Shown: positions 1-64,000 of the stretch, piece after piece
Numbering within the stretch: position 1 is the first letter of the stretch
Layout: every line of letters begins with the position of its first letter
DNA from: Patescibacteria group bacterium
GTDB lineage: Bacteria > Patescibacteriota > Minisyncoccia > Moranbacterales > UBA9337
Length of the DNA stretch: 64,000 nt
NCBI GenBank assembly: GCA_042569905.1
Contig: JBHPHA010000001.1
Coordinates: forward strand, 8,515 to 72,514
Direction of reading: 5' to 3'
Position numbers and translations under genes: made by a program
The notes under the pieces: generated by a model
What the model was told of the DNA's origin: nothing
The model's input: the letters and a program-made list of their open reading frames with translations, nothing else
Databases searched by the model: none

Positions 1-131
1 TAATAGAGATATAATATCACTAAACCGCCTCCTTTGCAATGGTTTTTAACATTCATTTACTTTTTTAAAAAACCATTCTACAATGAATTATCAAATGTTG
101 CACCTTAAAAGTATATCAAAAGGAGCTTATT

Positions 132-548
132 ATGTTTATTCCAAACATAAATTTACCTTACTACTGCTATAAATGCGGCGAGCAATTAAACTCGGAGAAT
201 TATGAAATCTTTCCGTTTCAAAAATTTCATGTATGTCACAACTGCTACGGTATGTTCTTAGTTATATTTAACTTAGAACAAACAAGCGTAATCATTTCCT
301 GTATTCCTAAAAACAAACTCATTAAAATTCCAGGTAACTTAGAAAAGGATATTGTTTTTTGTCGCTATTGCGGAGAGCAGATGAAGTTCTTAAGAAAACA
401 TATTCGACGCGAAAATGACCATTTTTTTGGATGCTTTAATTGCGACTCAATAGTTATTAAATCCAAACACACAAAAAATGAAACAATGACCTACTCAATA
501 CCTATAAGACTAAAAAGGTTCTTAAGGCCATCCACTAAGAAAAGATAG
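132..548 (+). CDS. Cys-rich hypothetical protein with an internally duplicated zinc-ribbon unit
   Basis: Two repeats of C-[YR]-[KY]-C-G-E-Q-[LM]...F-x-C-x-N-C. AAGGAG SD lies 7 nt upstream of the ATG. Confidence 0.4.
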   Translation: MFIPNINLPYYCYKCGEQLNSENYEIFPFQKFHVCHNCYGMFLVIFNLEQTSVIISCIPKNKLIKIPGNLEKDIVFCRYCGEQMKFLRKHIRRENDHFFGCFNCDSIVIKSKHTKNETMTYSIPIRLKRFLRPSTKKR

Positions 549-634
549 TTAAACCCCTCTCAATCAAAAAAGATTGGAAGGGGTTTTAAAGTCCATCATC
601 ATACCAATTGACTTACAAACTACAAATCAATGAA

Positions 635-1015
635 TTATTCGCTCCAAAGTCCGTGAAGATTACAATATGCCCTTGCAATAACATCACCTTCAACCATAAA
701 TTCTGCATTTGGAGTATCTCCGGGTTTCAAATATTTCCTTAATATTTTTCCACCTCCAATAACCTCAATCCATTCGATATAATGATCCGCCTCCATTGGA
801 TGATTCACCTCACCAACCATCACCCTCACACCACCTTCAATTTTTTCAATTACTGGCACATGTTTCTCAGTCGCAGCATCCACCGTATTTTCACTTTGGA
901 GAATCATTGGTTTTTCACAACACACCAATTCTCCACCACCAACATGCACCACCTCGACAATATTTCCACAAACATTACATTTGTAAATTTCATTTAGATT
1001 TTTTACATTCGACAT
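635..1015 (-). CDS. dfx: desulfoferrodoxin (superoxide reductase, 2Fe-SOR)
   Basis: N-terminal desulforedoxin motif CNVCGN...CCEKPM. C-terminal neelaredoxin domain (HxxxxH, EWIEV..GG, AxxYCNxHGLW). 126 aa. Confidence 0.85.
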
Positions 1016-1182
1016 AATTTTATATTTAGTAATTAATACATTATTTTAAATTCAATTCACCACCTCAATTTTTCCTCCCTATATCTACTTTCATTATAAC
1101 AGATTAAAATGAATTTTTTATGAAATAAAAAAACCAAGCAGATACGTGTACCTACTCGGGTGTATTTTAATCAATATATCCG

Positions 1183-2040
1183 CTATTTACTTTTTGAGGG
1201 AAGAAACATTACATTTTTCATCAGGTAGCCTAGTCCAATTGCAATACTTACAACTATTAACATGACTCTATAAAAATCATCCATTGAACCCTGATAAACA
1301 CCAGAAATATAAATATTCCCCATTAACCCAAAAGAGACTAGTGAAATAGGCACATTAGCAAGCCAACGAAATCGCCTTAAGAGCTCAATAGTATTGTAGC
1401 CATTTCTCATTACTAAAAATGCAAAGTAAGCTATTAACGTAAAGAACTGAATAACTATTGCACCTGGATAATCTGGCAACAACTCTGAAAAATAAATACC
1501 ACCAAAGCAAATAGCTACAAATCCTATCGCGTGATAATTTTTCAGTTTTTCGCTTGAAAAAATAAAAAATGACATACTCCCTACCAAAAGAAAGCCGAAC
1601 ACTATTACCGATAATGCAGACTCATCTACAATATATGATATCTCTTGACCTTCCCTAACAGAAGATAAGATACCTTCATTAAGCGAAACTACCTCAATAA
1701 ACACTTCCTCAGCTACATATGGAATCAGAAAATACTTCCATTCAGTATGTATATTGGAGTCAATTTCTCTGGGTAATACTTCCTTATCTGGATTATTAAA
1801 TAAGAATAATATTTCCGCATCACTTACTTGAATCTTATTAGGATTTTTAATTTCTCCAATATTTCTAGTTTTCACAATTTCGCCCATAGTGACTTCCTGA
1901 ACAATACAATTCCCATTCTCATCGCAAACCACATCCTGCGTCTTTGAAATTTGTTGCTCTGAAGGATTTGTAGCATATCCAAAAGCAAATCCCGCCAAAG
2001 TTAAAACCAACAAAATAACATAAGCAATTATTCTCTTCAT
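1183..2040 (-). CDS. membrane protein, function unknown
   Basis: N-terminal signal/TM and several C-terminal TM helices. Sits between dfx and rbr. Confidence 0.35.
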   Translation of the reverse strand: MKRIIAYVILLVLTLAGFAFGYATNPSEQQISKTQDVVCDENGNCIVQEVTMGEIVKTRNIGEIKNPNKIQVSDAEILFLFNNPDKEVLPREIDSNIHTEWKYFLIPYVAEEVFIEVVSLNEGILSSVREGQEISYIVDESALSVIVFGFLLVGSMSFFIFSSEKLKNYHAIGFVAICFGGIYFSELLPDYPGAIVIQFFTLIAYFAFLVMRNGYNTIELLRRFRWLANVPISLVSFGLMGNIYISGVYQGSMDDFYRVMLIVVSIAIGLGYLMKNVMFLPSKSK

Positions 2041-2187
2041 CCTTCTCCCTCCAACTGTTTTTTACAAATAGCCTCTCCTATCACTACATCAAAAGAACTT
2101 GGAATAAGCATATACTGTTTCAATGATTTTGTAAATAAAAAAACTCCCCGCACACAAAAACAAGGAGTTTTCTTACTTAACCTAATT

Positions 2188-2775
2188 TTAATATTCTTCA
2201 CATTTAACTTGATAATATGCCTTCACTTCATCACAAGCTGGACATTTCCCAGGAGCTCGCTCCCCTTCATACAAGTAACCACACTTTCTGCAAACCCAAT
2301 CTACTGGATTGCTCTTCTCAAAAATCTGATCACTATCTATTGATTTCATTATCTTTCTATAGCGCTCTTCATGATGAGCTTCAGCTTTTGCAATCGCCTT
2401 TAATCGAGCTGCGACTTTCCCTAAGCCTTCTTCATCAGCAATAGCTGCAAATTCTGGATACATTTGTTCAGACTCATAATTCTCACCAGTAGCTGCTGCT
2501 TCAAGATTTTCCATTGTTGTCCCCATCGCAGTAGGAGCACTAGCTTCCACCACAACCTCATCAAACTCCTCTCCACCCAACTCTTTTTTAACGTCGCTAA
2601 TCATCTTAAATAACCATCTTGCATGCTCCCTTTCTTGATCAGCAGTCTCCAAAAATACTGCCGAAATTTGCTCATACCCTTCCTCTTTTGCAATCTCTGC
2701 ATAGATAGTATACCTATTCCTCGCTTGAGATTCTCCAATAAACGCTTTTGTTAAATTTTCTAATGTCTTTTTCAT
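2188..2775 (-). CDS. rbr: rubrerythrin
   Basis: Ferritin-like diiron ExxH motifs. C-terminal rubredoxin-like CxxC...CxxC (WVCRKCG...CPAC). Confidence 0.85.
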   Translation of the reverse strand: MKKTLENLTKAFIGESQARNRYTIYAEIAKEEGYEQISAVFLETADQEREHARWLFKMISDVKKELGGEEFDEVVVEASAPTAMGTTMENLEAAATGENYESEQMYPEFAAIADEEGLGKVAARLKAIAKAEAHHEERYRKIMKSIDSDQIFEKSNPVDWVCRKCGYLYEGERAPGKCPACDEVKAYYQVKCEEY

Positions 2776-2826
2776 GATATTATAAACTACAATTTAATTA
2801 CAAATATACAAATTTCTTCTTCCTAC

Positions 2827-3204
2827 CTATTCCTTCGAGCATTTCTCACACACTCCATAGAAATAAACTCGATAATCTCTCACACTTCCAATGTCCTTGC
2901 AATGATCAGAAACATTTTTCATCCTGAACTCAGACTCGAAAAGATCAAAAGCCTTCCCGCATTTGTCGCAAATAAAATGCTGATGATCACTAACATCCCC
3001 ATCAAATCTCCTTACATCCCCATCGATTTCAAGCACCAAGCCTTGTTCACAAAAACTTTCCAAATTACGATACACTGTCGCAAGCCCAATACTTGGAAGA
3101 TTTTCGCAAACACCTTCAAAAATCTCCTCCGCTGTTGGATGAGTTTTCACGCTCCTTAGATATTCCAAAATTATTCTTTTTTGATTAGTGTTTCTTGATT
3201 TCAT
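2827..3204 (-). CDS. Fur family transcriptional regulator (PerR-like)
   Basis: Fur fold: winged-helix N-terminus, HHxxFxCxxCG and CxxC C-terminal metal sites. Adjacent to rbr and dfx. Confidence 0.7.
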   Translation of the reverse strand: MKSRNTNQKRIILEYLRSVKTHPTAEEIFEGVCENLPSIGLATVYRNLESFCEQGLVLEIDGDVRRFDGDVSDHQHFICDKCGKAFDLFESEFRMKNVSDHCKDIGSVRDYRVYFYGVCEKCSKE

Positions 3205-3342
3205 AAATTTTCTTATTGATAATCATTCTTATTTAGATTATATACTGTTTTGAAAATTTTGCAAATTAAACCCTTGCCAATTCCCTATTTTTAAGTAATA
3301 CTAGTTTAGATAAGCAAGGTTCTAAATATATAATTAAATTTT

Positions 3343-4506
3343 ATGATAATAATTTGCCATTACAATGAAATAGCTATTAAGGGTAAGAATAGAGGCTATT
3401 TTGAAAAGGTCTTAGTTCAGAATATAAAGAATAGATTTCAAAAAGAATCTCCTGATAATCTGGAGTGGGTCAAAAAAATCTCAGGAAGAATTCTAATCAA
3501 AACTTCAGACAATAAAGAGTCTTTGATTGTGGCTGAAAAAATATTATCCTGCACACCAGGTATTGCTAATTTTTCATTTGCAAAAGAATCTAGTCAGGAT
3601 TTGGAAATACTTAAAAAAGATTGCTGGGAAATGATGGAAAAAGAAACCTTTGAAACTTTCCGGATTACAACTAAACGATCAAATAAAGAATTTCCAATGA
3701 CTAGCGAGGAGATTAATCGAGAAGTTGGGGCCTATGTATTCGAGAAGGCAAATAAACCCGCAAAAATGAAAGGGGCTGACTTGGAATGCTTCATTGAAAT
3801 TGCTAACGATTGGGCATTGATCTATACTCAGAAAATAAAAGGACTTGGAGGGCTTCCAGTTGGCTCTAGCGGAAAAGCACTTACAATGCTTTCAGGTGGA
3901 ATTGATTCCCCTGTGGCTGCGTACTATGGAGTTAAGAGGGGGGTTAAGATGGACTTTGTTCACTTCCATTCTGTTCCCTACACTAGCCCTGCTTCAAATG
4001 AGAAAGTTAGGGAACTTGCTGCATTACTACTTCAATTCCAAGCAAATGCAAAAATATTCATGGTTCCCTTTGCAAAAATTCAACAAGAAATTGTCATGAA
4101 TACTCCAGAAAAACTTCGTGTAGTACTTTACCGAAGAATGATGCTGAGAATTGCTGAAAGATTAGCTGAAGACAACAAATATCTTGCATTATATTCAGGA
4201 GAATCAGTTGGACAAGTTGCATCACAAACATTAGAAAATATTAAAGCAACAGAGGAGTCTGTTACTATCCCAGTACTGCGACCGCTCATCGGATTCAATA
4301 AAGATGAAATCATTGAGATTGCTCAAAAGATTGGAACATTTGAAACATCAATTCTTCCCCATGAAGATTGCTGCACGAGATTCATTCCAAAACACCCTGA
4401 GACAAAATCAAAACTTGAAGATGTCAAAAAGGCTGAAGAAAATTTAGATATTGAAAAAATGATTGAATCAGCTCTAGAAGAAATGGATATTGAGAAAATA
4501 AAATAA
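3343..4506 (+). CDS. thiI: tRNA 4-thiouridine synthase ThiI (THUMP + PP-loop ATPase)
   Basis: PP-loop SGGIDSPVA motif and an N-terminal THUMP-like region. 387 aa. Confidence 0.8.
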   Translation: MIIICHYNEIAIKGKNRGYFEKVLVQNIKNRFQKESPDNLEWVKKISGRILIKTSDNKESLIVAEKILSCTPGIANFSFAKESSQDLEILKKDCWEMMEKETFETFRITTKRSNKEFPMTSEEINREVGAYVFEKANKPAKMKGADLECFIEIANDWALIYTQKIKGLGGLPVGSSGKALTMLSGGIDSPVAAYYGVKRGVKMDFVHFHSVPYTSPASNEKVRELAALLLQFQANAKIFMVPFAKIQQEIVMNTPEKLRVVLYRRMMLRIAERLAEDNKYLALYSGESVGQVASQTLENIKATEESVTIPVLRPLIGFNKDEIIEIAQKIGTFETSILPHEDCCTRFIPKHPETKSKLEDVKKAEENLDIEKMIESALEEMDIEKIK

Positions 4507-4519
4507 TTAGGCAAAATAA

Positions 4520-4558
4520 AAAGACGTATGAATGTTTCAAACATACGTCTTTTTTTAT
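4520..4558. terminator. Rho-independent terminator, bidirectional
   Basis: Hairpin agacgtatg...catacgtct followed by a T7 run. An A-run precedes it, so it can also serve the convergent minus-strand gene. Confidence 0.6.
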
Positions 4559-4574
4559 TCCCCATCAAAGTCCG

Positions 4575-5138
4575 TTAAGCTGCTGCGGAATCTTCTCGAT
4601 CAACAAGCCTAATATCCCCCACAATATAACACATCAGTGCTATTGCAGCAGTTGCAGTAGCGCTCATAAGAATAAGTGAGGCAATCATTTCGCTTATACC
4701 GTAAGTTAAATTAAAATAAACCGCCATCACGCCAATGAAATACAAAACCATCTTAAGCTTACCAAACTCATTCACTTTCATTCGAAGAAAGAAAAGAGTA
4801 AGTACAGTAAGTATTTCAATTGTCAAAATCAATCCTAATAGGATTGGATTAACCAATCCATTCACGTAGAAAAAAATTATGAATGAAAATGTAACTATCT
4901 TGTCCATAAGAGGATCAAGATATTTTCCAATTCCATCCGTGTTTCCAATCCATCTTGCCACTAATCCATCGACAATATCCGTTGGCAACAACAATAGTGC
5001 CCACAAAAATCTCTGTTCAATCGGCCAATCCCCCATCCAGAAAAATACTCCGGGGAAAAGCAGGATAAATGGAACAGCAACTCTTGTTAGAGTTATGATA
5101 TTTGCCGCATTCCAAATCAACCAATTCTTTTTCTTCAT
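4575..5138 (-). CDS. CDP-alcohol phosphatidyltransferase family protein
   Basis: Signature D-x2-D-G-x2-A-R...G-x3-D-x3-D (DIVDGLVARWIGNTDGIGKYLDPLMDK). Multi-TM. Confidence 0.6.
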   Translation of the reverse strand: MKKKNWLIWNAANIITLTRVAVPFILLFPGVFFWMGDWPIEQRFLWALLLLPTDIVDGLVARWIGNTDGIGKYLDPLMDKIVTFSFIIFFYVNGLVNPILLGLILTIEILTVLTLFFLRMKVNEFGKLKMVLYFIGVMAVYFNLTYGISEMIASLILMSATATAAIALMCYIVGDIRLVDREDSAAA

Positions 5139-5231
5139 AGCTTATCTCCTTGTTTTTATTAGTTATATATCCCTTTTTTAAAACAACTACATTGACTACT
5201 CATTATACACAAAACACAGGATTAGTCAATA

Positions 5232-5270
5232 AAAAAACGGACTTCTATTCAGAAATCCGTTTTAATTTTT
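5232..5270 (-). terminator. Rho-independent terminator
   Basis: Hairpin aaaacggacttc/gaaatccgtttt with a T-run on the minus strand, downstream of the 5285..5644 gene. Confidence 0.5.
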
Positions 5271-5284
5271 ATTGGCTTTTAAAA

Positions 5285-5644
5285 TTACGCTATTTGATGA
5301 TTGAATAAACTCCCCCTAAAATCAACAAAAACGCAATTAAGCGCCACACTCACTGAATGCACCACAAACGCCATGAGAATAAGATGTAGCTCGGGAATCA
5401 CTCCTATCAAACAGCTAGTTGATACAATAACGCTCAGAAAAGATCCGTACAAAAATACCTTATTCATACTAATACTCTTTCTTGCACTAATCATTATCAA
5501 CGTATTGAGCATAACACACAACCCCATAACTACCACCAAATTGGCCGCTACCCATGGGCCAAATTCACGAAATACATCAAACAAAAACACACTAGTCATA
5601 GCCACGACAAACACTTGAAATCCGACTTTCCTACGATCAACCAT
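5285..5644 (-). CDS. small multi-TM membrane protein, unknown function
   Basis: Hydrophobic throughout. 119 aa. Confidence 0.3.
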   Translation of the reverse strand: MVDRRKVGFQVFVVAMTSVFLFDVFREFGPWVAANLVVVMGLCVMLNTLIMISARKSISMNKVFLYGSFLSVIVSTSCLIGVIPELHLILMAFVVHSVSVALNCVFVDFRGSLFNHQIA

Positions 5645-5769
5645 TTCTGATTCTCCTTATTGAGTTTAAAGCAAATGAACCATCTAAAACGTACTATACA
5701 TAACCAACTCTGTCAAGTCGTTTGCTTTTTTAGAATTCCCTTCGAATCCCTAGTTATTTTCTCAAAACA

Positions 5770-5836
5770 AAAAACACTTCCAGTAAAGAAAGCGCTTTTG
5801 TTTATCTTGTCGGAACACAGGGATTCCTCTTCGCTC
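5770..5836. repeat. direct repeat copy C: tRNA 3'-end fragment plus 3' flank
   Basis: About 85% identical to 5920..5986 (acaaaaaacac.t..agtaaa...gcttttgtttatcttgtcgga.cacagggattc). Confidence 0.6.
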
Positions 5837-5919
5837 CGACTCAGAGCCTGGGCGCTACACACAGAATACTCGCACTTGCTCGCATCCTACTCACGTCCTT
5901 CGAATCCCTGATTTTAAAA

Positions 5920-5986
5920 AAACAAAAAACACCTTAGTAAAAAGATGCTTTTGTTTATCTTGTCGGAGCACAGGGATTCGAACCCT
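5920..5986. repeat. direct repeat copy A, overlapping the 3' end of tRNA-Pro
   Basis: See 5770..5836. Includes the tRNA acceptor 3' strand and the T-arm 3' half. Confidence 0.6.
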
Positions 5987-6034
5987 GTCTACATGTACCC
6001 AAAACATGCGTGCTAGCCGTTGACACCATGCTCC
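5962..6034 (-). tRNA. tRNA-Pro (anticodon TGG)
   Basis: Hand-folded: acceptor CGGAGCA/TGCTCCG, anticodon stem CATGT/ACATG, loop TTTGGGT, T-arm CAGGG-TTCGAAT-CCCTG. 73 nt. CCA not encoded. Confidence 0.8.
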
Positions 6035-6282
6035 GTTATTATTTTATATTAACCGCTATCCATCTTCTACCTTTCCCGGTTTTTAATTCTTTTTCAAATT
6101 GCATTGCTTTAGCTCTGGTACTAAATTCCTTTCCATATACCAATCTCCACGGACCCTTTCCTTTTGTATATTTCGATATTCCGTTATTGTGCTGAAATAA
6201 TCGTCGCTCAATGTTATTTGTTTGACCAACATAAGTTTTGTCTTTTTCGTTTTTTAAATATAAACAAAAAACATAATCTTAT

Positions 6283-6345
6283 CAGGGATTCGAACCCTGT
6301 CTATTCGCCCAAGGCGAACGTGCTAGCCGTTGACACCATGCTCCG
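6283..6345 (-). pseudogene. truncated tRNA-like copy (pseudo-tRNA)
   Basis: The 5' 27 nt and the T-arm are identical to tRNA-Pro. The anticodon arm is 2 nt shorter (TTCG-CCTTGGG-CGAA, possible TTG anticodon with C33). The 3' acceptor strand is absent. Confidence 0.45.
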
Positions 6346-6474
6346 TATTCATTTATCAGTAACTAACAAGTATAATACTCCCTAAAATTAATTCTGTCAA
6401 TAACAGTTGTAAATAAAAAATTACCTTAACACACTAAGGCAATTTTCAATACTAAAAACAGCTTGTCCTATTCC

Positions 6475-7389
6475 CTAAAAATTCATATTTTTTCGATCTT
6501 TTTCAATTTCCTGATCTATTGTTCTCATTGCATTTATTGCTTCAGATGGCAAAACACCACCTTGCTGAGAATTTATTAATACACCTCCAATACTCTTACC
6601 TAAGCCATAAGTTTTAATATAATTAACGACATTTGGAGATAGTTTACTTCCATACTTAGATAATGCTATATTGGCATCTAAACTACTATTAAGTGACATT
6701 GCGATCATCTTATTTACATTCTCCAATGACATTCCTACACCACCTTCAGCACCTTTTTGCGCCATCTCACTCTCCGAAGGCATTGCATATTTTGACTGCC
6801 CCATCTGCGACATAGAAGAAGACAATGCGTCTCTCAATGCATCTTCCGCTTTATTCCCGGCTTCTGCACTACTAACACCACCCGTAATTGCAGGACCCAC
6901 AATCATCAATAATGATGCCGCCACAACTATTCTTTTTTGACCTTGAAATAAATTTAAAATCTTTCCACCTAATTCTTTTACTACCTCACTCAGCACACCA
7001 GGATCAATCTTAATATTCTCAATATCCATACCTAATTTTTCAATCTCCTCATCGGGAAGACCTTCCAGTTCACTTATAATATTCATTCTTGCCTCCTCAA
7101 TATCAATGCTCTCATATATCTCCATAATCTCACCATCTCCAACACCAAGAAGTCCCTCTAATCTATCTATATCCTTCTCAATCTGAGAAATTTTTTCCAT
7201 AGACTCACCAAAAACCTTTTCATCCTCAACTTCCTTAGCACGCTCAGCTCGCATACTTTCAGCCTCGAGATCCAGAGATTCCTTCTTAATCTCCTCTACT
7301 TTTTCACTATCCACAGAATCTTCCTGCTTTTTTTCAACTGGTGGTTGTTTAAAGAATTCAAACATATTATTAGAAATGATTTTATTCAA
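6475..7389 (-). CDS. acidic coiled-coil protein with one TM segment, unknown function
   Basis: Very E/D-rich N-terminal half, one hydrophobic helix, Ser/Gly-rich C-terminus. Confidence 0.3.
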   Translation of the reverse strand: MNKIISNNMFEFFKQPPVEKKQEDSVDSEKVEEIKKESLDLEAESMRAERAKEVEDEKVFGESMEKISQIEKDIDRLEGLLGVGDGEIMEIYESIDIEEARMNIISELEGLPDEEIEKLGMDIENIKIDPGVLSEVVKELGGKILNLFQGQKRIVVAASLLMIVGPAITGGVSSAEAGNKAEDALRDALSSSMSQMGQSKYAMPSESEMAQKGAEGGVGMSLENVNKMIAMSLNSSLDANIALSKYGSKLSPNVVNYIKTYGLGKSIGGVLINSQQGGVLPSEAINAMRTIDQEIEKDRKNMNF

Positions 7390-7453
7390 CTATTACATAG
7401 GCATTATACCACAAAAAAGCTATCTCTACTTGAGATAGCTTTTTTACAATAAT

Positions 7454-7927
7454 TTATTTTTTCAAATTTTCTGCCACTCTTCTCAATTCTTCTTCATCAG
7501 CCTTAGGCCCGTCATTAGATGAAATGTAACCCTCATATTTCTCATAGAAGTCATCCTTATTACTCGCAACAGGCCTCCATTCTCCTCTCTTCATATATTC
7601 AGTCCCATGCATCGGAATAAGCTTAATGTGAGCATGATCAATTCCTGTTCCCTCCATCACTAGTCCTACTCTTCCAACATCATCAAAATGACTCAATAGA
7701 ATATTAGAAACTTTTTTCGCAGCCAAAACAAATTCACTCAAGTCATCCTCAGTCATTGCCAAAACATCACTATCATAATGTTTTTTCGGAATCACAACAG
7801 TGAACCCATTCACGCTTGGAAAAGTAGACAGAAAAGCCATAAATTTTTCATCCTCCCAAAAAATTCCAGGAGTCTCAATCTTCCCATTTATAATCCCACA
7901 AAAAATACATCCTTCTTTATTATCCAT
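7454..7927 (-). CDS. HIT family hydrolase
   Basis: Histidine triad DHAHIKLIPMH. Approximately 157 aa. Confidence 0.75.
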   Translation of the reverse strand: MDNKEGCIFCGIINGKIETPGIFWEDEKFMAFLSTFPSVNGFTVVIPKKHYDSDVLAMTEDDLSEFVLAAKKVSNILLSHFDDVGRVGLVMEGTGIDHAHIKLIPMHGTEYMKRGEWRPVASNKDDFYEKYEGYISSNDGPKADEEELRRVAENLKK

Positions 7928-7963
7928 AATTTTATTTTTATTGATTAGTAATTCTCCTGATTA

Positions 7964-8686
7964 TTATTTCTTTCCAATCAAGACAACATTCCGCCCATCA
8001 ACCACTTCACATTTCTCAATCTTAAATCCAGCTTTTGAAAAAAGATTTCTCAAGTCTCCAACAGTAAATGCATGATGGAAACGATTAAACTTCTTTCCTT
8101 CATTATCAGTAAAACTAATATAACAATCATTCCAATCCAAATCACTTTTTCCAATCATTTTCCTAAACCAATTTTTATATATCTCTTTTTTATACCTTGG
8201 TTGCCACAAATTCCATGCTGTCACAACAATTCGTCCTCCCGACTTCACAGACCTAAACAACTCCCTTGCCAACTTTAATCTAAATTCACCACTAGGGATA
8301 TGATGGAACACTGCTATAGAATAGACGCTATTGAAATATTCGTCAGAAAATGGTAGAATTTCTTGACTAGGGTCTAGTTTCACAAACTCTCTGTTTTCAT
8401 ATTTCCTCCTAGCAAACTCAATTAAATTTCCCGAAATATCCGCTCCGATATATTCAATTTCCTTATCCAGAAAAAGCTCCAAGAGTCTCCCATTTCCACA
8501 ACCGTAATCCAATACATTATCTCCGTCTTTGACATAATCCTTAATAGACTCTAATTCACCCCAAAATCTATTTCGAGTCTGTGAGAATTTTTCCGAGATC
8601 AAATCATAGCCCACTTCTGTTTCAGATAATATTTTTTTAACTAAAGGTTTTTTCATAATAAATAATAATTCAATAATTTCACACAA
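7964..8686 (-). CDS. class I SAM-dependent methyltransferase
   Basis: Motif I VLDYGCGNGRL. Confidence 0.7.
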   Translation of the reverse strand: MCEIIELLFIMKKPLVKKILSETEVGYDLISEKFSQTRNRFWGELESIKDYVKDGDNVLDYGCGNGRLLELFLDKEIEYIGADISGNLIEFARRKYENREFVKLDPSQEILPFSDEYFNSVYSIAVFHHIPSGEFRLKLARELFRSVKSGGRIVVTAWNLWQPRYKKEIYKNWFRKMIGKSDLDWNDCYISFTDNEGKKFNRFHHAFTVGDLRNLFSKAGFKIEKCEVVDGRNVVLIGKK

Positions 8687-8763
8687 AGAAACTTTAATAC
8701 CATTTCAATAAAAAATCAAGTAAGCTCTAAATAGAAATGCTACCTATTTTTTAATTATATTAC

Positions 8764-10371
8764 ATGCAGACAATTCATCAAAATTTAATAATAGAAGTAA
8801 TGAAAAATAAAGTAGATAATCCTGCTGATTTTTTGAACTTCAAGAAAAAATTCTGCTCACAGGAAAAAATTCCTCAGCCAACTAATGCGGACCTCAGAGA
8901 CTTGTACAATAAAATGCTAGCCAAAAAGATAATAAAAAGAAGCGAGCTCACTGAAAAAGCAATGCTTTCTCGAGCTGTTAGAACTCAGTCAGGTGTAGCT
9001 GTTGTTGCAGTTCTCACAAAGCCATCTGACTGTCCAGGAAAGTGTATTTTTTGCCCTACAGAGAAAGGGATGCCAAAAAGCTACCTTTCCAATGAACCTG
9101 CTGTGATGCGTGCAATTATGAACAAATTCAATCCATACAGACAAGTTCAAAGCAGAATCAAAGCGCTAGAACTCAACGGACATTCTACTGAAAAAATTGA
9201 ACTCATTGTTATGGGTGGAACTTTTTCCTATTTCCCAAAGTCATATCAAAAAAAATTCATCAAAGAATGCTTCAGGGCCTGTAATGATTATCCGAGAAAC
9301 AACGAGACTATTCGAGATTCAGAAAAGAAATTAACTATAGCTAAAGAACTAGCCAAAGAACAAACTAGAAACGAGCTAATTAAGCATAGAATAATTGGAC
9401 TCACACTTGAAACTCGCCCAGACTACATCGACGAAAAAGAGATTGTTAATTTCAGAAATCTAGGATGCACACGAGTTGAGCTTGGAATTCAGTCAATATT
9501 TGATGATGTTTTAGAGAAAAATAATCGTGGACACGGAGTAAAGGAGATCACAGAAGCCACCAAACTACTTAAGGATAGTGGTTTTAAGATTAATTATCAC
9601 ATGATGCCAGGACTCCTTGGAAGTACTCCAGAGAGAGATTTTGAGATGTTTGAGATACTTTTTTCAGACCCACGTTTTCAACCTGATATGCTTAAGATAT
9701 ACCCACTTGTTGTTGTGAAGAATAGCGAACTATACAAAATATGGAAAGACGGGAAATATAAAGCATTAACAGACCAGCAATTTGAAAGATTGGTTATTAA
9801 AATTAAAAACAAAGTCATTCCTCCATACACCAGAATTCAAAGACTAGTTCGAGATGTACCCGTCCCATCAATTGAAGCTGGACCAAAAGTTTCCAATATA
9901 AGACAAATCATCGAAAAAGAATCTCAGTGCAAATGTATTCGCTGCCGTGAAGTAAAAGGGGGATTCGAGAAGAAAGAATCAATTATCCTAGATAGAATTG
10001 ACTACCCTGCATCAGATGGTACGGAAATATTTCTTCAATTTGTATCCCCTGATAAAAAAAAACTTTTCGCGCTTTTAAGACTACGCATACCCAAAAATCA
10101 TAACGATGATCATTTTATTCCAGCACTAAAAAATTCTGTTCTCATTAGAGAAGTGCACACCTACGGAAAACTTACAAGAATAGATAAGAAAGACGCAAGC
10201 TCTCCTCAACATATTGGCCTTGGTAAAAAGATACTTAAAAAAGCTGAAAAAATCGCTAAAGAAGAATTTGGCGCAAAAAAAATAGCAATTATATCTGGAG
10301 TAGGTGTCAGAAGTTACTACCGAAAAAATGGTTATCGACTACAGAATACATACCTGACAAAAAAAATATAA
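8764..10371 (+). CDS. Elp3-like radical SAM + GNAT acetyltransferase (tRNA U34 modification family)
   Basis: Radical SAM CxxxCxxC (CPGKCIFC). Approximately 535 aa with a C-terminal GNAT-like segment (HTYGKL...GLGKKILKKAEKIAKEE). Confidence 0.7.
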   Translation: MQTIHQNLIIEVMKNKVDNPADFLNFKKKFCSQEKIPQPTNADLRDLYNKMLAKKIIKRSELTEKAMLSRAVRTQSGVAVVAVLTKPSDCPGKCIFCPTEKGMPKSYLSNEPAVMRAIMNKFNPYRQVQSRIKALELNGHSTEKIELIVMGGTFSYFPKSYQKKFIKECFRACNDYPRNNETIRDSEKKLTIAKELAKEQTRNELIKHRIIGLTLETRPDYIDEKEIVNFRNLGCTRVELGIQSIFDDVLEKNNRGHGVKEITEATKLLKDSGFKINYHMMPGLLGSTPERDFEMFEILFSDPRFQPDMLKIYPLVVVKNSELYKIWKDGKYKALTDQQFERLVIKIKNKVIPPYTRIQRLVRDVPVPSIEAGPKVSNIRQIIEKESQCKCIRCREVKGGFEKKESIILDRIDYPASDGTEIFLQFVSPDKKKLFALLRLRIPKNHNDDHFIPALKNSVLIREVHTYGKLTRIDKKDASSPQHIGLGKKILKKAEKIAKEEFGAKKIAIISGVGVRSYYRKNGYRLQNTYLTKKI

Positions 10372-10482
10372 AAATATCTTTCTGGAAACTTTTCTTATTC
10401 AAAAAACCTGCTATAATAAAACCAGTGTTGCAACATCCAAAAATACAAAGAAAAGCACAAAAATAAAAGATAGATTAAAAAC

Positions 10483-10505
10483 TCTGGCAATTGCCAGAGT
10501 TTTTA
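10483..10505 (+). terminator. Rho-independent terminator
   Basis: ctctggcaa/ttgccagag hairpin followed by TTTTT. Confidence 0.5.
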
Positions 10506-10536
10506 ATTTGCGCTCCTTTTTTACTTCAATAAATGC

Positions 10537-11154
10537 CTAGTTAAAAAATCCTGCTATTTGTCTCACGATTATCATAGAAGCTAAAGCAATAACAATTCCA
10601 ATAATTGCCCACTTTGTCATACCTTTAGCTGTCTCAATCCTACTATCATCACCAGCTGAGAAAAAGTACATTATTCCAGAAGAAACAAGCATAATGATTC
10701 CCAAGATACCCACTACACCAAGAAGGAAATTCAAAAGGTTCAATAATATCTGTGCTAAACTCAATGATTTACCAAATGCATCAGTATCCTGTCCCCATCC
10801 TAAAATATCAGCAATTTCCTTCAAAAAAGAAGGAGCTGCAATTCCAATTGCAAGTCCTACCATTGACGCAACAATCGCCCCCTTTGCAAGAGTCATTCTG
10901 CCCTCATTACCAGCAGAGGTGATATACAAAATTGCCCCAATAACAATGAATATAATAGAAAGAACTACAATAATTCCCTGCAGAGTACTCAGTATTGACC
11001 CCACTAATTCATTAACGGTCTCATATTCTAGAGGATTACAAAATTGCGTATCACCACCACATTCCTTAGCTAATGAAACATTTGATAGACCAAATGTGGC
11101 CATAACAGCAATAAATACGGATAATACTATTTTGCTAAAAAATTTTATTTTCAT
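10537..11154 (-). CDS. T4SS pilin-like (TrbC/VirB2-like) protein, tandem two-domain form
   Basis: Signal peptide, then two repeats of TM-helix - Y.TSAG[ND].......AK - TM-helix. Confidence 0.6.
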   Translation of the reverse strand: MKIKFFSKIVLSVFIAVMATFGLSNVSLAKECGGDTQFCNPLEYETVNELVGSILSTLQGIIVVLSIIFIVIGAILYITSAGNEGRMTLAKGAIVASMVGLAIGIAAPSFLKEIADILGWGQDTDAFGKSLSLAQILLNLLNFLLGVVGILGIIMLVSSGIMYFFSAGDDSRIETAKGMTKWAIIGIVIALASMIIVRQIAGFFN

Positions 11155-11178
11155 TTTTTTGTTATTACATTTTAAAAA

Positions 11179-11628
11179 TTAAAAACCAGCAGAAGCATTC
11201 AAAAGATTATCAATCGCCTGAATAACCACAAATCCGATTAGACCTACCACTACTCCTATAATTGACCATATCATATGCTTTTTCGCTTTTTCCATAGAAG
11301 TATCATCCCCAGCAGCCATAAAGTATTGAAGCCCTGCCAATGCAAAAGACACTACTGCTAAAACTCCGAAAATTCCCAGTATCCATTGCATGAAGTTAAA
11401 AATAATTGTTGTCACTGGATCCTCTCCACCTGGATCTGGAAGCCCTGTCTCAAATGGTATACACACGCCTGAATATTCATCAACCTCTAATCCAGTTGGG
11501 CAAACAATAGCATCAGCAAAATTAGTGCCTCCCAAAAAAATAAAAACTGCCAACATCGCAACTGGCAAATATACTGCTCTTAAAAAAAATTTATTCATAT
11601 TTTTATTGAAAAAATTAATACCACCCAA
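11179..11628 (-). CDS. T4SS pilin-like (TrbC/VirB2-like) protein
   Basis: Signal peptide plus ...WILGIFGVLAVVSFALAGLQYFMAAGDDTSMEKAKK...IQAIDNLLNASAGF. The C-terminus and 3' nucleotide sequence are near-identical to the 11705 paralog. Confidence 0.6.
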   Translation of the reverse strand: MGGINFFNKNMNKFFLRAVYLPVAMLAVFIFLGGTNFADAIVCPTGLEVDEYSGVCIPFETGLPDPGGEDPVTTIIFNFMQWILGIFGVLAVVSFALAGLQYFMAAGDDTSMEKAKKHMIWSIIGVVVGLIGFVVIQAIDNLLNASAGF

Positions 11629-11650
11629 TAATATATTTACATTATACCAT

Positions 11651-11686
11651 AAAAAAACAAACGACCTAAATCGTTTGTTTTTTTAT
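11651..11686. terminator. bidirectional Rho-independent terminator
   Basis: aaacaaacga-cctaaa-tcgtttgttt flanked by an A-run and a T-run. Confidence 0.55.
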
Positions 11687-11704
11687 AATTTAGATCACAT
11701 ATCA

Positions 11705-12076
11705 CTAGAAACCAGCAGAAGCATTCAATAGATTATCAACGGCTTGAATAATCACGAATCCCATCAAAGCAACAATTACTCCAATAATAGACCATATCAT
11801 AGAATTCTTTCCCTTTTCCATCTTACTATCATCACCTGCTGCTGTTAGATACCAAATACCTGCGATAGCAAAACCAATTATACCAAACACGCCTACTAGT
11901 CCCAATATCCAGTTCATTACATTCGTCACAATTTCTGATACTCCTCCAGATGGCAATCCTGCGCCACTAGCTGCGCTCTTTCCAGTGCCCCATTGTGCAA
12001 AAGACACACTAGGAGAAAGCAGGATAGCTCCTAGAATACCGAAAAACAGACCTTTAAATTTATTTTTTATTTTCAT
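11705..12076 (-). CDS. T4SS pilin-like (TrbC/VirB2-like) protein
   Basis: Start trimmed to the internal ATG at 12074-12076 (MKIKNKFKG...) to remove overlap with the upstream paralog. Same two-helix AAGDD...KxK core. Confidence 0.6.
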   Translation of the reverse strand: MKIKNKFKGLFFGILGAILLSPSVSFAQWGTGKSAASGAGLPSGGVSEIVTNVMNWILGLVGVFGIIGFAIAGIWYLTAAGDDSKMEKGKNSMIWSIIGVIVALMGFVIIQAVDNLLNASAGF

Positions 12077-12092
12077 ATTTTTTTTACTTTGT

Positions 12093-12446
12093 CTAAAAAT
12101 CTGCAGCCTCTCCTCCGAGCATTGAATTAACCGCTTGAATAATAACAACACCTAACAACGCAACGACAACACCTACAATAGACCATACCATCGCTCGCTT
12201 AGCTGTATCGATTCTAGTTTCATCACCAGCAGCTGTTAGATACAAAATACCCGCGATAGCAAAACCAATAACACCAAAAAGTCCGACTAATCCCAGTAGC
12301 CACTGCATAATCTGCTCAATAATTCCAAAAATACTTCCCTTTGGTAAATCAACACCAGACGGCGCATCATAAGCTGACGCCATCACTGGAGCAACTATTA
12401 CTAAAGAAATTAATCCGTAAGCAATTTTTTTAATTTTTGTTTTCAT
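12093..12446 (-). CDS. T4SS pilin-like (TrbC/VirB2-like) protein
   Basis: Start at the ATG 12444-12446 with an AAGGAGGTG SD immediately upstream. Core ...LYLTAAGDETRIDTAKRAMVWSIVGVVVAL. Confidence 0.6.
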   Translation of the reverse strand: MKTKIKKIAYGLISLVIVAPVMASAYDAPSGVDLPKGSIFGIIEQIMQWLLGLVGLFGVIGFAIAGILYLTAAGDETRIDTAKRAMVWSIVGVVVALLGVVIIQAVNSMLGGEAADF

Positions 12447-12495
12447 ATAAACACCTCCTTTCATTATTTGTTTTTATTTTTTGTTTTTTCTTCCG

Positions 12496-12777
12496 TTATA
12501 CTAAAAATTTAATAATTTGACGTACGATTATCATAGACCCCAACACAACAGCAATTCCTACAACAATATACACAGTCATTTTTTTCGCCGCGTCTGTTTT
12601 TCTCTCATCTCCTGCAGCAAAAAAATACAAGACTCCCGTAACAACTAATGCTATTATACCAAGAATTCCAGAAACTCGCAACAAAAAATTAAGCACATTT
12701 AGAAAAACTTCAGCAAAACTAGGAGCATCCTCAATAACACCCGCATGTGCAATATTTATTAAATTAAATAAATCCAT
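12496..12777 (-). CDS. T4SS pilin-like (TrbC/VirB2-like) protein, short form
   Basis: 93 aa with a single two-helix unit (FFAAGDERKTDAAKK). Confidence 0.5.
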   Translation of the reverse strand: MDLFNLINIAHAGVIEDAPSFAEVFLNVLNFLLRVSGILGIIALVVTGVLYFFAAGDERKTDAAKKMTVYIVVGIAVVLGSMIIVRQIIKFLV

Positions 12778-12814
12778 CCTTTTAAAAAATATGTTTAAAA
12801 AATTTCCCTACTTT

Positions 12815-13927
12815 CTACAATTTACATTCAAATTTACTCCAACTTGTCGCATTCACTCCTAGTCCCTCTCTCGTTGCAATCAAATTCATAGCAATATTTA
12901 CTATTAACCAAGCACCTAATACTACAGCAAAACCAGTCAATGCCCTTTTCAATACTCCTTTAGCGCTTTCCATAGACTGCTGATTTCCAGCAGAAGTAAT
13001 GTACATTATTCCAGCAACAACAATTACCAGGAACGCGACTGATACCAAAATATTTCTCCCCCAAGCCAATATGTTATTTATACCAACAAATAAGTGACAT
13101 AATGTACAGGGAGTCCCTTCGTTACCGCAAGGAACTAATCCTCCAGAACCACTTGCCATATCTGTTGGTGCATATGTTCCAAAAGGATCTTTAAATCTAC
13201 TTTTAGCATCGTCTGTGGTATATTCCTTACCAGTGTTGGCGTTTTTCCATGAGTCCGCTTCAGGATTATAATTATAATCCGAGTTGACCATTTCTCCAGA
13301 AAACAAAACCTCATCAAATGTATCTTCGTTCCAACCACCCGCCTGTTCGGTTGTAAATTCGTTATATTCATCCATCCCTCTATCACCATTTTCATGTTCC
13401 CAGTTAACATTGGAATCATCATGATCATAACCAGCATGAATTAATTTATCAGATCTCGTAAACCCATTATATTCATCGTCTGATAAATTAGCTATATCAT
13501 TATCGCTCAAAGCCATAGTATCGTAACCATTTGAAAATCTCTCATCTTCATATGTCCAACCATGCTCACCAACTAACTCCCCTGTTCTCATATATCCGTC
13601 AAAATCTTTATCAGATGCACCAAGTAACTGATCGTATGTGCGATTATAACCCGAGGCACCATCAATATAATAGCTATCGCCCTCAGAAACCCACCCGTAA
13701 TGAGTAACAACATTTTTCCTAAATTCAGATTCACTCATTTGATTAACAAACTTTACGTTCATAATCACACCTGTTTCACTATGAACCCACCTATTGTCCC
13801 TTAATTCATACCCCATCTTTTCCATTCCAGCATTACGATCCACCCCCGCACTAACAACATAGCTAGAACATATCAGCAACATGAATAAAAAAATGAAACT
13901 TACTTTTCTTCCTAAACTAAAAGACAT
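12815..13927 (-). CDS. T4SS pilin-like protein with a long acidic D/N/E/Y-rich N-terminal extension
   Basis: Signal peptide, then ~230 aa of low-complexity acidic region, a Cys cluster (CGNEGTPCTLC), then the pilin core YITSAGNQQSMESAKG. Confidence 0.5.
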   Translation of the reverse strand: MSFSLGRKVSFIFLFMLLICSSYVVSAGVDRNAGMEKMGYELRDNRWVHSETGVIMNVKFVNQMSESEFRKNVVTHYGWVSEGDSYYIDGASGYNRTYDQLLGASDKDFDGYMRTGELVGEHGWTYEDERFSNGYDTMALSDNDIANLSDDEYNGFTRSDKLIHAGYDHDDSNVNWEHENGDRGMDEYNEFTTEQAGGWNEDTFDEVLFSGEMVNSDYNYNPEADSWKNANTGKEYTTDDAKSRFKDPFGTYAPTDMASGSGGLVPCGNEGTPCTLCHLFVGINNILAWGRNILVSVAFLVIVVAGIMYITSAGNQQSMESAKGVLKRALTGFAVVLGAWLIVNIAMNLIATREGLGVNATSWSKFECKL

Positions 13928-13932
13928 ATATT

Positions 13933-15333
13933 TTACTTTAATAATCTATTTATTCTATTTCGAAGCACATCAACACTCTGTCCAACACTAATATTTCCCC
14001 TATTAATATCCCCTATCACACTAGCCCAAACTCCTTCGATTAATTCAGGATTCATTCTTATCCAACTCTTAGCTATTAAATTGCCCTCCGCAAATGAACC
14101 CAAGAATGGATCACTTTTTTGCTCCTCAATTAAATCTCTCCTTGCTGCAGGCTTGTTTGTGTTTTCAAGATAAGCTTTGGCTGGGTCAATTTCAACCTTA
14201 AACGGCTTCACTGCACCAGTAACAGGACTTATGATATTAAAGCTTCCGTTGTTTCTAGTAGTTAAGAATTTTAAAAACTGCCAAGCCTCATGTACCCTAG
14301 TTTCATTACTAACAAGTTTATTTTTGATTATTTTATTCTTACTTACCGCAAAACCCCAGTAATTAGCAATATTGACGGGATTATTCACATTCAACTGAGG
14401 AACTGGCGCAATAGCAAAATTGAGCTTAGAATTCTTACTCTTAATTGTTTCATAGTGCCATGAAAAATTAATCATCATAGCTAAATCTCCTTCATAGAAC
14501 TCATCCAGTGAATAATGCGTAGACTCATCAATACTCCATGAATAGGTCGGGGTACTTGGATTAGCAAATCTTGTGTAAAAATCTATAGCGTTAGATCCAC
14601 TAGATACAGCAGATCCATCAGACTGCGCTGTTCTTGTTAGATTAATCATCTGATTTTCTCTAGTAGGCATATCTACTCCATTTTGAAAAAGTAGCAAGTT
14701 GATAATATCGGTTGAGCGATTGATATTATTTACAGAACCCATAGCTGCTCCTGATTGAACAATATCACCAAACTCATTTATCCTAGTAGTTTTTCTTGCC
14801 ACATCAATAAACTCATCCCAATCCTTAGGAGGGGAGGTTATTCCATTTGCATTAAATATATCTTTGTTATAATACAGAGCTAGTGAATCTGCACTAAGGG
14901 GAGTTGCCAAAACTTTACGTTCGGCGCTCAAGAAATCGATTGCGACTGCATCAACAAAATTCTCTCTAAACTGTTTCTCAGCTAGAACACTATCTGGCGC
15001 AACTGATACCTTATTTTCAAACTCAGCTATCCAAGAATTATTAATCATAAATACATCCGGACCACTACCGGCAGCCAATGCATCGATTAATTCTTTTTTA
15101 TATTCAGCGGTAGAAAACTTCCTGTATCGTATATCACCTACAAAAGGATTTGTTTCCCTATAAGCTCTAAATATATCGGAATAGTCAACTGTTTCATCAA
15201 AAACACCCCAAACCTCCAAATCCACCTTAACAGTTGGTGTAGTATCCTTAAATATACACCCAGAAAAATTAAAAGTCATCAAAAAAACAAGACTGAGTAG
15301 GGATATTTTTTTTATTTTAGTGCTAAATTTCAT
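13933..15333 (-). CDS. extracellular solute-binding lipoprotein (ABC transporter, family 1-like)
   Basis: Lipobox FSGC at the N-terminus. Approximately 466 aa with overall SBP-like composition. Confidence 0.5.
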   Translation of the reverse strand: MKFSTKIKKISLLSLVFLMTFNFSGCIFKDTTPTVKVDLEVWGVFDETVDYSDIFRAYRETNPFVGDIRYRKFSTAEYKKELIDALAAGSGPDVFMINNSWIAEFENKVSVAPDSVLAEKQFRENFVDAVAIDFLSAERKVLATPLSADSLALYYNKDIFNANGITSPPKDWDEFIDVARKTTRINEFGDIVQSGAAMGSVNNINRSTDIINLLLFQNGVDMPTRENQMINLTRTAQSDGSAVSSGSNAIDFYTRFANPSTPTYSWSIDESTHYSLDEFYEGDLAMMINFSWHYETIKSKNSKLNFAIAPVPQLNVNNPVNIANYWGFAVSKNKIIKNKLVSNETRVHEAWQFLKFLTTRNNGSFNIISPVTGAVKPFKVEIDPAKAYLENTNKPAARRDLIEEQKSDPFLGSFAEGNLIAKSWIRMNPELIEGVWASVIGDINRGNISVGQSVDVLRNRINRLLK

Positions 15334-15352
15334 TGTCTTTAAAAAAATTTAA

Positions 15353-15910
15353 TTATTTACTTGCTACAACAACATAGTGAAAATCTCCGGCATCAAAGCT
15401 TTCATCTACGACAAATCCGATTTTTTCTAACATACTCTTCACGTCTTCAATATCAACTCTTAACTCAGCCTCCGGACCAAACATCAAGTTACTCTTATTC
15501 CACTCCATAATCAAAACCTTTCCATCATCTTTAAGTACCCTGAAGGCCTCCCTTAGAATAATCTCCTTATCATTATTTTGAAATAAAACATTTTTTACAA
15601 TAACTACGTCAGCCATTCCGCTATCCAACCCAGAACCACCATCTTTTTCAATATTAGCTCGCTTTGTTGTGATATTATAGATACCCTTAGTCTTGGCTTG
15701 ACTGTTCACACTGGTCAAAACCTCTTCTAGTACGTCCAGAGCGTAAACATGTCCTTCACCACCAACCAATTCAGCCACTGGAATCGTAAAAAAACCTGGA
15801 CCACAACCAAAATCAGCTACCACCTGACCCTTCGTTAACTCAACATGACCTAGGATTTCCATTGGATCAACAAATTTAGATGCTACTTGACTACCAGATT
15901 GATATTCCAT
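15353..15910 (-). CDS. class I SAM-dependent methyltransferase
   Basis: Motif I VADFGCGPGFF. Start trimmed to the internal ATG at 15908-15910, because the track ORF N-terminus looks like read-through of non-coding sequence. Confidence 0.6.
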   Translation of the reverse strand: MEYQSGSQVASKFVDPMEILGHVELTKGQVVADFGCGPGFFTIPVAELVGGEGHVYALDVLEEVLTSVNSQAKTKGIYNITTKRANIEKDGGSGLDSGMADVVIVKNVLFQNNDKEIILREAFRVLKDDGKVLIMEWNKSNLMFGPEAELRVDIEDVKSMLEKIGFVVDESFDAGDFHYVVVASK

Positions 15911-16051
15911 ATTTTTAACCAAAAGCTTAATAATAAAATACTTGTATCTATATTTTACAACAAATATAGCCAAACAACAAATATTAAAATAAAAAAGGAC
16001 TATTAATGCCAATCTTAAATCTATCCTTTTATTTTCACTGCTAAGTATACA

Positions 16052-16086
16052 TAAAAAACACCCCGACAAATCGGGGTGTTTTTTAC
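16052..16086. terminator. bidirectional Rho-independent terminator
   Basis: aacaccccga-caaa-tcggggtgtt with an A-run before and a T-run after. Confidence 0.6.
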
Positions 16087-16107
16087 TAAAAGATATTATT
16101 ACCAATA

Positions 16108-17925
16108 TTAAACTTCAATAACATTAGGCAATACCATTGGCCTTCTTTCAGTTTTTTTGTATAAGAATTTTCCAACCTCTTCTCTGATACTATTCTTCAC
16201 AAAATTCCAATTAATACTTGTATCTGGAGAAGTCTTCTTTTGTATAACCTTCTTCACAACAAGCTTAGTAGCATTTACTAAATCAAAATTCTCTTTCACG
16301 AAAATAAACCCTCTTGAAGTAATTTGTATATTCCCTACAATCTTTTTTGTTTTACTATCAATGATAACAGTAATCATAAACATTCCATCCTCTGCTAACA
16401 CTTGTCTGTCGCGCAAAACAACCTGACCAACGTCACCAACACCTAAACCATCAATGAAGACATAGTCTGTTTTCACTTTCTTTGGTAATATTTTTGCCTT
16501 CTTCTTGTCAATTTCCAAGACAGAACCATTATCTAATATAAATATATTGTCATTCTTAAATCCAGTTTCTACAGCTAACTTAGCAGCTTCCTTCAAAAAG
16601 AAATGATTTGCATATACTGGAATATAGAAATCAGGCTTCACTTGCTTGATAACTTCCTGAATGTCTGATGCACTACAATGCCCACTAACATGAACGTCCA
16701 TTATATCAGTGTGATATACATAATCACTCCTTCTATAGATATTGTCCTTCAATCTTTGAACTGTTCTCTCATTACCAGGAACAACTGAAGATGAAAATAT
16801 AACAGTATCTTTTTTATTAATAGTAATGTATTTATGATCATTATTCACGATCCTAGATAACACAGCATTACCCTCACCTTGAGCACCAGTACAAATAACA
16901 ACGATATTTTTATCTGGGTATTTATTGGCATCTTTTATGTCAATCAAAATACTCTTATCTATTTTGACATATCCTAATTCTCTTGCTATTTCCATATTCA
17001 TCTTCATACTATAACCATCCAATGCAACCTTTTTTCCAACTTTTCCAGCATACTCCATTATTTGACCAATACGCCTAATCTGCGATGAGAATGTTCCAAT
17101 AATAACCTTTCCTTGTGCTTGATCAATTAGCTTCTGGATATTCCTATACATCTCAGACTCTGATTTAGGTTCACCATGATCAGTTGCACCTAGACTTTCC
17201 AACATCAATGTTATTGGGCGAGGTAACTTGGACAATGCCTCATAAGACACAATGCTTTTTCCACTCGCATCTCGCTCTAAAGTCCAATCACCCGGATGAA
17301 TAACTGTTCCTTCTGGAGTAGTAAGCGTAACACCCACAGCATCCATAACTGAATGTTCTACATCAAAAAATCCAATTTCAAAATTACCCATTCTCATCTT
17401 TTGATCCAGTGATTTTACAAAAACTGTTTTCAAGAATTTGGTAGACCTCTTCTCATAGTCCTCCATCTTTTTCTTTACTAACGCTATTGTCAAATCACGA
17501 CCAATAACTGGTGGGTACCCCAATTCTTTCAGCAAAATTGGTGCTGCACCGATATGATCTAGATGACCATGACTCAAAATAACACCTCTAACGTTCTTTT
17601 CCTTTCCTTTCAGATAGGATATGTCTGGGATAATATAATCCACACCTGGCATATCCTCCTCTGGAAACTGCATTCCCATATCCAAAAGCACAATATCTTC
17701 TCCATACTCAAAGATTGTCATATTTCTACCAACCTCCTCTTGTCCTCCCAATGGGATAATTTTCAACTTATTCTCAAATTTTCCAAAGCTTGTTTGCTTA
17801 GCCTTGTAATTTCTTTTTTTAGCAGCAAAACCTTGATTAGGCTTACCACCTCTTTCATTTCTTTTTTCCATTTTTTTACCACTCCTACTATCCGTAGAAG
17901 CTTTATTATCATTCTTCTTAAACAT
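16108..17925 (-). CDS. rnj: ribonuclease J
   Basis: Metallo-beta-lactamase HGHLDHIG motif with beta-CASP/RMMBL architecture. 605 aa with a basic N-terminal extension. Confidence 0.85.
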   Translation of the reverse strand: MFKKNDNKASTDSRSGKKMEKRNERGGKPNQGFAAKKRNYKAKQTSFGKFENKLKIIPLGGQEEVGRNMTIFEYGEDIVLLDMGMQFPEEDMPGVDYIIPDISYLKGKEKNVRGVILSHGHLDHIGAAPILLKELGYPPVIGRDLTIALVKKKMEDYEKRSTKFLKTVFVKSLDQKMRMGNFEIGFFDVEHSVMDAVGVTLTTPEGTVIHPGDWTLERDASGKSIVSYEALSKLPRPITLMLESLGATDHGEPKSESEMYRNIQKLIDQAQGKVIIGTFSSQIRRIGQIMEYAGKVGKKVALDGYSMKMNMEIARELGYVKIDKSILIDIKDANKYPDKNIVVICTGAQGEGNAVLSRIVNNDHKYITINKKDTVIFSSSVVPGNERTVQRLKDNIYRRSDYVYHTDIMDVHVSGHCSASDIQEVIKQVKPDFYIPVYANHFFLKEAAKLAVETGFKNDNIFILDNGSVLEIDKKKAKILPKKVKTDYVFIDGLGVGDVGQVVLRDRQVLAEDGMFMITVIIDSKTKKIVGNIQITSRGFIFVKENFDLVNATKLVVKKVIQKKTSPDTSINWNFVKNSIREEVGKFLYKKTERRPMVLPNVIEV

Positions 17926-18108
17926 CTAACTTTTTTCTAAAGACTAACTATATATTTAATTTATAGTTATACTTTTTAATTATTACTTATTTTTAAAAGA
18001 TTTATTTTCCACCAAACACCAAAACAATAACAAATCTGCTAACAGATTATTACTTAAGCAAATTGCCTTGCATTTGTATTAGGTAAAAACTAAATTTTAT
18101 TCTATTTT

Positions 18109-19125
18109 TTAACCAATCATACTCTTAAAATCCTCCACCATATCAACTGGATTTGGATCTTGCTTGTATTCTAACGCTAAATAATATGAAACCCAATCTC
18201 CAAGATAAAGTGCTTCGAATAATTTCGCAAAAACACTTCCATCTTTTAAATCAACGATTTCGACTTCCATACCCTTCTCATTCATAAGATTAGCCATAAC
18301 CTCAAATCTCTTAATGTTTTGAGGATTATCATCTAAATCTCTAATCATGACAAAGAAAAACTTTGACTGAGGATTAGTAAACCCAACCATTTCATTATGG
18401 TTAAGTTCAGGAAAATAATTCCAAAAAGCTGGCGTTTTAGCATTTTCATTAATCTTTATTTTCCATATCATAGCTAAAGAGCGAAACTTATCAGTGCTAT
18501 AAATCACTGGGGTTTTCCCTACTATTCTCTTAGCTATCCTTTCCCCTGTCTCTTCCATCTCTGCAATCTCAGCTTCGAATTCTACAGATTCATCCACAAT
18601 CTCTTTTGTAATATCATCAATCATTCCCTCATTGATTAATAATTTCAAAATAATCGCAAAAAAATATCCAGTAGCCATTCTCGGCTGAAAATTCTCCTCT
18701 AAATTTTTAATCTTGATATGAGCTATCTTGTTCTTCAAACAAATCTCCTCAAGCTTACCGCCAGCAGAAACACCAACGGTTGGTAGCTTGTTCTCAATAG
18801 CCTCATTTAAAGCAGAAATTGATTCTTCTGTATTTCCAGAAAAAGAGCAAATAACATTCAAAGATTCATCGTAAGCTTCGTTCGGAAGCTTATAGAAACG
18901 ATTTAGATAAACCATTAAATCACTCTTTGCTTTTTTCCTTTTAATTAAATCTCTAATGAATACATCAAGAGCATCTGCAGGTAGCGCTGAACCACCCATT
19001 CCAGAAATAGTAATAGTCTTAAATTTACTCCCCGAGTTAGTATCTCCTGTGAACTCAAAACCTTTCTCAAATTGAATAAACTCACTCAGAATAACACCTC
19101 TAACATTAGATTTATCTATATTCAT
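18109..19125 (-). CDS. SIS-domain protein, bifunctional phosphoglucose/phosphomannose isomerase-like
   Basis: ISGMGGSA SIS motif. Approximately 338 aa. Confidence 0.5.
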   Translation of the reverse strand: MNIDKSNVRGVILSEFIQFEKGFEFTGDTNSGSKFKTITISGMGGSALPADALDVFIRDLIKRKKAKSDLMVYLNRFYKLPNEAYDESLNVICSFSGNTEESISALNEAIENKLPTVGVSAGGKLEEICLKNKIAHIKIKNLEENFQPRMATGYFFAIILKLLINEGMIDDITKEIVDESVEFEAEIAEMEETGERIAKRIVGKTPVIYSTDKFRSLAMIWKIKINENAKTPAFWNYFPELNHNEMVGFTNPQSKFFFVMIRDLDDNPQNIKRFEVMANLMNEKGMEVEIVDLKDGSVFAKLFEALYLGDWVSYYLALEYKQDPNPVDMVEDFKSMIG

Positions 19126-19177
19126 TTTTATTTTAAGACTCTATCTGAATAAAATTACTCAAATATACTGCCTGTTT

Positions 19178-20860
19178 TTATTTATTTTTTAAAACCCTCT
19201 TTGTTTTCGTATACCAACCTGAAGCATTAGCGAATCGATGTTGAATCTCATTTAGATTATTCAATTCGACTCCTTTAATATTCTTATTTATAACATATAA
19301 ATACTTAGGCGTATATAGAAATACTGCCGGATTTTCTTGAGACAAGATCTCTTTAAATCTATTATAACTCTCTCTTCTCTTTCCTCCATTAAGTTCTTCC
19401 CTTGATTCTAGTAAAATCTTATCTGATTCTTCATTTTCAAAAACTGACAAATTGATACCTGGGTCCTTCTTCTGACTAGAGTGCCAAAGGAAATATGGAT
19501 CTGAATCAAATGACGTAGCTTGTCCATACAAGATAGCATCATACTCTCTTGGTCTAATATAGTTCTGATTCAAATCTGAACTTCCGAGCGTATTAACATT
19601 CACCGATACGCCCAAGTTACCCCATTGTTCTTTCAGTATCTCAGATGTCCGTGAAAGCTCCGTCCAGTCTATGGTTAGTAAGTTAAACTCAAGACGCACA
19701 TCGTCTTTAATTCTAATGCCATCATCTCCCACTTTCCACCCTTCTTCATCTAAAATTCTTTTAGCTTCTTCTAAATTGAATAATGAATTATATTCAGGAC
19801 TCTCGCAATCCTTCGCATCATCTAGAAACGGATTATTTAGACAACTAGCTTTTCCATAAAGAACATCTCTAACAATCTCTTTATTATCAACACCTATCGC
19901 CAGCGCCTTCCTCACATTCGCATTAGCAAGAGGAACGCTTTTGTTCTTATTAAGAAAAACTGCAAAATACCTTGAGAGATTTAATTCATAAATATTAGTA
20001 TTTTTTCCCCATTCACCTTCAATCATTTTATTTGGAGAAATACCATTAATACTATTTATCTCCTTTTTCCTATACGCATCTATTAATACATCTTCATTAT
20101 CATAAAAAATAAATGAGAAGTCAGATATATATGGCTTACCGCTAAAATATTCATCGAAAGATTTTAACTCATAAGAAACAACATATCCAGATGAATCCTT
20201 TTGCATACCCGCAAATTGATATGGACCTGAGCCAATTGGTTTTAAATTATATTCGGTCAACAGAAATCTTTCTGCTGAAATAGTCTCCCAAATATGTTTT
20301 GGTAATATTGAAATAGTTAAGCTATTTAGAAATCTAAAATATGGCTTATCTATTGTAAATTTTACAGTGTAATCATCAATCTTTTCAACACCAACACCTT
20401 TCCAATTCTTCCTCAATGGACTCTTATAAAGAGGATCATTAATAACGTTAACAGTAAAAACAACGTCATCGGCAGTTAATATTTCACCATCGTGCCACAT
20501 AACCCCTTGCTTCAACTTAACAGTATAGCTTTTTTTATCCTCTGAAATTTCATAACTTTCAGCTAAATCATTTACCAAGCTCCCATTCTTATCGTATTTA
20601 AAAATCCCACTATACATCAATTGAACTAACCCAGAATCAACCTCACTTGTTTGAGATAAAACGGGATTAATGTATGATGGTTGACCCAACATACCCTCCT
20701 TATAGCCTCCACCAAAATCAGCTACTGGCTTAGTGAAATACAAGTAGATTCCTATCATCCAAGAAACAAAGGCTACAACAAATACAAAAGCCAAAAAAAA
20801 TAAAATAATTTTTTCCTTGGTATTTAAAACATTATTAATATATTGCCAATTGTTTGGCAA
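19178..20860 (-). CDS. ABC transporter substrate-binding protein, family 5 (peptide/nickel-like)
   Basis: N-terminal TM anchor. Approximately 560 aa with family-5 SBP-like features. Confidence 0.55.
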   Translation of the reverse strand: MPNNWQYINNVLNTKEKIILFFLAFVFVVAFVSWMIGIYLYFTKPVADFGGGYKEGMLGQPSYINPVLSQTSEVDSGLVQLMYSGIFKYDKNGSLVNDLAESYEISEDKKSYTVKLKQGVMWHDGEILTADDVVFTVNVINDPLYKSPLRKNWKGVGVEKIDDYTVKFTIDKPYFRFLNSLTISILPKHIWETISAERFLLTEYNLKPIGSGPYQFAGMQKDSSGYVVSYELKSFDEYFSGKPYISDFSFIFYDNEDVLIDAYRKKEINSINGISPNKMIEGEWGKNTNIYELNLSRYFAVFLNKNKSVPLANANVRKALAIGVDNKEIVRDVLYGKASCLNNPFLDDAKDCESPEYNSLFNLEEAKRILDEEGWKVGDDGIRIKDDVRLEFNLLTIDWTELSRTSEILKEQWGNLGVSVNVNTLGSSDLNQNYIRPREYDAILYGQATSFDSDPYFLWHSSQKKDPGINLSVFENEESDKILLESREELNGGKRRESYNRFKEILSQENPAVFLYTPKYLYVINKNIKGVELNNLNEIQHRFANASGWYTKTKRVLKNK

Positions 20861-20904
20861 AAGTAATCTTAATATCCTTTTACTGATATGTTTTTCATTA
20901 ATTC

Positions 20905-21120
20905 TTAAGAAGATATAATACTAACCAAAGCAATGCCTATAAAAAGACTCGCCAATATAATAGAAGAATATGATAAAAATTTCTCAAAACCTCTCTTTGT
21001 GTGATAACCACCCATGTCTCCTCCAAAAACAGAACCCAAACCAGACCCTCTACTTTGAAGTAGGATCGATAAGATCAGTAAGACTGATACAATAACATGA
21101 ATTAAGCTAATAGTTTTCAT
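20905..21120 (-). CDS. secG: preprotein translocase subunit SecG
   Basis: 71 aa, two TM helices, LLQSRGSGLGSVFGG motif. Confidence 0.7.
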   Translation of the reverse strand: MKTISLIHVIVSVLLILSILLQSRGSGLGSVFGGDMGGYHTKRGFEKFLSYSSIILASLFIGIALVSIISS

Positions 21121-21213
21121 AATAGTTTCAAATCAATAACTAAAGAAATATTACACTATTACTGACTAAAAGTCAATAGCTCTATCCGAAAAACTCTTTT
21201 TTTACGAAATTTA

Positions 21214-22248
21214 TTACTTCTTAGCAAATTTTAATATTTTTTTTAATTTCTGCAATAACAGGTATGCTTTGTATTTCAAAGGACTTAGAATTAAATCGTA
21301 ACTCCCTAGATACTCAACAGGATCTGTATTCTTTGAAAAACCGAGCTTAAACCTCGTCACCCCTTCTAATGAGGACTTGCTAATATTAGTCTTGCCCTCA
21401 ACTTTGGAGACATCAATGCCTCCAAAATCATATTTCATACAACCTCTCTCCCTTGCGTCTAGTATTGCAATCCACTGAAGAAGAAACGGGGCCATCACAT
21501 TCCTATATTCATCATCCGATGCTCCGTGAAGGTACGTCGCCATTTCTCCATAAAAAATGACTAGCGCCGAAGTAATAATTTTACCCTCATATTTTGCAAC
21601 GTACAGCTTCACTTGTTCAGATGAAATACTTTCCACCATTTTCCTATAATAAGCATCTGGGTGTGGAGTAATTTTACTTCTTTTTGCCATTACTTTTGTT
21701 AGCCTTAGAAATTCCTCCAAGTGCTCTTCAAATTTTTCATGATTCTTATCAAAGCTCTCAACTTCCACTCCCTTTTTCTTAGCAAGTCGAATATTATACC
21801 TAGTCTTTGGCTTCATACTAGACATAATACCTTCCTCATCATCACTAATATCAATCACAAAAATCTGCTTCGGCTGCGTATTATGCGGAGCTTTTTTGAT
21901 ATTCACATCCAAACTCTCAATAAATTTCAGCTGCTCTCGACTCAATGCATCAATTCTAAGCCATCCCAATCCGTTCTTTTTTGACTCACCTATCAATTCC
22001 AAAAATTTCTCACTCACGTCTTCAATGCATCCCTCTTTTTTCAAATCAAAAACTGGTCCCCTTGGAACATATCCATAGCCACCTACAATTGGCAATTTAT
22101 GCAAAACAACCTTTGCACAAAAACAATCCGAAACAATGCCAAAAACGTTCTTTCCAGTATTCTCTTGAAAACCAATCCAATCCTCAGACTGCAAAAAACC
22201 TCCGTCCGGAGAATTTCTTTGCACAAATTTTTCTTGTTCAATATTCAT
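21214..22248 (-). CDS. FemAB-family peptidoglycan interpeptide-bridge peptidyltransferase-like protein
   Basis: N-terminal ...GFLQSEDWIGF..., typical of FemABX/aminoacyltransferases. Approximately 344 aa. Confidence 0.45.
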   Translation of the reverse strand: MNIEQEKFVQRNSPDGGFLQSEDWIGFQENTGKNVFGIVSDCFCAKVVLHKLPIVGGYGYVPRGPVFDLKKEGCIEDVSEKFLELIGESKKNGLGWLRIDALSREQLKFIESLDVNIKKAPHNTQPKQIFVIDISDDEEGIMSSMKPKTRYNIRLAKKKGVEVESFDKNHEKFEEHLEEFLRLTKVMAKRSKITPHPDAYYRKMVESISSEQVKLYVAKYEGKIITSALVIFYGEMATYLHGASDDEYRNVMAPFLLQWIAILDARERGCMKYDFGGIDVSKVEGKTNISKSSLEGVTRFKLGFSKNTDPVEYLGSYDLILSPLKYKAYLLLQKLKKILKFAKK

Positions 22249-22331
22249 ATTAGAAATTATATTTACCTAGTTGTTGATTTTTATTTCTTAATTTATAATA
22301 CTTCAAAATATTAACTCTATTATTCTAGCTA

Positions 22332-22901
22332 CTATTTCCCGACATTTTTTAGGGCGTTTTTGATTTTCTCGCCAACATCAGTAATATCATTATCAACCGA
22401 CTTCAATGCATCTCGTGCCTCAGATATTGAATAACCCATAGTAACTAATGCCTCTAAAGCTTCAGTATCTACAACAACTTGCTCGCTATCCTCAATATCT
22501 AAATCCTTAACTTTATTTTGAAGCTCCAAAATAACTCTCTCTGCAGTCTTTTTTCCTACTCCTGACACTTGAGTCAGAATAGAAGAATCTTCATTTACAA
22601 TAGCCGCTTTGATAGTCTTAGGTTCAGCAATTGATAAGATACTAAGTCCGGCCTTTGGACCAATTCCAGAGATTGAAATCAGAAGCTCAAACATTTCCTT
22701 TTCTGCTAATTCCAAAAATCCATACAAAGCTAACGTGTCTTCACGAACATGCGTATAAACAAAAACACTCACATCTCTTGTTCCTGCAATTTTTCCAAAA
22801 GTAAAATCAGTGATATTCACTTGATACCCAACTCCATTCACATCAATCACAGCATAACCATCTTTCATGTAATCAATTTTTCCACTTAACTTTGCAATCA
22901 T
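22332..22901 (-). CDS. ruvA: Holliday junction DNA helicase RuvA
   Basis: MIAKLSGKI...VIDVNGVGYQV N-terminus. HhH region ISGIGPKAG. 189 aa. Confidence 0.85.
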   Translation of the reverse strand: MIAKLSGKIDYMKDGYAVIDVNGVGYQVNITDFTFGKIAGTRDVSVFVYTHVREDTLALYGFLELAEKEMFELLISISGIGPKAGLSILSIAEPKTIKAAIVNEDSSILTQVSGVGKKTAERVILELQNKVKDLDIEDSEQVVVDTEALEALVTMGYSISEARDALKSVDNDITDVGEKIKNALKNVGK

Positions 22902-23080
22902 ATTTTAAATTCTACTCAAAAGATCGTTGATAAACTCCACTAAACCGCTCAAGTCATCTGGCATCCCCGTCTTTGGTGTATATAAATTTATTCTTACTTA
23001 AATATACCACCAAAAAACATTCTTGGACACAAAAAAACCGATACTTAGTTCAAATATCGGCATTATCTTCACCTGTAAAA

Positions 23081-23371
23081 CTACCTATTAATCAGCAAAT
23101 CATTTTCAGCAATTCCATTAATTGTTTCGAATAATTTACCAATGCAATCCCAATCCGAATCGCCCCTATCGATTTCCTTAATCAATAATTCAGCCTTCTC
23201 AAGTAAATCGCGTTTATCATTATCGCTGTCAATGTAGCGATTAAACATAAGAAAGTCGTCAATTTTATTATCTTTGAGACATTCTAAAATCTCTTTGGAT
23301 ATTTCTTCACCGAAAATCTTTCTAAGAAGACGTTTCAAGTCAACAATAGCTAACGTTTTTCGATTCTCCAT
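23081..23371 (-). CDS. hypothetical protein
   Basis: ORF only. Charged and helical. Confidence 0.3.
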   Translation of the reverse strand: MENRKTLAIVDLKRLLRKIFGEEISKEILECLKDNKIDDFLMFNRYIDSDNDKRDLLEKAELLIKEIDRGDSDWDCIGKLFETINGIAENDLLINR

Positions 23372-23501
23372 CAGATCCTCCTTGTTGTAGGAAATAAATT
23401 AAATCAGACATCGTTAAATTTGATGTCTAATTAGAATACACTAATATTCTTTGCTTGTCAAGAAGAAAGAGGCTTCATCGAGGCCTCTTTTGTATACTAT
23501 T

Positions 23502-23708
23502 TTATTTTTTCAATTTGTCCACCATAATCGCCATCGGACAAAATCCTGTTAGAGCAAAGATGATTAACATTCCTCCAACAAACATTGCGAAATAGAAAAA
23601 TCCATAAGCAATAGTCATTGAGAGAATCAATGCGCCAAGAATAAAAATTCCCGCAATTAAAAACATTATTCTTTCTACAGTCCAGTTTGTTGTGTCTAGT
23701 TTATACAT
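23502..23708 (-). CDS. small 2-TM membrane protein, last gene of the efflux operon
   Basis: 68 aa with two hydrophobic helices. 35 nt downstream of the RND gene. Confidence 0.35.
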   Translation of the reverse strand: MYKLDTTNWTVERIMFLIAGIFILGALILSMTIAYGFFYFAMFVGGMLIIFALTGFCPMAIMVDKLKK

Positions 23709-23740
23709 AGTTTATTTATAATTATTAATTATTAACTTTT

Positions 23741-26700
23741 TTATTTCCACTTTTTTTCCTCAAATATGAAATACAAAATTGGGAAAATAATCAAAGTTAA
23801 GAATGATGAGAGAGAGAGCCCGAGAGCAATTGCCCAAGCAAGACCCGCCCACACTGGATCACTGATAATAGTTAGTGACCCTAGGATTGTAGTTGCTGAC
23901 GTCAAAAGAATCGGCATAAACCTTGTCTCTCCTGCTTCCAAAAGAGCACTCTTGATGTCCATTCCTTCTTTTCGCAAATCACCAAGATATTCCAAAAGAA
24001 TAATCGCATTATTCACAACAATACCCGAAAGTGCAATCACCCCAATCATTGAAGTTGCGTTGAAATAAATTCCTTTCACAAAACCAAGAATCGCAAATCC
24101 AGGAAGAACACCAATCATCGCCAAAGGAATTGTTCCCATAACCAACAACGGAACAGTTGCTGATTTAAATTGTGCTACTAACACAAAATAAATCAAAAAT
24201 ATTGCAACGGCCATCGCAGTACCCAAGTCCCTAAAAACTTCTAAAGTCAATTTCCATTCACCATCAATACTAATCTCAAACACCTCTCCAGTTTCCACAT
24301 CGCGATACGCAACACCAAACAATGACCAAGAAACTAATTCGCCCTTACCATCTGGCAAACGATACCTGACCAGTTCCTTAAGTCCATCAATGGCTCCATA
24401 TGTCACACTTCGGTCCCCCATTTCTGCAGAAACATAAACAGTTTTTCTTCTTTGATTTGAATAAATTGAAAAAGAATCTTGGAAGTCTTTTTTAACAAGC
24501 AATTCGGAAAGTGGGATTTTTTCTCCGCCTCTATTAGTAACAAAGATTTTATCAAAATCACTCTTTTCATTTCTGTCCTCATCTTCAAATTTTACGACAA
24601 TAAATTCTCTTTCAGATTTTCTAACTTCATCATTTTCATTTTCATGATACAAGCCAACTGGAACCTCATCAAAAACAACTTGCAATGTCTGGATTATTTC
24701 ATATGAAGAAATTCCTGAAAGATTAGCTTTTTCCTTGTTAATCTCATATGAGTAATTCAACCCTTTTTCATTCAAGGAATTGTCCACATCAACAACTTCA
24801 TCAATTGAAAGAGCCATATTCTCAATATCAAGTGCAATATCTTTAACCTTCTCATCATTATTTCCCTGAACCTTAATCAGGAAAGTAGAAAGCACTGGAG
24901 GTCCAGGAGGATCCTCAATGAGTTTAATTCTAAGATTCGGATATTTCTCTATATCACGAACAAGTTTTTTCCTGAGTTCAATAACCAATCTCTCTGACTT
25001 AATTTCCCGTTCATCTGGGTGTGTGATGTTGACTCTTAGAGTTGCTTGATTTTCTCCGGTTCTTGAATCACTACCCTTGAACAATCCATTAAAATCAATC
25101 ACTTGAGACTCTCCAATAAAACTCTGAATACTCACAACTTCTTCTTCCTCAAAAATCATTCCCTCAACATCACTAACAATTCTATTAGTCTCTTCCACAG
25201 AAGTGTATTCGGGTAAATCTAAATAAACATAAAACTGTTCCTTGTCAGCTTTTGGAAGCATTCTGAATTTAACAATTCCCACAGCAGGTAAAATAATTGA
25301 GACAGCAAAGAGAACCAGTGTTACAACTAGAATTTTTCTTCTTAACTTCTCTGAGCCTAATATTTTTTTCAAAGCTCTTCCGTATAAATTTCTTAATTTA
25401 TCAGAAGTCTTAATAAACAGATTCTTTTTACCACTCTCAGCACTTTTTCTCTTAGCAAGAAAGCTTGCCAAGAAAGGATTGATTGTAAACGCAATCACAG
25501 TTGATGCAATCAAAGCAGCAGGGACAAAGAATGGTATTGGTCCCATATATGGCCCCATCATTCCCGTCACAAATGCCATTGGATAGAAAGCCAACACAGT
25601 GGTAAGCGTAGACATAATGAGTCCATTTCCAACCTCATCCACCGCTCTCACAGCTATAGTATCTTTGTCTCCTTCGTTATCCTTATCAATCATCCTGAAA
25701 ATATTCTCCACCACAACAGTCGCACTATCCACCAAAAGACCCAGGGACAAAATAAGTGCAAACAAAGTAATCCTGTTCACTGTCTGACCTGCCAAACTAC
25801 CTATTCCAAAAACAGCGGCTAAGGTCAACGGAATTGCAATAGCCACAACAAGGGCACTTCTCCATCCCAGAAACAGAAACAACACGAGAGAAACAATTGC
25901 CACAGATACAAACAAGTTAATTGTAAGTTTTTTCACTTCCTCTCCTGCAACTTTCCCATCATTTCTCAAAGCTAAAACAACAACATCGCCAGGAATCACT
26001 CCACTGTCTCGCAACTCTTCAGTCTTTAATTCTATACTATTTGAAACCTTTGTCGCATTTGTTCCTTTTATTTTAGAAATTGCAACATATACAGCATCCG
26101 ATGAATCTTCTCTATCTGAAAAACGGACAATTCTGTCCAGATCTTCACTCACATAACCAATTATCGAAACATCCTCCAGATACACAACCACGCCGTTGGC
26201 ATTTCCAACCACAATCTTACCTAGATCTTTTTCACCAACAATTCCCCCGTCCACACTAATCTCACTATTCAATTCATTACCATCAATTGTTCCACTTTTA
26301 AAGCTGACGTTGTTTGCTCCAATATTCTCAATCACATCGTTAACAGCAATGCCATAAAATGACATTCTTTCCTCATCCAAAGAAACTCTAAGCTCTTTCT
26401 TAGATCCACCCTTAACATCAACCCTAGACACTCCGTCAATCAGCTTTAACTCATCTTTAACATCCATTGCCAGTGCTCTCAAGGATTCTTTTGAAAGATT
26501 TTTTGAAGTAATTCCAAGAGTTACAATTGGAACATCATTAGGGTCAATTGACTTGATAATTGGATCATTTGCACCTAAAGGCTTTAGATCAATATTTCCA
26601 TCAATTTTTCTTGATATTTCAGTTTTTGCATTCTCTAAATTTTCGCCAATATAATATTGAACTGTCACAACACTAACACCCCCGCTCTTAGACTGAGACA

Positions 26701-26968
26701 TAATCTTATCCACGCGCGGAAGTTCACGAACCTTATCCTCCATAGGACGCGTAATCAACTCATACACTTCACTACTGCTCGCACCTGGAAACTCCGTCAC
26801 AATATTAAAAGCCGGAGCAACAATCTCTGGATTATATTGCTTTGGCATAATCGCAAAACTAAATATCCCCCAAGCAAACAGCGCAATAATTGTAATCACA
26901 CTAAGCTCTTTATTGGTAATAAATATTTTTGCCAACTTTCCAGCTATTCCTAATTTATCATTTTTCAT
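23741..26968 (-). CDS. RND family efflux transporter permease
   Basis: 1075 aa with the 12-TM AcrB/CzcA-like architecture and two large periplasmic loops. Confidence 0.85.
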   Translation of the reverse strand: MKNDKLGIAGKLAKIFITNKELSVITIIALFAWGIFSFAIMPKQYNPEIVAPAFNIVTEFPGASSSEVYELITRPMEDKVRELPRVDKIMSQSKSGGVSVVTVQYYIGENLENAKTEISRKIDGNIDLKPLGANDPIIKSIDPNDVPIVTLGITSKNLSKESLRALAMDVKDELKLIDGVSRVDVKGGSKKELRVSLDEERMSFYGIAVNDVIENIGANNVSFKSGTIDGNELNSEISVDGGIVGEKDLGKIVVGNANGVVVYLEDVSIIGYVSEDLDRIVRFSDREDSSDAVYVAISKIKGTNATKVSNSIELKTEELRDSGVIPGDVVVLALRNDGKVAGEEVKKLTINLFVSVAIVSLVLFLFLGWRSALVVAIAIPLTLAAVFGIGSLAGQTVNRITLFALILSLGLLVDSATVVVENIFRMIDKDNEGDKDTIAVRAVDEVGNGLIMSTLTTVLAFYPMAFVTGMMGPYMGPIPFFVPAALIASTVIAFTINPFLASFLAKRKSAESGKKNLFIKTSDKLRNLYGRALKKILGSEKLRRKILVVTLVLFAVSIILPAVGIVKFRMLPKADKEQFYVYLDLPEYTSVEETNRIVSDVEGMIFEEEEVVSIQSFIGESQVIDFNGLFKGSDSRTGENQATLRVNITHPDEREIKSERLVIELRKKLVRDIEKYPNLRIKLIEDPPGPPVLSTFLIKVQGNNDEKVKDIALDIENMALSIDEVVDVDNSLNEKGLNYSYEINKEKANLSGISSYEIIQTLQVVFDEVPVGLYHENENDEVRKSEREFIVVKFEDEDRNEKSDFDKIFVTNRGGEKIPLSELLVKKDFQDSFSIYSNQRRKTVYVSAEMGDRSVTYGAIDGLKELVRYRLPDGKGELVSWSLFGVAYRDVETGEVFEISIDGEWKLTLEVFRDLGTAMAVAIFLIYFVLVAQFKSATVPLLVMGTIPLAMIGVLPGFAILGFVKGIYFNATSMIGVIALSGIVVNNAIILLEYLGDLRKEGMDIKSALLEAGETRFMPILLTSATTILGSLTIISDPVWAGLAWAIALGLSLSSFLTLIIFPILYFIFEEKKWK

Positions 26969-26983
26969 AACTTATTTTTACAA

Positions 26984-28156
26984 CTACAGACTATTTAATT
27001 TGTCTCCATCTTTAAGATAGAATTGACCTTCAACAATAACGTTTTCTCCACCCTTCAATCCTTCTGCAACCTCCACAAACTCACCACTTTCATTTCCGAG
27101 GCTCACTCTAACCTTCTTTGCAATTCCATTGTCATTCACAAAAACAAACTTATCATAATATTCACTAACAATAGATTCTACTGAGACAACAACTGCCTTG
27201 ACATTACCAGTAATTGGAAGCTCGACTACTACAAACTCACCTAGACTTAACTCACTATCCACTGATAGTCTTACAAGTGCTTTTCTAGAAACACGATCAG
27301 ACGACGGACTAATCGAAGTAATTATTCCATTTAGCTTTTCTTCATTATCTTCTGAAACTAATTTAACGCTTTGACCAACATTAAGTTTTGTAGAAACAAT
27401 AGCTGGAATATGAATCTCAACCTCCTTTTTTTCACCAGCAGCAATTTCATACAGTACTAAACTCGGAGAAACCATTTCCCCAACACTCACCATTTTCCGA
27501 GTCACAACTCCGGAATAAGGAGCCACTACATTTCTATTACTAGAGTAGCTCTTGGCAACTCTAGATTGACCAATAGCTTCAACTATTTTTGCTTCAGCCC
27601 CTTGCAATTGTAAATCCCTGGCTTTTTTTGAACTCTCCAAAGACTCCTTTGCTTGTGCGTATCCCTTTTTTGCAATAGAGATTTCCGAGTCACTAGAAGA
27701 ACTGTCATTTCTCACTGACAAATATTCTTTTCTCGCTTTAGAAATTACTGCTTCTGTTTCATCCACAAGTTGATCATAATAATCCCTCGTTTCCTTCAAA
27801 ACACTTTTAAGAGAATTTACTCCATCTACTGCAGCCTTGTCCTGAGCTAGCAATTCACTTCCGTCCACAATCGCCAACACTTCTCCTTTTTTTACATACT
27901 CTCCTTCTTTTTTCCTCATCTCCAAAACATATCCAGAAATCTTCGGAGAAATCCTAGCCTCTTTTTCAGCTTTAACCACACCAGAAAAATGTCTAATGCT
28001 TAGGGTCTCGCTAAATTCAACTTTTTCAATTTTCACATTCTTTAGGATACCTTCCGCATCATCCCCACCTTTTTCATCAGAAAAAGTTTGGGCGATAAAA
28101 TATCCTCCAACCAACGTTACAATCGCTACTAACGATAAAGTTATTTTCTTGTTCAT
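26984..28156 (-). CDS. efflux RND periplasmic adaptor (MFP/HlyD family)
   Basis: N-terminal TM, coiled-coil hairpin and beta-barrel composition. 16 nt upstream of the RND gene. Confidence 0.65.
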   Translation of the reverse strand: MNKKITLSLVAIVTLVGGYFIAQTFSDEKGGDDAEGILKNVKIEKVEFSETLSIRHFSGVVKAEKEARISPKISGYVLEMRKKEGEYVKKGEVLAIVDGSELLAQDKAAVDGVNSLKSVLKETRDYYDQLVDETEAVISKARKEYLSVRNDSSSSDSEISIAKKGYAQAKESLESSKKARDLQLQGAEAKIVEAIGQSRVAKSYSSNRNVVAPYSGVVTRKMVSVGEMVSPSLVLYEIAAGEKKEVEIHIPAIVSTKLNVGQSVKLVSEDNEEKLNGIITSISPSSDRVSRKALVRLSVDSELSLGEFVVVELPITGNVKAVVVSVESIVSEYYDKFVFVNDNGIAKKVRVSLGNESGEFVEVAEGLKGGENVIVEGQFYLKDGDKLNSL

Positions 28157-28278
28157 AATTTTTTCTTAAAGCTCTAGAGCACTGATTAATATGTTTTTTC
28201 GCAGCCCGTACCCACTGGAACGAATGCAAGAAAAAATACATTAATCAATGCTCTCCACTACAGCTTCCATCAATTTAT

Positions 28279-28557
28279 CTATTTACTTTGCGCAGTCTTC
28301 ACTACATTTAAAATATCCTTTGCAAGCTCTCTGCTTTTTCTGGTTGATTGAAGAGCTTCACATTCATTCAAATGCCCCTCTAAAATCCCCAGATTAGCAG
28401 ATTTCAAAAGACCAATAACTGCTAGGTTCTGCTGAATAACATCAAAACACTTTTTATCATCTTCAAGCATTAAGATAATCTTATCCAAGCTGGTCCTAGC
28501 TTTTTTAAGAGCAATTACAACTTTTTGTTTTTCCGCTGCTTGCTTTTTAGTAGTCAT
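28279..28557 (-). CDS. CsoR/RcnR-family metal-sensing transcriptional repressor
   Basis: 92 aa all-helical with the C...H...C pattern (KKCFDVIQQ...HLNEC). Confidence 0.55.
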   Translation of the reverse strand: MTTKKQAAEKQKVVIALKKARTSLDKIILMLEDDKKCFDVIQQNLAVIGLLKSANLGILEGHLNECEALQSTRKSRELAKDILNVVKTAQSK

Positions 28558-28737
28558 ATTTTTTATGTAAAAAAATTATTTACCTAAATTACTTACTTCA
28601 CCATACCTACACCATAGGTATTGGTATTATATCAAACATCTAAAATTTGTCAATAGCCACCAATCAAAAAACCAGGTGCTTAAAATTAAACATCTGGTTA
28701 CTATTTTTTTCTTTACTCATTCTCCTTATACATACAA

Positions 28738-29586
28738 CTACTCTTCCAAATCGGAATAATTTCGAAGCATACGCCTCTTAAGGCTCTTGATGGCTTTTGC
28801 TTCAATTTGACGAATTCGTTCTCTGGATACTCCATACTCCTTTCCTATTTTATCCAAAGTCATCGACCCCTTACGTCCAATTCCAAATCGCTTTTTGATA
28901 ATGTCGCGATCTCTTTCCTTGAGAAAAGATAATGCTTCCTCTATTTTATCATTTCTACTTGAGATAATCAGCGCCATTTCAGGGTCGACAGCATTCTCAT
29001 CCTCTATGAAATCCACTATAGCACTGAAATCACCATCATAGCCCTTGGCTATATAATACAAAGAGCTAACGTTGCGCATTCCAGCCATATACCACTCTAT
29101 AAATTCTGCACTGAACTCAGAGAATTCAATGATCTCACCTGTAGTTGGATTTCTTTTGAATCGCCTTTCTAAGTCGAGAATCTTATCTCTTAGCCTTATC
29201 GCGCTCTCCTGGAAGTGAACTGGGATTCTAATTGTCTCTGATTTATCAAGTATCGACCTGTAAACAGCTTGCCTAATCCACCACGTAGCATAAGTAGAGA
29301 ACCTATTTCCCCTCTTATAGTCATACTTATTTGCTGCTATGATAAGTCCAAGAACACCGTACTGAATCAAATCCTCAAGCACTAAAGACCCTTTTGAGCT
29401 TTTAGGCTTTTTTGCAATTGACACCACTAGTCTCATATTGTGCTTGACTAGCTTATCTCTGGCCGCCTCACTTCCCTCCTCCAATATTTGTCGACTTAAC
29501 TCAAATTCCTCCTCTTTTGATAAAAGTTTGAATTTCCCAATTTCACTCAAAAAGAGTTTCAAAGATTCTTTCGCCTCCATAAGCAT
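28738..29586 (-). CDS. RNA polymerase sigma-70 family factor
   Basis: Region 2 (YATWWIRQAV) and region 4 HTH (TLDKIGKEYGVSRERIRQIE). Confidence 0.8.
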   Translation of the reverse strand: MLMEAKESLKLFLSEIGKFKLLSKEEEFELSRQILEEGSEAARDKLVKHNMRLVVSIAKKPKSSKGSLVLEDLIQYGVLGLIIAANKYDYKRGNRFSTYATWWIRQAVYRSILDKSETIRIPVHFQESAIRLRDKILDLERRFKRNPTTGEIIEFSEFSAEFIEWYMAGMRNVSSLYYIAKGYDGDFSAIVDFIEDENAVDPEMALIISSRNDKIEEALSFLKERDRDIIKKRFGIGRKGSMTLDKIGKEYGVSRERIRQIEAKAIKSLKRRMLRNYSDLEE

Positions 29587-30028
29587 AACCCCTTATATGA
29601 AAATTTCTATTTGCAAAAACTATCAAGATATTCTTTATTTATCACAACTTCACGCCGTTATCAATCAATGTCTCAAAACACCCAAATACCTATATTCAGA
29701 TAATCCTTTCTTTGAATCATTAAACACGGAAATCTCCTTGGTTGTATATTTTTTATTATTAATGTTAAAGATCTATTTCAGCTTTAATATATAACACATA
29801 TACCAGATTATAGCAATAGCTCACATAGTAAATCCTCGCACTCCAGTATAAAATCACATATACTAATATTTTTTATTTAATTACTATTTACAAAAAATAG
29901 ATACTATGTTAATAATATAGGAAGACCTGTTAGTCTCTCAGTACATGCTCTATTAAACATTTTAAATTATTTTCAGTTGTAATCTTGCACATACAAGTTA
30001 TTTGCATACTACAATTGAGTTCAAAAAC

Positions 30029-30301
30029 GTGCCAATCAAAGATTCAGCTAAAAAATACATGAGGGTTACTGTAAAGAATACTCTTAAGAATAAAAAAATT
30101 AAAGGAGCTTACAGAAGCGCAATCAAAAAAACTCGTGATGCAATCGCAGCTAAGGATGTTAAGAATGTTTCAGAGTTTTTAAAAAGCGCAATCAAAGCAC
30201 TTGATAAAGCTGCTCAAAAGAATGTTCTAAAAAAGAATACCGTTGCAAGATACAAATCAAGACTAAACAAAGCTGTTAAAGCTATTGTGAAGAAAAAATA
30301 A
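30029..30301 (+). CDS. rpsT: 30S ribosomal protein S20
   Basis: Ends KKNTVARYKSRLNKAVKAI. N-terminus MPIKDSAKK if the in-frame GTG at 30029 is used; the track ORF uses a TTG at 30002. Confidence 0.65.
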   Translation: MPIKDSAKKYMRVTVKNTLKNKKIKGAYRSAIKKTRDAIAAKDVKNVSEFLKSAIKALDKAAQKNVLKKNTVARYKSRLNKAVKAIVKKK

Positions 30302-30310
30302 GTATCACTA

Positions 30311-30345
30311 AAAAAACAGGCTCTAAAAAGCCTGTTTTTTGTTTT
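30311..30345. terminator. bidirectional Rho-independent terminator
   Basis: aaacaggct-ctaaaa-agcctgttt plus a T-run. Confidence 0.6.
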
Positions 30346-31302
30346 CTAAATTTCTACAATAAACCTATCTAGCGCAAGTAAGATATCAATCTCACCAATC
30401 TTTACTTTCGAATCCAACTCTTCTAGTCTCCTATAAATTTCTTTCAACTTAGCTGATGACAATCGATTCAATTGACCCATTCCCTTCTGAACTACGAACG
30501 GATGAAGCTTTGCAATCTTTGCCACTTCATAATGATTCCTAAGTCCTCCAAAATAAAAATTACTAATCTTCAAAAGATTTCTAAATTGATAAACATACAT
30601 CGATAAGATGTAGAAAGGGTCGTCACCAGACTCTATTTGATTATGCAACAATCTCAATGCACCGGCTTTATCTCCAGCAGCTAAGGCTTCAATTGTTTTA
30701 AAAATATCAGACTTAATCTTAGGCTTCACAGTTAATTCAACACTCTCAACATCAATCTCTTTTCCGTCCATCATACAAGTCAGCTTTTCAATTTCATTTT
30801 TCATTTGCCACAAATCCCCATCCACAAAAATAGCTAAATTATTCACTGCTTCTTTTGAAATTTTTCCATCCAATTTTTTAACTCTATCAATAATCCATTT
30901 CTGCAAAGCTACTCTGGACAATATATCAAATTGTTTGCACTCAGCATTTTTATCCAAGATCTTAAAAAGCTTGGTATTTTTTTTAGGCTTACCTCTTTCC
31001 CAGAAAACCACAATATTATCATTGTCGCCAAATATGTATTCGTTGGACTTTAAGAATTCAACAACCCTTTCCTGATAGGATTTATCTGTACTGGAAAAAA
31101 TATTTCTGACTATTACTAACTTACTTGCAGAAAATAATCCACCTGAACCAATCACATCCCTCAATTCATCTTTTACGCTCTCGTCAAAATCCAAAATACT
31201 CAAGACAGAGCCTTGAGCATTTTTCTCTAAAAAATCATTCCTGATTTTACTTAATTTTTCAGAAGAAGAAAAATCATCTTCACCATACAGAAAATAAACC
31301 AT
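30346..31302 (-). CDS. holA: DNA polymerase III delta subunit
   Basis: MVYFLYGEDDF... start, the typical HolA N-terminus, at the internal ATG; this avoids overlap with the upstream gene. Approximately 318 aa. Confidence 0.6.
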   Translation of the reverse strand: MVYFLYGEDDFSSSEKLSKIRNDFLEKNAQGSVLSILDFDESVKDELRDVIGSGGLFSASKLVIVRNIFSSTDKSYQERVVEFLKSNEYIFGDNDNIVVFWERGKPKKNTKLFKILDKNAECKQFDILSRVALQKWIIDRVKKLDGKISKEAVNNLAIFVDGDLWQMKNEIEKLTCMMDGKEIDVESVELTVKPKIKSDIFKTIEALAAGDKAGALRLLHNQIESGDDPFYILSMYVYQFRNLLKISNFYFGGLRNHYEVAKIAKLHPFVVQKGMGQLNRLSSAKLKEIYRRLEELDSKVKIGEIDILLALDRFIVEI

Positions 31303-31312
31303 GTCTTTAAAT

Positions 31313-32491
31313 TTATTCAACTGACCATTTAAGCGCCTGTCCTGGCTCAAGAATTTCTACCCAAACCTGACCAGGGACAAACTTGATCTCATCTCCACTT
31401 TGGTCATAGAAGAAAAGCTTGCTTCCCATGTCTGACTTATCTTTCTTCCATGTTCCACGATAATCCTTACCATTAAAATAGTAATGCGCTTCACCACTAT
31501 CAGAAACATCAAACCAAGGGTCTCCTATTTGAACGTCATTGTACCTAAAATCAATTGACTGATCTCCAGTCTTTTTCACTTCTGGAACAATATCCCACGG
31601 ATCATCAACACCTCTTGCATCATAGTCAGTATCCAATGCAATTTGCTCTGACTTAGCAATCATCACCACAACATTCTTTGGAGCGATTCTTTCTCCATTA
31701 TTCCTATCAACATCATCTTTATCTCCCCAAATTCTCAAATAAGAATTACTGTTTTTATCATAATCATATTCTGCTTCATATGGACCAGCAAATCCTACGC
31801 GAAGATGTCCTTTTTCAGGTCTCTTTTCTATTGGTGCGTCAATTTGATGAGGATAGCGCTCCAATTGACTCTCAGTTCTGTAACCCAAATCGCTTATAGC
31901 AGCCATCAATTTCTCCTTCTTTACATGACTTGAATCTTCTTTTCTCATTCCAGCAATATTTTTGTAATCCCATCTATCACAATATTTTCCTGAATAAACA
32001 AGACATTCGATGTTGTCTATTATATGCCCCTTTAATTTATCAAGAGCAAAAATTGATCCTCCCCAATGAACAAACACAGCATCCAATCCCTTAGCAAGAG
32101 GGATATAGTCATGACGAGCACTTCTAATCGCTCCAATTTCATCTGGAACATCACAGATATAAACACCCATAAGCCTCGTTACAGACGAAGTAAATGCAGG
32201 CATTTCAAACACCATATCTGCAGCAGAAAAACCTGCTGCTGGACGAGCCTGCACATCAGCTGGCTGCATCACTGCAATTGGTCTTTTGTTCCAATTTTCA
32301 CAAGATATTCCTGAAATAGGACTAACGTTCTTGTCATCTAATGCCTGAGCTTCATCGCTCATCTGAGCCTGCTCTTTTACCTTTTCAACCCTATCAACCA
32401 TCCTTTGATCTCTTGTTGAAAAAAAATAAATAGCAATTATAGCTACCACCAAAGCAACAACTGCTACTATTATTTTATGCTTCTTTTCCAT
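31313..32491 (-). CDS. DUF3048-domain membrane-anchored protein
   Basis: N-terminal TM. RPIAVMQPADVQARPAAGFSAADMVFEMPAF matches the DUF3048 N-terminal signature (recalled from memory). Confidence 0.5.
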   Translation of the reverse strand: MEKKHKIIVAVVALVVAIIAIYFFSTRDQRMVDRVEKVKEQAQMSDEAQALDDKNVSPISGISCENWNKRPIAVMQPADVQARPAAGFSAADMVFEMPAFTSSVTRLMGVYICDVPDEIGAIRSARHDYIPLAKGLDAVFVHWGGSIFALDKLKGHIIDNIECLVYSGKYCDRWDYKNIAGMRKEDSSHVKKEKLMAAISDLGYRTESQLERYPHQIDAPIEKRPEKGHLRVGFAGPYEAEYDYDKNSNSYLRIWGDKDDVDRNNGERIAPKNVVVMIAKSEQIALDTDYDARGVDDPWDIVPEVKKTGDQSIDFRYNDVQIGDPWFDVSDSGEAHYYFNGKDYRGTWKKDKSDMGSKLFFYDQSGDEIKFVPGQVWVEILEPGQALKWSVE

Positions 32492-32516
32492 AGTTTTTTA
32501 ACTTAAATTCTTAAAT

Positions 32517-33389
32517 TTATTTTTGACACGAAGCACAATAAAACACACTTCGCTGATTTATCTTCTCTCTTTTTACCATTGTATCACACTTCTCACATTT
32601 TTCACCTTCCTTATTATACACCTTTAAGTGTTTATGCATTTCGCCAGGCGCACCAGATGTATCCCTATAATCACTATCAGATGTTCCTCTATACCTTATA
32701 GCCTTCTTAATTACCTTTAGTATGTTCTCATGAATCACTTCGACTTCTTCATCATTCAACTCACTAATTTTTCTTTTTGGATTAATTCCAGACTCAAAAA
32801 GAATTTCGCTTCTATAAATATTTCCAATTCCAGAAATCAGTGACTGATCCATTAAAACATTTCCGATAACACTCCTCTGTTTCTTCTTAAGTAAGTTTCT
32901 GAAAAATTCCAATGTAAACCGCCTATCCATCACATCCACTCCTAATTTAGAAATTTCAGGTAATTCATCTATCTTACTTGTATCCACTAACATGATCTTT
33001 CCAAATTTTCTCAAATCAGAAAATTCCAAAGTTTTTCGATTTCCATCACTATTCTCCAATGTCCATATATGACGAATATATCCATTTACCTTTTCATCAA
33101 AATATCCTACTTTGTCACCGTTTTTTTCTCGATACTCCTTGACCAACAAATGTCCTGTCATTTTCAGATGAATATAAATTGCTTTTCCGCCTGACAAGAT
33201 AATGAAAATATTTTTTCCAAGCCGCCCTGCATTCAAAATTTCTCTTCCAATAATTCCTTTTTTAAACTCATTCAAAGAATTATTCTTAATCGATTTCTCC
33301 CAAAAACTTTCAAAGTTAATAATCTTATCACCTTTAATCTTTCTATTTAAATCATCCACAATCGTTTGAACCTCTGGTAATTCAGGCAT
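32517..33389 (-). CDS. mutM: formamidopyrimidine-DNA glycosylase
   Basis: MPELPEVQT N-terminus with catalytic Pro2/Glu3. H2TH region. C-terminal CxxC...CxxC zinc finger. Confidence 0.85.
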   Translation of the reverse strand: MPELPEVQTIVDDLNRKIKGDKIINFESFWEKSIKNNSLNEFKKGIIGREILNAGRLGKNIFIILSGGKAIYIHLKMTGHLLVKEYREKNGDKVGYFDEKVNGYIRHIWTLENSDGNRKTLEFSDLRKFGKIMLVDTSKIDELPEISKLGVDVMDRRFTLEFFRNLLKKKQRSVIGNVLMDQSLISGIGNIYRSEILFESGINPKRKISELNDEEVEVIHENILKVIKKAIRYRGTSDSDYRDTSGAPGEMHKHLKVYNKEGEKCEKCDTMVKREKINQRSVFYCASCQK

Positions 33390-33515
33390 TTTTATTATGT
33401 AATTTTATAATTTAAATTTTCAATTTTGCAATGAATTTTTACTTACTAAGTTTAAAACAAAAAAACTCCACAAATATTACTTAAATTTTACATTAGAAGT
33501 ATTATCGCCGCAACT

Positions 33516-33556
33516 AAAAAACGAATGAAAAATATTATTTTCATTCGCTTTATTTT
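33516..33556. terminator. Rho-independent terminator, paralog of the one at 34011
   Basis: cgaatgaaaa-atattat-tttcattcg with A- and T-runs on either side. Confidence 0.6.
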
Positions 33557-33578
33557 ACACATTATTCATTCATGCGAA

Positions 33579-33926
33579 TTACAAAGAATCAGTTTCTGTG
33601 AAGTGCTTAGCACCACACACCTCGCAAACATATGTAGTTTCTTCTATTTGATTGATAACATCATCTCGACTGGAACTTTTTTTCATCTTCCCATAACAAC
33701 TCACGCACGTCTTTTTTCTTTCAAAGATAATATTACTTTGACACTTACTACAATAAGCTTCGAAAAATTCCACATGAACCTCGCCAACCGCAACATTCAG
33801 ATGATCCTTAGGATGATCACATTTAGCTTGAAGTGCTTCAATTTTTTTCCCAAGCAATTCAATAACCTTCTTAAGATTTGAAATATACCCCTTAATCAAC
33901 ATAACTTCAATTCCTACATCACACAT
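33579..33926 (-). CDS. Cys-rich zinc-ribbon protein, paralog 1 of a 3-member family
   Basis: Motif KCDHPKDHL plus three CxxC pairs. AAGGAG SD. Confidence 0.45.
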   Translation of the reverse strand: MCDVGIEVMLIKGYISNLKKVIELLGKKIEALQAKCDHPKDHLNVAVGEVHVEFFEAYCSKCQSNIIFERKKTCVSCYGKMKKSSSRDDVINQIEETTYVCEVCGAKHFTETDSL

Positions 33927-34010
33927 GCGAATACTCCTTTTGTAAATATGAATACTTAAGAGTGAAAAGAACTTGTCAGCATACTAGCAGAATTATCAGT
34001 TTTTGTAAAC

Positions 34011-34050
34011 AAAAAAACGAATGAAAAACTTTGTTTTCATTCGTTATATT
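34011..34050 (-). terminator. Rho-independent terminator
   Basis: aacgaatgaaaa-actttg-ttttcattcgtt with a T-run on the minus strand. Confidence 0.6.
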
Positions 34051-34057
34051 TATCATA

Positions 34058-34396
34058 TTACTTCTTTATGATACTCGCTGTTTTTGTGCGATCATCTACC
34101 TTGTATCGAGTTTTGCACTGCTCGCAAAAATAGACAGAATCACCCTCGTCATTCACACCACTCAGACACTCAACGCACCACTGCCTTCTCGAAAGTAAAC
34201 GAGTTGATAAGCACCGCTTACAAAAAGCGTGCATATTTGCGTAAGTATTACTTCTTTGATCAATTTCCAAGTCTTCCCTAGGATGAGAACATTCCTCTTG
34301 AAGTAGAGCTATTCTTTTTTCATGATCAGAGATATTTCCTTTCTCGTCGCGAATCGCCCCTTTCCTCAACGAGATTTCTCTTGTAATTTCATCCAT
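34058..34396 (-). CDS. Cys-rich zinc-ribbon protein, paralog 2
   Basis: ECSHPREDL plus CxxC pairs. AGGAG SD. Confidence 0.45.
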   Translation of the reverse strand: MDEITREISLRKGAIRDEKGNISDHEKRIALLQEECSHPREDLEIDQRSNTYANMHAFCKRCLSTRLLSRRQWCVECLSGVNDEGDSVYFCEQCKTRYKVDDRTKTASIIKK

Positions 34397-34422
34397 AACT
34401 ATTCACTCCTAAAAATGATTCA

Positions 34423-34748
34423 CTAAACATGGGTGATGTCTGAATACACATAGCTACACGCAGAACACGCATATTTTTCCTCACCTTCAATACCACTCTT
34501 AATCTGTCCCATCTCATTGAAGCAACTTGGACAAGTATCTTTTCTTGATGTCGCTATTTTTGATGAGCACTCACGACAAGTCATTTCAAAAGATGCCCCG
34601 CAAATCCCATCTTCAACATAAAGACTATCTCTGGGATGATCACACTTTGACTGCACCTCTTGAATAAATTTTTGACACTTTTTTTCATGTTATCCAAGCC
34701 AGAAATAACTTCATTAATCATTTCTATTGTTTTTCTTGTCTTTGACAT
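34423..34748 (-). pseudogene. Cys-rich zinc-ribbon paralog 3, frameshifted or recoded
   Basis: The frame-A N-terminus (ATG 34746-34748, MSKTRKTIEMINEVISGLDNMKK) aligns to the paralog N-termini. The frame-B body (34423..34656, KCDHPRDSL...) follows. The frames join at the A7 run at 34679-34685 through a -1 shift. Confidence 0.5.
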
Positions 34749-35257
34749 ACATCCTCCCGCTTATTTAACGATTCATCGATAACATCAACAGTAATACCGC
34801 TTTCTCGTAAAAGTTCTATTGCCGCTTCACCTTCGCCATTACTTTTTTTATACAATTCACCATAAACCAATCTATTAATCTCCAGATTAATCAAGTGTTT
34901 TGCAGAGTGCATACAGGGACTCATACTGCAGTAGGCTGTCGAACCTACAAGATCTTCTTTATTCTTCAATGCATCCAGCGTAGCATTCATCTCAGAATAC
35001 GCACCAACACACCATTCGGTTTTAAAAAAATCCTTATTGCACCTACCATAATCAATACAATGGTCAGATCCAATTGGAGCTCCATTGTACCCATAAGACA
35101 GCAACCTGTTATCTCGAATAAATATTGATCCGAGTTCGTTCTTCATGCAAGTTGATCTTTTTCCGAACACTTTGGCCACCTCTAACCACATTTCATCCCA
35201 ACCCAATCTTTCTTTACGCATATCATCGCATCCTTCAGTATCAGAAGTTTTTTTCAA
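34724..35257 (-). CDS. cytidine/dCMP deaminase-fold protein with non-canonical zinc ligands
   Basis: Aligns from memory to ComEB-type dCMP deaminases (RSTC, GYNG, HCIDYG, SEMNATL, SPC). H of HAE is replaced by Y and the second Cys of PCxxC by S. Confidence 0.5.
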   Translation of the reverse strand: MKKTSDTEGCDDMRKERLGWDEMWLEVAKVFGKRSTCMKNELGSIFIRDNRLLSYGYNGAPIGSDHCIDYGRCNKDFFKTEWCVGAYSEMNATLDALKNKEDLVGSTAYCSMSPCMHSAKHLINLEINRLVYGELYKKSNGEGEAAIELLRESGITVDVIDESLNKREDVCQRQEKQ

Positions 35258-35275
35258 ACAGCTATCAAGAGATTA

Positions 35276-36790
35276 TCAGCTCATCTTCTTATTGTCAATA
35301 TAAACTAAGCCTAAGATTAGCCAAAAAAACAACATTCCATAATGACTCGTCCAAAGCCAATGATCAAGCATCATGAAAATAAATAACGCTACAAAAATTG
35401 GAAGTGCTTTGATTCCAGTTTTCATGATAAGTAAAACAAGCATTGTGCTAAACAAAACAAATCCCACCAATCCAAGTTCAGAAAAAATTAAAAGAAAAAT
35501 ATTGTGCACTGGTTGATATTCCCAAACAGGTCTCTGCAGCCTGTCATTTTTCATAACCTCAAGGGTGTAATTCCCTGCACCCACTCCCACAAAAAAATCA
35601 TCTTGGATAACCTGACTTGCTTCTGTAACATAGCTCACTCGATCCATTACTGACTTTTGTTCCAACCTTGCACTTCCATCAAACCGAGAAAAAAAGTTTT
35701 CGTGATTTATCCCGACAATCAGCGTAGCGAAAACAATCATCGCTACAAACCACCCCACTTTGTCATTTTTTTTATTTTTCTGTTTGAAAATTTCACCACT
35801 AAAAATTGACTTTAAATTGAAAAATTTAAATTGAAAAATTACAATAATAGCCAGCGCCAGCCAGGCACTCCTCGAAAAAGAAAAAAGTAAGCCAGTAATT
35901 AATAAGCAGCAACCGACAATCAACAATCCATATGAAATATATTTTTTTCGTTTGAAAATTTCATAATTTAAAATTGAATTTAAATTGAAAATTTTAAATT
36001 TTAAATTCAACCCACTAATCACAAGCATTACCAAAGCCAAATATCCCCCAAACATATTCGGATGAGAAAAACCTCCATAAGCCCGAAGCCATCTTCCAGT
36101 TTCATTTTCCAAAACACTCACACCTCCGATTGAAGCCACATACTCACTCATCCCCAACCACTTACTCGAGAAAGTCTCCTGGCTCAAATACTGCCAAGTC
36201 CCAAGTCCAGATTGAATCACTGCACCAACAAGCAAAACAAAGATCAACTTTCGAAAATCAAATTTAATTTTCTGAACCGCAAAAAATAATCCTACACCCA
36301 AAAACATTTTAAAAGAAAAATACAAAGCCAAAAATCTGTCATCCGCCCAAACAATTGACAACACCATCCAAAGCAAAAAAAGAATTACTAAACCATTTGC
36401 ATTGTCATCTCGAGTACAGTTGAATGGTTCGCCACGGCGAAGAACGAAACGTAGTCGAGAGATCTCACCCTGAATATAGCCCCAGGACTTTGTAATGTTG
36501 AGATTTCTCCACTCTCCGCCTAGGCGGATTCGGTCGAAATGACACATTAAAATACCTTTCAATTTTTCCACCACAATCAACACCAAAAGAAATACTAAAA
36601 TAAAATCTGAAAAATAAACCCCAACTGTCCCATACTGCCACTTCTCACCTCCAACAAAAATTTCCCGCACCAAAAAAACAGTCTGCCATGGTAGTAAAAA
36701 TACAAAACCATAAAAAAGATATTCAATTACTCGCCCCCTTCCCTTCTTTGCATTCAAAGGGAGGATCGAGGATCGGTTTTCATCCTTCAT
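35276..36790 (-). CDS. O-antigen ligase-like polytopic membrane protein
   Basis: More than 10 TM segments. FSRSAWLAL motif typical of the Wzy_C/O-antigen ligase family. Contains an internal 60-nt direct repeat. Confidence 0.4.
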   Translation of the reverse strand: MKDENRSSILPLNAKKGRGRVIEYLFYGFVFLLPWQTVFLVREIFVGGEKWQYGTVGVYFSDFILVFLLVLIVVEKLKGILMCHFDRIRLGGEWRNLNITKSWGYIQGEISRLRFVLRRGEPFNCTRDDNANGLVILFLLWMVLSIVWADDRFLALYFSFKMFLGVGLFFAVQKIKFDFRKLIFVLLVGAVIQSGLGTWQYLSQETFSSKWLGMSEYVASIGGVSVLENETGRWLRAYGGFSHPNMFGGYLALVMLVISGLNLKFKIFNLNSILNYEIFKRKKYISYGLLIVGCCLLITGLLFSFSRSAWLALAIIVIFQFKFFNLKSIFSGEIFKQKNKKNDKVGWFVAMIVFATLIVGINHENFFSRFDGSARLEQKSVMDRVSYVTEASQVIQDDFFVGVGAGNYTLEVMKNDRLQRPVWEYQPVHNIFLLIFSELGLVGFVLFSTMLVLLIMKTGIKALPIFVALFIFMMLDHWLWTSHYGMLFFWLILGLVYIDNKKMS

Positions 36791-36906
36791 ATCACAAACA
36801 AATTACATACATTACTATATTTAACTTATCATAAACTAATACTAAAAATAAGTACAAAAAAATCCCAGGCAGTCATTCGACCACCTGGGATTATATAATT
36901 CTCATT

Positions 36907-37227
36907 TTACACCAAATATTCTTTACAGTGAGGACACTGATACTGTGGCTCCTTGTAACTTTGATTACAATATTCACAAAAAACTACTTGTCCAGTTCCT
37001 AATTCCACACCCTCAAAAGGTAACGGGAAAATAGACTTAATTGTAACCCTTTCTCCCATCTCCGCGTCAGCTCGATCTAAGGTCTCCTTATTGATGATAG
37101 GAAATGAAAATGAAACGACCTTACTATGATCATAATCGACTCTTCCCGAAAAACAGCTCGGACCTCCTTCATAAGTAGCGTAATGCACCAAATAGGCCCA
37201 GGTTCTTTTTACTTTAGGATCACTCAT
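36907..37227 (-). CDS. hypothetical protein with a C-terminal CxxC...CxxC zinc ribbon
   Basis: GGGGGA SD. Overlaps the upstream gene by 8 nt. Confidence 0.3.
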   Translation of the reverse strand: MSDPKVKRTWAYLVHYATYEGGPSCFSGRVDYDHSKVVSFSFPIINKETLDRADAEMGERVTIKSIFPLPFEGVELGTGQVVFCEYCNQSYKEPQYQCPHCKEYLV

Positions 37228-37774
37228 GACACTTCCCCCTTATTGAATCTCTGCAATGATCAAAATACCCTGCATCATTTAGTTTTTTGACAGCCATATC
37301 TAGAATAGAATCACTCAATTTCTGGCCGATAAGATAAGCTACGGTGCATTTAAACACCCTGCAAACAGCTGGTCTACGATCATAGACCCCGCAACCATCT
37401 CTACAATAGACACACTTACCCGTAGACTTATCTTTTAATAAGTAATTCTCATAGTCTACATTAAAACTCTGCTCGAATTCCCAATCAATAAGTTTAACAT
37501 TAAAACTTTCACCACAGCATTCCGAGCAATCTCCACAGTTCATGTTCTCCATCCCAACTTTCTCAAAAAATTCTTTTTCTCGAGAGTTTTCGGGATCATC
37601 TCGAAATCGAGGAGACTCCTGGATTTCTTTAATAACAAAAAAATCAGAACTAAATCTTGAAACATCAAGTGTTTTTTGCATCTTATTTCTGCTCTCAGCA
37701 AGCCAAACGAATGAAAATGGAACTCCATTTTTCGACTCAATCAAAACCAGAAATATTTTCTCATTTTTACTCAT
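37220..37774 (-). CDS. YkgJ-family (CxxCxxCC zinc/iron-chelating domain) protein with an N-terminal extension
   Basis: CGDCSECC...CVYCRDGCGVYDRRPAVCRVFKC matches the YkgJ signature. GGGGGA SD. Confidence 0.5.
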   Translation of the reverse strand: MSKNEKIFLVLIESKNGVPFSFVWLAESRNKMQKTLDVSRFSSDFFVIKEIQESPRFRDDPENSREKEFFEKVGMENMNCGDCSECCGESFNVKLIDWEFEQSFNVDYENYLLKDKSTGKCVYCRDGCGVYDRRPAVCRVFKCTVAYLIGQKLSDSILDMAVKKLNDAGYFDHCRDSIRGKCHE

Positions 37775-38207
37775 TTCAATCCCCCATGCATATAAAATTC
37801 GGTATTTTTTAAATAAAAGAACTTCTTCAATTCAACTAGACAGTATAGCTTATTCCTAACAAAAAGTCAAGATGCGTAACAAAAAAATCGCCTCAAATTT
37901 GCAGAGCAAGCTAGATTAATGTTTTGAAATAAGGAGAGAGAATAAGCTTCAAAAATGAAACTCATAAAATATTTCAGAACTCTAGTTTTTACCCTGCAAA
38001 TTCAAGACGACTTAACAGACTCTCATTATTTATTTTTCAATAATAAAGAGATTTTTGATTGCAAATTATTTTTCACAATTCAATCTATCTTTTGATTATT
38101 CTTTTTCATCTCAAATCTGATTTCCAAACTATAAACCTTCGAAAAATTCAAAAGTTTAATTGTTTGGCGGAGCGCTGATACGATGATCAACACTCTGCAC
38201 ATTTTTC

Positions 38208-38714
38208 TTATCTCACATACCATACCATGCGAGTTTTTTCCGATTGATTTAATAATGGATTCAATTGCACAAGAGCCATATCCTTAAAAAACATACACCG
38301 CGGTACAACTTCTACTTCAACTCCGCGACTATCTCTTCCGAAGAATCTCCACCCGTCGCCCTTCAGCTGTTCCCTAAGGCGATTCGATTTTATTTCAATG
38401 ACCTCCTCCCGTATAACCTTAGTCACACGATAGGAAAATTGTCTTGAGATCGACCTTTTGGCGATCAGACTCTTAAAGCACTCTACCTCCCAAAAGCCAC
38501 CATCTTTCAAAAACAACTCAGTGAAGATCCGTCTGCCCCCCTTCTTCTTTCTTTTACTTATCTTCATCCTCCGTCCCGGCGCCTGAGGAATTCGCATCCA
38601 ATACCAATGATGACTATCACTGAATCCTGTTATAGCATCCAGTGCTGCATCCTCAACCAATTCTCTTTTTATTTCAACCAATTCTTTCACTATCCCATTG
38701 GCCATTTGGGGCAT
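38208..38714 (-). CDS. basic hypothetical protein (island gene A)
   Basis: 168 aa with KISKRKKKGGRR. GGAGGG SD and the promoter module shared with the 40308 gene. GC-rich relative to the genome. Confidence 0.35.
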   Translation of the reverse strand: MPQMANGIVKELVEIKRELVEDAALDAITGFSDSHHWYWMRIPQAPGRRMKISKRKKKGGRRIFTELFLKDGGFWEVECFKSLIAKRSISRQFSYRVTKVIREEVIEIKSNRLREQLKGDGWRFFGRDSRGVEVEVVPRCMFFKDMALVQLNPLLNQSEKTRMVWYVR

Positions 38715-38819
38715 AATTTTCCCTCCGCTTCACTTAAGAAGTTTTGTGTTTTTGTTGTATAAATAAATGAACTTTTTCTCTTCATCTCAAACCTCATTCA
38801 CATAAGATTTGAGAAAAGG

Positions 38820-38852
38820 GATGGAACAGACAAGCGTATTGCCTGTTCCATC
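38820..38852 (-). terminator. hairpin/terminator module, copy 1
   Basis: gatggaacag...ctgttccatc 10-bp stem. CCCUUUUCUC follows on the minus strand. Confidence 0.5.
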
Positions 38853-38902
38853 AGCTGTGAGCGAGTTTTATTATAGGCACTCTCTCGAAAAACCTTTATT
38901 TA

Positions 38903-39808
38903 CTAACCGAGAACTTCTTCAATTGTCTGGATTTTTTCACCAGTCAAAACGATCCGACTGGGATTTCCAGATCCGAGACCGAAAGCCTGGAGCAAATCCA
39001 AATTCCGGTCGCTCGTCCCGATCAATGCCAGCGGCTGACCGTCATCGGCAGCCGTGGTCAATATAACAATGGTCGGGAATTTTTTGTACCCCCGTATCAT
39101 CACTTCTGTGACATCAATAGAGCCCTGTCCACCCAAAATCGATACAGAACCAACTCCAGAAACCAACTCTCTTAAGCCGGCAATAGCTGTATCAGTTGCC
39201 TCCTCTGGATATGCTTTCGCCCGCTCACTTACCAGTCTCGATTCAATTCCAGTAATCAACTCTCTAATAAATAGCATTTGCGTTTCAATAACCGCTCTAC
39301 TGTCACCGCTTTGCATCATAGCCAATGAAGCCTTGAAAGCGTGATTATAACGCCTACTCAATGGCGTCGGTCTATACTGCGTTGGATTATCAGCTGCATT
39401 AGCTGCCATGACCCAGTTTCCTGGGATGATGAAACCATGCCGGAGCATCAGCTTCGGACAACTCGGAGCCTTGGGATCATAAATAAACCGTTCCCCTAAA
39501 ACCTCCTGCAACTGCTCCCCTCCCAAATGGTGATCCACCCAAAGTAAAATACTCTCCTCGTTGCGCCGAGCCCAATCCAGAGTTGCCTCCGGATTACGAC
39601 CATCCACGGCCATATCTAGAATCACCGTCAGAGCCGTAAGATCTGTAAGTTTGTGCAGCAAAAACGGCTGCGTTACTGTGATGTTTCCATCAGCTCCACT
39701 CTTTCGCATGACGGCGGCGGCAATCGTGCCGTCGCAATCGCCATGCGTAATTATATCAACGGTACGGATCTCAGAAACAGCAGTAATAAATTTAGCGATA
39801 TTCAACAT
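38903..39808 (-). CDS. DHH-family phosphoesterase (NrnA/RecJ-like catalytic core)
   Basis: Motif I HGDCDG, motif III WVDHH, Gly-rich DHHA1-like C-terminus (ILGGQGS). 301 aa at approximately 55-60% GC. Confidence 0.6.
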   Translation of the reverse strand: MLNIAKFITAVSEIRTVDIITHGDCDGTIAAAVMRKSGADGNITVTQPFLLHKLTDLTALTVILDMAVDGRNPEATLDWARRNEESILLWVDHHLGGEQLQEVLGERFIYDPKAPSCPKLMLRHGFIIPGNWVMAANAADNPTQYRPTPLSRRYNHAFKASLAMMQSGDSRAVIETQMLFIRELITGIESRLVSERAKAYPEEATDTAIAGLRELVSGVGSVSILGGQGSIDVTEVMIRGYKKFPTIVILTTAADDGQPLALIGTSDRNLDLLQAFGLGSGNPSRIVLTGEKIQTIEEVLG

Positions 39809-40051
39809 GACTTTCTCCTCAGAAATTTTAGCCCAGAATAGGCTTGTGATCCACTCAGCTTGAGCATTTTAATTGACCAACATAGACTAGCTTCCTAGCC
39901 ACCCTAAGTCAGTCAATTAAAATAAAGAAGAAAATATATGCTTTTCTTGAATAAATATTTTTCTAAATGAACTTTTCTCTTCATCTCAAACTTCATTTGA
40001 TATTCGAACTACAGATACAATACGAATTTACAAATAAAGATTGAGAAAAGG

Positions 40052-40079
40052 GATGGAGCTGGAAATTGCCTGCTCCATC
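40052..40079 (-). terminator. hairpin/terminator module, copy 2
   Basis: gatggagctgg...cctgctccatc. Pairs preserved by compensatory changes relative to copy 1. Confidence 0.5.
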
Positions 40080-40307
40080 ATTCATAAAAAAACTAGGACT
40101 GATATGCCTCCCAACACTGAGAGCATATTGCTGGAAATTGTTTTGTTGGTAGTGTTTTGCATGTGCACTTGTAGCACATCCTCTCTTTATCATCACTCTT
40201 TTTTTTCATCTCTTTTTTGACATCGATACTAGACATGTGGCACTCCTATTTTAGCTTTTGAATAAATTATTGATAAAGAGTTTTATTTAGGTACTCTCTC
40301 GGAAAAC

Positions 40308-40685
40308 CTACCCGCAGAAGTCATCAGTAGCCGAACATGAAGTGTTCGGTTGTCCAGACCCACACTGGCAACTTGTCCCGAAAAATCGGGACTCTACTTC
40401 CTCGCCCTGGAGATCAGGGGGACATGAGACGCATTCGCGCTTTCGAGCCTCCTCTCGAGCCTCGCGACCCGAAGGAAACCACTGATCTTCATAAGACTGA
40501 GTGCCACAATTCTGACACCACGTCCGTGCGCGAAACTCGCGCAAGTGGCAGTCGCACACTACTCGAGGACCGCCGCACTCGACGCAAACCTCACTGAAAA
40601 TTGGCTTACCATCCAAACGAGCAAGCTCGCTATTGTGGTAAGAGTTCCATTTTCCATTAATCTTTACAAAAAATTTCTTTGCCAT
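40308..40685 (-). CDS. Cys-rich hypothetical protein (island gene C)
   Basis: 125 aa. CVECGG...CDCH...CQNCG, CVSC, CQCGSG. Same GGAGGG SD/promoter module as gene A. Confidence 0.35.
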   Translation of the reverse strand: MAKKFFVKINGKWNSYHNSELARLDGKPIFSEVCVECGGPRVVCDCHLREFRARTWCQNCGTQSYEDQWFPSGREAREEARKRECVSCPPDLQGEEVESRFFGTSCQCGSGQPNTSCSATDDFCG

Positions 40686-41344
40686 AATTTTCCCTCCGCT
40701 TCACTTAAGAAGTTTTGTGTTTTTGTTGTATAAATAAATGAACTTTTTTTATTACTCTCTCTTGAGAAAGAGAATTGTGAAGTAGATTTTTGAGATTAAG
40801 TCATCAGGCCAATATATATTTTTGCCTTGAGTTAATTTCAAAGATTCTCTCTCCTTCACAATTCTTTTTCCCAATCTCCTAGTCCTATTTGCATATTCGT
40901 AATAGATTCGTAATTTGTATACAAAAAAAGACAATTATTGGAATATTATGGTTCTATCGTGGAGACTAGTTTTAAAAACTAATCTCACATGTGGGTGTAT
41001 AGAGACATAATAAACCAATAATTGTCCTCTTGGTGTATATGTATTGTTGTCTAAATGCCTCTCCAAACATTTTTCTAACTTATTCAGTTGTAAGGTACTT
41101 TCTTAACTTGATAGTCCAGTATAGCATATTATAATCATTTTGTCAATAGCTGTATCTTGTTTTCATTTCAACTCCCTTCCTAGATTGATATTACATCGTA
41201 GCATATTTTAACTATTTTGTCAATACTCAGCTTCAACCTATTTCCACTTTTACATTCTCCATTCTCCATCTCAAATCTAATTCAGCTTGCATATTTTAAA
41301 AATATGCTATACTTTAGATATCTAATACTTTTTTATTTTAAAAA

Positions 41345-42349
41345 ATGGCATACTTTTTAGTAATTTTTCTAGTTCTCTTATCAGGGCTTTTTTCTGGTTT
41401 AACCCTAGGTCTACTTGGCCTTAATAAAACCGATCTTGAAAGAAAAATCAAACTAGGTAACAAAGAAGCTAAGAAGGTTTATTCGGTGAGAAAAAATGGA
41501 AATCTTTTACTGGTAACCCTTTTAATTGGAAACGTAGCTGTCAATTCAACAATCAGTATTTTTCTTGGAAGTATTGCTGGTGGACTTATGGCTGGAATCA
41601 TAGCTACTGGATTAATTGTTATTTTTGGAGAAATCATTCCTCAAGCCACATTTTCACGCCACGCACTTGCAATCGGCGCCAAGTCAGTATGGATTGTGAG
41701 ACTCTTTACTTTCATCTTCTATCCTGTTTGCTTCCCTATCGCATGGACGCTAAACAAAACACTTGGGGAAGAAATGCCCACGATCTGGAGCAAAGATGAG
41801 CTTAGAGAGATTGTGAAGCTTCACGAAGATTCACCTGATTCCGACATTGATTCAGATGAAGAAAGAATAATCCTTGGAGCACTTTCTTTTTCTCACAAAA
41901 AAGCAGAGGATGTGATGACGCCTCGCTCTGTCCTTTTTTCTCTCGATTCCGAAACTATCCTGAGTCACGAAATTTTAGAAAAAGTTAAAGAAAAAGGATT
42001 CACTCGAATTCCTATATTCGAAGGAGATATCGACAATATCAATGGCCTACTTTACTCAAAAGACTTAATTGGAATTTGTGAAGACAGAAAAATATCTTCA
42101 TTAGTTAGAGAGGACAAGCTAATCAAGATTTCTGGTGACAAAAAACTCGACTCTCTTCTTTCAGAATTTATCAAGAAAAAAAGTCATTTCGCATTTGTTT
42201 ACAATGAATATGGAGAACTTGAAGGAGCAATTACTCTTGAAGACATCATCGAAGAAGTGCTTCGTGTTGAAATTGTAGATGAAAACGACACTATCATTGA
42301 CATGAGAAAAGAAGCCCAGAAAAAACTTTCAGAACTAAACCTGTCATAG
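41345..42349 (+). CDS. CNNM/CorC-HlyC family transporter (DUF21 + CBS pair)
   Basis: N-terminal DUF21 TM domain (LLSGLFSGLTLGLL) followed by CBS domains. Confidence 0.8.
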   Translation: MAYFLVIFLVLLSGLFSGLTLGLLGLNKTDLERKIKLGNKEAKKVYSVRKNGNLLLVTLLIGNVAVNSTISIFLGSIAGGLMAGIIATGLIVIFGEIIPQATFSRHALAIGAKSVWIVRLFTFIFYPVCFPIAWTLNKTLGEEMPTIWSKDELREIVKLHEDSPDSDIDSDEERIILGALSFSHKKAEDVMTPRSVLFSLDSETILSHEILEKVKEKGFTRIPIFEGDIDNINGLLYSKDLIGICEDRKISSLVREDKLIKISGDKKLDSLLSEFIKKKSHFAFVYNEYGELEGAITLEDIIEEVLRVEIVDENDTIIDMRKEAQKKLSELNLS

Positions 42350-42373
42350 CATATATGGACTACAAATAAACAA

Positions 42374-42406
42374 AAAGCACCCTGTTACATCAGGGTGTTT
42401 TTATTA
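42374..42406 (+). terminator. Rho-independent terminator
   Basis: aagcaccctg-ttacat-cagggtgttt plus a T-run. Confidence 0.6.
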
Positions 42407-42707
42407 TTCTAGATTTCACTAACACAAGAGTCCTCCCTTTCATTGTCATCCCAGAAGGTATAATTTCTTAAACGACCCGCCACGGCGGAGAGTTTTTTTA
42501 GAACTGGCAGTATGCTCACTTAGGAGAAGATTCATTCTTAATATAACTCCAGACCATATTCATTCACCATGACTAATTAAGGATGGATTCCGGATAGACT
42601 ATTTTACTAAAGCTCATTCTTCGCTTTGTAAAATATGTCTTCCAGAATGACAGATTATGTTTGCATTATTTTATTCATATTCACCGCTAAACATAGACAC
42701 GAGTTAA

Positions 42708-45377
42708 CTATACTTCGCTCCAATTCTTCCCAACTTCCACATCAGCAACTAAAGGAACATTGAGCTTATATATATTCTCCATAAGTTCTCTAACTTTATC
42801 AGAAACCTCATCAGCCAACTCCTCTTTTGCCTCTAGAATGATTTCATCATGAATCTGAAGAATCATTTTTACATCAGGATTATTCTTATATTCCTTATAA
42901 ACCGCAAGCATAGCCAACTTCATAATATCCGCCGCAAAACCTTGAGCTGGCATATTTATCGCCATTCTTTCAGCTGTACTCCGCACCATAAAATTAGACG
43001 AATTTATTTCAGGTAAATACCTTCTTCTTCCAGTTCGTGTTTCAACAAATTCATTTTTCTTCACAAAATCTTTCGTATCTTCAATATATTTTGCAACACC
43101 TGGAAAATTTTCCATATAACTTTTAATGTACTCCTTGGCTTCTTTTTGACTAATACCTGCTGATTCGGAAAAACCATATGAACCCATTCCGTATATAACA
43201 CCAAAATTAAGCGCCTTAGCCTCACTTCTCATCTGCTTAGTCACTTCATCCAAGGAAGTCTTATTCACCTCAGCAGCTGTCTTTTTATGGATATCTGCGC
43301 CTTCATTAAAAGCTTCGATTAACTTCTCATCTCCACTAATGTGAGCCATGACCCTAAGTTCAATTTGAGAATAATCAGCCGCAATAAAAACTTTTCCTTC
43401 TTCGGCCTCGAAAGCAGTTCGGATCATCTTTCCTGCCTCAGTTCGAATTGGAATATTTTGAAGATTTGGATTTTCGGATGAAAGTCTTCCTGTTGCAGTA
43501 ACTGTTTGATTGAAAGTTGTGTGAAGACGAGAACTCTCATCTACCAACTTCGGAAGTGCATCAATGTACGTACTTCTTAATTTAAAAACCTCCCTATATT
43601 TCTCAATCTTTCCGATAATCTCATGCTTATCTTTCATTTTTGCCAACTCGCTAGCAGCCGTTGAATAACCGGTTTTCGTCTTCTTAATCCCTTCAGTTGG
43701 AATATTCAGATCATCAAAAAGAATTTCCGCGAGTTGCTTTGGGGAATTAATATTAAAATCTCTTCCAGCTGCATCATGTATTTCTTCTTCAAGTGCTCCA
43801 ATTTCTTTTCCGATTTTTTCAGACATATCTCCCAGCAAATCAACATTCAGCTTAACCCCATTTTTTTCCATTTCCAAAAGAACCCTCATCAACGGTGTTT
43901 CTATTTTTTCAAAAACATCCATGATAGTTCGTCCTTTCTCTTGATCCTTTTCAATCTCCTTCAATCTTTTTTCAAAAATTTCCTTAAGCCTTAAGAAAAA
44001 CATCGCTCGCCTACACCCTTTTATAGCTAACTCACCCTCACTCTCCATTCCAAGGCTCAGTTGCCCGCCATTTTGCTTCTCAACTTCTTCACCTAACTCT
44101 TCTAGAATAACCTTTTCAAGTTCAATCTTTCTCCCAGAGTTCAAAAGATAACTTGCTAGCTTAGTGTCCCACAATTCACCCTTGAGAGAAATTCCAAAAC
44201 TATTTTCCAAGTCCTTAAGAAGAGTTTTAAAATCAAAACTAACCTTTCTGTTTGCTTCATTTTCAAAAAAAGATTTCAGCTTCAATACAGCGTCATCATT
44301 TAGTTCTAAGAAATATCCCTTTTCTTTTCCCCAAAAAAAGAACATCGACTGAATCTTTCCATCCACACTTTTCCAATCTACTGAAACTTCTTCTTGCTTT
44401 TCTAAGTCAACAACAAATTCATCTATCCCGTCACTACTAATCACATCACAAGAAATTTCATCCATCTTCGCCATCTCCTCCTTTTTCGATAAATCTGTAT
44501 CTCCGCCAGGAAGTCTTTTCAAAAGACTATTAAAACTCAGTTCGTGAAATAGCTCAGCAACCTTTTTTCGGTCAAACTCATGTGTCGCACAAGCCTCTAA
44601 ATCAAAATCAATCTCCACCTCAGTGTGAATTGTTCCAAGATCCTTAGAAAGAAATGCCGACGCTTTTCCATCCTCAAGCTTCTTCTTCATTGCTCCTTTC
44701 AAGTTTTCAATATTTTCATATACACCTTCTAACGTATTGTACTCCTGAAGAAGTGTAATTGCTCCTTTTTCTCCAATTCCCTTTACTCCAGGAATATTAT
44801 CAGATGCATCCCCTCGAAGACCTTTGTAATCTTTCAGTTGTTCAGGACTAAGACCATATCGGTCAAAGACAGCTTTTTCATCATAAATCACAGCCTTGCT
44901 AATCCCCCTACTCATCGTATAAACACTCACATCATCATTCACGAGCTGAAGAGCATCGAGGTCGCCAGTAACAATGATCACGTCCATATCATCACTAGGA
45001 TCAAAAACAATTTTCGACATTGTCCCAATAATATCATCAGCTTCAAATCCTTCCTTCTCAAAGATTGGGATATTGAAAGTTTTCACCATATCTTTCACCC
45101 TATCAATCTGTTGGTACAAATCATCTGGAGCTTTTTTTCTTGTCGCCTTATACTCTGCAAATTTCTTATGCCTGAAAGTAGGCGCCTTCAAATCAAATGA
45201 AGCTACAATATACTCTGGATCAAACTTTTCAATCACAGCTAAAAGCGTTGAAGTAAAACCATAAACAGCATTAACCAACTCACCTTTTTTAGTTGTCAGT
45301 GGCGGAATCGCATGATATGACCGGTGAATAATCGCATTCCCATCAATCAAAATTATCTTTTTTCTTTTCATATACAA
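42708..45377 (-). CDS. polA: DNA polymerase I
   Basis: 889 aa. N-terminal 5'-3' exonuclease (GNAIIHRSYHA...), C-terminal family A polymerase motifs (DYSQIELR, QIHDE). Confidence 0.9.
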   Translation of the reverse strand: MYMKRKKIILIDGNAIIHRSYHAIPPLTTKKGELVNAVYGFTSTLLAVIEKFDPEYIVASFDLKAPTFRHKKFAEYKATRKKAPDDLYQQIDRVKDMVKTFNIPIFEKEGFEADDIIGTMSKIVFDPSDDMDVIIVTGDLDALQLVNDDVSVYTMSRGISKAVIYDEKAVFDRYGLSPEQLKDYKGLRGDASDNIPGVKGIGEKGAITLLQEYNTLEGVYENIENLKGAMKKKLEDGKASAFLSKDLGTIHTEVEIDFDLEACATHEFDRKKVAELFHELSFNSLLKRLPGGDTDLSKKEEMAKMDEISCDVISSDGIDEFVVDLEKQEEVSVDWKSVDGKIQSMFFFWGKEKGYFLELNDDAVLKLKSFFENEANRKVSFDFKTLLKDLENSFGISLKGELWDTKLASYLLNSGRKIELEKVILEELGEEVEKQNGGQLSLGMESEGELAIKGCRRAMFFLRLKEIFEKRLKEIEKDQEKGRTIMDVFEKIETPLMRVLLEMEKNGVKLNVDLLGDMSEKIGKEIGALEEEIHDAAGRDFNINSPKQLAEILFDDLNIPTEGIKKTKTGYSTAASELAKMKDKHEIIGKIEKYREVFKLRSTYIDALPKLVDESSRLHTTFNQTVTATGRLSSENPNLQNIPIRTEAGKMIRTAFEAEEGKVFIAADYSQIELRVMAHISGDEKLIEAFNEGADIHKKTAAEVNKTSLDEVTKQMRSEAKALNFGVIYGMGSYGFSESAGISQKEAKEYIKSYMENFPGVAKYIEDTKDFVKKNEFVETRTGRRRYLPEINSSNFMVRSTAERMAINMPAQGFAADIMKLAMLAVYKEYKNNPDVKMILQIHDEIILEAKEELADEVSDKVRELMENIYKLNVPLVADVEVGKNWSEV

Positions 45378-45444
45378 ATTACAAATACATAAATCATTTA
45401 TTCTTAATTACTAAAACAATTATACCTTTTATAAGAAAACAATA

Positions 45445-45492
45445 CAAAAAAACCGCAAGGTTTCATTATGAAACCTTGCGGTATATTTTTTT
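45445..45492. terminator. bidirectional Rho-independent terminator
   Basis: 13-bp stem accgcaaggtttc/gaaaccttgcggt with flanking A- and T-runs. Confidence 0.65.
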
Positions 45493-46180
45493 ATTTAAAC
45501 ATTGTGATTGCGACTATTGCCTTTATGGCACTTGTTGACACATGACAACCTTTACTAAAGTCCTTTACTTTACTCATTAAATCAAGGTCTTTCTTTTCAA
45601 TTGCTATTGAAAGAATTTCCTCTAACACTTTTATCCTAAAAGCTCTAAGATCATAATCATGATATAGTCCCCATAACAATGGGATACATTTTCTCGAAAC
45701 AGCCTCATCGAATAGGTCATCGTAATATTTAGTAATTTCCGCATAAGCTAGATCATAAATAGTCACACTATGCGGCACCACTGAGCAAATTCTTTTCATC
45801 AGAAAAATATCTTTTTCTTCACTTTCATAGAGCTTCTTTCCGCCCCATTCTTCAATAAGCTCGTTAACCCTATCTCGAATATCTGCAAAATTGCATAAGT
45901 TAATTTCACTAACTAACAAGACTAACTCGATATTAACACTACTGCCAGAAGTACATTCTTCCAATCTCTTCCATAGGTAACCTTCAATAGCCTTCTCAAA
46001 CTTTGATGCAAAGTGACTGAAAGGATCCAAAACATCATACACTTCACGCATTAGCTTAATATCATCATTCTCAACAGCCTTTTTAAAATCCTCTTCGAGC
46101 CACTGATCGAATATCCCCCCTAACTTTTCATCACCCTCAGCAACAGTCTCTCCCTCAATAAACCCAAGCATCTCACGCAC
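45491..46180 (-). CDS. hypothetical protein
   Basis: ORF only. An in-frame TGA at 46184-46186 separates it from a 46-codon upstream ORF that starts at 46324. Confidence 0.3.
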   Translation of the reverse strand: MREMLGFIEGETVAEGDEKLGGIFDQWLEEDFKKAVENDDIKLMREVYDVLDPFSHFASKFEKAIEGYLWKRLEECTSGSSVNIELVLLVSEINLCNFADIRDRVNELIEEWGGKKLYESEEKDIFLMKRICSVVPHSVTIYDLAYAEITKYYDDLFDEAVSRKCIPLLWGLYHDYDLRAFRIKVLEEILSIAIEKKDLDLMSKVKDFSKGCHVSTSAIKAIVAITMFK

Positions 46181-46423
46181 ATCTCAATTCCCTATAATCT
46201 CCCTCAATTTCATCCATTGCTTATTACTCATACGAATATCACAAGTATTTCCCACGTCTCGATCGGTTAATGATGATCGATCACTTACTGCAAAAATCTC
46301 CAGAAATAATGTTATCGCATCCATCTTTCATCTCCTTTTTTAATGTTCTTTACAAAAAATGAGTCACTTAACCCATATCCTCGCAACGAATTAAGATACT
46401 ATACTCACATCAATAAGTCAAAT

Positions 46424-46459
46424 GAAAAAACCGCAAGACTTGGTCATCAAGTCTTGCGA
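46424..46459 (-). terminator. Rho-independent terminator
   Basis: cgcaagacttg-gtcat-caagtcttgcg with a T-run on the minus strand. Shares aaaaaaccgcaag with the 45445 element. Confidence 0.55.
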
Positions 46460-46473
46460 TGTATCTATTACAA

Positions 46474-46701
46474 TTATTCCCCTATCTTGAGTGTCTCGTT
46501 TAACCTCTCATTCTCCTTATCAACAGCATCTTGAATTTTTACTTTTGAATCCTCATAGACATCTACCATGCTACCTGGGTCTAGAGGGTTAATTGTTGTT
46601 CCCGCGTCATCACCCTCTATACTTTTCGCTACTCTATCACAACCACTTAATGAAATGACCATAAATAAAATTGGGATCATTAAAAAATATCTTTTATTCA
46701 T
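46474..46701 (-). CDS. small lipoprotein
   Basis: Lipobox LSGC after a hydrophobic signal. 75 aa. Confidence 0.4.
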   Translation of the reverse strand: MNKRYFLMIPILFMVISLSGCDRVAKSIEGDDAGTTINPLDPGSMVDVYEDSKVKIQDAVDKENERLNETLKIGE

Positions 46702-46791
46702 TTTACTTTTAAATTTAAACTTTATCTTTACTATATTTTAGCATATAATCTACTCAGCATCTTCACGAACCTAAAAAGGAGAATACAGAAA

Positions 46792-47187
46792 ATGCTTTAT
46801 ACAAAGTCAATTCTTCTGCCCAAAGAAAAGAGTGATGGAATAAGAATTTCTGTTATGTCGAGGCATACATATGATGATGGGAAAACTCCACATCCTCAAA
46901 TAACTGATGAATCATATGACAGGTGGCTCAAAAAACTAGCCCCTCCAGATACTTTGGTTGGAAAATATCTTCGAAAGGAAATATCGTGGGGACAATACAG
47001 GGACCAATATCTTCTATTTCTACAAGGCAGAGACCAGAAAAAACTAATTAGATACATTGCCAAAAAAGCTCTATGAAGAAACGTTACAATTCTCTGTATT
47101 GAGAATAAAGCTAACTTTTGTCATAGAAGAATTCTGGCCGAGGAGTGCAAAAGATACGAACCTCGCCTTAAAATCAGGCATAAATAA
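46792..47187 (+). pseudogene. DUF488 (YeaO-like) family gene interrupted by an in-frame TGA
   Basis: The N-terminal 94 aa match the DUF488 pattern (GIRISVMSRH...WLKKLAPPDTL...W..YRDQYL). After TGA at 47074-47076 the same frame continues RNVTILCIENKANFCHRRILAEE..., which is DUF488 C-terminal-like, to TAA at 47185. Confidence 0.4.
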
Positions 47188-47223
47188 AACCCAGTGCGGA
47201 TAATTTTCCGCCCTGGGATTTTT
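47187..47223. repeat. 37-nt hairpin element, copy 1 (terminator-like)
   Basis: aaaacccagtgcggataattttccgccctgggatttt. Near-identical copy at 48059. Confidence 0.6.
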
Positions 47224-47229
47224 AATTGA

Positions 47230-47946
47230 TCAAGAAATCGCCTTAACAAAGTTAGCAACTTTTTTTGGATCAAAAGTGTAGAAATCACTACTGATTCCAG
47301 TTGAAACCAAGAAACAATCAACTAAACTAATAAAGTCATTAACATTTTCAGGCGTCATCCCACTAGCTACAGCCAGTGGGAAGCCTCCAATCGCCTCCCT
47401 TATAACAGAGACCTTCTCAATACTCGGTGGCTCACCGGTTTGGTCACCACTAGTTGTAATCACATCCATACATTGAGTAGCGGCTTTAGAGACATAAGAA
47501 AGATCACTAGGTTGAGCTTGATACTTGAAAGCCACTCCACCAAAATAAAGACCTTTCCAATCATTCCTCATTGTTTTTCTAAAATTCCAAATATCCCGAG
47601 AAAAATTATTCTCCTTATCAACAAAGCTATCCACTATTCCAGCATTATCCTCCCAAAGACCATCCGACTCCAAAGGAGTGTAAAGAAAAGAGTTCTTAAT
47701 TAAGGAGACGTCTAAAAAATTCAAGCCCATCCAGAAATTAGGATTTTTGTCTTTTACTGCCATTAAAAGCCCGGATAAGTAAGTATAGCCAATCTGACCA
47801 TGACTAATCAAAAATGCACCATCAACACCTTCATCAACCAAAACATTGATACTCTCAAATGCTTGATGATAATCTTTAACATGGACAACTGCTAATAATG
47901 TGTTTTTTTTCGGAAAAACCTCTTTGTATCCTGGATATGTAGCCAC
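47230..47946 (-). CDS. BtpA/SgcQ-family TIM-barrel protein
   Basis: LLAVVHV...VDEGVDGAFL and C-terminal GGFPLAVASGMTPENV resemble BtpA family signatures (from memory). Confidence 0.45.
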   Translation of the reverse strand: MATYPGYKEVFPKKNTLLAVVHVKDYHQAFESINVLVDEGVDGAFLISHGQIGYTYLSGLLMAVKDKNPNFWMGLNFLDVSLIKNSFLYTPLESDGLWEDNAGIVDSFVDKENNFSRDIWNFRKTMRNDWKGLYFGGVAFKYQAQPSDLSYVSKAATQCMDVITTSGDQTGEPPSIEKVSVIREAIGGFPLAVASGMTPENVNDFISLVDCFLVSTGISSDFYTFDPKKVANFVKAIS

Positions 47947-48058
47947 AATAACACCTCCTGCATAAACATTTTTTAAATTAATTACTTTCTATTTCAAGTA
48001 ACTACTTTTCTTAAATTAACCCCATGCCCTAAAAATGTCAAACTCGCCAATCGATAAT

Positions 48059-48095
48059 AAAACCCAGTGCGGATAATTTTCCACTCTGGGTTTTT
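48059..48095. repeat. 37-nt hairpin element, copy 2
   Basis: aaaacccagtgcggataattttccactctgggttttt. Confidence 0.6.
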
Positions 48096-48116
48096 CTTTT
48101 TTCACCTACATTACTA

Positions 48117-48200
48117 CCAACAACCGAACATTCTTCCTGCAATAACTATTGCTATTGCGGTACATGTCAAACCAGCCACTACTTTTGCACTCATCTCATA
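48117..48200 (-). CDS. candidate 27-aa hydrophobic micro-protein
   Basis: ATG with a GGAGTATGAG upstream context. Peptide MSAKVVAGLTCTAIAIVIAGRMFGCW. Followed by hairpin copy 2. Confidence 0.25.
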
Positions 48201-48293
48201 CTCCTTCTTTTGAATTTCATAAAAAAGAAACACGCTAACACGCTTAAACTAGCCCCATCATCCAAAAGTGTCAAGATTCTTACAACAAAAAAA

Positions 48294-49025
48294 CTATTTC
48301 AATTCAATTTTTTCAATCGCGACATCTTCAAGCGGATGATCACTTTGATTAGTCTTTGCTCCTTCGATTTTTTCAACCACGTCCATTCCACTAACAATCT
48401 TTCCAAAATTAGTATGCTTTCCATCAAGCCAAGGAGTGGACTCAGCAGTTACAATAAAGAATTGTGACCCATTAGTTCCTGGTCCTGAGTTTGCCATAGC
48501 CAATGAACCTCTCACAAGTGGATGCTTGTTAAACTCATCCTTAAATGTGTATCCTGGACCACCCATTCCATGTGTTGACCAATCACTACTCTTTGAATTC
48601 GGATCTCCTCCTTGAATCATAAACTCAGTGATCACTCGATGAAACAACGTCCCATCATAAAATCCCTCTTCAGCTAAGCGAAGGAAGTTTCCTACTGTCA
48701 CAGGAGAATCTTCTCCAAAAAACTCAACTTCAATCGAACCATAATTGGTCACTAGAGTTGCAGTCTTGTATTTGTTTGAATATGCCAAACTCTCTTTCTC
48801 AACATCAATCATATTTTTTTCAGAAACATTATTTTTATTATTTAATTCTTCCTTAGAAATGCTGTCCTTAGTGGCACCCTTATCCTTTTCTTGCTCACTA
48901 ACATTTAACAACTTCCCCCTAGAAGACTTCCCACTCATAGGATCATCTGGGGTAAATAAACCACATCCGCTAATAAAAATGACCACAAAAAAAATAGTCA
49001 CTCCTTGAAAAATTTTCTTCCTCAT
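48294..49025 (-). CDS. peptidyl-prolyl cis-trans isomerase, cyclophilin type, lipoprotein
   Basis: HRVITEFMIQGGDP cyclophilin core. N-terminal lipobox ISGCG. Confidence 0.8.
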   Translation of the reverse strand: MRKKIFQGVTIFFVVIFISGCGLFTPDDPMSGKSSRGKLLNVSEQEKDKGATKDSISKEELNNKNNVSEKNMIDVEKESLAYSNKYKTATLVTNYGSIEVEFFGEDSPVTVGNFLRLAEEGFYDGTLFHRVITEFMIQGGDPNSKSSDWSTHGMGGPGYTFKDEFNKHPLVRGSLAMANSGPGTNGSQFFIVTAESTPWLDGKHTNFGKIVSGMDVVEKIEGAKTNQSDHPLEDVAIEKIELK

Positions 49026-49043
49026 TACTTTAAATAAAACTAA

Positions 49044-49496
49044 TTACAATAAACTGTCTTCATCAAAAACAATCTCCCTACTGTTTTCATTTAACCATGA
49101 GAATCTAATCCACAAAGCATCTTCAGGAAGAGCCCTTTTGATTTTCTCTGGCCACTCAACAATCACAACACTTTTTTTGTCTCCAGCAAATTCCTCCCAT
49201 CCCAATTCCAATATATCTCCGGCATTGATCCTGTATGCATCAACATGATACACATTCCTTATATCACATTCTCCATCACAATCCTCCAAAAGATCATAAT
49301 GCTTCATCACAACAAATGTCGGACTAGTGTATGGACCCTTTGCACCTATTCCCTCAAGCAATCCTTGAGTAAAAGTTGTTTTTCCACCACCCAATTGTCC
49401 ATCCAAACAAATCACCTCTCCTCCTCTTAATTTCTTAGCGACATCATTCCCAAGATTTCTTGTCTCCTTATCGCTATCTGTTATTATTCTTTTCAT
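49044..49496 (-). CDS. tsaE: tRNA threonylcarbamoyladenosine biosynthesis ATPase TsaE
   Basis: Walker A GQLGGGKTTFTQG. 150 aa. Confidence 0.75.
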   Translation of the reverse strand: MKRIITDSDKETRNLGNDVAKKLRGGEVICLDGQLGGGKTTFTQGLLEGIGAKGPYTSPTFVVMKHYDLLEDCDGECDIRNVYHVDAYRINAGDILELGWEEFAGDKKSVVIVEWPEKIKRALPEDALWIRFSWLNENSREIVFDEDSLL

Positions 49497-49794
49497 AAGA
49501 TAATTCTTTCTTGAATTATAAATTTAAGGCTTTTATAAGTCCACAAAAATAATTCTTTATTAAGCTCTTTCCTTACTTATAGATTACCATTATTTGAAAA
49601 AGTGTCAAAATAAAAAAGCTCATCTCTATCACCAACAACCCTCTTAAAATTTGAACTAAGACTTAAAAACCTCCTAACTTCTAATCATTATATATGAATA
49701 CAACTTGCTTTTCGCTTACATCCTACTAACTGTTATTGATTTTTAGCCAATAAAATACTATGATACAGAATAATAATCTAGTTAATATTTTCAT

Positions 49795-50871
49795 ATGATC
49801 ATTCTTGGAATCGAAACATCTTGTGATGAAACAGCTGTTTCATTAATTAAAAAAACTTCAGATAACGTTGAGGTTCTTTCTAACGCAGTTTCATCACAGG
49901 TAGAACTTCATGCAGCCTGGGGTGGAGTTGTTCCAAATCTGGCTGCTAGAGAACACCTTAAAAACATCCTTCCAGTTCTAGAGGAATCACTATCAGAGGC
50001 TCAACTCACAAAAGACGATGTAGATTTGATTTCTGTGACCCAAGGGCCAGGACTTATTCCAGCGCTCCTTGTTGGAACAAATTTTGCAAAAACACTTTCC
50101 TATCTATGGAAAAAACCCTTAATAGGTATTCACCATATAGAAGGACATATTTATGCCAACTTCATTGGAAGATCTGACATTAACTTCCCAGTACTTGCAC
50201 TAGTGGTTTCCGGAGGACACACTCAATTAGTGCTGATGAGAGATCACCTAAACTATGAAGTAGTTGGCGAAACTCAAGATGATGCTGTTGGTGAAGCTTT
50301 TGACAAAGTAGCTAGAACCCTTGACCTCGGATATCCAGGAGGCCCTATCGTGTCTCAAAAAGCAGAAGAGTTCAAATCATCACAAACCTCAAATCCTGAA
50401 TCTCAAATCTCACTCCCCCGCCCGATGCTCAATTCTCCAAATTTTAACTTTTCATTTTCAGGACTGAAAACCGCTGTTCTATATAAAGTGAAAGAACTGA
50501 AAAAAAGTCTATCTGCAGATGAATTTCAAAGATTAATCCCAGAAATCTGTCACGAATTCCAACAAGCTTGCATTGATGTTTTGATTCATAAAACACTGAA
50601 AGCTACAAAAAAATATTCACCAAAGTCAATTGTTATTGCTGGAGGAGTTTCAGCCAACACAGAGTTAAAAAAACAATTAGAAGAATCGGTCTACGAAAAG
50701 TTTCCAGAAATTACCTATAGCAATCCAGATTTCACATATTCGCTAGACAACGCCGCAATGATTGCCAGTGCGGCAAGTTTTCGATGGGGAAAAATGACTG
50801 AGGAGCAAAAAGCTGAAGCTACTACCAATTGGAAAACTCTTCAAGCCAATGCAGGCTTATCAATGAATTAG
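49795..50871 (+). CDS. tsaD: tRNA N6-adenosine threonylcarbamoyltransferase TsaD
   Basis: MIILGIETSCDETAVSL N-terminus with HxxxH metal motif (HHIEGH). Confidence 0.85.
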   Translation: MIILGIETSCDETAVSLIKKTSDNVEVLSNAVSSQVELHAAWGGVVPNLAAREHLKNILPVLEESLSEAQLTKDDVDLISVTQGPGLIPALLVGTNFAKTLSYLWKKPLIGIHHIEGHIYANFIGRSDINFPVLALVVSGGHTQLVLMRDHLNYEVVGETQDDAVGEAFDKVARTLDLGYPGGPIVSQKAEEFKSSQTSNPESQISLPRPMLNSPNFNFSFSGLKTAVLYKVKELKKSLSADEFQRLIPEICHEFQQACIDVLIHKTLKATKKYSPKSIVIAGGVSANTELKKQLEESVYEKFPEITYSNPDFTYSLDNAAMIASAASFRWGKMTEEQKAEATTNWKTLQANAGLSMN

Positions 50872-50957
50872 TCTCTTGACAACCTAGTGCATCTAGATTA
50901 ATCTATAATGTTGTTCATTAAAAATCAAACTTCAACAATCAAAAAATAGGAGGACTT

Positions 50958-51233
50958 ATGACAACCAATGTTTATGTTCGGAAACCAGAACGATCAACTA
51001 TCAACAGAAGAGTTATTGTGAAGCAGGCCTGCGTACGTATAGTTAAAGGTTCAAGTATTATTGTTATTGCTAATATTCCCCCAAGAAAACTGCATACTGT
51101 TTTCAGTTTATCTGTCTTATTCAGTAATGATGAGATCGATGCATTGAATCTCAAAAGAACACTGAAGGCTATTATAAGCAGGCATTATCAGGAAAACAAC
51201 GTATTGGGAGATATACTCTCTGAATCATACTAA
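50958..51233 (+). CDS. small hypothetical protein (SD-bearing cassette, gene 1)
   Basis: TAGGAGGA SD 7 nt upstream of the ATG. 91 aa. Confidence 0.4.
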   Translation: MTTNVYVRKPERSTINRRVIVKQACVRIVKGSSIIVIANIPPRKLHTVFSLSVLFSNDEIDALNLKRTLKAIISRHYQENNVLGDILSESY

Positions 51234-51260
51234 TAGACTTCAATAATGGAGGAATGACTG

Positions 51261-51527
51261 ATGTCCGCCATATACGTGAGTATATTAAACGGGGAAAAAC
51301 GAACTCACATCTCTACCAAATTCAATCCCACGGAAACAAGTCGCCTACTCAGAATGGCCCAAGGAAAACTTATATTCTATTTTACTGATGTTCCATCTGA
51401 GATGATCACTAGCGTCTTTCAATTGTGTCAAAAATTTTCACGTGAAGAAATTACACCAAGAGATTTTCGAAAAACAGCTGTTGGATTAGAAATTCAATCT
51501 AATCTCAAGCCAAATCAAGTCAACTAA
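51261..51527 (+). CDS. small hypothetical protein (cassette gene 2)
   Basis: GGAGGA SD at -7. 88 aa. Confidence 0.4.
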   Translation: MSAIYVSILNGEKRTHISTKFNPTETSRLLRMAQGKLIFYFTDVPSEMITSVFQLCQKFSREEITPRDFRKTAVGLEIQSNLKPNQVN

Positions 51528-51547
51528 CAACACACGGAGGATTGCAT

Positions 51548-51850
51548 ATGAGACTTTATTTCGTTTATATCACTGAGCATGAGAATACTGGAGAGAAAAC
51601 TACTCGAATCAGAGAGGGTCTGGATGATTTTTCCGATGATATAGCACGCGGGAATAGAGTGGGATCGAATATTATTCAAGCGTTTCAATTCGCAGAAGAA
51701 GATAATAGTAGTAAATACGCAGGAGCATTGTTGATTTGCAATAATTATATCAATAAACAAATGACAGAAGAGGATTTACTCAAAGAAATATCTGCATTGG
51801 GCGGAATAATAATAACCATAGATGAAGGCATAGAAATAGATTTTACATAA
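51548..51850 (+). CDS. small acidic hypothetical protein (cassette gene 3)
   Basis: GGAGG SD at -7 of the ATG at 51548. Approximately 100 aa. Confidence 0.4.
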   Translation: MRLYFVYITEHENTGEKTTRIREGLDDFSDDIARGNRVGSNIIQAFQFAEEDNSSKYAGALLICNNYINKQMTEEDLLKEISALGGIIITIDEGIEIDFT

Positions 51851-52081
51851 AAGAATACTTCAAAAAGAAGATTCACTTTCGATTATCGTTCATCATGGAT
51901 TCAATTGGAAAAAATTCCAAAACAAATTAGTGAGCAAGTATTCTTAATAAGTTTTAACAAGCAGTCAAGCAATCTTGGCTGCTTTTTTATTGACAATTTT
52001 TATTTTTTACTATAAACTAAAGCCAATTGAAAATCTGTTCAAGTGCATAAACAACCTATATAGAAAAAAGGAGGTCATAAA

Positions 52082-52318
52082 ATGGATTGGAAGATTGCAC
52101 ATGTTTGTTGTATTTGCAGCGAACTTTTTGCCTGCAAATTTGATACTCAAACACGATATTGTTGCGATGAGTGTGAAAATGAAAAAGTATGTACATTGAA
52201 ATCTTTTTCAAACATTCAAATCGATCGCTATGGGCTTTGCCTATACTGCGAAATCGAAGCAATGATTGAAAGAGAAGAGATACGAGAAGCAAAGAAAAAA
52301 CTAACCTTAGTCCGCTAA
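52082..52318 (+). CDS. small Cys-rich zinc-finger-like protein (cassette gene 4)
   Basis: AAGGAGG SD at -7. 78 aa. CCICS...CKF...CCDEC...C...CLYC. Confidence 0.4.
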   Translation: MDWKIAHVCCICSELFACKFDTQTRYCCDECENEKVCTLKSFSNIQIDRYGLCLYCEIEAMIEREEIREAKKKLTLVR

Positions 52319-52409
52319 TCACTAAATTATTTGTGATAGCGGATTTTTTCTTGAAAAATAAGCACAATACTGCTAAGATATCATTATTAAGATTAAAAAA
52401 CTTACAAAT

Positions 52410-55154
52410 ATGTCAAACAAGGAAATACCAAAAAATTACGAACCAAAAAAAACAGAGGATGCTATTTACAAAGCATGGAAAGAGTCTGGATTTTTTAATC
52501 CAGATAATCTTGATGGTGAGCCATATTCAATTATGATGCCACCGCCAAATGTAACTGGAATTCTTCATCTTGGTCACGCCCTTGAAAATTCAATCATGGA
52601 TACAATGGCAAGATATCAAAGACTTCAAGGCAAAAAAGTTCTTTTGCTTCCCGGAACAGATCACGCTGCAGTTGCTACTCAAGCAAAGGTTGAAAAGCTT
52701 CTAGTTGAACAAGGTCACGCAAACCCAAGGGAAGAATTCGGACGAGAAGGACTTCTCGAAAAAATCAGAGAATATGCGGAACAATCAAAGTCGACTATTC
52801 TTTCTCAGGTTCAAAAAATGGGAACTAGCTGCGATTGGGACCGTTTGGCATATACCTTTGACGAAGAAAGAAGTAAAATGGTAAACACTGTTTTTGAAAA
52901 AATGTACAATGATGGATTAATTTACCGCGGACATAAAGTTGTGAATTGGTCAGTCAAGGGGCAATCAACTTGTAGTGATGACGAACTTGAGCATGCAGAA
53001 AGAGTTGGAAAACTATATACTTTCAAATATTCAAAAGACTTCCCTATTACAATTGCAACCACTCGCCCAGAAACTAAATTAGGTGACACTGCAGTAGCAG
53101 TAAACCCGACTGACAAAAGATATCAAGAATTCATTGGAAAAACTTTCACAGTAGATATTGGAGCAGCGAGACCACTTGGAATCAAGGTAATTGCCAATGA
53201 TGAGGTTGACCCTGAATTTGGAACAGGTGCAGTTGGAGTTACTCCAGCCCACAGTCCAGTTGACTTTGAGATGTATGAAGTTCAAAAAGCCAAACAGGAT
53301 CCAATTGAACTTATTCAAGTTATTGGTGAAGACGGAAAGATGACATCCACAGCTGGTGAAAAATATGCAGGACTACCAGTCCTTGAAGCCAGAGAAAAAT
53401 TCGTTGAATTCTTACAAGAGAATAATCTCTTAGAAAAAGAAGAAGATGTAACTCAAAACGTTGGAACATCAGACAGATTCGGTGATGTCGTTGAAGCGCT
53501 TCCAAAAACTCAATGGTTTATTGATGTGAACAAAAAAATCCCTGGACGTGAAAAAAGCCTCAAGGAGCTTATGATCGCAGCAGTAAAAACTGGACACAAC
53601 GGTGATGCAGCTCAAAAAGTCACTATCAACCCAGATAGATTTGAAAAGATATATTTCAATTGGATTGAAAACCTTCGTGACTGGTGTATCTCTCGTCAAG
53701 TCTGGTGGGGTCATCAAATTCCTGTTTGGTATCGACTTAAATCTGGGAAACTAACCAGAGGAGAAATAGGTACGCTTACAGACCATGTTGAAATATATTG
53801 CGGATCAAACCCTCCCACTCCAATACAGGAAGATCCCGATGTTAAAGACGATAAAAGCTGGACTCAAGACCCTGATACACTAGATACCTGGTTTTCTAGT
53901 GGACTCTGGACTTTCTCAACACTCACAGAAGAAGAGCGAAAAACTTTTCATCCAACCAATTGGATGCAGATGGGTCACGAAATTCTTTTTTTCTGGATGG
54001 CAAGAATGATTCTTATGAGCACATACTTTATGGATGAAATTCCTTTTAAGGAGGTTTATATCCACGGAATGCTTCGAGATGAAAAAGGGAATAAGTTTTC
54101 AAAATCAGCTGGAAACAATCTTGACCCAATTGAAATGATTGAAAAATATGGAACAGATGCTCTCCGACTAGGACTAATCACAGGAATTGCTCCTGGAAAT
54201 GACTCCAAATTCTATGAAGAAAAAGTTGAGAGCTCTCGAAACTTCGTAAATAAACTTTGGAATATTTCAAGATATATCCTACAAAAAGAATCTATTACTG
54301 AAGAAATTTCAATCAACAAAAATAACCTTACCATCGCTGACAGATGGATTACTCGAAAAATGTCTGTTTTGATTGAAGATGTTACCAAAGATTTGGATAG
54401 AGCTAGATTTTCTCAAGCTAGTGAAAAAATTCATGAGTTCACAAAAAATGATTTTGCAGATTGGTATCTTGAAATTTCAAAATTCAAAGATAACACAAGC
54501 GAAAAAAATATCATTCTTCTCACAATACTCAAGGACTTATTGAAACTTTGGCACCCATTCATTCCTTTTGTAACTGAAACTATTTGGAAAGAAATTGAAG
54601 GAAATGACTTATTGCTAATTCAAAAATGGCCAAAAAAGGAATATTATTTGGATACATTTGACATAGCATCCCAATCTGACGAAATAAACTTTGAACCAAT
54701 TGTTGAAATCATTCAAGCAGTAAGGAACATAAAAACTGAAAACAAGATTGAGCCTGCTAAAAAAATAAAGCTATTCATCAATACAGGAAGCTCATCTATT
54801 CAAAGCTTCGATGAAATTATCAAAACTCAAGAGAATCTAATCAAGAGCCTCAGAACTGGAGTTGAAGAAATTTCATATGGGTCAACTACTGAAAAATCAA
54901 TTTCAAAAACCACTTCCTACGGAATAACAGTATCAATTCCACTTGAAGGACTAATCGACACAGAAAAAGAGCGAGCTGAAAAAGAAAAAGAAGTTAAAAA
55001 CTTAGAAGGCTACATCAATTCACTTGAAGGTAAACTGACTAATGAGCAATTCATTTCCAGAGCACCAGAAGAAGTTATTGCTCGAGAAAAAGAAAGTCTT
55101 AAAAAAGCAAAATCCCAGTTATCTGAGATCGAAAAATATTTGAAATCATTATAA
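52410..55154 (+). CDS. valS: valine--tRNA ligase
   Basis: HIGH motif PPPNVTGILHLGHA, KMSKS-like KFSKSAGN, C-terminal coiled coil. 914 aa. Confidence 0.9.
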   Translation: MSNKEIPKNYEPKKTEDAIYKAWKESGFFNPDNLDGEPYSIMMPPPNVTGILHLGHALENSIMDTMARYQRLQGKKVLLLPGTDHAAVATQAKVEKLLVEQGHANPREEFGREGLLEKIREYAEQSKSTILSQVQKMGTSCDWDRLAYTFDEERSKMVNTVFEKMYNDGLIYRGHKVVNWSVKGQSTCSDDELEHAERVGKLYTFKYSKDFPITIATTRPETKLGDTAVAVNPTDKRYQEFIGKTFTVDIGAARPLGIKVIANDEVDPEFGTGAVGVTPAHSPVDFEMYEVQKAKQDPIELIQVIGEDGKMTSTAGEKYAGLPVLEAREKFVEFLQENNLLEKEEDVTQNVGTSDRFGDVVEALPKTQWFIDVNKKIPGREKSLKELMIAAVKTGHNGDAAQKVTINPDRFEKIYFNWIENLRDWCISRQVWWGHQIPVWYRLKSGKLTRGEIGTLTDHVEIYCGSNPPTPIQEDPDVKDDKSWTQDPDTLDTWFSSGLWTFSTLTEEERKTFHPTNWMQMGHEILFFWMARMILMSTYFMDEIPFKEVYIHGMLRDEKGNKFSKSAGNNLDPIEMIEKYGTDALRLGLITGIAPGNDSKFYEEKVESSRNFVNKLWNISRYILQKESITEEISINKNNLTIADRWITRKMSVLIEDVTKDLDRARFSQASEKIHEFTKNDFADWYLEISKFKDNTSEKNIILLTILKDLLKLWHPFIPFVTETIWKEIEGNDLLLIQKWPKKEYYLDTFDIASQSDEINFEPIVEIIQAVRNIKTENKIEPAKKIKLFINTGSSSIQSFDEIIKTQENLIKSLRTGVEEISYGSTTEKSISKTTSYGITVSIPLEGLIDTEKERAEKEKEVKNLEGYINSLEGKLTNEQFISRAPEEVIAREKESLKKAKSQLSEIEKYLKSL

Positions 55155-55158
55155 TTTA

Positions 55159-55190
55159 AAAAGGGCCTAGTGCCCTTTTTATTTTTTTCT
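55159..55190 (+). terminator. Rho-independent terminator
   Basis: aaagggc-ctagt-gcccttt followed by a T-rich run. Confidence 0.6.
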
Positions 55191-55241
55191 CATAGTTCTG
55201 TATACTAAGTAGTATAATAAATAAATTTTAAAATTTACATA

Positions 55242-55826
55242 ATGAAATCAATAATTCAATCCCTTATTTACGGAATGTTTTGTGCAATAGCTGCACTACT
55301 GCTTCAGTTCACACTATCCATATTTTTAATTGATTTTACTAGACCAGAAGACTTTCTTCTGATTCAAAACTCTGCACTGTTTATTTTTGCAGCTGTTCTG
55401 AGTGAGGAGTTTTCTAAGTTCATATTCACCTATAAAGTCATTAAGTCTTTTTCTATCAGCGGGTCTGACTTGATTGCAAACTCTTTTATTGCTGGAATTG
55501 GATTCTCAGCCATTGAGTTAACGCTCTTTATCTATAAATATGAGACGATCACCCAAGTTGATTTCTCAGAAATAGTCAAAGTCACACTTCTTCATATATT
55601 AACATTCGGAATAATTGGATACATCAGTTCATTTCCAAAAAAACCACTTACGATTTTCACCCAAGCTATCATAGTCACAACTGGATTACATTTTGCGTTC
55701 AACTTTTCCAACATCAAGGAGGGAATCTTATTCGAATACACATCAGTTGGTATTATACTACTACTTATACTTTTAAATATTTACAACCTAAGCACTATTA
55801 AAAACAGGCTTGCGAATTCACAATAA
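55242..55826 (+). CDS. PrsW/CPBP-like intramembrane metalloprotease family membrane protein
   Basis: Multi-TM with EExxK (SEEFSK) and HxxxN (GLHFAFN) motifs. Tentative. Confidence 0.35.
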   Translation: MKSIIQSLIYGMFCAIAALLLQFTLSIFLIDFTRPEDFLLIQNSALFIFAAVLSEEFSKFIFTYKVIKSFSISGSDLIANSFIAGIGFSAIELTLFIYKYETITQVDFSEIVKVTLLHILTFGIIGYISSFPKKPLTIFTQAIIVTTGLHFAFNFSNIKEGILFEYTSVGIILLLILLNIYNLSTIKNRLANSQ

Positions 55827-55937
55827 TTATTATATAATTATTGTGAATTAATAAAGTTATATACAATAGTATTTTGAGGTTATTTTCTGACGATTTTAAG
55901 CAAAAAACCAAAAACTACTATCTTTAATAAAGATCAT

Positions 55938-56465
55938 ATGACAAAGCAAAAAAAATCATTTATGGAACGATTAACTGGTTCTAAAAAGATTGAAGAAATG
56001 GAAGAAGAAAATTTGGAGCATATGAATGTAGCATCTGAAGATACTGCACCTGTTTCAATTCCAGCTTCTCCAGAATTAAATTATGATGAATCATCTGACC
56101 AAAATTGGATGACAAATAAGGAAGAAGCTGATGATGATGGACAGTTAACCATCGATGTCTATCAAACTGACACTGAAGTTGTCATCAAATCAACCATCGC
56201 AGGAGTCAAGCCAGAAGACTTGGACGTTTCAATCAATAACGATATGGTTGTTATTAAGGGAGAAAGAACAAATGAAGAAGAAATAAAAGAAGAAGATTTT
56301 TATTACCAAGAATGTTATTGGGGATCTTTCTCAAGATCGATTGTACTTCCTGTTGATGTTTTATCTGAAAAGGCTGAAGCTTCTCTAAAAAACGGAATAC
56401 TTACTCTTAGACTTCCTAAAGCAGAAACAAACAAAATTAAAAAAATTCAAGTTCGTGGCTTCTAG
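55938..56465 (+). CDS. Hsp20/alpha-crystallin small heat shock protein
   Basis: ACD core: LTIDVYQTD...KPEDLDVS...GSFSRSIVLP...NGILTLRLPK. Confidence 0.8.
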   Translation: MTKQKKSFMERLTGSKKIEEMEEENLEHMNVASEDTAPVSIPASPELNYDESSDQNWMTNKEEADDDGQLTIDVYQTDTEVVIKSTIAGVKPEDLDVSINNDMVVIKGERTNEEEIKEEDFYYQECYWGSFSRSIVLPVDVLSEKAEASLKNGILTLRLPKAETNKIKKIQVRGF

Positions 56466-56487
56466 TAAATCTCAGAAGCAATTCTAA

Positions 56488-56520
56488 ACAAAATCCCGCC
56501 AAGTTAAGCGGGTTTTTGTT
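56488..56520 (+). terminator. Rho-independent terminator
   Basis: aaatcccgc-caagttaa-gcgggtttt plus a T-run. Confidence 0.6.
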
Positions 56521-56608
56521 TAGAGTTTATTCACGACACCTCATATCTAGCATCAGACAATCCCCTACAGAACTTGTTTGAAAAACGTTTTTCCATTATT
56601 CTTTAATT

Positions 56609-57880
56609 ATGCTTAAAAAAATATTACTATCAATATCAGTAATTATAACTTGTGGTATGCCCACAGGGTATCTTTTAGCATCTGGAAGCAGTGATATGCT
56701 TATCCTAAAAATAGATGGACAGCAAGATATAACTATTTATAGCGAGGAGATCAATAATTGGATTAATTACAATCCCGAACTTCAATACAACAAAAACTAT
56801 CATTCATCCGTAGAAAACACAGAATATTGCCCAGAGAATATCATTATTTGCAACTTGTCTAAAAGAATAATCGATGGATTACATATCCAAAAAGTCGACA
56901 AAGTAAACATCGACAAAAAAAAGATTGAATTATTTCTAGAAGACTTAGCTAGTAAAGTAAATCAAGACCCTATTGATGCTACATTTACTATTACAGGTAG
57001 CAGAGTTTCAGCTTTTTCAACAGAAAAAGAAGGGATGCAGCTAAACGTCAAAAAGAGCGCAGAGGCAATATATTCCAAATTACAGGACAATTACACTAGT
57101 ACGCCAACAATAAACCTCACAATTGAAAAAATTAGTCCTGAGGTGACATCAAAAGATGTTAATAAGCTTGGAGTTGAAACATTAATCGGAGAAGGTAAAT
57201 CAAATTTCTACGGCTCAACAAGTAGCAGGATTCATAACATCGCAGTAGCTACCAGTCGCTTTGACGGACTACTCATTAAGCCTGGTGAAGAATTTTCATT
57301 CATAGAAAATCTTGGCCCAGTTGACGGAGAAAGTGGATACAAACAGGAACTCGTTATTAAAAAGGATAAAACTGAGCTCGATTATGGCGGAGGAGTTTGC
57401 CAGGTCTCGACCACAGCATTTCGGGCTGCAATCTATAGCGGCCTCGAGATAACTGCCAGAAGAAATCATGCCTACGCTGTTAGCTACTATAATCCTCAAG
57501 GTATGGATGCAACGGTCTACATTCCAAGACCTGATTTAAAATTCATCAACAACACACCGGGATATATACTCATACAAACAGAAATAAACATACCTAAAAG
57601 AGAGTTGATTTTCAGATTTTATGGAACTGACATAGAGAGGAAAACAGAAGTTGATGGACCATACATAACGTCAAGAGAACCAGATGGCTCGATGAAGGCC
57701 ACCTTTACTCAAATTGTTTATGATAAAGACAGTAACGTAATCATTAAAGATATTTTCAATAGCAGTTACGACTCACCAAACAACTACCCTCACCCAGGAG
57801 ACGAGAAAAAATTAACAAAAAAACCAAAAGATTGGTCCAATAAGCAATGGAAAGATTACAGGAGAGCTAATGGAATATAA
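56609..57880 (+). CDS. VanW-family protein
   Basis: PGEEFSF...GY..ELVI...GGGVCQVSTTAFRAA...NHAY...GMDATV...DLKFINNT matches the VanW domain pattern. N-terminal signal/TM. Confidence 0.7.
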   Translation: MLKKILLSISVIITCGMPTGYLLASGSSDMLILKIDGQQDITIYSEEINNWINYNPELQYNKNYHSSVENTEYCPENIIICNLSKRIIDGLHIQKVDKVNIDKKKIELFLEDLASKVNQDPIDATFTITGSRVSAFSTEKEGMQLNVKKSAEAIYSKLQDNYTSTPTINLTIEKISPEVTSKDVNKLGVETLIGEGKSNFYGSTSSRIHNIAVATSRFDGLLIKPGEEFSFIENLGPVDGESGYKQELVIKKDKTELDYGGGVCQVSTTAFRAAIYSGLEITARRNHAYAVSYYNPQGMDATVYIPRPDLKFINNTPGYILIQTEINIPKRELIFRFYGTDIERKTEVDGPYITSREPDGSMKATFTQIVYDKDSNVIIKDIFNSSYDSPNNYPHPGDEKKLTKKPKDWSNKQWKDYRRANGI

Positions 57881-57931
57881 AAACAGCATTTACCATATTA
57901 GGTAATTGCTGTTTTCTTATTTTTCGACACG

Positions 57932-58456
57932 CTATTTCGCATTGCCAAATGAATTCTCGAGCTCTTCGCATTCTCCTATTATTCTGTTAATTCTGGCTTC
58001 GATTTTTTTATGATTACGAAAAAATAATCTTTCCCCGTATTTGTCCAGGAATGCCAAGTGCTGTATTAATCTAAACTTAATAACGCGCAACTTCTTTTTT
58101 TCCCGATTGGAAATTTCATTTTTTTCCAATATCTGCTCAATAATGCCAATCAACTTTCTGTTTATCTTAATGCTAGGAGGTTGACAGAAATACGCAGTCA
58201 CTGATTGATTCCAATCAACCTGCTGATCAGGACTTCCCAAGTGAGCATAGCGATCCAAAATCAATCCCACGACAGTTCTAGTAAACATGAATGTGTTTAT
58301 TTTTAGGTAAGTCTTCAGAACATTATTCCTGGACCATCGTTTGACAATAAACGCAATTAAACCTATTGAAATCACTCCAATCAACATAATAAGCATACCA
58401 TAACCTCCGTAATTTGTATTTTTAAAAAAACTACTTAGAACTAAGTATATTAGCAT
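57932..58456 (-). CDS. hypothetical protein with an N-terminal TM helix
   Basis: ORF only. Confidence 0.3.
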   Translation of the reverse strand: MLIYLVLSSFFKNTNYGGYGMLIMLIGVISIGLIAFIVKRWSRNNVLKTYLKINTFMFTRTVVGLILDRYAHLGSPDQQVDWNQSVTAYFCQPPSIKINRKLIGIIEQILEKNEISNREKKKLRVIKFRLIQHLAFLDKYGERLFFRNHKKIEARINRIIGECEELENSFGNAK

Positions 58457-58525
58457 AATTAAAATAATCTGTCAAGCTACTTACTCCAGATATATGCACC
58501 ACGTAGTGCGTTACCAGAGGATATC

Positions 58526-59086
58526 CTATTTATTATGAATACTCTCCATGAACTCATCCACCCTATCAGTTCTAATAATAATCGCATCAGCAATATTAAC
58601 AAATTCAATACTGTTATCTTCTGTGTCGTAAATGATAAAAGTCGCCTCCCTAGAAATATTTCCTGCAATCTCTCCAGGATTTGCTACTAAGCAATCACCA
58701 ATCATCTTCTCTTCTTTAAAGTGAGTATGCCCAAAAAATACCGCATCAAACTCACCAGACTTCGCAATTGGCTCAGCCAATTCAGGATAATGACTTAAGA
58801 ACAGCCTTTTTCCATCAACTTCAACTGAGTCATAAGTTCGTTCACTTAATTTTAGATTACTACCATCTTCTAGAGATATTTTCATTACCACTGCCTTATC
58901 TCCAATATTATTTCCCCACACAGAAAAAACTGGCACGTTAAAGTTGGCTAGAATCTTTGCTACAGTCCCCATCACCAAATCACCCAAACAAAGAACCTGC
59001 TCCACCTCACGCACCTTCGCTTCATCCAAAGCGCAGATTAAATTATGAGTATTGTCATGTATATCTGAAATAATTGCTACTTTCAT
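58526..59086 (-). CDS. metallophosphoesterase (YfcE/MJ0936 family)
   Basis: MKVAIISDIHDN...GDLV...GNN...GHTH motifs. 186 aa. Confidence 0.7.
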   Translation of the reverse strand: MKVAIISDIHDNTHNLICALDEAKVREVEQVLCLGDLVMGTVAKILANFNVPVFSVWGNNIGDKAVVMKISLEDGSNLKLSERTYDSVEVDGKRLFLSHYPELAEPIAKSGEFDAVFFGHTHFKEEKMIGDCLVANPGEIAGNISREATFIIYDTEDNSIEFVNIADAIIIRTDRVDEFMESIHNK

Positions 59087-59226
59087 TTTGTTTATCTAAA
59101 AAATAAATTACTTACCAATTCTAACACACGCACACATGAAATAAAAAACCACCCAATTACTCGAGGTGATTTTAACATATATTCAAATAGCACCAACTAT
59201 CTTTCTTCTTATTTTTTAGGATACCC

Positions 59227-59811
59227 CTACTCCACATTCTTTCTTCTTAAAAATTCTGAGGCCATCTCTAAATCCTTTTCAGATCCCAGTACGTGAATAT
59301 TATCTTCCTCAAAAATAACAATCTCCGAATAGTCATATTCCCCCTCACCTTTTTCCCTAGCAGCATACACCGCATCAACACTCTCTCTCCCTAACTCCTC
59401 ATAATCACCTTTTTTAAACAAGACAATCTCCAGAGCGTCTAATTCTTTTCCTTTGGAAACATTAATTTTTACTGGGTGTATGCTTTCTCCGTATATTGAA
59501 TTTGGGACATCTGACATATAAAAACCATATTGATCAGATTGAATTCCCTCATTATAATTAACAACATTAGGTTTTTCTATTTTCTCAGCACCAGACGTAT
59601 GGTACAAAACATCTTGCACCTTACTATCTGGAAAAATACCATCCAAATACTCCTGAAATAATTCCCGATCACCCCCAAACAACTCCTCCAGTTCAGGCTT
59701 AAACTGAAATGCAAAATCTATATTCTCTATTTTTTCTGGCGCAAGAACGCTTTCAGTCTTGTTCACTTCTTCCTTTGTTGCATCTAACGGTTGCGGAAAT
59801 TTTTCACTCAT
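59227..59811 (-). CDS. acidic hypothetical protein
   Basis: ORF only. Confidence 0.3.
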   Translation of the reverse strand: MSEKFPQPLDATKEEVNKTESVLAPEKIENIDFAFQFKPELEELFGGDRELFQEYLDGIFPDSKVQDVLYHTSGAEKIEKPNVVNYNEGIQSDQYGFYMSDVPNSIYGESIHPVKINVSKGKELDALEIVLFKKGDYEELGRESVDAVYAAREKGEGEYDYSEIVIFEEDNIHVLGSEKDLEMASEFLRRKNVE

Positions 59812-59911
59812 AGCTAAATAATTTTAAATCTTTTATATCTGCTATTATAGCATAACAAAAAACCACCTCAACACGTCGAGATGGTTTTTGCCATGAACTA
59901 CAAGACATAAT

Positions 59912-60157
59912 TTACATACCCATCATTGTCTTAGTGAAATTCAAAATAATCGTTAGTATAAGAGAACTAGCAATAATGATAAAAGGAAGAAGTACAAATA
60001 TAATTCCTTTTTTCTTTAGTGCTTTTTTTCTGTCAACTTCTTGATCATTCGCACTTGCTGCTTTTATTAAAAAAACAATTCCAATAGGAATAAATATAAA
60101 AATCCCTACGACTCCAATTATTCCCGCTAAACCAAGTAACCATCCTATAAGTGCCAT
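59912..60157 (-). CDS. small 2-TM membrane protein
   Basis: 81 aa. Two hydrophobic helices separated by a KKALKKKG loop. Confidence 0.35.
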   Translation of the reverse strand: MALIGWLLGLAGIIGVVGIFIFIPIGIVFLIKAASANDQEVDRKKALKKKGIIFVLLPFIIIASSLILTIILNFTKTMMGM

Positions 60158-60485
60158 TTTTTTATTTTAACTAATAATTATTTCCTATTTATATCATACC
60201 ACAAAGCTATATATTGTTTTCAAAAAGTCTCCTGCAAAAATTTTATTTCTTATGACTTCCTCCATAAAATATCAGTGACTTCTTCTTCATAATTCTATTA
60301 AGAAGAGCTATTCCAAGAATTATCATCGCTACAAAAATTTCCCCAAACAATCTCAAGTCTTCAGAAAGTCTATCTGGCAATGATACGAGAACATAAAAAA
60401 TAAAACTACTACCTAACTGAAAAGCTTCCAATTAAAAAAGTCTGTATGAATTTATCATACAGACTTTTGATTTATTTAAACTATT

Positions 60486-61784
60486 TTAGATTTCAAATGC
60501 ACCATAGCATCCCAAACCATAAGCCACACCAGTAAAAGCATTTTTGTGAACAACCTCCTTTCCAGGAAACATCCTAGTAAATACACTTTTAACACACGGG
60601 ATATGTGACGACCCGCCAGTTAGAACTACAGTATCAATCTGATCCCTTTTGACTCCAGCACTCAGAATCACTTCCTCTACACAAGACCTCACACTATCAA
60701 TCTTCGAAGCGATTATTGCCTCAAATTCGCTTCTAGACATCGCCTCATCTATTACCAAATTCCTTTCTTTGAAAATAACTCTAGTATTTTCCAACATAGA
60801 AAGATCTTGCTTTGCAGTCTCAATTGACCTAAACAGCATATATCCATAGTTATCATCTATCAAATTCTCCAGATTCTCAATCAACTGCTTTTCATGATCG
60901 TCTGCCAAGTATTTGCACCGCTTAATCTGATCCATTATTTTAGGAGTTCTCAGTCTCGGTATTTGATGCCATTCACAAAGCTTCTTATAGAGCATAGGCG
61001 ACATATCTACTCTTTCATCTGTTTTCCTTATTATAGAATCCATTGTCCTGAGCCTTGTAAATCTACCAAAATACCTAGTTAATTTCTCCCACATAATCAA
61101 AGAATCAAAATCATCTCCGCCTATGTGCACTCCAGAAACTGCCAAGATACTCGGCTCATTGGAAATCACCACTCTTTCATTATTCATTCCAACTCTTGCA
61201 ATTGCAAAATCAGATGTTCCTCCGCCTAAATCACCTACGAGAATATTTTTTTCTCCTTTTAAATCACTCGATTTTTCATATGCGACAGCAGCTGCAATAG
61301 GTTCCTCCTGAAGATAAATCTCTTTAAATCCTGCTATCTTAGCAGCAGATATCAATCTCTCCTCTGCTAATTTATCAGCTTTAGGATCTTCAGAAAAAAC
61401 AACAGGCCTACCTATGACAACCCTATCAACCCTTCTTCCAACATCTAATTCTCCTCGAGACTTTATCTCTCTGAAAATAATCGCAACCACTTCGTCCAGC
61501 TTATAAGCTTTTGACCCAAACGATGTACTACTGAAAGTTTTATCTGGAAGAAAACTTTTTATTGACTGAACATATCTCCCGAAAGCATCATTTTCGATAT
61601 ATGCATCAACTGCCTCCTGACCAAAATAAAATCTTCTGTCATCATCATCAAAATAAATCACCGTTTTCATAGTAGGGCCACTAATATTAGCCTTGTCTAT
61701 ATCGATAACCCTCACAATTCCATTAATATTCACAGATAACACAGAATTGGATGTTCCAAAATCTAAACCAAAAAAATCACTCAT
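60486..61784 (-). CDS. Hsp70-family ATPase, nucleotide-binding domain only (YegD-like)
   Basis: GLDFGTSNS phosphate-1, DLGGGTSD phosphate-2, LTGGSSHIP adenosine motif. 432 aa with no substrate-binding domain. Confidence 0.7.
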   Translation of the reverse strand: MSDFFGLDFGTSNSVLSVNINGIVRVIDIDKANISGPTMKTVIYFDDDDRRFYFGQEAVDAYIENDAFGRYVQSIKSFLPDKTFSSTSFGSKAYKLDEVVAIIFREIKSRGELDVGRRVDRVVIGRPVVFSEDPKADKLAEERLISAAKIAGFKEIYLQEEPIAAAVAYEKSSDLKGEKNILVGDLGGGTSDFAIARVGMNNERVVISNEPSILAVSGVHIGGDDFDSLIMWEKLTRYFGRFTRLRTMDSIIRKTDERVDMSPMLYKKLCEWHQIPRLRTPKIMDQIKRCKYLADDHEKQLIENLENLIDDNYGYMLFRSIETAKQDLSMLENTRVIFKERNLVIDEAMSRSEFEAIIASKIDSVRSCVEEVILSAGVKRDQIDTVVLTGGSSHIPCVKSVFTRMFPGKEVVHKNAFTGVAYGLGCYGAFEI

Positions 61785-61831
61785 CAGGCTCTCCTACTCA
61801 GAAAATTCAAAAAAATAATAGTTTCCATTAC

Positions 61832-62899
61832 TTATCTTGGACTGACTATCGTGGTACACAAATAACCATCATGAACCAGATCGCGATCATCCACATAATC
61901 TAACTCAATTTTAGATATATAATCCATAGAAACCTCGGATAATCTTGGACAATAATCATCTGGAGTATTAATACCTCCATTATGCAAAAAAGCTCTCGTA
62001 ACACACCCACTACTGCAGGTATCTACAAAATCACAATCCTTGCAATATGATACACTTCTCTCCCTGACTCGCCTAAATCCTGAGGAGTTATATACATCAT
62101 TTAAGCTAATTTTAGGATTCAACAAGTTTCCACCAGACCACTGAGCTCCTTTCAAAAATGGATAACAGCTCGTTTCCATATTTTCATGAATTCTACAAGA
62201 AAAATGTCCCGCAGGACAAGAACCCGACTCTATACCTAAAGGTCCCGCAAAAACACTGTCTAAACAATGAAAAGTTACTTTATCCGAAAGAAATTGAATT
62301 ATTTCCCAAGCACGCTTGCCTGAAATTCTCAATTTCTCATCACCTCTACCAACACACCTGAACCAATTTATTCTCCAATTGGCTTCATATTTTCTTGCTA
62401 TATCTATCAATTTAACAATATCATCATTTGTAGTCTCCGAGTTAACACAAGTCACTACACTTCTAGAAATATTCCTAGAAGCCAATATCTCCAAAGCATC
62501 CGTTGCCCATTGCCAAGCCTTCTTGTGATTACGAAAATCACAATGTCTTTTTTCTTCCGGGAAATCCAGAGAGATGTCAACATCGTGAAATAATCTCCCT
62601 ATCTTTTCAGGTCTCATCATCACGATAGTAGACCCATTAGAAGTTATAGCTTGCTTTATACGAGGATAGCTATCCGTAATATACTCACATAAATCCACAG
62701 AATTCGGGTTTATAAAAAATTCTCCCGTACCATAATTAATCTCATCCACATAAGAGCAAATCTTGTCAGCAACAAACTTCAACTGAGCAAATGTATACTC
62801 AGGAGCACGACTACTGCTAGCATTATAACAATGCTTACAAAATTGATTACATCGTCCAAATCCCCAGCCGATTTTTTTGATCTCACTTACACTCTTCAA
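61832..62899 (-). CDS. radical SAM protein with a C-terminal SPASM/twitch-like Cys cluster
   Basis: CNQFCKHC (CxxxCxxC) N-terminus. C-terminal CKDCDFVDTCSSGC...DDYCP. Confidence 0.65.
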   Translation of the reverse strand: MKSVSEIKKIGWGFGRCNQFCKHCYNASSSRAPEYTFAQLKFVADKICSYVDEINYGTGEFFINPNSVDLCEYITDSYPRIKQAITSNGSTIVMMRPEKIGRLFHDVDISLDFPEEKRHCDFRNHKKAWQWATDALEILASRNISRSVVTCVNSETTNDDIVKLIDIARKYEANWRINWFRCVGRGDEKLRISGKRAWEIIQFLSDKVTFHCLDSVFAGPLGIESGSCPAGHFSCRIHENMETSCYPFLKGAQWSGGNLLNPKISLNDVYNSSGFRRVRERSVSYCKDCDFVDTCSSGCVTRAFLHNGGINTPDDYCPRLSEVSMDYISKIELDYVDDRDLVHDGYLCTTIVSPR

Positions 62900-62909
62900 C
62901 TTACACCTC

Positions 62910-63308
62910 CTAGCAATTGTCTAGTTCTAAAAATTCATTTTTCAACCACTCAGGATATTCTCCTGATTGAATCTCTTCTTTGGTTACCCACTTATAGCTT
63001 TCATGCTCCGAACTGAGATTGATTTCACCTCCAATAACTTCGGCTAAAAAAGTTATGCCAACCAGGTGAAGACTTTGCTTTACAAAACCCCACACTCTGG
63101 TTGGCTCTTTAATTTTGACACTCAAGCCAACTTCTTCAGAAACTTCTCGCGCTAAGCAATCCTTAATATCCTCGCCAAATTCCAATCTTCCTCCTGGAAT
63201 ATCAGCCTCATTAGGATTCACATCTTCTAGGTCACTTTTATGTAAAATAAGGTAGCGACCATCGCCATCTTTAATTATAGCCTTAGCAGCGACTCCGAAT
63301 TCGTTCAT
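62910..63308 (-). CDS. NUDIX hydrolase
   Basis: Nudix box GGRLEFGEDIKDCLAREVSEEVGL. Confidence 0.75.
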   Translation of the reverse strand: MNEFGVAAKAIIKDGDGRYLILHKSDLEDVNPNEADIPGGRLEFGEDIKDCLAREVSEEVGLSVKIKEPTRVWGFVKQSLHLVGITFLAEVIGGEINLSSEHESYKWVTKEEIQSGEYPEWLKNEFLELDNC

Positions 63309-63353
63309 ATATTTTAATTTATTAATTCTTTATTAGTATGATTAATAATATCG

Positions 63354-63992
63354 CTAAATCGATAATAAATCAAACTTATTAGCTATCTCTTGCCAAGCAA
63401 TGCAATGTTCATCCTTCAGTATGCGCAATTTTTCGGATATCTCAGTATCAGAAAAATCATCATGGATCATGCTCATAACAACCTCGTAAATACTCAAGTC
63501 GATTTTTCTCATCTCCTTATGAAGATCAAGAAGTACTAACTCCTTATCTCGAGCAACAATCCTTGGAGCAGTCAACGGCTCAGATACTCTATAATAAAGC
63601 GCACTATTGAAGCCATTCCATGCTTTCAAGTGCCTAAAAACTCTTCTTGCACGATCATCCTTTATCTCGTACTTATAATTTGGATAATCTCGACCACCAA
63701 TCAAGCCTTCCTCCAATAACTTAAATGTTATGGGGTCTCCAGCGTGTACGAAAAGTGGCTTACTAACAATATCAGTGAGGCAAAACTCGGCATCCTTCAG
63801 AAAAATGAGATTTTGACGCAGTTCATCCATATTCACATACGGATCAAAACCAATAAACCCCATTAGTGTTATTATGCCTAACTTCTTCAATACACCTAGT
63901 GCATCCATATTCACATCAACAGTTGTACCTTTTTTGAATGTATCCAGTTGCCTCTGGCACCCAGATTCTATTCCAACGCTTACTGCGTACAA
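63354..63992 (-). CDS. radical SAM-like protein, C-terminal portion
   Basis: AVSVGIESGCQRQLDTFKKG resembles the mid-region of the radical-SAM barrel. The CxxxCxxC N-terminus would lie beyond the window. Confidence 0.4.
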   Translation of the reverse strand: MYAVSVGIESGCQRQLDTFKKGTTVDVNMDALGVLKKLGIITLMGFIGFDPYVNMDELRQNLIFLKDAEFCLTDIVSKPLFVHAGDPITFKLLEEGLIGGRDYPNYKYEIKDDRARRVFRHLKAWNGFNSALYYRVSEPLTAPRIVARDKELVLLDLHKEMRKIDLSIYEVVMSMIHDDFSDTEISEKLRILKDEHCIAWQEIANKFDLLSI

Positions 63993-64000
63993 GCCAGCTT

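What the first reader, a model, noticed from the sequence alone, without database searches (positions are those of the whole stretch)
10537..13927. Tandem array of six TrbC/VirB2-like (T4SS pilin-like) paralogs with domain duplication and a giant acidic-tail member
All six consecutive minus-strand genes end with the same unit: TM helix, then Y.(T/A)(S/A)AG(D/N)....(E/D).AK, then TM helix.

- Gene 10537..11154 contains the unit twice.
- Gene 12815..13927 fuses it to a ~230-aa D/N/E/Y-rich low-complexity region and a Cys cluster.
- Genes 11179 and 11705 are near-identical at the nucleotide level at their 3' ends (ttaaaaaccagcagaagcattcaa.agattatcaa...), indicating very recent duplication or gene conversion.

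No VirB4, VirB6, VirD4 or pilus-assembly ATPase lies in the window, so the function of the array (adhesion, competence, surface coat) is open.

Such arrays are characteristic of CPR/Patescibacteria genomes, as far as I recall, but are functionally uncharacterised.
Basis: partly seen in the sequence, partly recalled or inferred. Interest (0 to 1): 0.6.

Follow-up and report, generated by a model that had tools for sequence, protein, structure and literature searches.

The report
Conserved VirB2-like pilin gene array
Six neighbouring genes in this ultra-small (Moranbacteria/CPR) bacterium all encode type IV secretion pilin-like membrane hairpins; such arrays are already described in this group, so this is a well-preserved example of a known but functionally unsolved feature.

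Summary
Six co-oriented minus-strand genes (10537-13927) each pass Pfam's threshold for T4SS_pilin (PF18895). g1 carries the domain twice. g6 fuses it to a 235-aa acidic N-terminal domain and a Cys-flanked module. The window holds no T4SS machinery.

The kind is already published. VirB2-like pilin arrays of 2-11 genes occur in 383 Patescibacteria assemblies (PMC12102498), and a six-pilin array is essential in Southlakia epibionticum (PMC10633639). NCBI already calls g6 "pilin".

- g2 and g3 are only 69% identical in DNA.
- Every paralogue has a positional orthologue in other Moranbacteria.
- All are under purifying selection.

What I add:
- The array has a conserved ordered architecture in about 50 Moranbacteria species. 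The order is SBP_bac_1, then a Cys-flanked "carrier" pilin, a ~90-aa short-leader pilin, several ~120-aa pilins, and a terminal double pilin.
- No VirB4 lies within ±10 kb in any of them, although one syntenic relative encodes VirB4/VirB3/TrsD/VirB6 elsewhere.
- g1 is a fusion of two old pilin types, not an internal duplication.
- g6's acidic domain is an orphan, absent from the sister genome. Relatives carry other passengers, such as a lytic transglycosylase.

Most likely these are subunits of a T4SS-assembled surface filament. That function is inferred, not shown.

The parts
12815..13927 (-). g6: 370-aa 'carrier' pilin. It consists of a signal peptide (aa 1-27), an orphan acidic domain (aa 28-262), a Cys cluster (C267, C274, C277), a TM-loop-TM pilin hairpin (aa ~276-353) and a C-terminal W..F.C (C368).
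   Evidence: PF18895 at 33.5 bits against a cut-off of 26.6. Topology. Cys positions and composition. AF2 helices 276-311/316-353 at pLDDT ~82. NCBI names it 'pilin'.
13142..13846 (-). g6 passenger domain (aa 28-262). It is acidic (net -30), and two ~35-aa beta units (aa 36-70 and 214-248) flank a low-confidence core.
   Evidence: The only hit among 1.84 billion representative proteins is itself. It is absent from the sister genome's 145-aa orthologue. Internal repeat. pLDDT profile.
12496..12777 (-). g5: 93-aa pilin with only a 12-aa leader (short-leader '90-aa' class).
   Evidence: PF18895 at 27.1 bits and PF04956 TrbC at 29.1 bits against a cut-off of 27.9. Orthologues of 90-92 aa occupy the same array position. 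The class groups with g1 domain b.
12093..12446 (-). g4: ~117-aa pilin (signal peptide plus hairpin). The likely start is M7 of the ORF, which extends to 12464.
   Evidence: PF18895 at 40.0 bits. AAAGGAGG precedes M7. Orthologues are 66-76% identical.
11705..12076 (-). g3: ~123-aa pilin (signal peptide plus hairpin). The likely start is M26. The longer ORF to 12151 would overlap g4.
   Evidence: PF18895 at 48.8 bits. NF045849 at 40.2 bits. Start-codon analysis. Orthologues are 53-64% identical.
11179..11598 (-). g2: ~139-aa pilin with an N-terminal Cys-Cys loop (C..SGVC) and an LPDPGG motif before the hairpin. The likely start is M11 of the ORF, which extends to 11628.
   Evidence: PF18895 at 47.4 bits. 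NF045849 at 44.9 bits. The Cys loop is conserved in orthologues. Orthologues are 42-52% identical.
10537..11154 (-). g1: 205-aa double pilin. It has a signal peptide and two hairpins (domain a about 10801-11016, domain b about 10543-10758). It is the terminal gene of the array.
   Evidence: PF18895 at 62.5 bits in 2 stretches. AF2 gives four long helices at pLDDT 74.8. There are 557 homologues, many full-length at 50-71% identity. It is the last gene in 48 of 49 arrays. It is a fusion of two classes.
10471..10510 (.). Bidirectional terminator-like hairpin between g1 and the convergent radical-SAM gene. It marks the probable operon end.
   Evidence: An 18-bp stem with T-runs on both strands.
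13933..15333 (-). SBP_bac_1 solute-binding lipoprotein-like gene 5 nt upstream of g6. It is the conserved upstream neighbour and is probably co-transcribed. A functional link is not established.
   Evidence: Pfam result. It holds the same position in L001-L007. The SBP_bac_1 cluster has 49 members among the fetched loci.

Best explanation
This is a chromosomal operon of six specialised VirB2-like (Pfam T4SS_pilin) pilin paralogues. It belongs to the kind already described in Patescibacteria.

Proposed mechanism:
1. Each product is inserted into the cytoplasmic membrane as a helical hairpin, N-terminus and C-terminus outside and short loop inside. Insertion is Sec-dependent, using cleavable signal peptides, for five of the six genes.
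2. The subunits are then used by a VirB4/VirB3/TrsD/VirB6-type type IV secretion system encoded elsewhere in the genome. That system builds a pilus-like or conduit-like surface structure for interaction with a host cell.
3. The members are not interchangeable variants but distinct parts.
- g2, g3 and g4 are the shaft-type subunits.
- g6 (the Cys-flanked 'carrier' hairpin) and g5 (the short-leader hairpin) form a pair. Their fused counterpart is the terminal double pilin g1.
- The carrier hairpin displays a lineage-specific passenger domain on the outside. Here that domain is an orphan acidic one. In relatives it is a lytic transglycosylase or other domains.

Shown: family membership, topology pattern, operon-like layout, conserved order, orthology, purifying selection and absence of linked machinery.
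Inferred: assembly by a T4SS, filament formation and the role of each member.
For: Family and topology:
- All six pass the PF18895 gathering score. g5 also passes PF04956 TrbC/VirB2.
- g2 and g3 reach the NCBIfam cut-off for the Mbov_0395 pilin-like conjugal transfer protein.
- Five of six have a signal-peptide-like N-terminus followed by two hydrophobic helices. AF2 gives long helical hairpins.

Operon layout:
- Intergenic gaps are 5-106 nt, and one strong terminator follows g1.

Conservation:
- The same gene order occurs in relatives. Positional orthologues are 42-76% identical.
- Across 49 species-level loci the double pilin is last in 48, and 41 arrays have at least 4 genes.
- dN/dS is 0.09-0.32 against the sister genome.
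- Paralogue classes are monophyletic across species. g1 domain b groups with the g5 class and domain a groups next to the g6 class. This gives a gene-fusion (Rosetta-stone) argument for a g6+g5 pair.

Link to a T4SS:
- The syntenic relative GCA_000990515.1 encodes VirB6, VirB3, TrsD and VirB4 elsewhere (genes 1211-1215 against about 399; PMC12102498 Table S3).
- Pilin arrays are reported in 383 Patescibacteria assemblies. The six-pilin array of S. epibionticum is essential (PMC10633639; PMC12857230).

Passenger swapping:
- A relative carries an SLT domain at 41.5 bits on a carrier pilin.
- The sister genome's carrier has no passenger.
- The passenger here is an orphan.
Against: - No T4SS machinery lies in the 64-kb window. 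No VirB4-like ATPase lies within ±10 kb of the array in any of about 60 related loci. Whether this genome has VirB4 at all could not be checked.
- No pilus of this kind has been seen in any Patescibacterium, and monoderm T4SSs normally lack pilins (PMC12857230).
- A family profile finds no solved conjugative pilin by sequence.
- hhalign against solved VirB2 is weak: probability 6%, covering only the first helix.
- Foldseek gives only generic helical bundles.
- A covalent double pilin, and passengers of 235-700 aa, are hard to fit into a canonical VirB2-type helical filament.
- Signal peptides and topology rest on hydropathy heuristics, not a dedicated predictor.
Confidence: 0.6

Rival explanations
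1. The hairpins are membrane-resident modules that work independently of any T4SS. In this view they anchor or scaffold surface proteins, such as cell-wall hydrolases and binding domains, or they form a small membrane complex, possibly with the adjacent solute-binding protein. They never polymerise into a filament.
For: - The array is never next to VirB4 in about 60 Moranbacteria loci, but it is almost always directly downstream of an SBP_bac_1 gene.
- The Cys-flanked hairpin is fused to large extracellular domains on either side, which is how a membrane anchor behaves.
- The double pilin resembles a four-helix membrane protein.
- No detectable similarity to solved pilins.
Against: - Family-level homology to T4SS pilins, including a TrbC/VirB2 hit above threshold.
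- In other Patescibacteria classes the same family sits inside T4SS clusters (1135 assemblies) and is essential together with the T4SS.
- A syntenic relative has the T4SS core genes elsewhere.
- Five to nine distinct, conserved paralogues are more than simple anchoring needs.
Confidence: 0.25
2. The array is a set of alternative major pilins used for antigenic or host-range variation. This was proposed for Bartonella and Anaplasma VirB2 paralogues and suggested for Patescibacteria in PMC12102498. One variant or a few would be used at a time.
For: - The number of mid-size (~120-aa) members varies between genomes, from 2 to 5, and there are lineage-specific duplicates such as the two 122-aa genes in L006.
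- The pilins evolve 2-4 times faster at non-synonymous sites than the flanking housekeeping genes.
- The literature proposes this.
Against: - Each paralogue class is conserved as a positional orthologue across species and is monophyletic.
- The classes differ in architecture: short leader, Cys loop, carrier, double pilin.
- dN/dS is well below 1.
- There is no sign of recent gene conversion; g2 and g3 are 69% identical in DNA.
- No invertible promoters or repeats suggesting switching were seen. Promoter-like sites are at chance level.
Confidence: 0.1
3. The array is a remnant of an integrated conjugative element whose transfer genes have been lost.
For: - Weak family links to the mycoplasma ICE pilin-like protein NF045849.
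- The Patescibacteria T4SS is thought to derive from monoderm conjugation systems.
Against: - The context is housekeeping genes with conserved synteny in at least 49 species.
- No integrase, relaxase or tRNA-flanked boundary is present. The only tRNA lies 4.5 kb away, at 5962-6035.
- GC content matches the surroundings.
- Selection is purifying.
Confidence: 0.03

Closest known systems
VirB2-like pilin arrays of Patescibacteria (Quinonero-Coronel et al. 2025, PMC12102498; the six-pilin essential array of Southlakia epibionticum ML1, Wang et al. 2023, PMC10633639)
   Same: - Same Pfam families (PF18895, PF04956).
- Tandem array within the reported range of 2-11 genes, here six as in S. epibionticum.
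- Sequence-divergent paralogues.
- Chromosomal location with no relaxase.
   Different: - In S. epibionticum the array lies inside the T4SS cluster. Here, and in about 60 Moranbacteria loci, no VirB4 lies within ±10 kb and the conserved neighbour is an SBP_bac_1 gene.
- Pairwise identity reaches 64% (g2/g3) against a reported maximum of 54%.
- The fixed order, the terminal double pilin and the Cys-flanked carrier pilin with swappable passengers are not mentioned in the papers I could read.
- The paper's Table S3, as held, lists only one VirB2 hit for a relative that has eight such genes.
Canonical conjugative pilins TrbC/VirB2/TraA of diderm T4SSs (for example the Agrobacterium T-pilus VirB2, PDB 8cue/8exh)
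   Same: - A leader peptide followed by two hydrophobic helices joined by a short loop.
- Small size.
- g5 passes the PF04956 threshold.
- hhalign aligns the first helix in register with VirB2.
   Different: - Sequence similarity is marginal (hhalign probability 6%), and a profile search finds no solved pilin.
- The loop is acidic with one invariant Lys, instead of the VirB2 loop.
- There are many paralogues rather than one major pilin.
- Fused double and domain-carrying forms occur.
- The host is a monoderm.
- The genes are not linked to VirB4/VirB6.
- No evidence for cyclisation, lipid binding or filament formation.
Mbov_0395/MMCAP2_0565 family pilin-like conjugal transfer protein of mycoplasma ICEs (NCBIfam NF045849)
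   Same: A small two-helix pilin-like protein in a wall-less or monoderm lineage. g2 (44.9 bits) and g3 (40.2 bits) reach the 40-bit cut-off.
   Different: - The other four genes score below the cut-off.
- The context here is not an ICE.
- Here there is an array of six, not a single gene.
Tandem VirB2 paralogues of Bartonella and Anaplasma T4SSs
   Same: Several VirB2-like genes in tandem in an organism that depends on a host.
   Different: Those paralogues are thought to serve antigenic variation. Here the paralogues are structurally distinct classes, each conserved across species, which points to division of labour.

Membership tests
Pfam PF18895 T4SS_pilin | HMM score at or above the gathering cut-off (26.6 bits) | tested here: met
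   g1 62.5 (two stretches), g2 47.4, g3 48.8, g4 40.0, g5 27.1, g6 33.5 bits.
Pfam PF18895 T4SS_pilin | A unit of about 70 aa made of two hydrophobic helices joined by a short polar loop | tested here: met
   Hydropathy segments, AF2 helical hairpins and the alignment of the seven units.
TrbC/VirB2 conjugative pilins (PF04956) | HMM score at or above the gathering cut-off (27.9 bits) | tested here: inconclusive
   Only g5 passes (29.1 bits). The other five give no PF04956 hit at E<=1. Many g1 homologues carry precomputed PF04956 hits.
TrbC/VirB2 conjugative pilins (PF04956) | Detectable similarity to a solved conjugative pilin | tested here: inconclusive
TrbC/VirB2 conjugative pilins (PF04956) | Cleavable leader peptide preceding the mature two-helix pilin | tested here: inconclusive
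   Signal-peptide-like N-termini ending in AxA-type sites occur in g1, g2, g3, g4 and g6. g5 has only a 12-aa leader. These are heuristics only; no dedicated predictor was available.
TrbC/VirB2 conjugative pilins (PF04956) | Encoded with the T4SS assembly genes (VirB4, VirB3, VirB6 and others) | tested here: not met
   None in the 64-kb window. No VirB4-like ATPase lies within ±10 kb in about 60 related loci. A syntenic relative has them at a distant locus.
TrbC/VirB2 conjugative pilins (PF04956) | Polymerises, with phospholipid, into an extracellular pilus | not testable with these tools
   Needs microscopy or biochemistry. It has not been shown for any Patescibacterium (PMC12857230).
Patescibacteria VirB2-like pilin arrays (PMC12102498) | Two to eleven pilin genes (PF18895/PF04956) in tandem or separated by one gene | tested here: met
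   Six adjacent genes.
Patescibacteria VirB2-like pilin arrays (PMC12102498) | Organism is a Patescibacterium | tested here: met
   NCBI source 'Patescibacteria group bacterium'. The closest loci are Candidatus Moranbacteria/Moraniibacteriota.
Patescibacteria VirB2-like pilin arrays (PMC12102498) | Genome also encodes VirB4 | not testable with these tools
   Only this window is available, and look-ups for the source contig failed. The relative GCA_000990515.1 does encode VirB4.
NCBIfam NF045849 Mbov_0395 pilin-like conjugal transfer protein | Score at or above 40 bits, and an ICE context | tested here: not met
   Only g2 (44.9) and g3 (40.2) reach the score. The context is housekeeping genes, not an ICE.

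The most novel reading that the evidence does not exclude
The Moranbacteria-type array may encode an ordered, heteromeric surface apparatus rather than a set of pilin variants.
- A Cys-flanked 'carrier' hairpin (g6 class) and a short-leader hairpin (g5 class) would form a two-hairpin unit. That unit exists as a single fused polypeptide in the terminal double pilin (g1).
- The carrier would be a general display module that swaps passenger domains between lineages. Passengers seen are a lytic transglycosylase, an unidentified HANGYKVDI...DHWD domain, an orphan acidic domain here, and none in the sister genome. They would bind or breach the host envelope.
- The apparatus would be assembled by a T4SS that is genetically unlinked from it. 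This would be the first defined subunit logic for the putative monoderm T4SS pilus of CPR bacteria.
Probability: 0.2. Interest if true: 0.65.

Novelty: new member of a known kind. Interest (0 to 1): 0.33.

Why it matters
CPR/Patescibacteria make up a large share of bacterial diversity and appear to live off host cells. Their T4SS, with its unusual pilin arrays, is essential in the one species tested, yet its role is unknown.

This locus does not open a new category. It does give a clean, widely conserved example outside Saccharibacteria, and it shows three things:
- The paralogues are distinct, individually conserved parts.
- One is a fusion of two others' types.
- One is a carrier for interchangeable surface domains.

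These points constrain models towards a heteromeric assembly rather than antigenic variation. They also give concrete targets for structure prediction of complexes, cryo-ET and proteomics.

Tried and rejected
1. Fetching the rest of the 77-kb source contig to look for T4SS genes beyond the window. Four exact-protein look-ups found nothing on record.
3. A sequence-profile test against the PDB found no pilin. hhalign against VirB2 was weak.
4. I guessed that the recurrent 'SHANGYKVDI...DHWD' passenger domain of relatives is an M15/VanY-type peptidase. Pfam, NCBIfam and a PDB profile search gave no support, so the domain stays unidentified.
5. I looked for repeats in g6's acidic domain resembling cell-wall-binding repeats. 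Only two ~35-aa units (aa 36-70 and 214-248) are related, and there is no Pfam hit at E<=1.
6. A seventh pilin-like ORF at 59912-60157 scored E about 1e-4 against my HMMs but has no T4SS_pilin hit in Pfam. I treat it as an unrelated small two-TM protein.
7. The two unknown genes convergent to the array in many relatives (about 430 aa polytopic and about 220 aa) have no counterpart in the window.
8. Mobile-element origin is rejected on synteny and composition.
9. Promoter-like sites are at chance level (23 found against 20.6 expected), so no internal promoters are claimed.

Full report
**What is there**

The region 10537-13927 holds six co-oriented minus-strand ORFs. I call them g1 to g6:
- g1: 10537-11154
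- g2: 11179-11628
- g3: 11705-12151
- g4: 12093-12464
- g5: 12496-12777
- g6: 12815-13927

Start-codon context suggests shorter true products for three of them. g2 probably starts at M11 (11598). g3 probably starts at M26 (12076), which removes an overlap with g4. g4 probably starts at M7 (12446), preceded by AAAGGAGG. With these starts the intergenic gaps are 16-106 nt. Only 5 nt separate g6 from the upstream SBP_bac_1 gene (13933-15333). A strong bidirectional terminator-like hairpin (10471-10510) follows g1. The layout is operon-like. That is inference from sequence, since promoter-like sites are at chance level.

**Family assignment**

- All six proteins score above Pfam's gathering cut-off for PF18895 'T4SS_pilin', at 27.1-62.5 bits against 26.6.
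- g1 has two matched stretches.
- g5 also passes PF04956 'TrbC/VIRB2 pilin', at 29.1 bits against 27.9.
- In NCBIfam, g2 and g3 reach the cut-off of NF045849, the mycoplasma-ICE 'pilin-like conjugal transfer protein'.
- NCBI's own annotation of the identical protein calls g6 'pilin [Patescibacteria group bacterium]'.
- An HMM of the seven units recovers exactly these six ORFs (E 1e-29 to 1e-59) from the six-frame translation of the window. The next hit is at E 1e-4. The repetition is therefore real and specific.

**Topology**

- Hydropathy shows a signal-peptide-like N-terminus in g1, g2, g3, g4 and g6.
- g5 has only a 12-aa leader, and so do its 90-92-aa orthologues.
- Each unit is a hydrophobic helix, then a loop of consensus AAGD..(M/I)E.AK, then a second hydrophobic helix.
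- The termini are acidic and the loops are neutral to positive, which fits an N-out/C-out hairpin (inference).
- AlphaFold2 gives four long helices for g1 (47-79, 84-118, 133-165, 170-204; mean pLDDT 74.8). For g6 it gives a confident hairpin at 276-311/316-353.

- The exact motif as written fits 2 of 7 units. A relaxed version fits all 7 and nothing else in the window.
- g2 and g3 are 64% identical in protein but only 165/240 (69%) in DNA over the domain, with 22 synonymous codon differences. Only the last 30 nt match 27/30, and they encode the shared DNLLNASAGF tail. This is not a recent duplication.
- The acidic region of g6 is N-terminal, lying between the signal peptide and the pilin module. 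It has net charge -30 and is not compositionally simple (entropy 4.0 bits).
- AF2 predicts two small, confident beta units (aa 36-70 and 214-248). These are related to each other and flank a low-confidence core.
- Cys267/274/277 precede the hairpin and Cys368 follows it. All would be extracellular, so disulfide bonding is plausible (inference).

**Context in the window**

I scanned essentially every ORF of 120 aa or more with Pfam. The window is ordinary chromosome. It encodes PolA, ValRS, RNase J, PGI, FemAB, RuvA, a sigma-70 factor, Fpg, TsaD/TsaE, ThiI, AcrB/HlyD-type transporter parts and two solute-binding proteins. There is one tRNA-Pro. I found no VirB4, VirB3/PrgI, TrsD, VirB6, VirD4, VirB11 or type IV pilus ATPase. 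A few ORFs have no family hit (1183-2040, 6475-7389, 38208-38714, 38903-39808, 40308-40685, 45491-46180, 59227-59811). Only 1183-2040 is polytopic, and it lies 8 kb from the array.

**Relatives and conservation**

- Homologues of g6 match only its last ~110 aa. This is the Cys-flanked module GLVPCG...C.LCHLF.GI.NI..WGRNIL...GGIMYI.SAGN..MME.AK...W..F.C, at 48-59% identity.
- Loci from Candidatus Moranbacteria genomes show the same gene order as the window. That order is SBP_bac_5, PGI, RNase J, methyltransferase, SBP_bac_1, then one or two long Cys-flanked pilins, a ~90-aa pilin, three to five ~110-135-aa pilins, and a ~205-aa double pilin.
- Each window gene has a positional orthologue there. 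Identities are g1 48-54% over full length, g4 66-67%, g3 53-54%, g2 42-48% and g5 42-49%.
- The closest genome (GCA_042569265.1, locus L006) shares flanks on both sides and has seven pilin genes.
- Against L006, dN/dS is 0.09-0.32 for the pilins and 0.06-0.11 for the flanking genes. dS is saturated, so these ratios are rough. Pilin dN is 2-4 times higher. Selection is purifying, with faster protein evolution.
- A scan of one genome per species found the double pilin in 61 loci, nearly all labelled Moranbacteria/Moraniibacteriota.
- Among 49 loci with enough upstream sequence, the double pilin is the last array gene in 48. Forty-one arrays have at least 4 genes (mode 5-6). Thirty-five contain an 84-107-aa member. 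Thirty-six begin with a member of at least 140 aa.
- SBP_bac_1 is the recurrent upstream neighbour: its cluster has 49 members among the fetched loci.
- Among large ORFs within ±10 kb, every cluster containing a Walker A motif proved on Pfam to be IF-2, ComM-like Mg chelatase, an aminoacyl-tRNA synthetase, RNase J, NusA or, in two loci, T2SSE ATPases. One 493-aa ORF had no family. None is VirB4-like.

**Relationships among the paralogues**

At domain level the classes are each monophyletic across species. The classes are carrier C, short-leader S90, the g4, g3 and g2 types, and double-pilin domains a and b. The paralogues therefore predate the divergence of these genomes.
- g1's domain b groups with the S90 (g5) class, at 45% mean identity. 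Its identity to domain a is only 28%.
- Domain a is sister to the carrier (g6) class.
- So g1 is an old fusion of two different pilin types. It mirrors the adjacent g6-g5 gene pair at the other end of the array, and it is not an internal duplication.
- By the usual gene-fusion argument, this suggests that g6-type and g5-type hairpins act as a pair (inference).
- Lineage-specific duplications do occur. Examples are two carriers in L001 and L002, and two g3-type genes in L006.

**The carrier module and its passengers**

- In most homologues the Cys-flanked hairpin follows the signal peptide directly and is followed by a large extracellular C-terminal domain.
- One such protein in GCA_000990515.1 carries a lytic transglycosylase domain (PF01464 SLT, 41.5 bits).
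- Several carry a conserved HANGYKVDI...DHWD domain that I could not identify.
- Only g6 and one other protein (P0007) carry the extra domain on the N-terminal side.
- The sister genome's orthologue is just 145 aa, a signal peptide plus the module. It is about 75% identical to g6's module.
- g6's 235-aa domain has no homologue among 1.84 billion representative proteins.
- The module is therefore stable while its passenger is exchanged or lost between close lineages.

**What is already known**

- Quinonero-Coronel et al. 2025 (PMC12102498) searched 3,035 Patescibacteria genomes with PF04956 and PF18895. They report VirB2-like pilins in 1,948 VirB4-containing assemblies, near virB4 in 1,135 of them.
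- They also report 441 arrays of 2-11 pilin genes in 383 assemblies, with 25% mean and 54% maximum identity. They suggest the arrays help adaptation to different hosts.
- Wang et al. 2023 (PMC10633639) found a series of predicted pilins inside the essential T4SS cluster of Southlakia epibionticum.
- A 2025 review (PMC12857230) describes these as six structurally conserved, sequence-divergent VirB2-like pilins. It regards a pilus in a monoderm as an open possibility.
- The role of the T4SS is called 'completely unknown' (PMC11665869).
- In the 2025 paper's Table S3, the syntenic relative GCA_000990515.1 has VirB6, VirB3, TrsD and VirB4 at genes 1211-1215 and a single listed VirB2 at gene 399. 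The machinery therefore exists elsewhere in that genome.
- The same table suggests the remote eight-gene array is under-reported (inference). The Pfam neighbourhood analysis covered only ±20 genes around virB4.
- Those papers, as far as I could read them, do not mention double pilins or pilin-SLT fusions.

**Independent tests of the VirB2 relationship**

These tests were weak.
- A family profile found no solved pilin in the PDB.
- hhalign against the T-pilus VirB2 sequence aligned only the first helix, at probability 6%. I had checked that sequence as identical to PDB 8cue/8exh.
- Foldseek gave generic helical bundles.

The link to canonical pilins therefore rests on the Pfam models and the shared architecture.

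**Interpretation**

The most likely reading (confidence about 0.6) is an operon of specialised VirB2-like subunits. These are inserted as membrane hairpins and used by a T4SS encoded elsewhere to build a surface filament or conduit. g2-g4 would be shaft-type subunits. g6+g5 and the fused g1 would be special two-hairpin units. g6 would display a lineage-specific domain.

The main rival (about 0.25) is that these are T4SS-independent membrane anchors or scaffolds, possibly tied to the adjacent solute-binding protein. Constant separation from VirB4 and the behaviour of the carrier module favour this view. Antigenic or host-range variation (about 0.1) fits the variable copy number of mid-size members. 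It does not fit the conserved, architecturally distinct classes. An ICE remnant is effectively excluded.

**Verdict**

It belongs to a published kind and is already annotated as pilin. The claim of recent duplication is wrong.

My added observations are of moderate specialist interest and are testable. They are the conserved order, the unlinked location, the fusion origin of the double pilin and the swappable passengers on a Cys-flanked carrier. Interest is 0.33. Novelty is 'new member of a known kind'.

Noticed in passing
window 59912-60157 (-): An 81-aa ORF with two hydrophobic helices and a charged loop (MALIGWLLGLAGIIGVVG...). It scores E about 1e-4 against my pilin HMMs but has no T4SS_pilin hit in Pfam. 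It lies downstream of an HSP70/MreB-like ATPase gene (60486-61784). It is probably an unrelated small membrane protein.
   Followed up: partly
window 38000-40700: GC content rises to 0.42 against about 0.35 elsewhere. Three minus-strand ORFs there have no Pfam family (38208-38714, 38903-39808, and 40308-40685, the last Cys-rich). This may be a foreign or fast-evolving island.
   Followed up: no
L002 11114-12409 (GCA_000990515.1 relative): A Cys-flanked pilin module is fused to an SLT lytic transglycosylase domain (PF01464, 41.5 bits). This is a VirB2-like/VirB1-like fusion. The 2025 survey, which concluded that most genomes with VirB2 lack VirB1, does not mention it.
   Followed up: partly
P0002, P0003, P0004, P0008, P0014, P0016 and P0017 (C-terminal ~140 aa): A recurrent passenger domain has invariant residues in motifs GGSE...H..G..VDI...DG..Y...G..Y..E..H(W/Y)(D/H). 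It gave no Pfam, NCBIfam or PDB sequence match. It is an unidentified extracellular domain family attached to carrier pilins.
   Followed up: partly
L001 15462-17375, L002 15408-17365, L004 13546-15607, and many of L008-L068 just downstream of the double pilin: Two convergent genes without Pfam hits follow the array in many Moranbacteria. One is a ~400-480-aa protein with an N-terminal multi-TM region and a C-terminal soluble domain. The other is a ~200-250-aa protein. Both are absent from the window and from its sister genome, where an HD-domain or radical-SAM block sits instead.
   Followed up: partly
window 13933-15333 (-) and the equivalent gene in 49 related loci: An orphan SBP_bac_1 solute-binding lipoprotein-like gene has no adjacent ABC permease or ATPase. 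It is the near-universal upstream neighbour of the pilin array, and here it lies only 5 nt from g6. Whether this is functional coupling or just conserved synteny is unknown.
   Followed up: partly
L011, L012, L016, L017, L019 and others; L065: Many genome records carrying this Moranbacteria-type locus are titled 'uncultured Bdellovibrionales bacterium', and one is 'Chlorobaculum sp. 24CR'. These are probably taxonomic mislabels or contaminant contigs.
   Followed up: no
PMC12102498 Table S3, rows for GCA_000990515.1: The published table, as held, lists one VirB2 hit (gene 399) for a genome whose array has eight PF18895 genes (L003). Arrays far from virB4 may therefore be under-counted in the published figure of 441 arrays.
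   Followed up: partly
window 1-64000: GC skew is strongly negative (-0.2 to -0.4) wherever genes are on the minus strand. It is near zero at 50-58 kb, where genes switch to the plus strand. The skew therefore tracks the coding strand, and no replication origin or terminus signal is evident.
   Followed up: no
window 6475-7389 (-) and 1183-2040 (-): Two unannotated envelope-type proteins. One is a 304-aa acidic, coiled-coil-like protein with a single TM segment and a Ser/Gly-rich C-terminal part. The other is a 285-aa protein with a signal/TM segment, a ~110-aa outside domain and four TM segments. Neither has a Pfam hit.
   Followed up: partly

What the first reader, a model, noticed from the sequence alone, without database searches (positions are those of the whole stretch)
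33512..35257. Triplicated Cys-rich zinc-ribbon gene family downstream of a deaminase-fold gene; third copy needs a -1 frameshift at an A7 run
Three tandem minus-strand paralogs of 115, 112 and ~108 aa. They share K.I..LQ..C[DS]HP[KR][DE].L plus three CxxC pairs.

- Each has its own strong SD (AAGGAG, AGGAG, GGGAGG).
- Two carry near-identical terminators (cgaatgaaaa...ttttcattcg). The duplications are therefore gene-plus-terminator units.

In the third copy the conserved N-terminus (MSKTRKTIEMINEVISGLDNMKK, ATG at 34746-34748) is in a different frame from the C[DS]HP body. The frames meet in an A7 run (minus strand; plus strand T7 at 34679..34685). A -1 slip converts ATG AAA AAA AGT to ...AAA AAG TGT.

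Possible explanations are programmed -1 frameshifting, a phase-variable homopolymer, an assembly error, or a pseudogene.

I do not recognise the family. Its position next to a deaminase-fold protein with altered metal ligands is notable.
Basis: seen in the sequence. Interest (0 to 1): 0.65.

Follow-up and report, generated by a model that had tools for sequence, protein, structure and literature searches.

The report
Tandem zinc-protein genes, one frameshifted
Three neighbouring genes in an uncultured Patescibacteria genome encode a rare, unnamed family of small zinc-binding proteins, and one copy is broken by a single missing A in a run of A's; this looks like an ordinary recent mutation or assembly miscount, not programmed recoding.

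Summary
Three minus-strand paralogs (A 33579-33926, B 34058-34396, C 34423-34748) share a long N-terminal helix ending in C-x-H-P, followed by three CxxC pairs. Each has its own Shine-Dalgarno (SD) site. Two are followed by near-identical terminators. Copy C is split over two frames that meet at an A7 run (34679-34685).

Intact relatives from other metagenomes (P0004, P0006) are collinear with the fused reading. DNA alignment to the orthologous contig shows exactly one base missing at the run. These orthologs have no A-run and no frameshift. I found no slippery heptamer in register, no upstream SD-like site and no downstream RNA structure. Programmed frameshifting is therefore not supported.

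The lesion is best read as a recent one-base deletion (A8 to A7), or as an assembly miscount. Only reads can separate these two. A real mutation is slightly favoured, because the co-transcribed deaminase has also lost two of its three zinc ligands and its original stop codon.

The family matches no Pfam, NCBIfam, PHROG or PADLOC model. About 20 relatives exist among 1.84 billion representative proteins. It occupies a variable slot between a Wzy_C-like gene and fpg, and its function is unknown. Overall interest is low to moderate.

The parts
33579..33926 (-). Copy A, intact 115-aa member of the small two-zinc-site family. Its SD (AAGGAG) lies 7 nt upstream of the ATG.
   Evidence: ORF and translation. 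NCBI protein P0001. AlphaFold2 model with pLDDT 94.1: helix 3-34 plus six strands.
33522..33547 (-). Intrinsic terminator hairpin after copy A (CGAATGAAAA-loop-TTTTCATTCG, then T6).
   Evidence: Fold is -14.7 kcal/mol, z = -4.9. Positional orthologues are L014_T3 and L004_T.
33981..34009 (-). Promoter-like site for copy A (TTTACA-17-TAGTAT with a TG extension), just after the copy-B terminator.
   Evidence: Consensus scan. The TGTTTACAAAAA segment is conserved after terminator T2 of L014. Function is inferred.
34018..34043 (-). Intrinsic terminator hairpin after copy B, followed by T7.
   Evidence: Fold is -12.2 kcal/mol, z = -4.0.
34058..34396 (-). Copy B, intact 112-aa member with SD AGGAG. 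No terminator separates C from B, so the two are probably co-transcribed.
   Evidence: NCBI protein P0002. Closest relative is P0005 in L014.
34423..34680 (-). Copy C body frame: codons 24-108 of the fused reading plus the stop. It contains CDHP and three CxxC pairs. NCBI annotated only a 77-aa GTG-start version (34423-34656).
   Evidence: Collinear with P0006 and P0004.
34680..34748 (-). Copy C N-terminal frame: codons 1-23, MSKTRKTIEMINEVISGLDNMKK. SD GGGAGG lies 4 nt upstream. Left uncorrected, this frame runs on to a 55-aa product ending at 34581.
   Evidence: 14 of 23 residues are identical to the P0004 N-terminus. The fused AlphaFold2 model has a continuous helix 3-35, pLDDT 94.9.
34679..34685 (-). 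A7 run (T7 on the plus strand) where the two frames meet. One base is missing relative to the orthologue.
   Evidence: DNA alignment to L002 shows a single 1-nt gap here.
34724..35257 (-). dCMP-deaminase/ComEB-like gene (likely ATG at 35221). It has Y in place of the HxE histidine and S in place of the second Cys of PCxxC. Its ORF overlaps the copy C start by 25 nt.
   Evidence: Pfam PF00383 E=2.4e-13. TIGR02571 scores below its cutoff. Alignments. dN/dS.
35276..36790 (-). Conserved upstream flank: Wzy_C-like (O-antigen-ligase family) membrane protein.
   Evidence: Pfam PF04932 E=5e-17. Orthologues lie next to family members in L004 and L014, and next to fpg in L006.
32517..33389 (-). Conserved downstream flank: fpg/mutM.
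   Evidence: TIGR00577 scores 242.9 bits, above its cutoff. In L006 it directly follows the Wzy_C-like gene.

Best explanation
The locus is a variable gene slot between two conserved genes, a Wzy_C-like gene and fpg, in a Moraniibacteriota-like Patescibacteria genome.

**What the slot holds.** It carries a birth-and-death array of an unnamed family of roughly 110-aa cytoplasmic proteins.
- Each protein has a ~32-residue N-terminal helix that ends in C-x-H-P.
- A beta-rich domain follows, carrying three CxxC knuckles.
- That gives eight ligands, enough for two zinc sites (inferred): C-x-H plus the first CxxC, and a classical zinc ribbon formed by the last two CxxC pairs.
- The array grows by duplication of gene-plus-terminator units.
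- In this genome the transcription units are probably deaminase-C-B-terminator, then promoter-A-terminator.

**What happened to copy C.** It has lost one A from what should be an A8 run, which splits it into a 55-aa ORF and a body with no start signal.
- The event is recent and not programmed.
- I commit to a real mutation that makes copy C a young pseudogene.
- At most it is expressed at a low level, when RNA polymerase (or the ribosome) slips by one A on the run.
- The loss is tolerated because copies A and B are intact, and because the deaminase-C operon is under relaxed constraint in this lineage.

**Function (inferred only).** The family are small zinc-ribbon adaptor or regulator proteins that bind nucleic acid or a partner protein through the ribbon and pair up through the helix.
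For: **Paralogy and fold**
- Paralogy and the conserved ligands.
- High-confidence models of copy A (pLDDT 94.1) and fused copy C (94.9, with an unbroken helix across the junction).

**The frameshift is a one-base loss, not a conserved feature**
- Intact collinear homologues exist: P0006 (109 aa, E=1e-26, no gap at the junction) and P0004.
- DNA alignment to orthologous contig L002 shows exactly one missing base at the run. The orthologue reads aaaggtata, with no A-run.
- All eight other family genes inspected in seven loci are single uninterrupted ORFs.

**No recoding signals**
- The downstream RNA fold has z = 0.2.
- No heptamer in register and no internal SD (direct reading).

**The lesion is recent**
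- It is the only lesion in copy C, although dS is about 0.74 to the orthologue.
- dN/dS is below 1 on both sides of the shift: 0.47 and 0.32, from small counts.

**Relaxed constraint on the operon**
- The deaminase is the only one of 11 aligned sequences with H to Y and C to S at zinc ligands.
- A 2-nt indel removed its ancestral stop codon.

**No systematic homopolymer error**
- Of the 116 homopolymer runs listed (A/T of 7 nt or more, G/C of 6 or more), roughly 85 lie inside long intact ORFs. This is the only one found to break a frame.

**Variable slot**
- L006 has Wzy_C-like followed directly by fpg.
- L004 has one family gene in the slot.
- L014 has two family genes plus a 61-aa ORF.
- The window has the deaminase plus three family genes.
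- The terminator modules are homologous across these genomes.

**Slippage is plausible at low level**
- Single-base transcriptional insertions concentrate in A/T runs and rise exponentially with run length (PMC5574713).
- Frameshifted genes in AT-rich reduced genomes can be partly rescued this way (PMC3017870).
Against: - No reads were available, so a consensus or assembly miscount of A8 as A7 gives exactly the same sequence picture.
- Both halves of copy C are otherwise pristine, which is also what an artefact predicts.
- The deaminase core has dN/dS of 0.05. The operon is therefore not visibly degraded beyond the ligand changes, and those could reflect a changed function rather than decay.
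- A7 is short for efficient transcriptional slippage. Well-studied cases use runs of about 9 or more (PMC5009743).
- The functional assignment for the family rests only on a roughly 40-residue zinc-ribbon fold resemblance, with E-values of 0.0017 or worse.
- pI values are near neutral, which does not suggest a strongly basic nucleic-acid binder.
Confidence: 0.5

Rival explanations
1. Assembly or consensus artefact, or a minority allele fixed in the metagenome-assembled genome (MAG). The real population carries A8, and copy C is an ordinary intact 108-aa gene.
For: - There is a single lesion, located exactly in a homopolymer.
- Both halves are otherwise intact and under apparent constraint.
- The A8 reading is perfectly collinear with P0004 and P0006.
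- The fused protein models as a coherent fold.
- The sequence comes from a metagenome-assembled genome.
Against: - Roughly 85 other homopolymer runs lie in intact ORFs in the same 64 kb, so errors are not systematic.
- The neighbouring co-transcribed deaminase carries three independent unusual changes that cannot be homopolymer errors. This suggests genuine relaxed selection at this locus.
- No A8 allele is on record among 15 billion proteins, although this genome is represented there only once.
Confidence: 0.3
2. Functional use of the run. Either the homopolymer acts as a phase-variable ON/OFF switch, or a constant fraction of full-length product is made by transcriptional slippage or -1 ribosomal frameshifting. 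The 55-aa helix-only peptide could be a second product.
For: - The correction needed is a +1 A insertion in the mRNA, or a -1 P-site slip of tRNA-Lys on AAA AAA A. Both are the kinds of event A-runs favour (PMC5574713, PMC5009743).
- The run lies early in the gene.
- The strong SD is retained, and the two frames overlap cleanly.
Against: - It is not conserved: orthologues lack both the run and the shift.
- There is no X XXY YYZ heptamer in the zero frame, no upstream SD-like stimulator and no downstream structure.
- A7 runs are commonplace here: 116 homopolymer runs were listed in 64 kb, nearly all A/T of 7 nt or more.
- A7 is short for phase variation or for efficient slippage.
Confidence: 0.12
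3. The annotated 77-aa GTG-start protein (34423-34656) is the real product: a helix-less but functional variant. The 55-aa ORF would then be a leftover or an upstream ORF.
For: - NCBI annotated it this way (P0003).
- A naturally helix-less 80-aa member with its own SD exists in L014.
- All eight zinc ligands are retained in the 77-aa version.
Against: - The GTG has no usable SD. The AAGAGG abuts it with no spacer, whereas all three paralogs use well-spaced strong SD sites.
- The strong SD and ATG of the ancestral start are still in place 92 nt upstream, and would load ribosomes into the wrong frame across the GTG.
- The frame-A N-terminus is clearly homologous to the helix of intact relatives.
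Confidence: 0.08

Closest known systems
Classical zinc-ribbon modules of small regulators (NrdR N-terminal ribbon, MqsA N-terminal ribbon, Lar restriction-alleviation proteins, TFIIS/Rpb9 ribbons)
   Same: - The C-terminal half (CxxC ... CxxC on beta-hairpins) superposes on these ribbons over about 40 residues at 1.2-2.0 A rmsd.
- There are weak profile hints to Zn_ribbon_SprT, Zn_ribbon_RPB9 and a Lar-like PHROG.
   Different: - No match is significant: the best full-length Foldseek E-value is 1.7e-3, and the ribbon hits are at E of 0.026 or worse.
- All Pfam scores fall below the gathering cutoffs.
- There is no ATP-cone (NrdR) and no helix-turn-helix domain (MqsA).
- The protein has an extra N-terminal 32-residue helix and an extra C-x-H-P plus CxxC site that none of these families has.
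Homopolymer frameshifts in AT-rich reduced genomes, partly rescued by transcriptional slippage (Buchnera, Blochmannia)
   Same: - A single indel inside a poly(A) tract of an otherwise intact gene in a small AT-rich genome.
- The correction required is a one-A insertion in the mRNA, the class of transcription error that dominates in A/T runs (PMC5574713, PMC3017870).
   Different: - The run here is only 7 nt, whereas the documented rescued cases involve longer tracts (for example 11 A in visC, PMC3017870; about 9 in PMC5009743).
- No conservation of the frameshift across strains or species could be shown.
- No expression data exist.
Programmed -1 ribosomal frameshifting of the dnaX / IS3-family type (A AAA AAG)
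   Same: - An A-rich lysine-codon run.
- The shifted product would read K-K-K, exactly as at such sites.
   Different: - The AAAAAAG motif sits in the wrong register for the zero frame.
- There is no upstream SD-like stimulator and no downstream hairpin or pseudoknot.
- It is not conserved in orthologues.
- The zero-frame product has no evident role.
dCMP deaminase / ComEB family (the neighbouring gene)
   Same: - Pfam dCMP_cyt_deam_1 E=2.4e-13, and PHROG dCMP deaminase E=2.5e-30.
- The catalytic Glu and the first Cys are retained.
   Different: - The zinc-ligand His is replaced by Tyr, and the second Cys of PCxxC by Ser. This is unique among the 11 aligned relatives.
- It scores well below the TIGR02571 equivalog cutoff: 77.5 against 219 bits.

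Membership tests
Any curated protein family (Pfam, NCBIfam, PHROGs, PADLOC) | Score at or above the family's curated cutoff, or a significant E-value. | tested here: not met
   - The best Pfam hit is Zn_ribbon_SprT at 22 bits against a cutoff of 28.1.
- No Pfam family is shared by more than 2 of 18 members.
- NCBIfam gives nothing near its cutoffs.
- PHROG hits have E of 0.006 or worse.
- PADLOC gives no hit for the three paralogs.
Zinc-ribbon fold class | Two CxxC knuckles on beta-hairpins that together bind one zinc. | tested here: met
   - C74xxC77 and C101xxC104 are invariant or nearly invariant in 18 members.
- In the high-confidence model they lie at strand ends.
- The region superposes on the NrdR, MqsA and Lar ribbons at 1.2-2.0 A over about 40 residues.
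- Metal binding itself was not tested.
NrdR family | An N-terminal zinc ribbon followed by an ATP-cone domain. | tested here: not met
   The proteins are 108-115 aa with no ATP-cone, and only 40-45 alignment columns match.
Programmed -1 ribosomal frameshift site | A slippery heptamer X XXY YYZ in the zero frame. | tested here: not met
   - The zero frame reads ATG AAA AAA AGT.
- Tandem slippage would need G AAA AAA, with a GAA mismatch in the P site.
- Only a single-tRNA P-site slip is possible (direct reading).
Programmed -1 ribosomal frameshift site | A stimulatory element: a downstream hairpin or pseudoknot, or an upstream SD-like sequence. | tested here: not met
   - The 89 nt downstream fold at -17.0 kcal/mol against a shuffle mean of -17.6, z = 0.2.
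- There is no GGAGG/AGGAG in the 30 nt upstream.
Programmed -1 ribosomal frameshift site | The shift site and the two-frame arrangement are conserved in orthologues. | tested here: not met
   P0004 (L002) and P0006 (L004) are single ORFs with no A-run at this position. All other family genes seen are uninterrupted.
Transcriptional-slippage-rescued frameshift (Buchnera/Blochmannia type) | An indel within a long poly(A)/poly(T) tract of an otherwise intact gene. | tested here: inconclusive
   There is a single indel in an A-run and the gene is otherwise intact. However, the tract is only 7 nt, at the low end for slippage (PMC5574713, PMC5009743).
Transcriptional-slippage-rescued frameshift (Buchnera/Blochmannia type) | A mixed mRNA pool with corrected transcripts, and the frameshift persisting across strains. 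| not testable with these tools
   There is no transcriptome, no reads and no sister strain. An exact-sequence look-up found neither allele elsewhere.
Phase-variable contingency locus | A hypermutable repeat, longer than the genomic background, with length polymorphism within populations. | tested here: not met
   A7 is ordinary in this genome: 116 homopolymer runs were listed in 64 kb, nearly all A/T of 7 nt or more and some up to 9. Polymorphism cannot be tested without reads.
dCMP deaminase (the neighbouring gene) | The catalytic zinc triad: His of H-[AS]-E plus both Cys of PCxxC. | tested here: not met
   The window has YSE and PCMHS. The other 10 aligned relatives, including orthologue L002, have H and C at these positions.

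The most novel reading that the evidence does not exclude
The slot between the Wzy_C-like gene and fpg is a fast-turnover conflict or host-interaction island.
- In this reading the zinc proteins diversify under positive selection.
- Their terminators are homogenised by gene conversion.
- The A-run in the first gene acts as a slippage-controlled dimmer or ON/OFF switch for the deaminase-linked copy.
- This would be a previously undescribed small-protein system specific to Patescibacteria.
Probability: 0.07. Interest if true: 0.6.

Novelty: new variant of a known kind. Interest (0 to 1): 0.25.

Why it matters
**What it does not add.** It adds no new recoding mechanism. The frameshift is the commonest kind of lesion, or artefact, in an AT-rich genome.

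**What has modest value.**
- It defines a previously unnamed, very rare family of small two-zinc-site proteins.
  - There are about 20 relatives among 1.84 billion representative proteins.
  - Every member whose source is named comes from Patescibacteria.
  - The fold is predicted with confidence.
  - The family undergoes birth-and-death turnover in a fixed genomic slot.
- Its terminators show intra-genome homogenisation.
- It flags an annotation error: the 77-aa GTG-start call should be a frameshifted 108-aa gene.
- It flags a deaminase that has lost two zinc ligands while its core remains under strong purifying selection.

Tried and rejected
- **Word-index homology searches.** The paralog alignment found only the window's own proteins. 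With the 18-member alignment it found only six proteins: the window's own copy A and five relatives, four of them already known. The exhaustive HMMER search was what produced the relatives.
- **Species-representative genomes.**
  - Scanning 185,579 genomes with the family alignment found nothing.
  - An earlier attempt failed because the alignment was too diverse.
- **Viral contigs.** No relatives.
- **Metagenome scan.** Only a 68-aa half-length relative, on a phage-like contig.
- **Exact look-ups.**
  - P0001 and P0003, and the fused, A5 and 55-aa products, gave no independent assembly and no intact allele.
- **Fold libraries.**
  - Foldseek against PDB and BFVD gave only generic ribbon matches.
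- **Profile search against PDB sequences.** Only compositional hits to C2H2 zinc-finger arrays and coiled coils.
- **A second frameshift at 11.2-12.5 kb.** Rejected: these are separate tandem paralogs of a small membrane protein.
- **The hairpin as a genome-wide repeat.** Rejected: only two copies in 64 kb.
- **A defence-system reading.** Rejected for lack of any PADLOC hit beyond the generic deaminase domain.
- **Rfam and tRNA scans.** Nothing in the region.
- **Literature search.** Nothing relevant on Patescibacteria small zinc-ribbon proteins.
Full report
**1. Observation**

The region was read on the minus strand. Three ORFs lie in tandem:
- Copy A, 33579-33926, 115 aa.
- Copy B, 34058-34396, 112 aa.
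- Copy C, which is split.
  - An ATG at 34746-34748 opens a 55-aa frame.
  - The conserved body (...CDHP...) lies in the frame one base back and ends with a stop at 34423-34425.

The frames meet at a minus-strand A7 run (plus-strand T7, 34679-34685). Adding one A (A8, equivalent to a -1 slip) or removing two (A5) fuses them.

The A8 reading gives a 108-aa protein.

Paralogy is significant:
- A vs B gives E=6e-14, and A vs fused C gives E=4e-15.
- The invariant residues are C36, H38, P39, C59/C62, C74/C77 and C101/C104.

Each copy has a well-spaced SD site.

Copies A and B are followed by hairpin terminators:
- They sit inside a 63-nt direct repeat of 79% identity.
- They are the only two matches to this hairpin in the window, where 0 are expected.
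- Both fold far better than shuffles, z = -4.9 and -4.0.

**2. Source and family**

The proteins are NCBI hypothetical proteins ACFL08_00250, 00255 and 00260 from a 'Patescibacteria group bacterium' MAG. Copy C is annotated only as a 77-aa GTG-start protein.

No curated family matches:
- Pfam, NCBIfam, PHROGs and PADLOC give nothing above threshold for the three paralogs.
- Nor does Pfam for any of 18 family members.

An exhaustive HMMER search of 1.84 billion representative proteins found 21 hits at E of 0.001 or better. Three are the window's own proteins, three look spurious, and about 15 are genuine relatives of 87-136 aa. All share the same ligand pattern.

This is a real but very rare family.

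AlphaFold2 models are confident:
- Copy A has pLDDT 94.1 and pTM 0.73, with helix 3-34 followed by six strands.
- Fused copy C has pLDDT 94.9, with an unbroken helix 3-35 across the junction.

Foldseek against PDB and BFVD finds only a roughly 40-residue zinc-ribbon resemblance to the NrdR N-terminus, MqsA and Lar-type proteins. None of these matches is significant.

A profile search of PDB sequences gives only compositional hits.

**3. Is the fused reading the ancestral gene?**

Yes.
- P0006 (109 aa, contig L004) aligns end to end with fused C: residues 1-107, E=1e-26, with no gap at the junction.
- P0004 (contig L002) matches the frame-A N-terminus at 14 of 23 residues and then continues in one frame through CDHP.
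- L002 is an orthologous contig. It carries the same deaminase at high nucleotide identity, followed by the same GGAGGATGTATG start context.
- The DNA alignment shows a single 1-nt gap in the window, exactly at the run (atgaaaaa-aagtgtc against atgaaaggtatatgtc).
- The orthologues have no A-run at this position and no frameshift.

**4. Is it programmed?**

The defining features of programmed -1 frameshifting were tested and are not met:
- No X XXY YYZ heptamer in the zero frame (ATG AAA AAA AGT).
- No SD-like sequence upstream.
- No downstream structure, z = 0.2.
- No conservation in orthologues. All eight other family genes examined, in seven loci, are uninterrupted.

A7 runs are commonplace here. 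One search listed 116 homopolymer runs in 64 kb (A/T of 7 nt or more, G/C of 6 or more), which argues against a dedicated phase-variation tract.

A low level of correction is still plausible:
- Single-base transcriptional insertions concentrate in A/T runs and rise exponentially with run length (PMC5574713).
- Frameshifted genes in AT-rich reduced genomes can be partly rescued this way (PMC3017870).
- Well-studied cases use longer runs (PMC5009743).

**5. Real mutation or artefact?**

This cannot be settled without reads.

For an artefact:
- There is a single lesion, in a homopolymer, in an otherwise pristine gene.
- dN/dS is below 1 on both sides of the shift.

For a real mutation:
- Roughly 85 other homopolymer runs in the window lie in intact ORFs. 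A suspected second case at 11-12.5 kb proved to be separate paralogs.
- The co-transcribed upstream deaminase carries three unusual changes.
  - His to Tyr in HxE.
  - Cys to Ser in PCxxC.
  - A 2-nt indel that removes the ancestral stop codon.
- The two ligand changes are unique among 11 aligned relatives.

I therefore put about 0.5 on a genuine recent deletion (a young pseudogene, perhaps leaky), about 0.3 on an assembly or consensus error, about 0.12 on functional slippage or phase variation, and about 0.08 on the annotated 77-aa product being functional.

**6. Genomic setting**

The cassette occupies a variable slot.
- In the Candidatus Moraniibacteriota MAG L006, the Wzy_C-like gene is 54% identical to the window's. 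It is followed directly by fpg and the DUF3048 gene, in the same order as in the window but without the cassette.
- L004 has one family gene in the slot.
- L014 has two family genes plus a 61-aa ORF.
- L002 has the deaminase plus one family gene.
- The window has the deaminase plus three family genes.

The deaminase association is therefore not conserved.

Elsewhere, family members sit upstream of murD-murI in two syntenic genomes (L001, L015/L016), as a tandem pair beside murJ (L005), and beside dnaX (L017).

**7. Terminators**

The same terminator module follows each family gene in L004 and L014.
- The flanks show positional orthology. The after-B type is followed by TGTTTACAAAAA, a promoter-like -35 region. 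The after-A type is followed by AGTTGC...CTTCTAATGTA.
- The stem sequence is uniform within a genome but differs between genomes by paired changes: GAAAA/TTTTC in the window, GAGA/TCTC in L014 and L004.
- This suggests concerted evolution.

**8. Function**

Function remains inferred.
- The eight conserved ligands fit two zinc sites.
- The C-terminal ribbon is of the type used for nucleic-acid or protein contacts in small regulators.
- The long helix could mediate pairing between copies.
- pI values are near neutral.
- No defence-system or phage family matches.

My best guess is a small zinc-ribbon adaptor or regulator, held with low confidence.

**9. Verdict**

- The programmed-frameshift reading is not supported.
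- The family is new to the curated databases, but it is one of many small orphan zinc-ribbon families in Patescibacteria.
- Interest is low to moderate.

Noticed in passing
window 34724-35221 (-): The dCMP-deaminase-like protein is the only one of 11 aligned relatives with Tyr in place of the zinc-ligand His (YSEMNA) and Ser in place of the second Cys of PCxxC (PCMHS). Its orthologue on L002 has H and C. Even so, the core dN/dS between the two is only about 0.05. Either inactivation is very recent, or a non-catalytic or altered function is being conserved.
   Followed up: partly
window 34724-34760 (-); L002 270-300: Relative to L002, a 2-nt indel removes the deaminase's ancestral stop codon. 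The ORF is extended by about 10 codons and now overlaps the copy C start by 25 nt. There is also an in-frame 24-nt insertion (LYKKSNGE) upstream.
   Followed up: partly
window 33522-33547 and 34018-34043; L014 1173-1200, 1628-1655, 2013-2040; L004 1910-1937: The terminator stems are identical in type within each genome but differ between genomes by paired (compensatory) changes. Their flanks retain positional orthology. This pattern suggests gene conversion among terminator copies.
   Followed up: partly
L002 299-613 (P0004): The orthologue's gene looks like a chimera of a C-type N-terminal half and an A-type middle, and it lacks the fourth CxxC. No alternative frame restores it. This fits unequal recombination between tandem copies followed by decay.
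   Followed up: partly
L014 1419-1604 and 1746-1988: At the orthologous slot in another MAG there is a 61-aa basic helical ORF with no Cys, possibly a degenerate member (it contains ...KKGEHPNPEK...). There is also an 80-aa member that naturally lacks the N-terminal helix.
   Followed up: no
L003 1013-1219: A phage-like contig carries a ClpP-like protease and a DUF2493/SLOG-like gene by my reading of the translations; neither was run against a family library. It also encodes a 68-aa half-length relative with the helix, CDHP and only one CxxC. The first zinc site may therefore be an independent module.
   Followed up: no
window 10537-12777 (-): Five tandem paralogs of a small membrane protein with conserved C-terminal ends (...AAGDD...; two end in NLLNASAGF). 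I took them to be TrbC/VirB2-like pilin proteins, but did not test this. Their overlapping ORFs could be mistaken for frameshifts.
   Followed up: partly
window 33675-33689 vs 34677-34691: The same 12-mer, ATGAAAAAAAGT, occurs in frame in copy A (GKMKKS) and at the frameshift site of copy C, at non-homologous positions in the two proteins. This is probably a coincidence of Lys-rich, AT-rich coding.
   Followed up: no
window 36907-37774 (-): Two further small Cys-rich genes lie just upstream of the Wzy_C-like gene: a 106-aa protein with a C-terminal CxxC...CxxC, and a 184-aa CxxCxxCC/YkgJ-type protein (PF03692). By HMM they are unrelated to the triplicated family.
   Followed up: partly

What the first reader, a model, noticed from the sequence alone, without database searches (positions are those of the whole stretch)
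38100..41290. GC-rich ~3 kb island assembled from duplicated promoter and terminator modules, carrying a DHH phosphoesterase and two unknown proteins
Local GC jumps to ~50-60% in 38208..40685, against ~30-35% elsewhere.

Contents:
- Three minus-strand genes: a basic 168-aa protein, a 301-aa DHH phosphoesterase, and a 125-aa Cys-rich protein.
- Each has a strong GGAGG-type SD, unlike the SD-less housekeeping genes.

Repeated modules:
- The first and third genes are each preceded by the same ~58-nt upstream module (38715..38772 and 40686..40744), including the SD. This looks like a duplicated promoter/5'UTR.
- The DHH gene and the Cys-rich gene are each followed by a second shared module, cttttctcttcatctcaaac.tcatt plus a GC hairpin.
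- A motif catctcaaatct[g/a]att occurs as a direct repeat at both island edges (38107..38123 and 41267..41283). Related copies sit in the internal modules at 38778 and 39978. This gives an att-like boundary.

No integrase or transposase was seen. The cargo cannot be assigned to any named system.

A DHH nuclease plus zinc-finger and basic partners is compatible with a nucleotide-signal-degrading or nucleic-acid-targeting accessory system. That is speculation.
Basis: partly seen in the sequence, partly recalled or inferred. Interest (0 to 1): 0.8.

Follow-up and report, generated by a model that had tools for sequence, protein, structure and literature searches.

The report
Foreign gene cassettes with shared control modules
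A small cluster of horizontally acquired genes in a Patescibacteria (candidate phyla radiation, CPR) genome carries an uncharacterised DHH-type phosphoesterase and a cysteine-rich partner, each gene wrapped in copies of the same leader and hairpin modules; it is a modestly interesting variant of known things, not a new kind of mobile element.

Summary
The repeats, genes and Shine-Dalgarno (SD) sites are real, but the "GC island" is three GC-richer ORFs (43-52% GC, GC3 0.45-0.51; host GC3 0.31±0.04) separated by AT-rich spacers.

- **p301:** a confident two-domain DHH/DHHA1 phosphoesterase (pLDDT 93; best matches PggH, NrnA, pAp phosphatase). It belongs to an unannotated, mainly CPR family of about 380 clusters.
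- **Horizontal transfer:** close homologues sit in unrelated neighbourhoods and keep 54-61% GC in hosts of 34-47% GC.
- **p125:** not a pure orphan. Its C-terminal CxCGSGQx4Cx5FCG tail recurs in ORFs directly upstream of two distant homologues.
- **p168:** an orphan.
- **Missed gene:** a 47-aa zinc-ribbon gene (40093-40236) was overlooked.
- **"att-like" motif:** the internal copies are the 3' arm of a conserved hairpin that leads into a leader motif, AAGTTCWTTTA. That motif occurs four times in 64 kb, each time ahead of one of four consecutive genes, including the neighbouring host-like gene.
- **Wider pattern:** related boxA-like leader motifs are about 20-fold enriched upstream of homologues elsewhere, whose arrays also carry locus-specific duplicated modules (one holds hammerhead ribozymes).
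- **Mobility:** no integrase, attC signature or known defence system was found.

Best reading: acquired expression cassettes shuffled by recombination at shared regulatory modules. Function is inferred as small-nucleotide hydrolysis.

The parts
41258..41282 (-). Edge copy of the purine-rich motif (minus strand AATTAGATTTGAGATGGAGAATGGA). It lacks the hairpin partner and the GTTC part.
41100..41225 (-). Two tandem sigma-70-like promoters (TTGACA-17-TACGAT and TTGACA-17-TATACT) inside a 49-nt direct repeat, reading toward the cluster.
   Evidence: (D3)
40918..41060 (-). Very stable nested hairpin followed by T7, lying downstream of the promoters. It is either the terminator of a short (~190 nt) transcript or an attenuator.
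   Evidence: -47.7 kcal/mol, z = -9.2; I1; no Rfam match
40762..40874 (-). 25-nt inverted repeat (88% complementary) forming a long hairpin immediately 5' of the p125 leader module.
   Evidence: I4
40683..40748 (-). Leader module A, copy 2. It runs AAGTTCATTTA ... GGAGGG ... ATG and is 66 nt identical to copy 1, ending at the start codon.
   Evidence: (D1)
40308..40685 (-). p125, a Cys-rich protein (52% GC). Its C-terminal tail CQCGSGQPNTSCSATDDFCG is SEC-C-like and is shared with ORFs upstream of distant DHH-like genes (L050, L051).
40093..40236 (-). 47-aa zinc-ribbon ORF (CYKC...CSQC) with an AGGAG SD and host-like GC. It sits inside an insertion in the second copy of the 3' module.
   Evidence: read
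39973..40079 (-).
   Evidence: z = -5.3
39809..39974 (-). Leader of p301: AAGTTCATTTAGAA (10 of 12 to a boxA-type consensus), a long hairpin at 39866-39923, a small hairpin, and the GAGGAG SD.
   Evidence: (z = -7.6)
38903..39808 (-). p301, a DHH/DHHA1 two-domain phosphoesterase of an unannotated family. Invariant residues include HGDxDG, D65, DHH92-94, ANAxD140 and GSG..R285.
38774..38902 (-). 3' module copy 1: post-stop box, a terminator-like hairpin (38820-38852, followed by CCTTTTCTC), and hairpin 2 ending in the motif (38774-38798).
   Evidence: z = -6.7
38712..38777 (-). Leader module A, copy 1 (AAGTTCATTTA ... GGAGGG ... ATG).
38208..38714 (-). p168, a basic orphan protein (43% GC) with no relative in any search and no confident fold.
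38098..38122 (-). Edge copy of the motif, preceded by AGGTTT. It looks like a degenerate, hairpin-less remnant of the 3' module after p168.
37814..37870 (-). Promoter (TTGACT-17-TATACT) and leader TTGAATTGAAGAAGTTCTTTTA of the next gene. This is a fifth, related copy of the motif plus leader element.
36907..37774 (-). Host-GC genes downstream that share the leader motif: a 184-aa CxxCxxCC (PF03692) protein and an overlapping 106-aa zinc-ribbon protein.

Best explanation
The locus is a small accessory-gene cluster in a Patescibacteria chromosome. It is made of horizontally acquired genes arranged as self-contained expression cassettes.

**Cassette layout (shown).** Each cassette runs in this order:
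1. a long hairpin;
2. a purine-rich stretch plus the leader motif AAGTTCWTTTA;
3. a strong Shine-Dalgarno site;
4. the ORF;
5. a post-stop box and a terminator-like hairpin.

**How the modules were copied (inferred).** The leader and hairpin modules were copied from cassette to cassette by homologous or illegitimate recombination at those same short modules. Site-specific integration at att sites is not needed to explain them.

**What the modules do (inferred).** They give foreign genes an SD-led, insulated mode of expression in a host whose own genes are mostly SD-less or leaderless. The leader motif may be a boxA-type (Nus-factor) antitermination signal.

**The cargo.**
- *Shown:* p301 is a metal-dependent DHH/DHHA1 phosphoesterase, on the evidence of its fold and invariant catalytic motifs.
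- *Inferred:* it hydrolyses short nucleotides such as pGpG, pApA, pAp or a nucleotide second messenger.
- *Inferred:* p125, the Cys-rich protein with a SEC-C-like tail, is its conserved partner.
- p168 and the 47-aa zinc-ribbon protein are lineage-specific additions of unknown role.
For: **Foreign origin**
- GC3 of the three ORFs is 0.45-0.51, against a host mean of 0.306 ± 0.043.
- Homologues at 50-61% identity keep 54-61% GC in hosts of 34-47% GC.
- Those homologues lie in unrelated contexts.
- One sits in a 2.6-kb insert between pilB and pilC. These two genes are 4 nt apart in another CPR locus.

**Enzyme**
- The AF2 model has pLDDT 93.
- Foldseek top hits are pAp phosphatase 8a8k, PggH 7d62 (TM 0.60), NrnA, DhhP and RecJ.
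- DHH motifs I-IV are invariant across 24 homologues.
- The family has 382 clusters at 50% identity, and none carries a Pfam assignment.

**Modules**
- Module A is 66 nt, 100% identical, and ends at the ATG.
- The 3' modules fold far better than shuffled sequence (z = -6.7 and -5.3), with compensatory changes between the copies.
- AAGTTCWTTTA occurs 4 times in 64 kb, always in the leaders of four consecutive co-oriented genes. Expectation is 0.43.

**The same design recurs elsewhere**
- Locus-specific duplicated 5' and 3' modules surround homologues in L003, L009, L016 and L001.
- L016's repeated 3' module contains type III hammerhead ribozymes.
- boxA-like 12-mers are 20-fold (at least 11 of 12; P about 2e-11) to 94-fold (12 of 12) enriched in the 250 nt upstream of 27 non-redundant homologues.
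- In L001 all three cassette leaders carry TGTTCTTTGA.

**Partner**
- p125's C-terminal 20 aa matches the C-terminal 20 aa of the ORF just upstream of the L051 homologue (60% identity, E = 6e-6). The L050 upstream ORF carries the same tail.
- Zinc-ribbons are fused to or inserted in other family members.
Against: - No empty-site allele or sister genome could be examined, so acquisition at this exact spot is inferred from composition only.
- The window's leader motifs match the boxA consensus poorly: 10 of 12 for p301 and 7-8 of 12 for the others. The organism's own rRNA boxA is not in the window.
- No convincing sigma-70 promoter was found inside the modules, so the transcription units are not defined.
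- The two edge motif copies lack the GTTC part. The leader reading does not explain them, and they remain compatible with a recombination scar.
- A generic test for CxxC..CxxC neighbours of homologues showed no enrichment.
- The substrate of p301 is unknown. The DHHA1 GGGH motif is replaced by GSGxxxR.
- Neither PADLOC nor PHROGs recognises any of the proteins.
Confidence: 0.55

Rival explanations
1. First reader's reading. A discrete integrative element is bounded by att-like direct repeats (catctcaaatct[g/a]att at 38107-38123 and 41267-41283) and is mobilised in trans by a recombinase encoded elsewhere. The internal copies mark tandem insertions.
For: - Four co-oriented copies occur only here.
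- The edge copies match each other at 16 of 17 positions, better than they match the internal pair.
- The cargo is compositionally foreign.
- Homologues are clearly mobile between CPR genomes.
- One homologue lies next to a serine-recombinase-like ORF (L021) and one next to a primase-polymerase-like ORF (L014). Both were identified by eye only.
Against: - No integrase or transposase lies within 7-10 kb, and no tRNA is adjacent.
- The internal copies are arms of hairpins that lead into a leader motif. A fifth related copy sits in the leader of the next, host-GC gene, outside the proposed borders.
- The motif is absent from all 58 related loci.
- Chance 15-17-nt repeats of similar quality are common in this AT-rich region (D12-D20).
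- About 500 nt inside the left border is host-like promoter DNA.
Confidence: 0.15
2. An integron-like cassette array without its integrase (CALIN-like). Each ORF would be followed by a species-specific hairpin recombination site.
For: - The ORFs are co-oriented, small and mostly orphans, each followed by a structured imperfect palindrome.
- The 3' repeats are homogeneous within a locus but differ between loci (L003, L009, L016). This pattern is seen for attC sites in chromosomal integrons.
Against: - The R''/R' signature (RYYYAAC ... GTTRRRY) is not met. The arms read CTCAAAT and GTTTGAG (read).
- There is no IntI.
- Integrons do not explain shared 5' leaders that end exactly at the ATG.
- In L009 the modules are mosaic (3'A-5'B-gene-3'A ... 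3'C-5'B-gene-3'C). That fits homologous shuffling better than one recombination site.
- No attC covariance model could be run.
Confidence: 0.05
3. Functional rival. The cluster is a defence or counter-defence module in which p301 degrades a nucleotide immune signal, in the manner of NrN or ring nucleases, with p125 and p168 as sensor or effector.
For: - p301's best structural match by TM-score is PggH. PggH and GdpP are the enzymes reported as NrN's closest matches (PMC10600005).
- A distant family member (P0076) is the N-terminal domain of a Cas10 carrying GGDD, inside a type III operon with RAMPs, Cmr3 and Csx19.
- One homologue lies near HicAB and AbiEii genes (L058), and L001 also has an AbiEii gene.
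Against: - There are no PADLOC hits for any of the proteins.
- No CRISPR, CBASS, CorA or CARF genes were seen among the neighbouring genes checked.
- No relative was found in 2.9 million viral contigs.
- In a Saccharibacteria-like group the gene sits in stable synteny with smpB, dsbA and pilB, at host GC, like an ordinary chromosomal gene.
- The Cas10 fusion is a single case among 382 clusters.
Confidence: 0.2
4. Assembly artefact or contaminating DNA spliced into the MAG contig.
For: The GC-rich ORFs are orphans. Repeats can mis-join contigs.
Against: - The GC-rich ORFs are embedded one by one in AT-rich spacers that carry host-type promoters (TTGACA-17-TATACT).
- The spacers also share a leader motif with the next host-GC gene.
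- The same architecture recurs around homologues in independent assemblies.
Confidence: 0.03

Closest known systems
Stand-alone DHH/DHHA1 phosphodiesterases (NrnA, PggH, GdpP catalytic domain, archaeal pAp phosphatase)
   Same: Same two-domain fold (Foldseek E = 1e-9 to 1e-10; TM 0.60 to PggH). Similar size of about 300 aa. DHH motifs I-IV are intact.
   Different: Only 12-16% identity. The Pfam DHH score is 16 bits, below the 28-bit cut-off, and no DHHA1 hit was reported. GGGH is replaced by GSGxxxR. The family is restricted mainly to CPR and some archaea, and the substrate is unknown.
NrN, the SAM-AMP phosphodiesterase of CorA-type type III-B CRISPR systems (PMC10600005)
   Same: A DHH-family enzyme whose closest structural matches are also PggH and GdpP. 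A distant relative of p301 is fused to Cas10.
   Different: There is no CRISPR or CorA here. The adjacent CNNM/CBS gene is a different transporter family and is absent from other loci. Sequence relationship to NrN was not tested because no NrN sequence was at hand.
Promoter/stem-loop regulatory cassettes (PeSLs) that flank and shuffle orphan genes in T4-type phage hyperplastic regions (Arbiol et al. 2010; recalled from own knowledge, not checked here)
   Same: Short repeated regulatory modules (control signal plus stem-loop) bracket unrelated small orphan ORFs. Module combinations are mosaic (window, L009).
   Different: This is a chromosomal CPR context. No phage genes are present and no strong promoter was found in the module. 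Recombination at the modules is inferred, not observed.
Integron cassette arrays / CALINs
   Same: Co-oriented small ORFs, each followed by a structured repeat that is lineage-specific. No integrase nearby, as in CALINs.
   Different: There is no RYYYAAC/GTTRRRY signature. The shared 5' leaders that end at the ATG are not an integron feature.
boxA (Nus-factor) antitermination leaders of rRNA operons, suhB and CRISPR arrays (PMC5725501, PMC7665894)
   Same: A 12-nt motif about 15-20 nt downstream of promoters, often preceded by a hairpin as in the rrn boxB-boxA arrangement. Homologue leaders match GCTCTTTAACAA / GTTCTTTGAAAA at 11-12 of 12 positions. The GTTCTTTGAAAA (Firmicutes-type) form is recalled from own knowledge.
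   Different: The window's copies match only 7-10 of 12. Protein-coding cassettes are an unusual target. No comparison with this organism's rRNA leader was possible.

Membership tests
DHH phosphoesterase superfamily | Motifs I-IV (DxD, D, DHH, D) that bind the catalytic metals | tested here: met
   HGDCDG (D24, D26), D65, D92-H93-H94 and D140 are invariant or nearly invariant in 24 homologues.
DHH phosphoesterase superfamily | Two-domain DHH + DHHA1-type fold | tested here: met
   AF2 model with pLDDT 93 and pTM 0.84. There are 70 PDB matches at E <= 1e-3; the listed top 50 are all DHH-fold proteins (NrnA, PggH, RecJ, GdpP, family II PPase and similar).
DHH phosphoesterase superfamily | Pfam PF01368 at gathering score; DHHA1 GGGH substrate motif | tested here: not met
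   PF01368 scores 16.2 bits against a cut-off of 28.1, and no DHHA1 hit was reported. The conserved C-terminal motif is LGSGNPSR, not GGGH.
NrN / CRISPR-associated signal phosphodiesterases | Genomic association with cas10 and an effector (CorA) | tested here: not met
   No such genes were seen among the window ORFs listed or scanned. Only the distant relative P0076 is Cas10-fused.
NrN / CRISPR-associated signal phosphodiesterases | Hydrolysis of SAM-AMP or cyclic oligoadenylate | not testable with these tools
   A biochemical assay is needed.
Site-specific integrative island | Direct repeats (attL/attR) at both borders | tested here: inconclusive
   A 16-of-17 repeat exists at 38107 and 41267. 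Related copies lie inside the island and outside it at 37826, as parts of leaders.
Site-specific integrative island | Integrase or recombinase, or insertion at a tRNA | tested here: not met
   None within 7-10 kb. The only tRNA is at 5962.
Site-specific integrative island | Empty site in relatives | not testable with these tools
Integron / CALIN | attC with R'' RYYYAAC and R' GTTRRRY inverted cores | tested here: not met
   The hairpin arms read ..CTCAAAT.. and ..GTTTGAG... This was checked by eye only; no attC model was run.
Integron / CALIN | IntI tyrosine recombinase | tested here: not met
boxA antitermination element | Match to the boxA consensus in a 5' leader | tested here: inconclusive
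   The p301 leader scores 10 of 12, and the module A and CxxC184 leaders score 7-8 of 12. Homologue leaders score 11-12 of 12 and are 20-94-fold enriched.
boxA antitermination element | Same motif in the organism's own rRNA leader; NusB/NusE binding | not testable with these tools
   There is no rRNA leader in the window or in the fetched loci.
SEC-C motif proteins (PF02810) | C-terminal CxCGSGxxxxxC zinc-binding tail | tested here: inconclusive
   p125 ends in CQCGSGQPNTSC... The L050 counterpart scores 18.5 bits against a cut-off of 20.4. p125's 25-residue tail alone gave no Pfam hit.
Hammerhead ribozyme type III (related locus L016 only) | CUGAUGA...GAAA core with three helices; Rfam gathering score | tested here: inconclusive
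   RF00008 scores 38.8 and 29.3 bits against a cut-off of 48.5. The core and helices are intact. None was found in the window.

The most novel reading that the evidence does not exclude
CPR bacteria may carry a previously undescribed style of portable expression cassette. In it, a foreign ORF travels with, or acquires, a standard set of RNA-level parts:
- a hairpin or self-cleaving ribozyme that insulates it from its neighbours;
- a boxA-type leader that makes RNA polymerase termination-resistant;
- a strong SD.

These parts would let foreign genes be expressed in hosts that otherwise use leaderless or SD-less genes. They would also let cassettes be shuffled by recombination at the shared parts, which would make this a chromosomal analogue of phage PeSLs or integron cassettes.

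The recurrent cargo would be a two-gene unit, the DHH/DHHA1 phosphodiesterase plus a SEC-C-tailed Cys-rich protein, that turns over a nucleotide signal. A link to type III CRISPR signalling is suggested by the Cas10 fusion.
Probability: 0.15. Interest if true: 0.75.

Novelty: new variant of a known kind. Interest (0 to 1): 0.45.

Why it matters
**An unannotated enzyme family.** If the reading holds, the locus documents a subfamily of DHH/DHHA1 phosphoesterases of about 380 clusters that is mainly found in CPR bacteria. It has an altered substrate motif and a conserved Cys-rich partner. One relative is fused to Cas10. These points make it a concrete candidate for biochemical tests on nucleotide second messengers.

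**How small genomes domesticate foreign genes.** The locus also shows how very small, SD-poor Patescibacteria genomes handle acquired genes. Each gene is wrapped in repeated leader and hairpin modules. In one relative those modules include hammerhead ribozymes, and in many relatives they include boxA-like leaders. That would extend Nus-type antitermination, known for rRNA, suhB and CRISPR arrays, to acquired protein-coding cassettes.

**Limits.** None of this is established. The safe conclusion is an accessory gene islet of ordinary kind with an unusual regulatory layout.

Tried and rejected
- **Library scans.** PADLOC and PHROGs gave nothing usable for p168, p301, p125 and a 67-aa ORF at 39993-40196. 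NCBIfam gave only two far-sub-threshold RecJ matches for p301. The correct-frame 47-aa ORF was scanned against Pfam only.
- **PDB by sequence.** No useful match with p301 alone. The family profile gave only PggH at E = 0.02.
- **Rfam.** No known RNA family in the island at E <= 1 other than chance miRNA-hairpin hits. Nothing but tRNA, rRNA and tmRNA-like hits in the related loci, at gathering score and at E <= 0.05. The hammerhead appeared only in L016.
- **Orphan searches.** The 5.8-billion-cluster search for p168 and p125 returned only self hits. Local phmmer and blastp of p168 against all ORFs of the related loci found nothing.
- **AF2 of p168.** Without an alignment the model has pLDDT 34 and is unusable.
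- **Viral links.** No relative of p301 was found in IMG/VR, and the module A sequence is absent there. The BFVD fold search found only generic viral DHH enzymes at 10-18% identity.
- **Motif in relatives.** The catctcaaa motif occurs in none of the 55 loci held at the time.
- **Leader hairpin homology.** I suspected that the window's hairpin 39866-39923 was homologous to the conserved leader hairpin of L018-L021 because of a shared GGCTAGGAA. A covariance model built from those leaders does not hit the window, so I dropped the idea.
- **Zinc-ribbon neighbours.** A generic enrichment test for CxxC..CxxC neighbours was not significant (0.067 against 0.048 per kb). Only the specific SEC-C-like tail and the fusions are kept as evidence.
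- **Hammerhead in the window.** The CUGAUGG in the window's 3' module is not a hammerhead core. There is no GAAA after the helix and the second copy lacks it (read).
- **afdb50.** The fold library was unavailable.

Full report
**Source and setting.** The window is part of a 77-kb contig of a "Patescibacteria group bacterium" MAG (NCBI names ACFL08_00285/290/295). GC is about 35% throughout. Most host ORFs have no Shine-Dalgarno site, and many have a TATAAT box only 5-10 nt before the ATG, so they look leaderless.

**Checking the observation: genes and composition.** The three minus-strand ORFs exist as described. The composition claim is only partly right.
- ORF GC is 0.43 (p168), 0.48 (p301) and 0.52 (p125).
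- 300-nt windows peak at 0.51-0.56.
- The spacers are 0.29-0.35, like the host.
- GC3 is 0.45-0.51 against a host mean of 0.306 ± 0.043. p301 is the most extreme of the 29 ORFs of at least 200 aa.

So there are three compositionally foreign ORFs set one by one into AT-rich spacers, not one continuous GC block.

**Checking the observation: repeats.** The repeats are real.
- A 66-nt stretch (38712-38777 = 40683-40748) is 100% identical. It contains GGAGGG and ends exactly at the start codons of p168 and p125.
- After both p301 and p125 come three elements in the same order:
  1. a post-stop box, AGGTTTT(T/C)CGAGAGAGT(G/A)CC;
  2. a hairpin followed by CCCTTTTCTC, with an A-U to G-C compensatory change between the copies;
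- The two modules fold with z = -6.7 and -5.3.
- The p125 copy carries two insertions. One contains a missed 47-aa zinc-ribbon ORF with its own SD (40093-40236).
- The 14-nt core of the motif occurs four times in 64 kb, only here and in one orientation. Expectation is 0.64.

**The proteins: p301.** Sequence libraries barely see p301 (Pfam DHH E = 0.013, below threshold). It has 24 close homologues, and a profile search finds 382 clusters at 50% identity. None of the 24 homologues carries a Pfam assignment, and the few that have a source name are called hypothetical. Other evidence identifies it clearly.
- The alignment shows invariant HGDxDG, D65, DHH92-94, ANAxD140 and a C-terminal GSGxxxR.
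- The AF2 model is confident (pLDDT 93).
- It matches only DHH/DHHA1 enzymes: pAp phosphatase 8a8k, PggH 7d62 (best TM, 0.60), NrnA, DhhP, GdpP and RecJ, at 12-16% identity.

The "DHH phosphoesterase" call is therefore correct at superfamily level. The DHHA1 GGGH motif is not conserved, so substrate specificity cannot be transferred.

**The proteins: p168 and p125.** p168 has no relative anywhere and no confident fold. p125 also returned only itself, but it is not a pure orphan.
- Its last 20 residues are CQCGSGQPNTSCSATDDFCG-stop.
- The last 20 residues of the ORF just upstream of the distant homologue in L051 are CQCGSGQSWVECKANTGFCG-stop. The two align without gaps at 60% identity (E = 6e-6 pairwise; E = 5e-4 against about 1370 ORFs).
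- The ORF overlapping the start of the L050 homologue ends CTCGSGQPWQDCRDERGFCG-stop. It gives a sub-threshold SEC-C motif hit.
- Other members have Cys-rich ORFs upstream (L046, L054).
- Still others have a zinc-ribbon fused at the C-terminus (P0004, P0006) or inserted in the second domain (P0095, P0149, P0173).

I therefore treat p125 and p301 as a conserved pair. A generic test for CxxC..CxxC neighbours was not significant, so this rests on the specific tail motif and the fusions.

**Evidence of horizontal transfer.** Several observations point the same way.
- Homologues at 50-61% identity have 54-61% GC in hosts of 34-47% GC.
- They lie in unrelated neighbourhoods: next to HSP20, tRNA and ValRS genes; next to an aminotransferase and radical-SAM-like genes; and near HicAB and AbiEii genes.
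- In L003-L006 and L013 the gene and a 143-aa orphan occupy a 2.6-kb insert between pilB and pilC. In L030 the pilB ORF and the next ORF (412 aa, pilC-like by clustering) are 4 nt apart.
- By contrast, a 35%-identity branch (Saccharibacteria-like) has host GC and stable synteny with smpB, dsbA and pilB.

The family therefore looks resident in some CPR lineages and transferred into others. The window belongs to the transferred set.

**The modules are a recurring design.** Around close homologues in other assemblies I found locus-specific duplicated modules with the same logic.
- **L003:** a 73-nt hairpin-plus-tail repeated after the orphan and after the DHH gene (93% identical, with compensatory changes).
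- **L009:** a mosaic array (DHH, 3'A, 5'B, a 54-aa zinc-ribbon gene, 3'A..., 3'C, 5'B, gene, 3'C).
- **L001:** an SD-bearing 5' module ending at the ATG before successive genes.
- **L016:** a 43-nt 5' module ending at the ATG, and a 110-nt 3' module (96% identical) that contains a type III hammerhead ribozyme with an intact core (38.8 and 29.3 bits, below Rfam's 48.5 cut-off).

None of the module sequences is shared between loci.

**The "att-like" motif reconsidered.** On the coding strand the internal copies read ...AGGTTTGAGATGAAGAGAAAAAGTTCATTTA.... This is the 3' arm of hairpin 2 running into AAGTTCATTTA, which begins the leader of the next gene.

AAGTTCWTTTA occurs four times in the whole window (0.43 expected; 0 of 100 shuffles reach 4). 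All four are on the minus strand, each ahead of one of four consecutive genes:

| Gene | Leader motif position |
|---|---|
| p125 | 40735-40745 |
| p301 | 39964-39974 |
| p168 | 38764-38774 |
| CxxCxxCC-184 (host-GC gene) | 37814-37824 |

In the last case the motif lies about 13 nt downstream of the start site implied by a canonical TTGACT-17-TATACT promoter, and it is preceded by TTGAATTGAAGA.

Leaders of homologues elsewhere carry closely related strings:

| Locus | Leader string |
|---|---|
| L020 | AATGAAGAAGTTCTTTAACAAG |
| L018 | TTGAGAAAGTCCTTTAACAAA |
| L007 | GAAGGAGAGAAAATGTTCTTTGATAAA |
| L001 | TGTTCTTTGA before all three cassette genes |
| L009 | AGTTCTTTAG in its repeated 5' module |

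These match the boxA antitermination consensus. E. coli GCUCUUUAACAA is found in PMC2724277. The Firmicutes-type GTTCTTTGAAAA is recalled from my own knowledge.

A 12-mer consensus scored at 11 of 12 or better gives 11 hits in 6.6 kb upstream of 27 non-redundant homologues, against 29 in 354 kb of background. That is 20-fold enrichment (Poisson P about 2e-11). At 12 of 12 the enrichment is 94-fold. The consensus was partly tuned after looking at the data, and some loci are related, so the P-value is only indicative.

boxA elements outside rRNA have precedent (suhB, PMC5725501; CRISPR arrays, PMC7665894). The window's own copies are weaker (10, 8, 7 and 7 of 12). I therefore call them a boxA-related leader motif and mark the antitermination function as inference. 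The two edge copies lack the GTTC part and stay unexplained. They may be decayed module remnants (38098-38122 is preceded by AGGTTT, like a collapsed 3' module) or a recombination scar.

**What it most likely is.**
- *Shown:*
  - the ORFs are compositionally foreign;
  - p301 is a DHH/DHHA1 enzyme with intact catalytic motifs;
  - the p125 tail motif is linked to the gene family;
  - the leader and hairpin modules are duplicated;
  - the four genes share one leader motif;
  - the design recurs around homologues;
  - no recombinase lies nearby.
- *Inferred:*
  - the modules spread by recombination at their own short homologies (the mosaic order in L009 and the identity that stops exactly at the ATG both point that way);
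  - the modules insulate and license expression of foreign genes through terminator hairpins or a ribozyme, a Nus-type leader and a strong SD;
  - p301 hydrolyses short nucleotides.

**Function of p301.** Two hints favour a signalling substrate. NrN, the SAM-AMP phosphodiesterase of CorA-type type III CRISPR systems, has the same best structural matches (PMC10600005). A distant family member forms the N-terminal domain of a Cas10 (with GGDD) in an operon with RAMPs, Cmr3 and Csx19.

Against a defence role are four points:
- there are no PADLOC hits;
- no immune genes were seen around the island;
- no viral relatives were found;
- the Saccharibacteria-like branch shows housekeeping-like synteny.

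**Comparison with known systems.** Details are in the membership table. In short:
- It is a member of the DHH superfamily by fold and motifs, but of no annotated family.
- It fails the tests for an integron (no attC cores, no IntI).
- The tests for an integrase-borne island are inconclusive at best.
- The closest architectural analogue I know is the promoter/stem-loop cassettes of T4-type phages.
- The closest mechanistic analogue for the leader is boxA antitermination.

**Verdict.** It is best filed as a new variant of known kinds: a horizontally acquired accessory islet plus a divergent DHH/DHHA1 subfamily. Its regulatory packaging is unusual and recurs in other genomes, and that deserves follow-up. 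Interest is 0.45.

Noticed in passing
L056:1532-4147 (protein P0076): An 871-aa Cas10 (palm2 domain, GGDD motif) whose N-terminal ~290 aa is a DHH-like domain of this family, apparently with motifs II/III placed before motif I, where an HD domain would normally sit. It lies in a type III operon with RAMPs, Cmr3 and Csx19.
   Followed up: partly
L016:4302-4355 and 5971-6019: Two type III hammerhead ribozyme candidates (38.8 and 29.3 bits, below Rfam's cut-off; the CUGAUGA...GAAA core and helices are intact). They sit inside a 110-nt module repeated after two gene cassettes, one of them directly after the DHH-like gene.
   Followed up: partly
window 40918-41148 (minus strand): A strong promoter (TTGACA-17-TATACT with a TG extension) is followed about 80 nt later by a very stable nested hairpin (z = -9.2) and a T7 run. 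This is a candidate ~190-nt small RNA or attenuator with no Rfam match. The promoter itself is tandemly duplicated (49-nt repeat at 41100-41148 and 41177-41225).
   Followed up: partly
L007:9-761, L009:4523-5326, L015:4325-5113 (also L001:1004-1750): A TrmB-family HTH regulator is the divergent upstream neighbour of the DHH-like gene in three independent loci, separated by 650-900 nt of non-coding DNA. No such gene was seen near the island in the window.
   Followed up: no
L017-L021 (e.g. L018:331-481): A conserved ~140-nt 5' leader of the DHH-like gene: promoter, GTCCTTTAACAAA, a long hairpin (GATTTAATTACTTAC...GTAAGTAATTAAATC), a small hairpin, then the start codon. L020 shows compensatory changes in the apical stem. 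A model built from these leaders weakly hits leaders in L040 and L001 (E about 3).
   Followed up: partly
window 38903-39808: NCBI's protein for this gene is 268 aa (P0001). It starts after the HGDCDG motif I that is invariant in the family. The 301-aa ORF with the GAGGAG SD is the likely true product.
   Followed up: yes
whole window: Most host genes lack an SD, and many have a TATAAT-like box 5-10 nt upstream of the ATG (for example 2188-2775, 6475-7389, 11179-11628). This suggests widespread leaderless translation in this organism.
   Followed up: partly
L014:166-2091 and L021:2352-4157: A primase-polymerase-like 641-aa ORF (..SRSGNGGHVWIFF..) and a serine-recombinase-like 601-aa ORF lie next to DHH-like genes, hinting at plasmid or phage-type carriers. 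Both were identified by eye only.
   Followed up: no
window 40887-40925 vs L048:1193-1231 / L049:486-524: A 39-nt stretch of the spacer upstream of p125 matches a non-coding stretch in two distant loci at 85% identity (E = 5e-5 within the small database). It may be chance.
   Followed up: no
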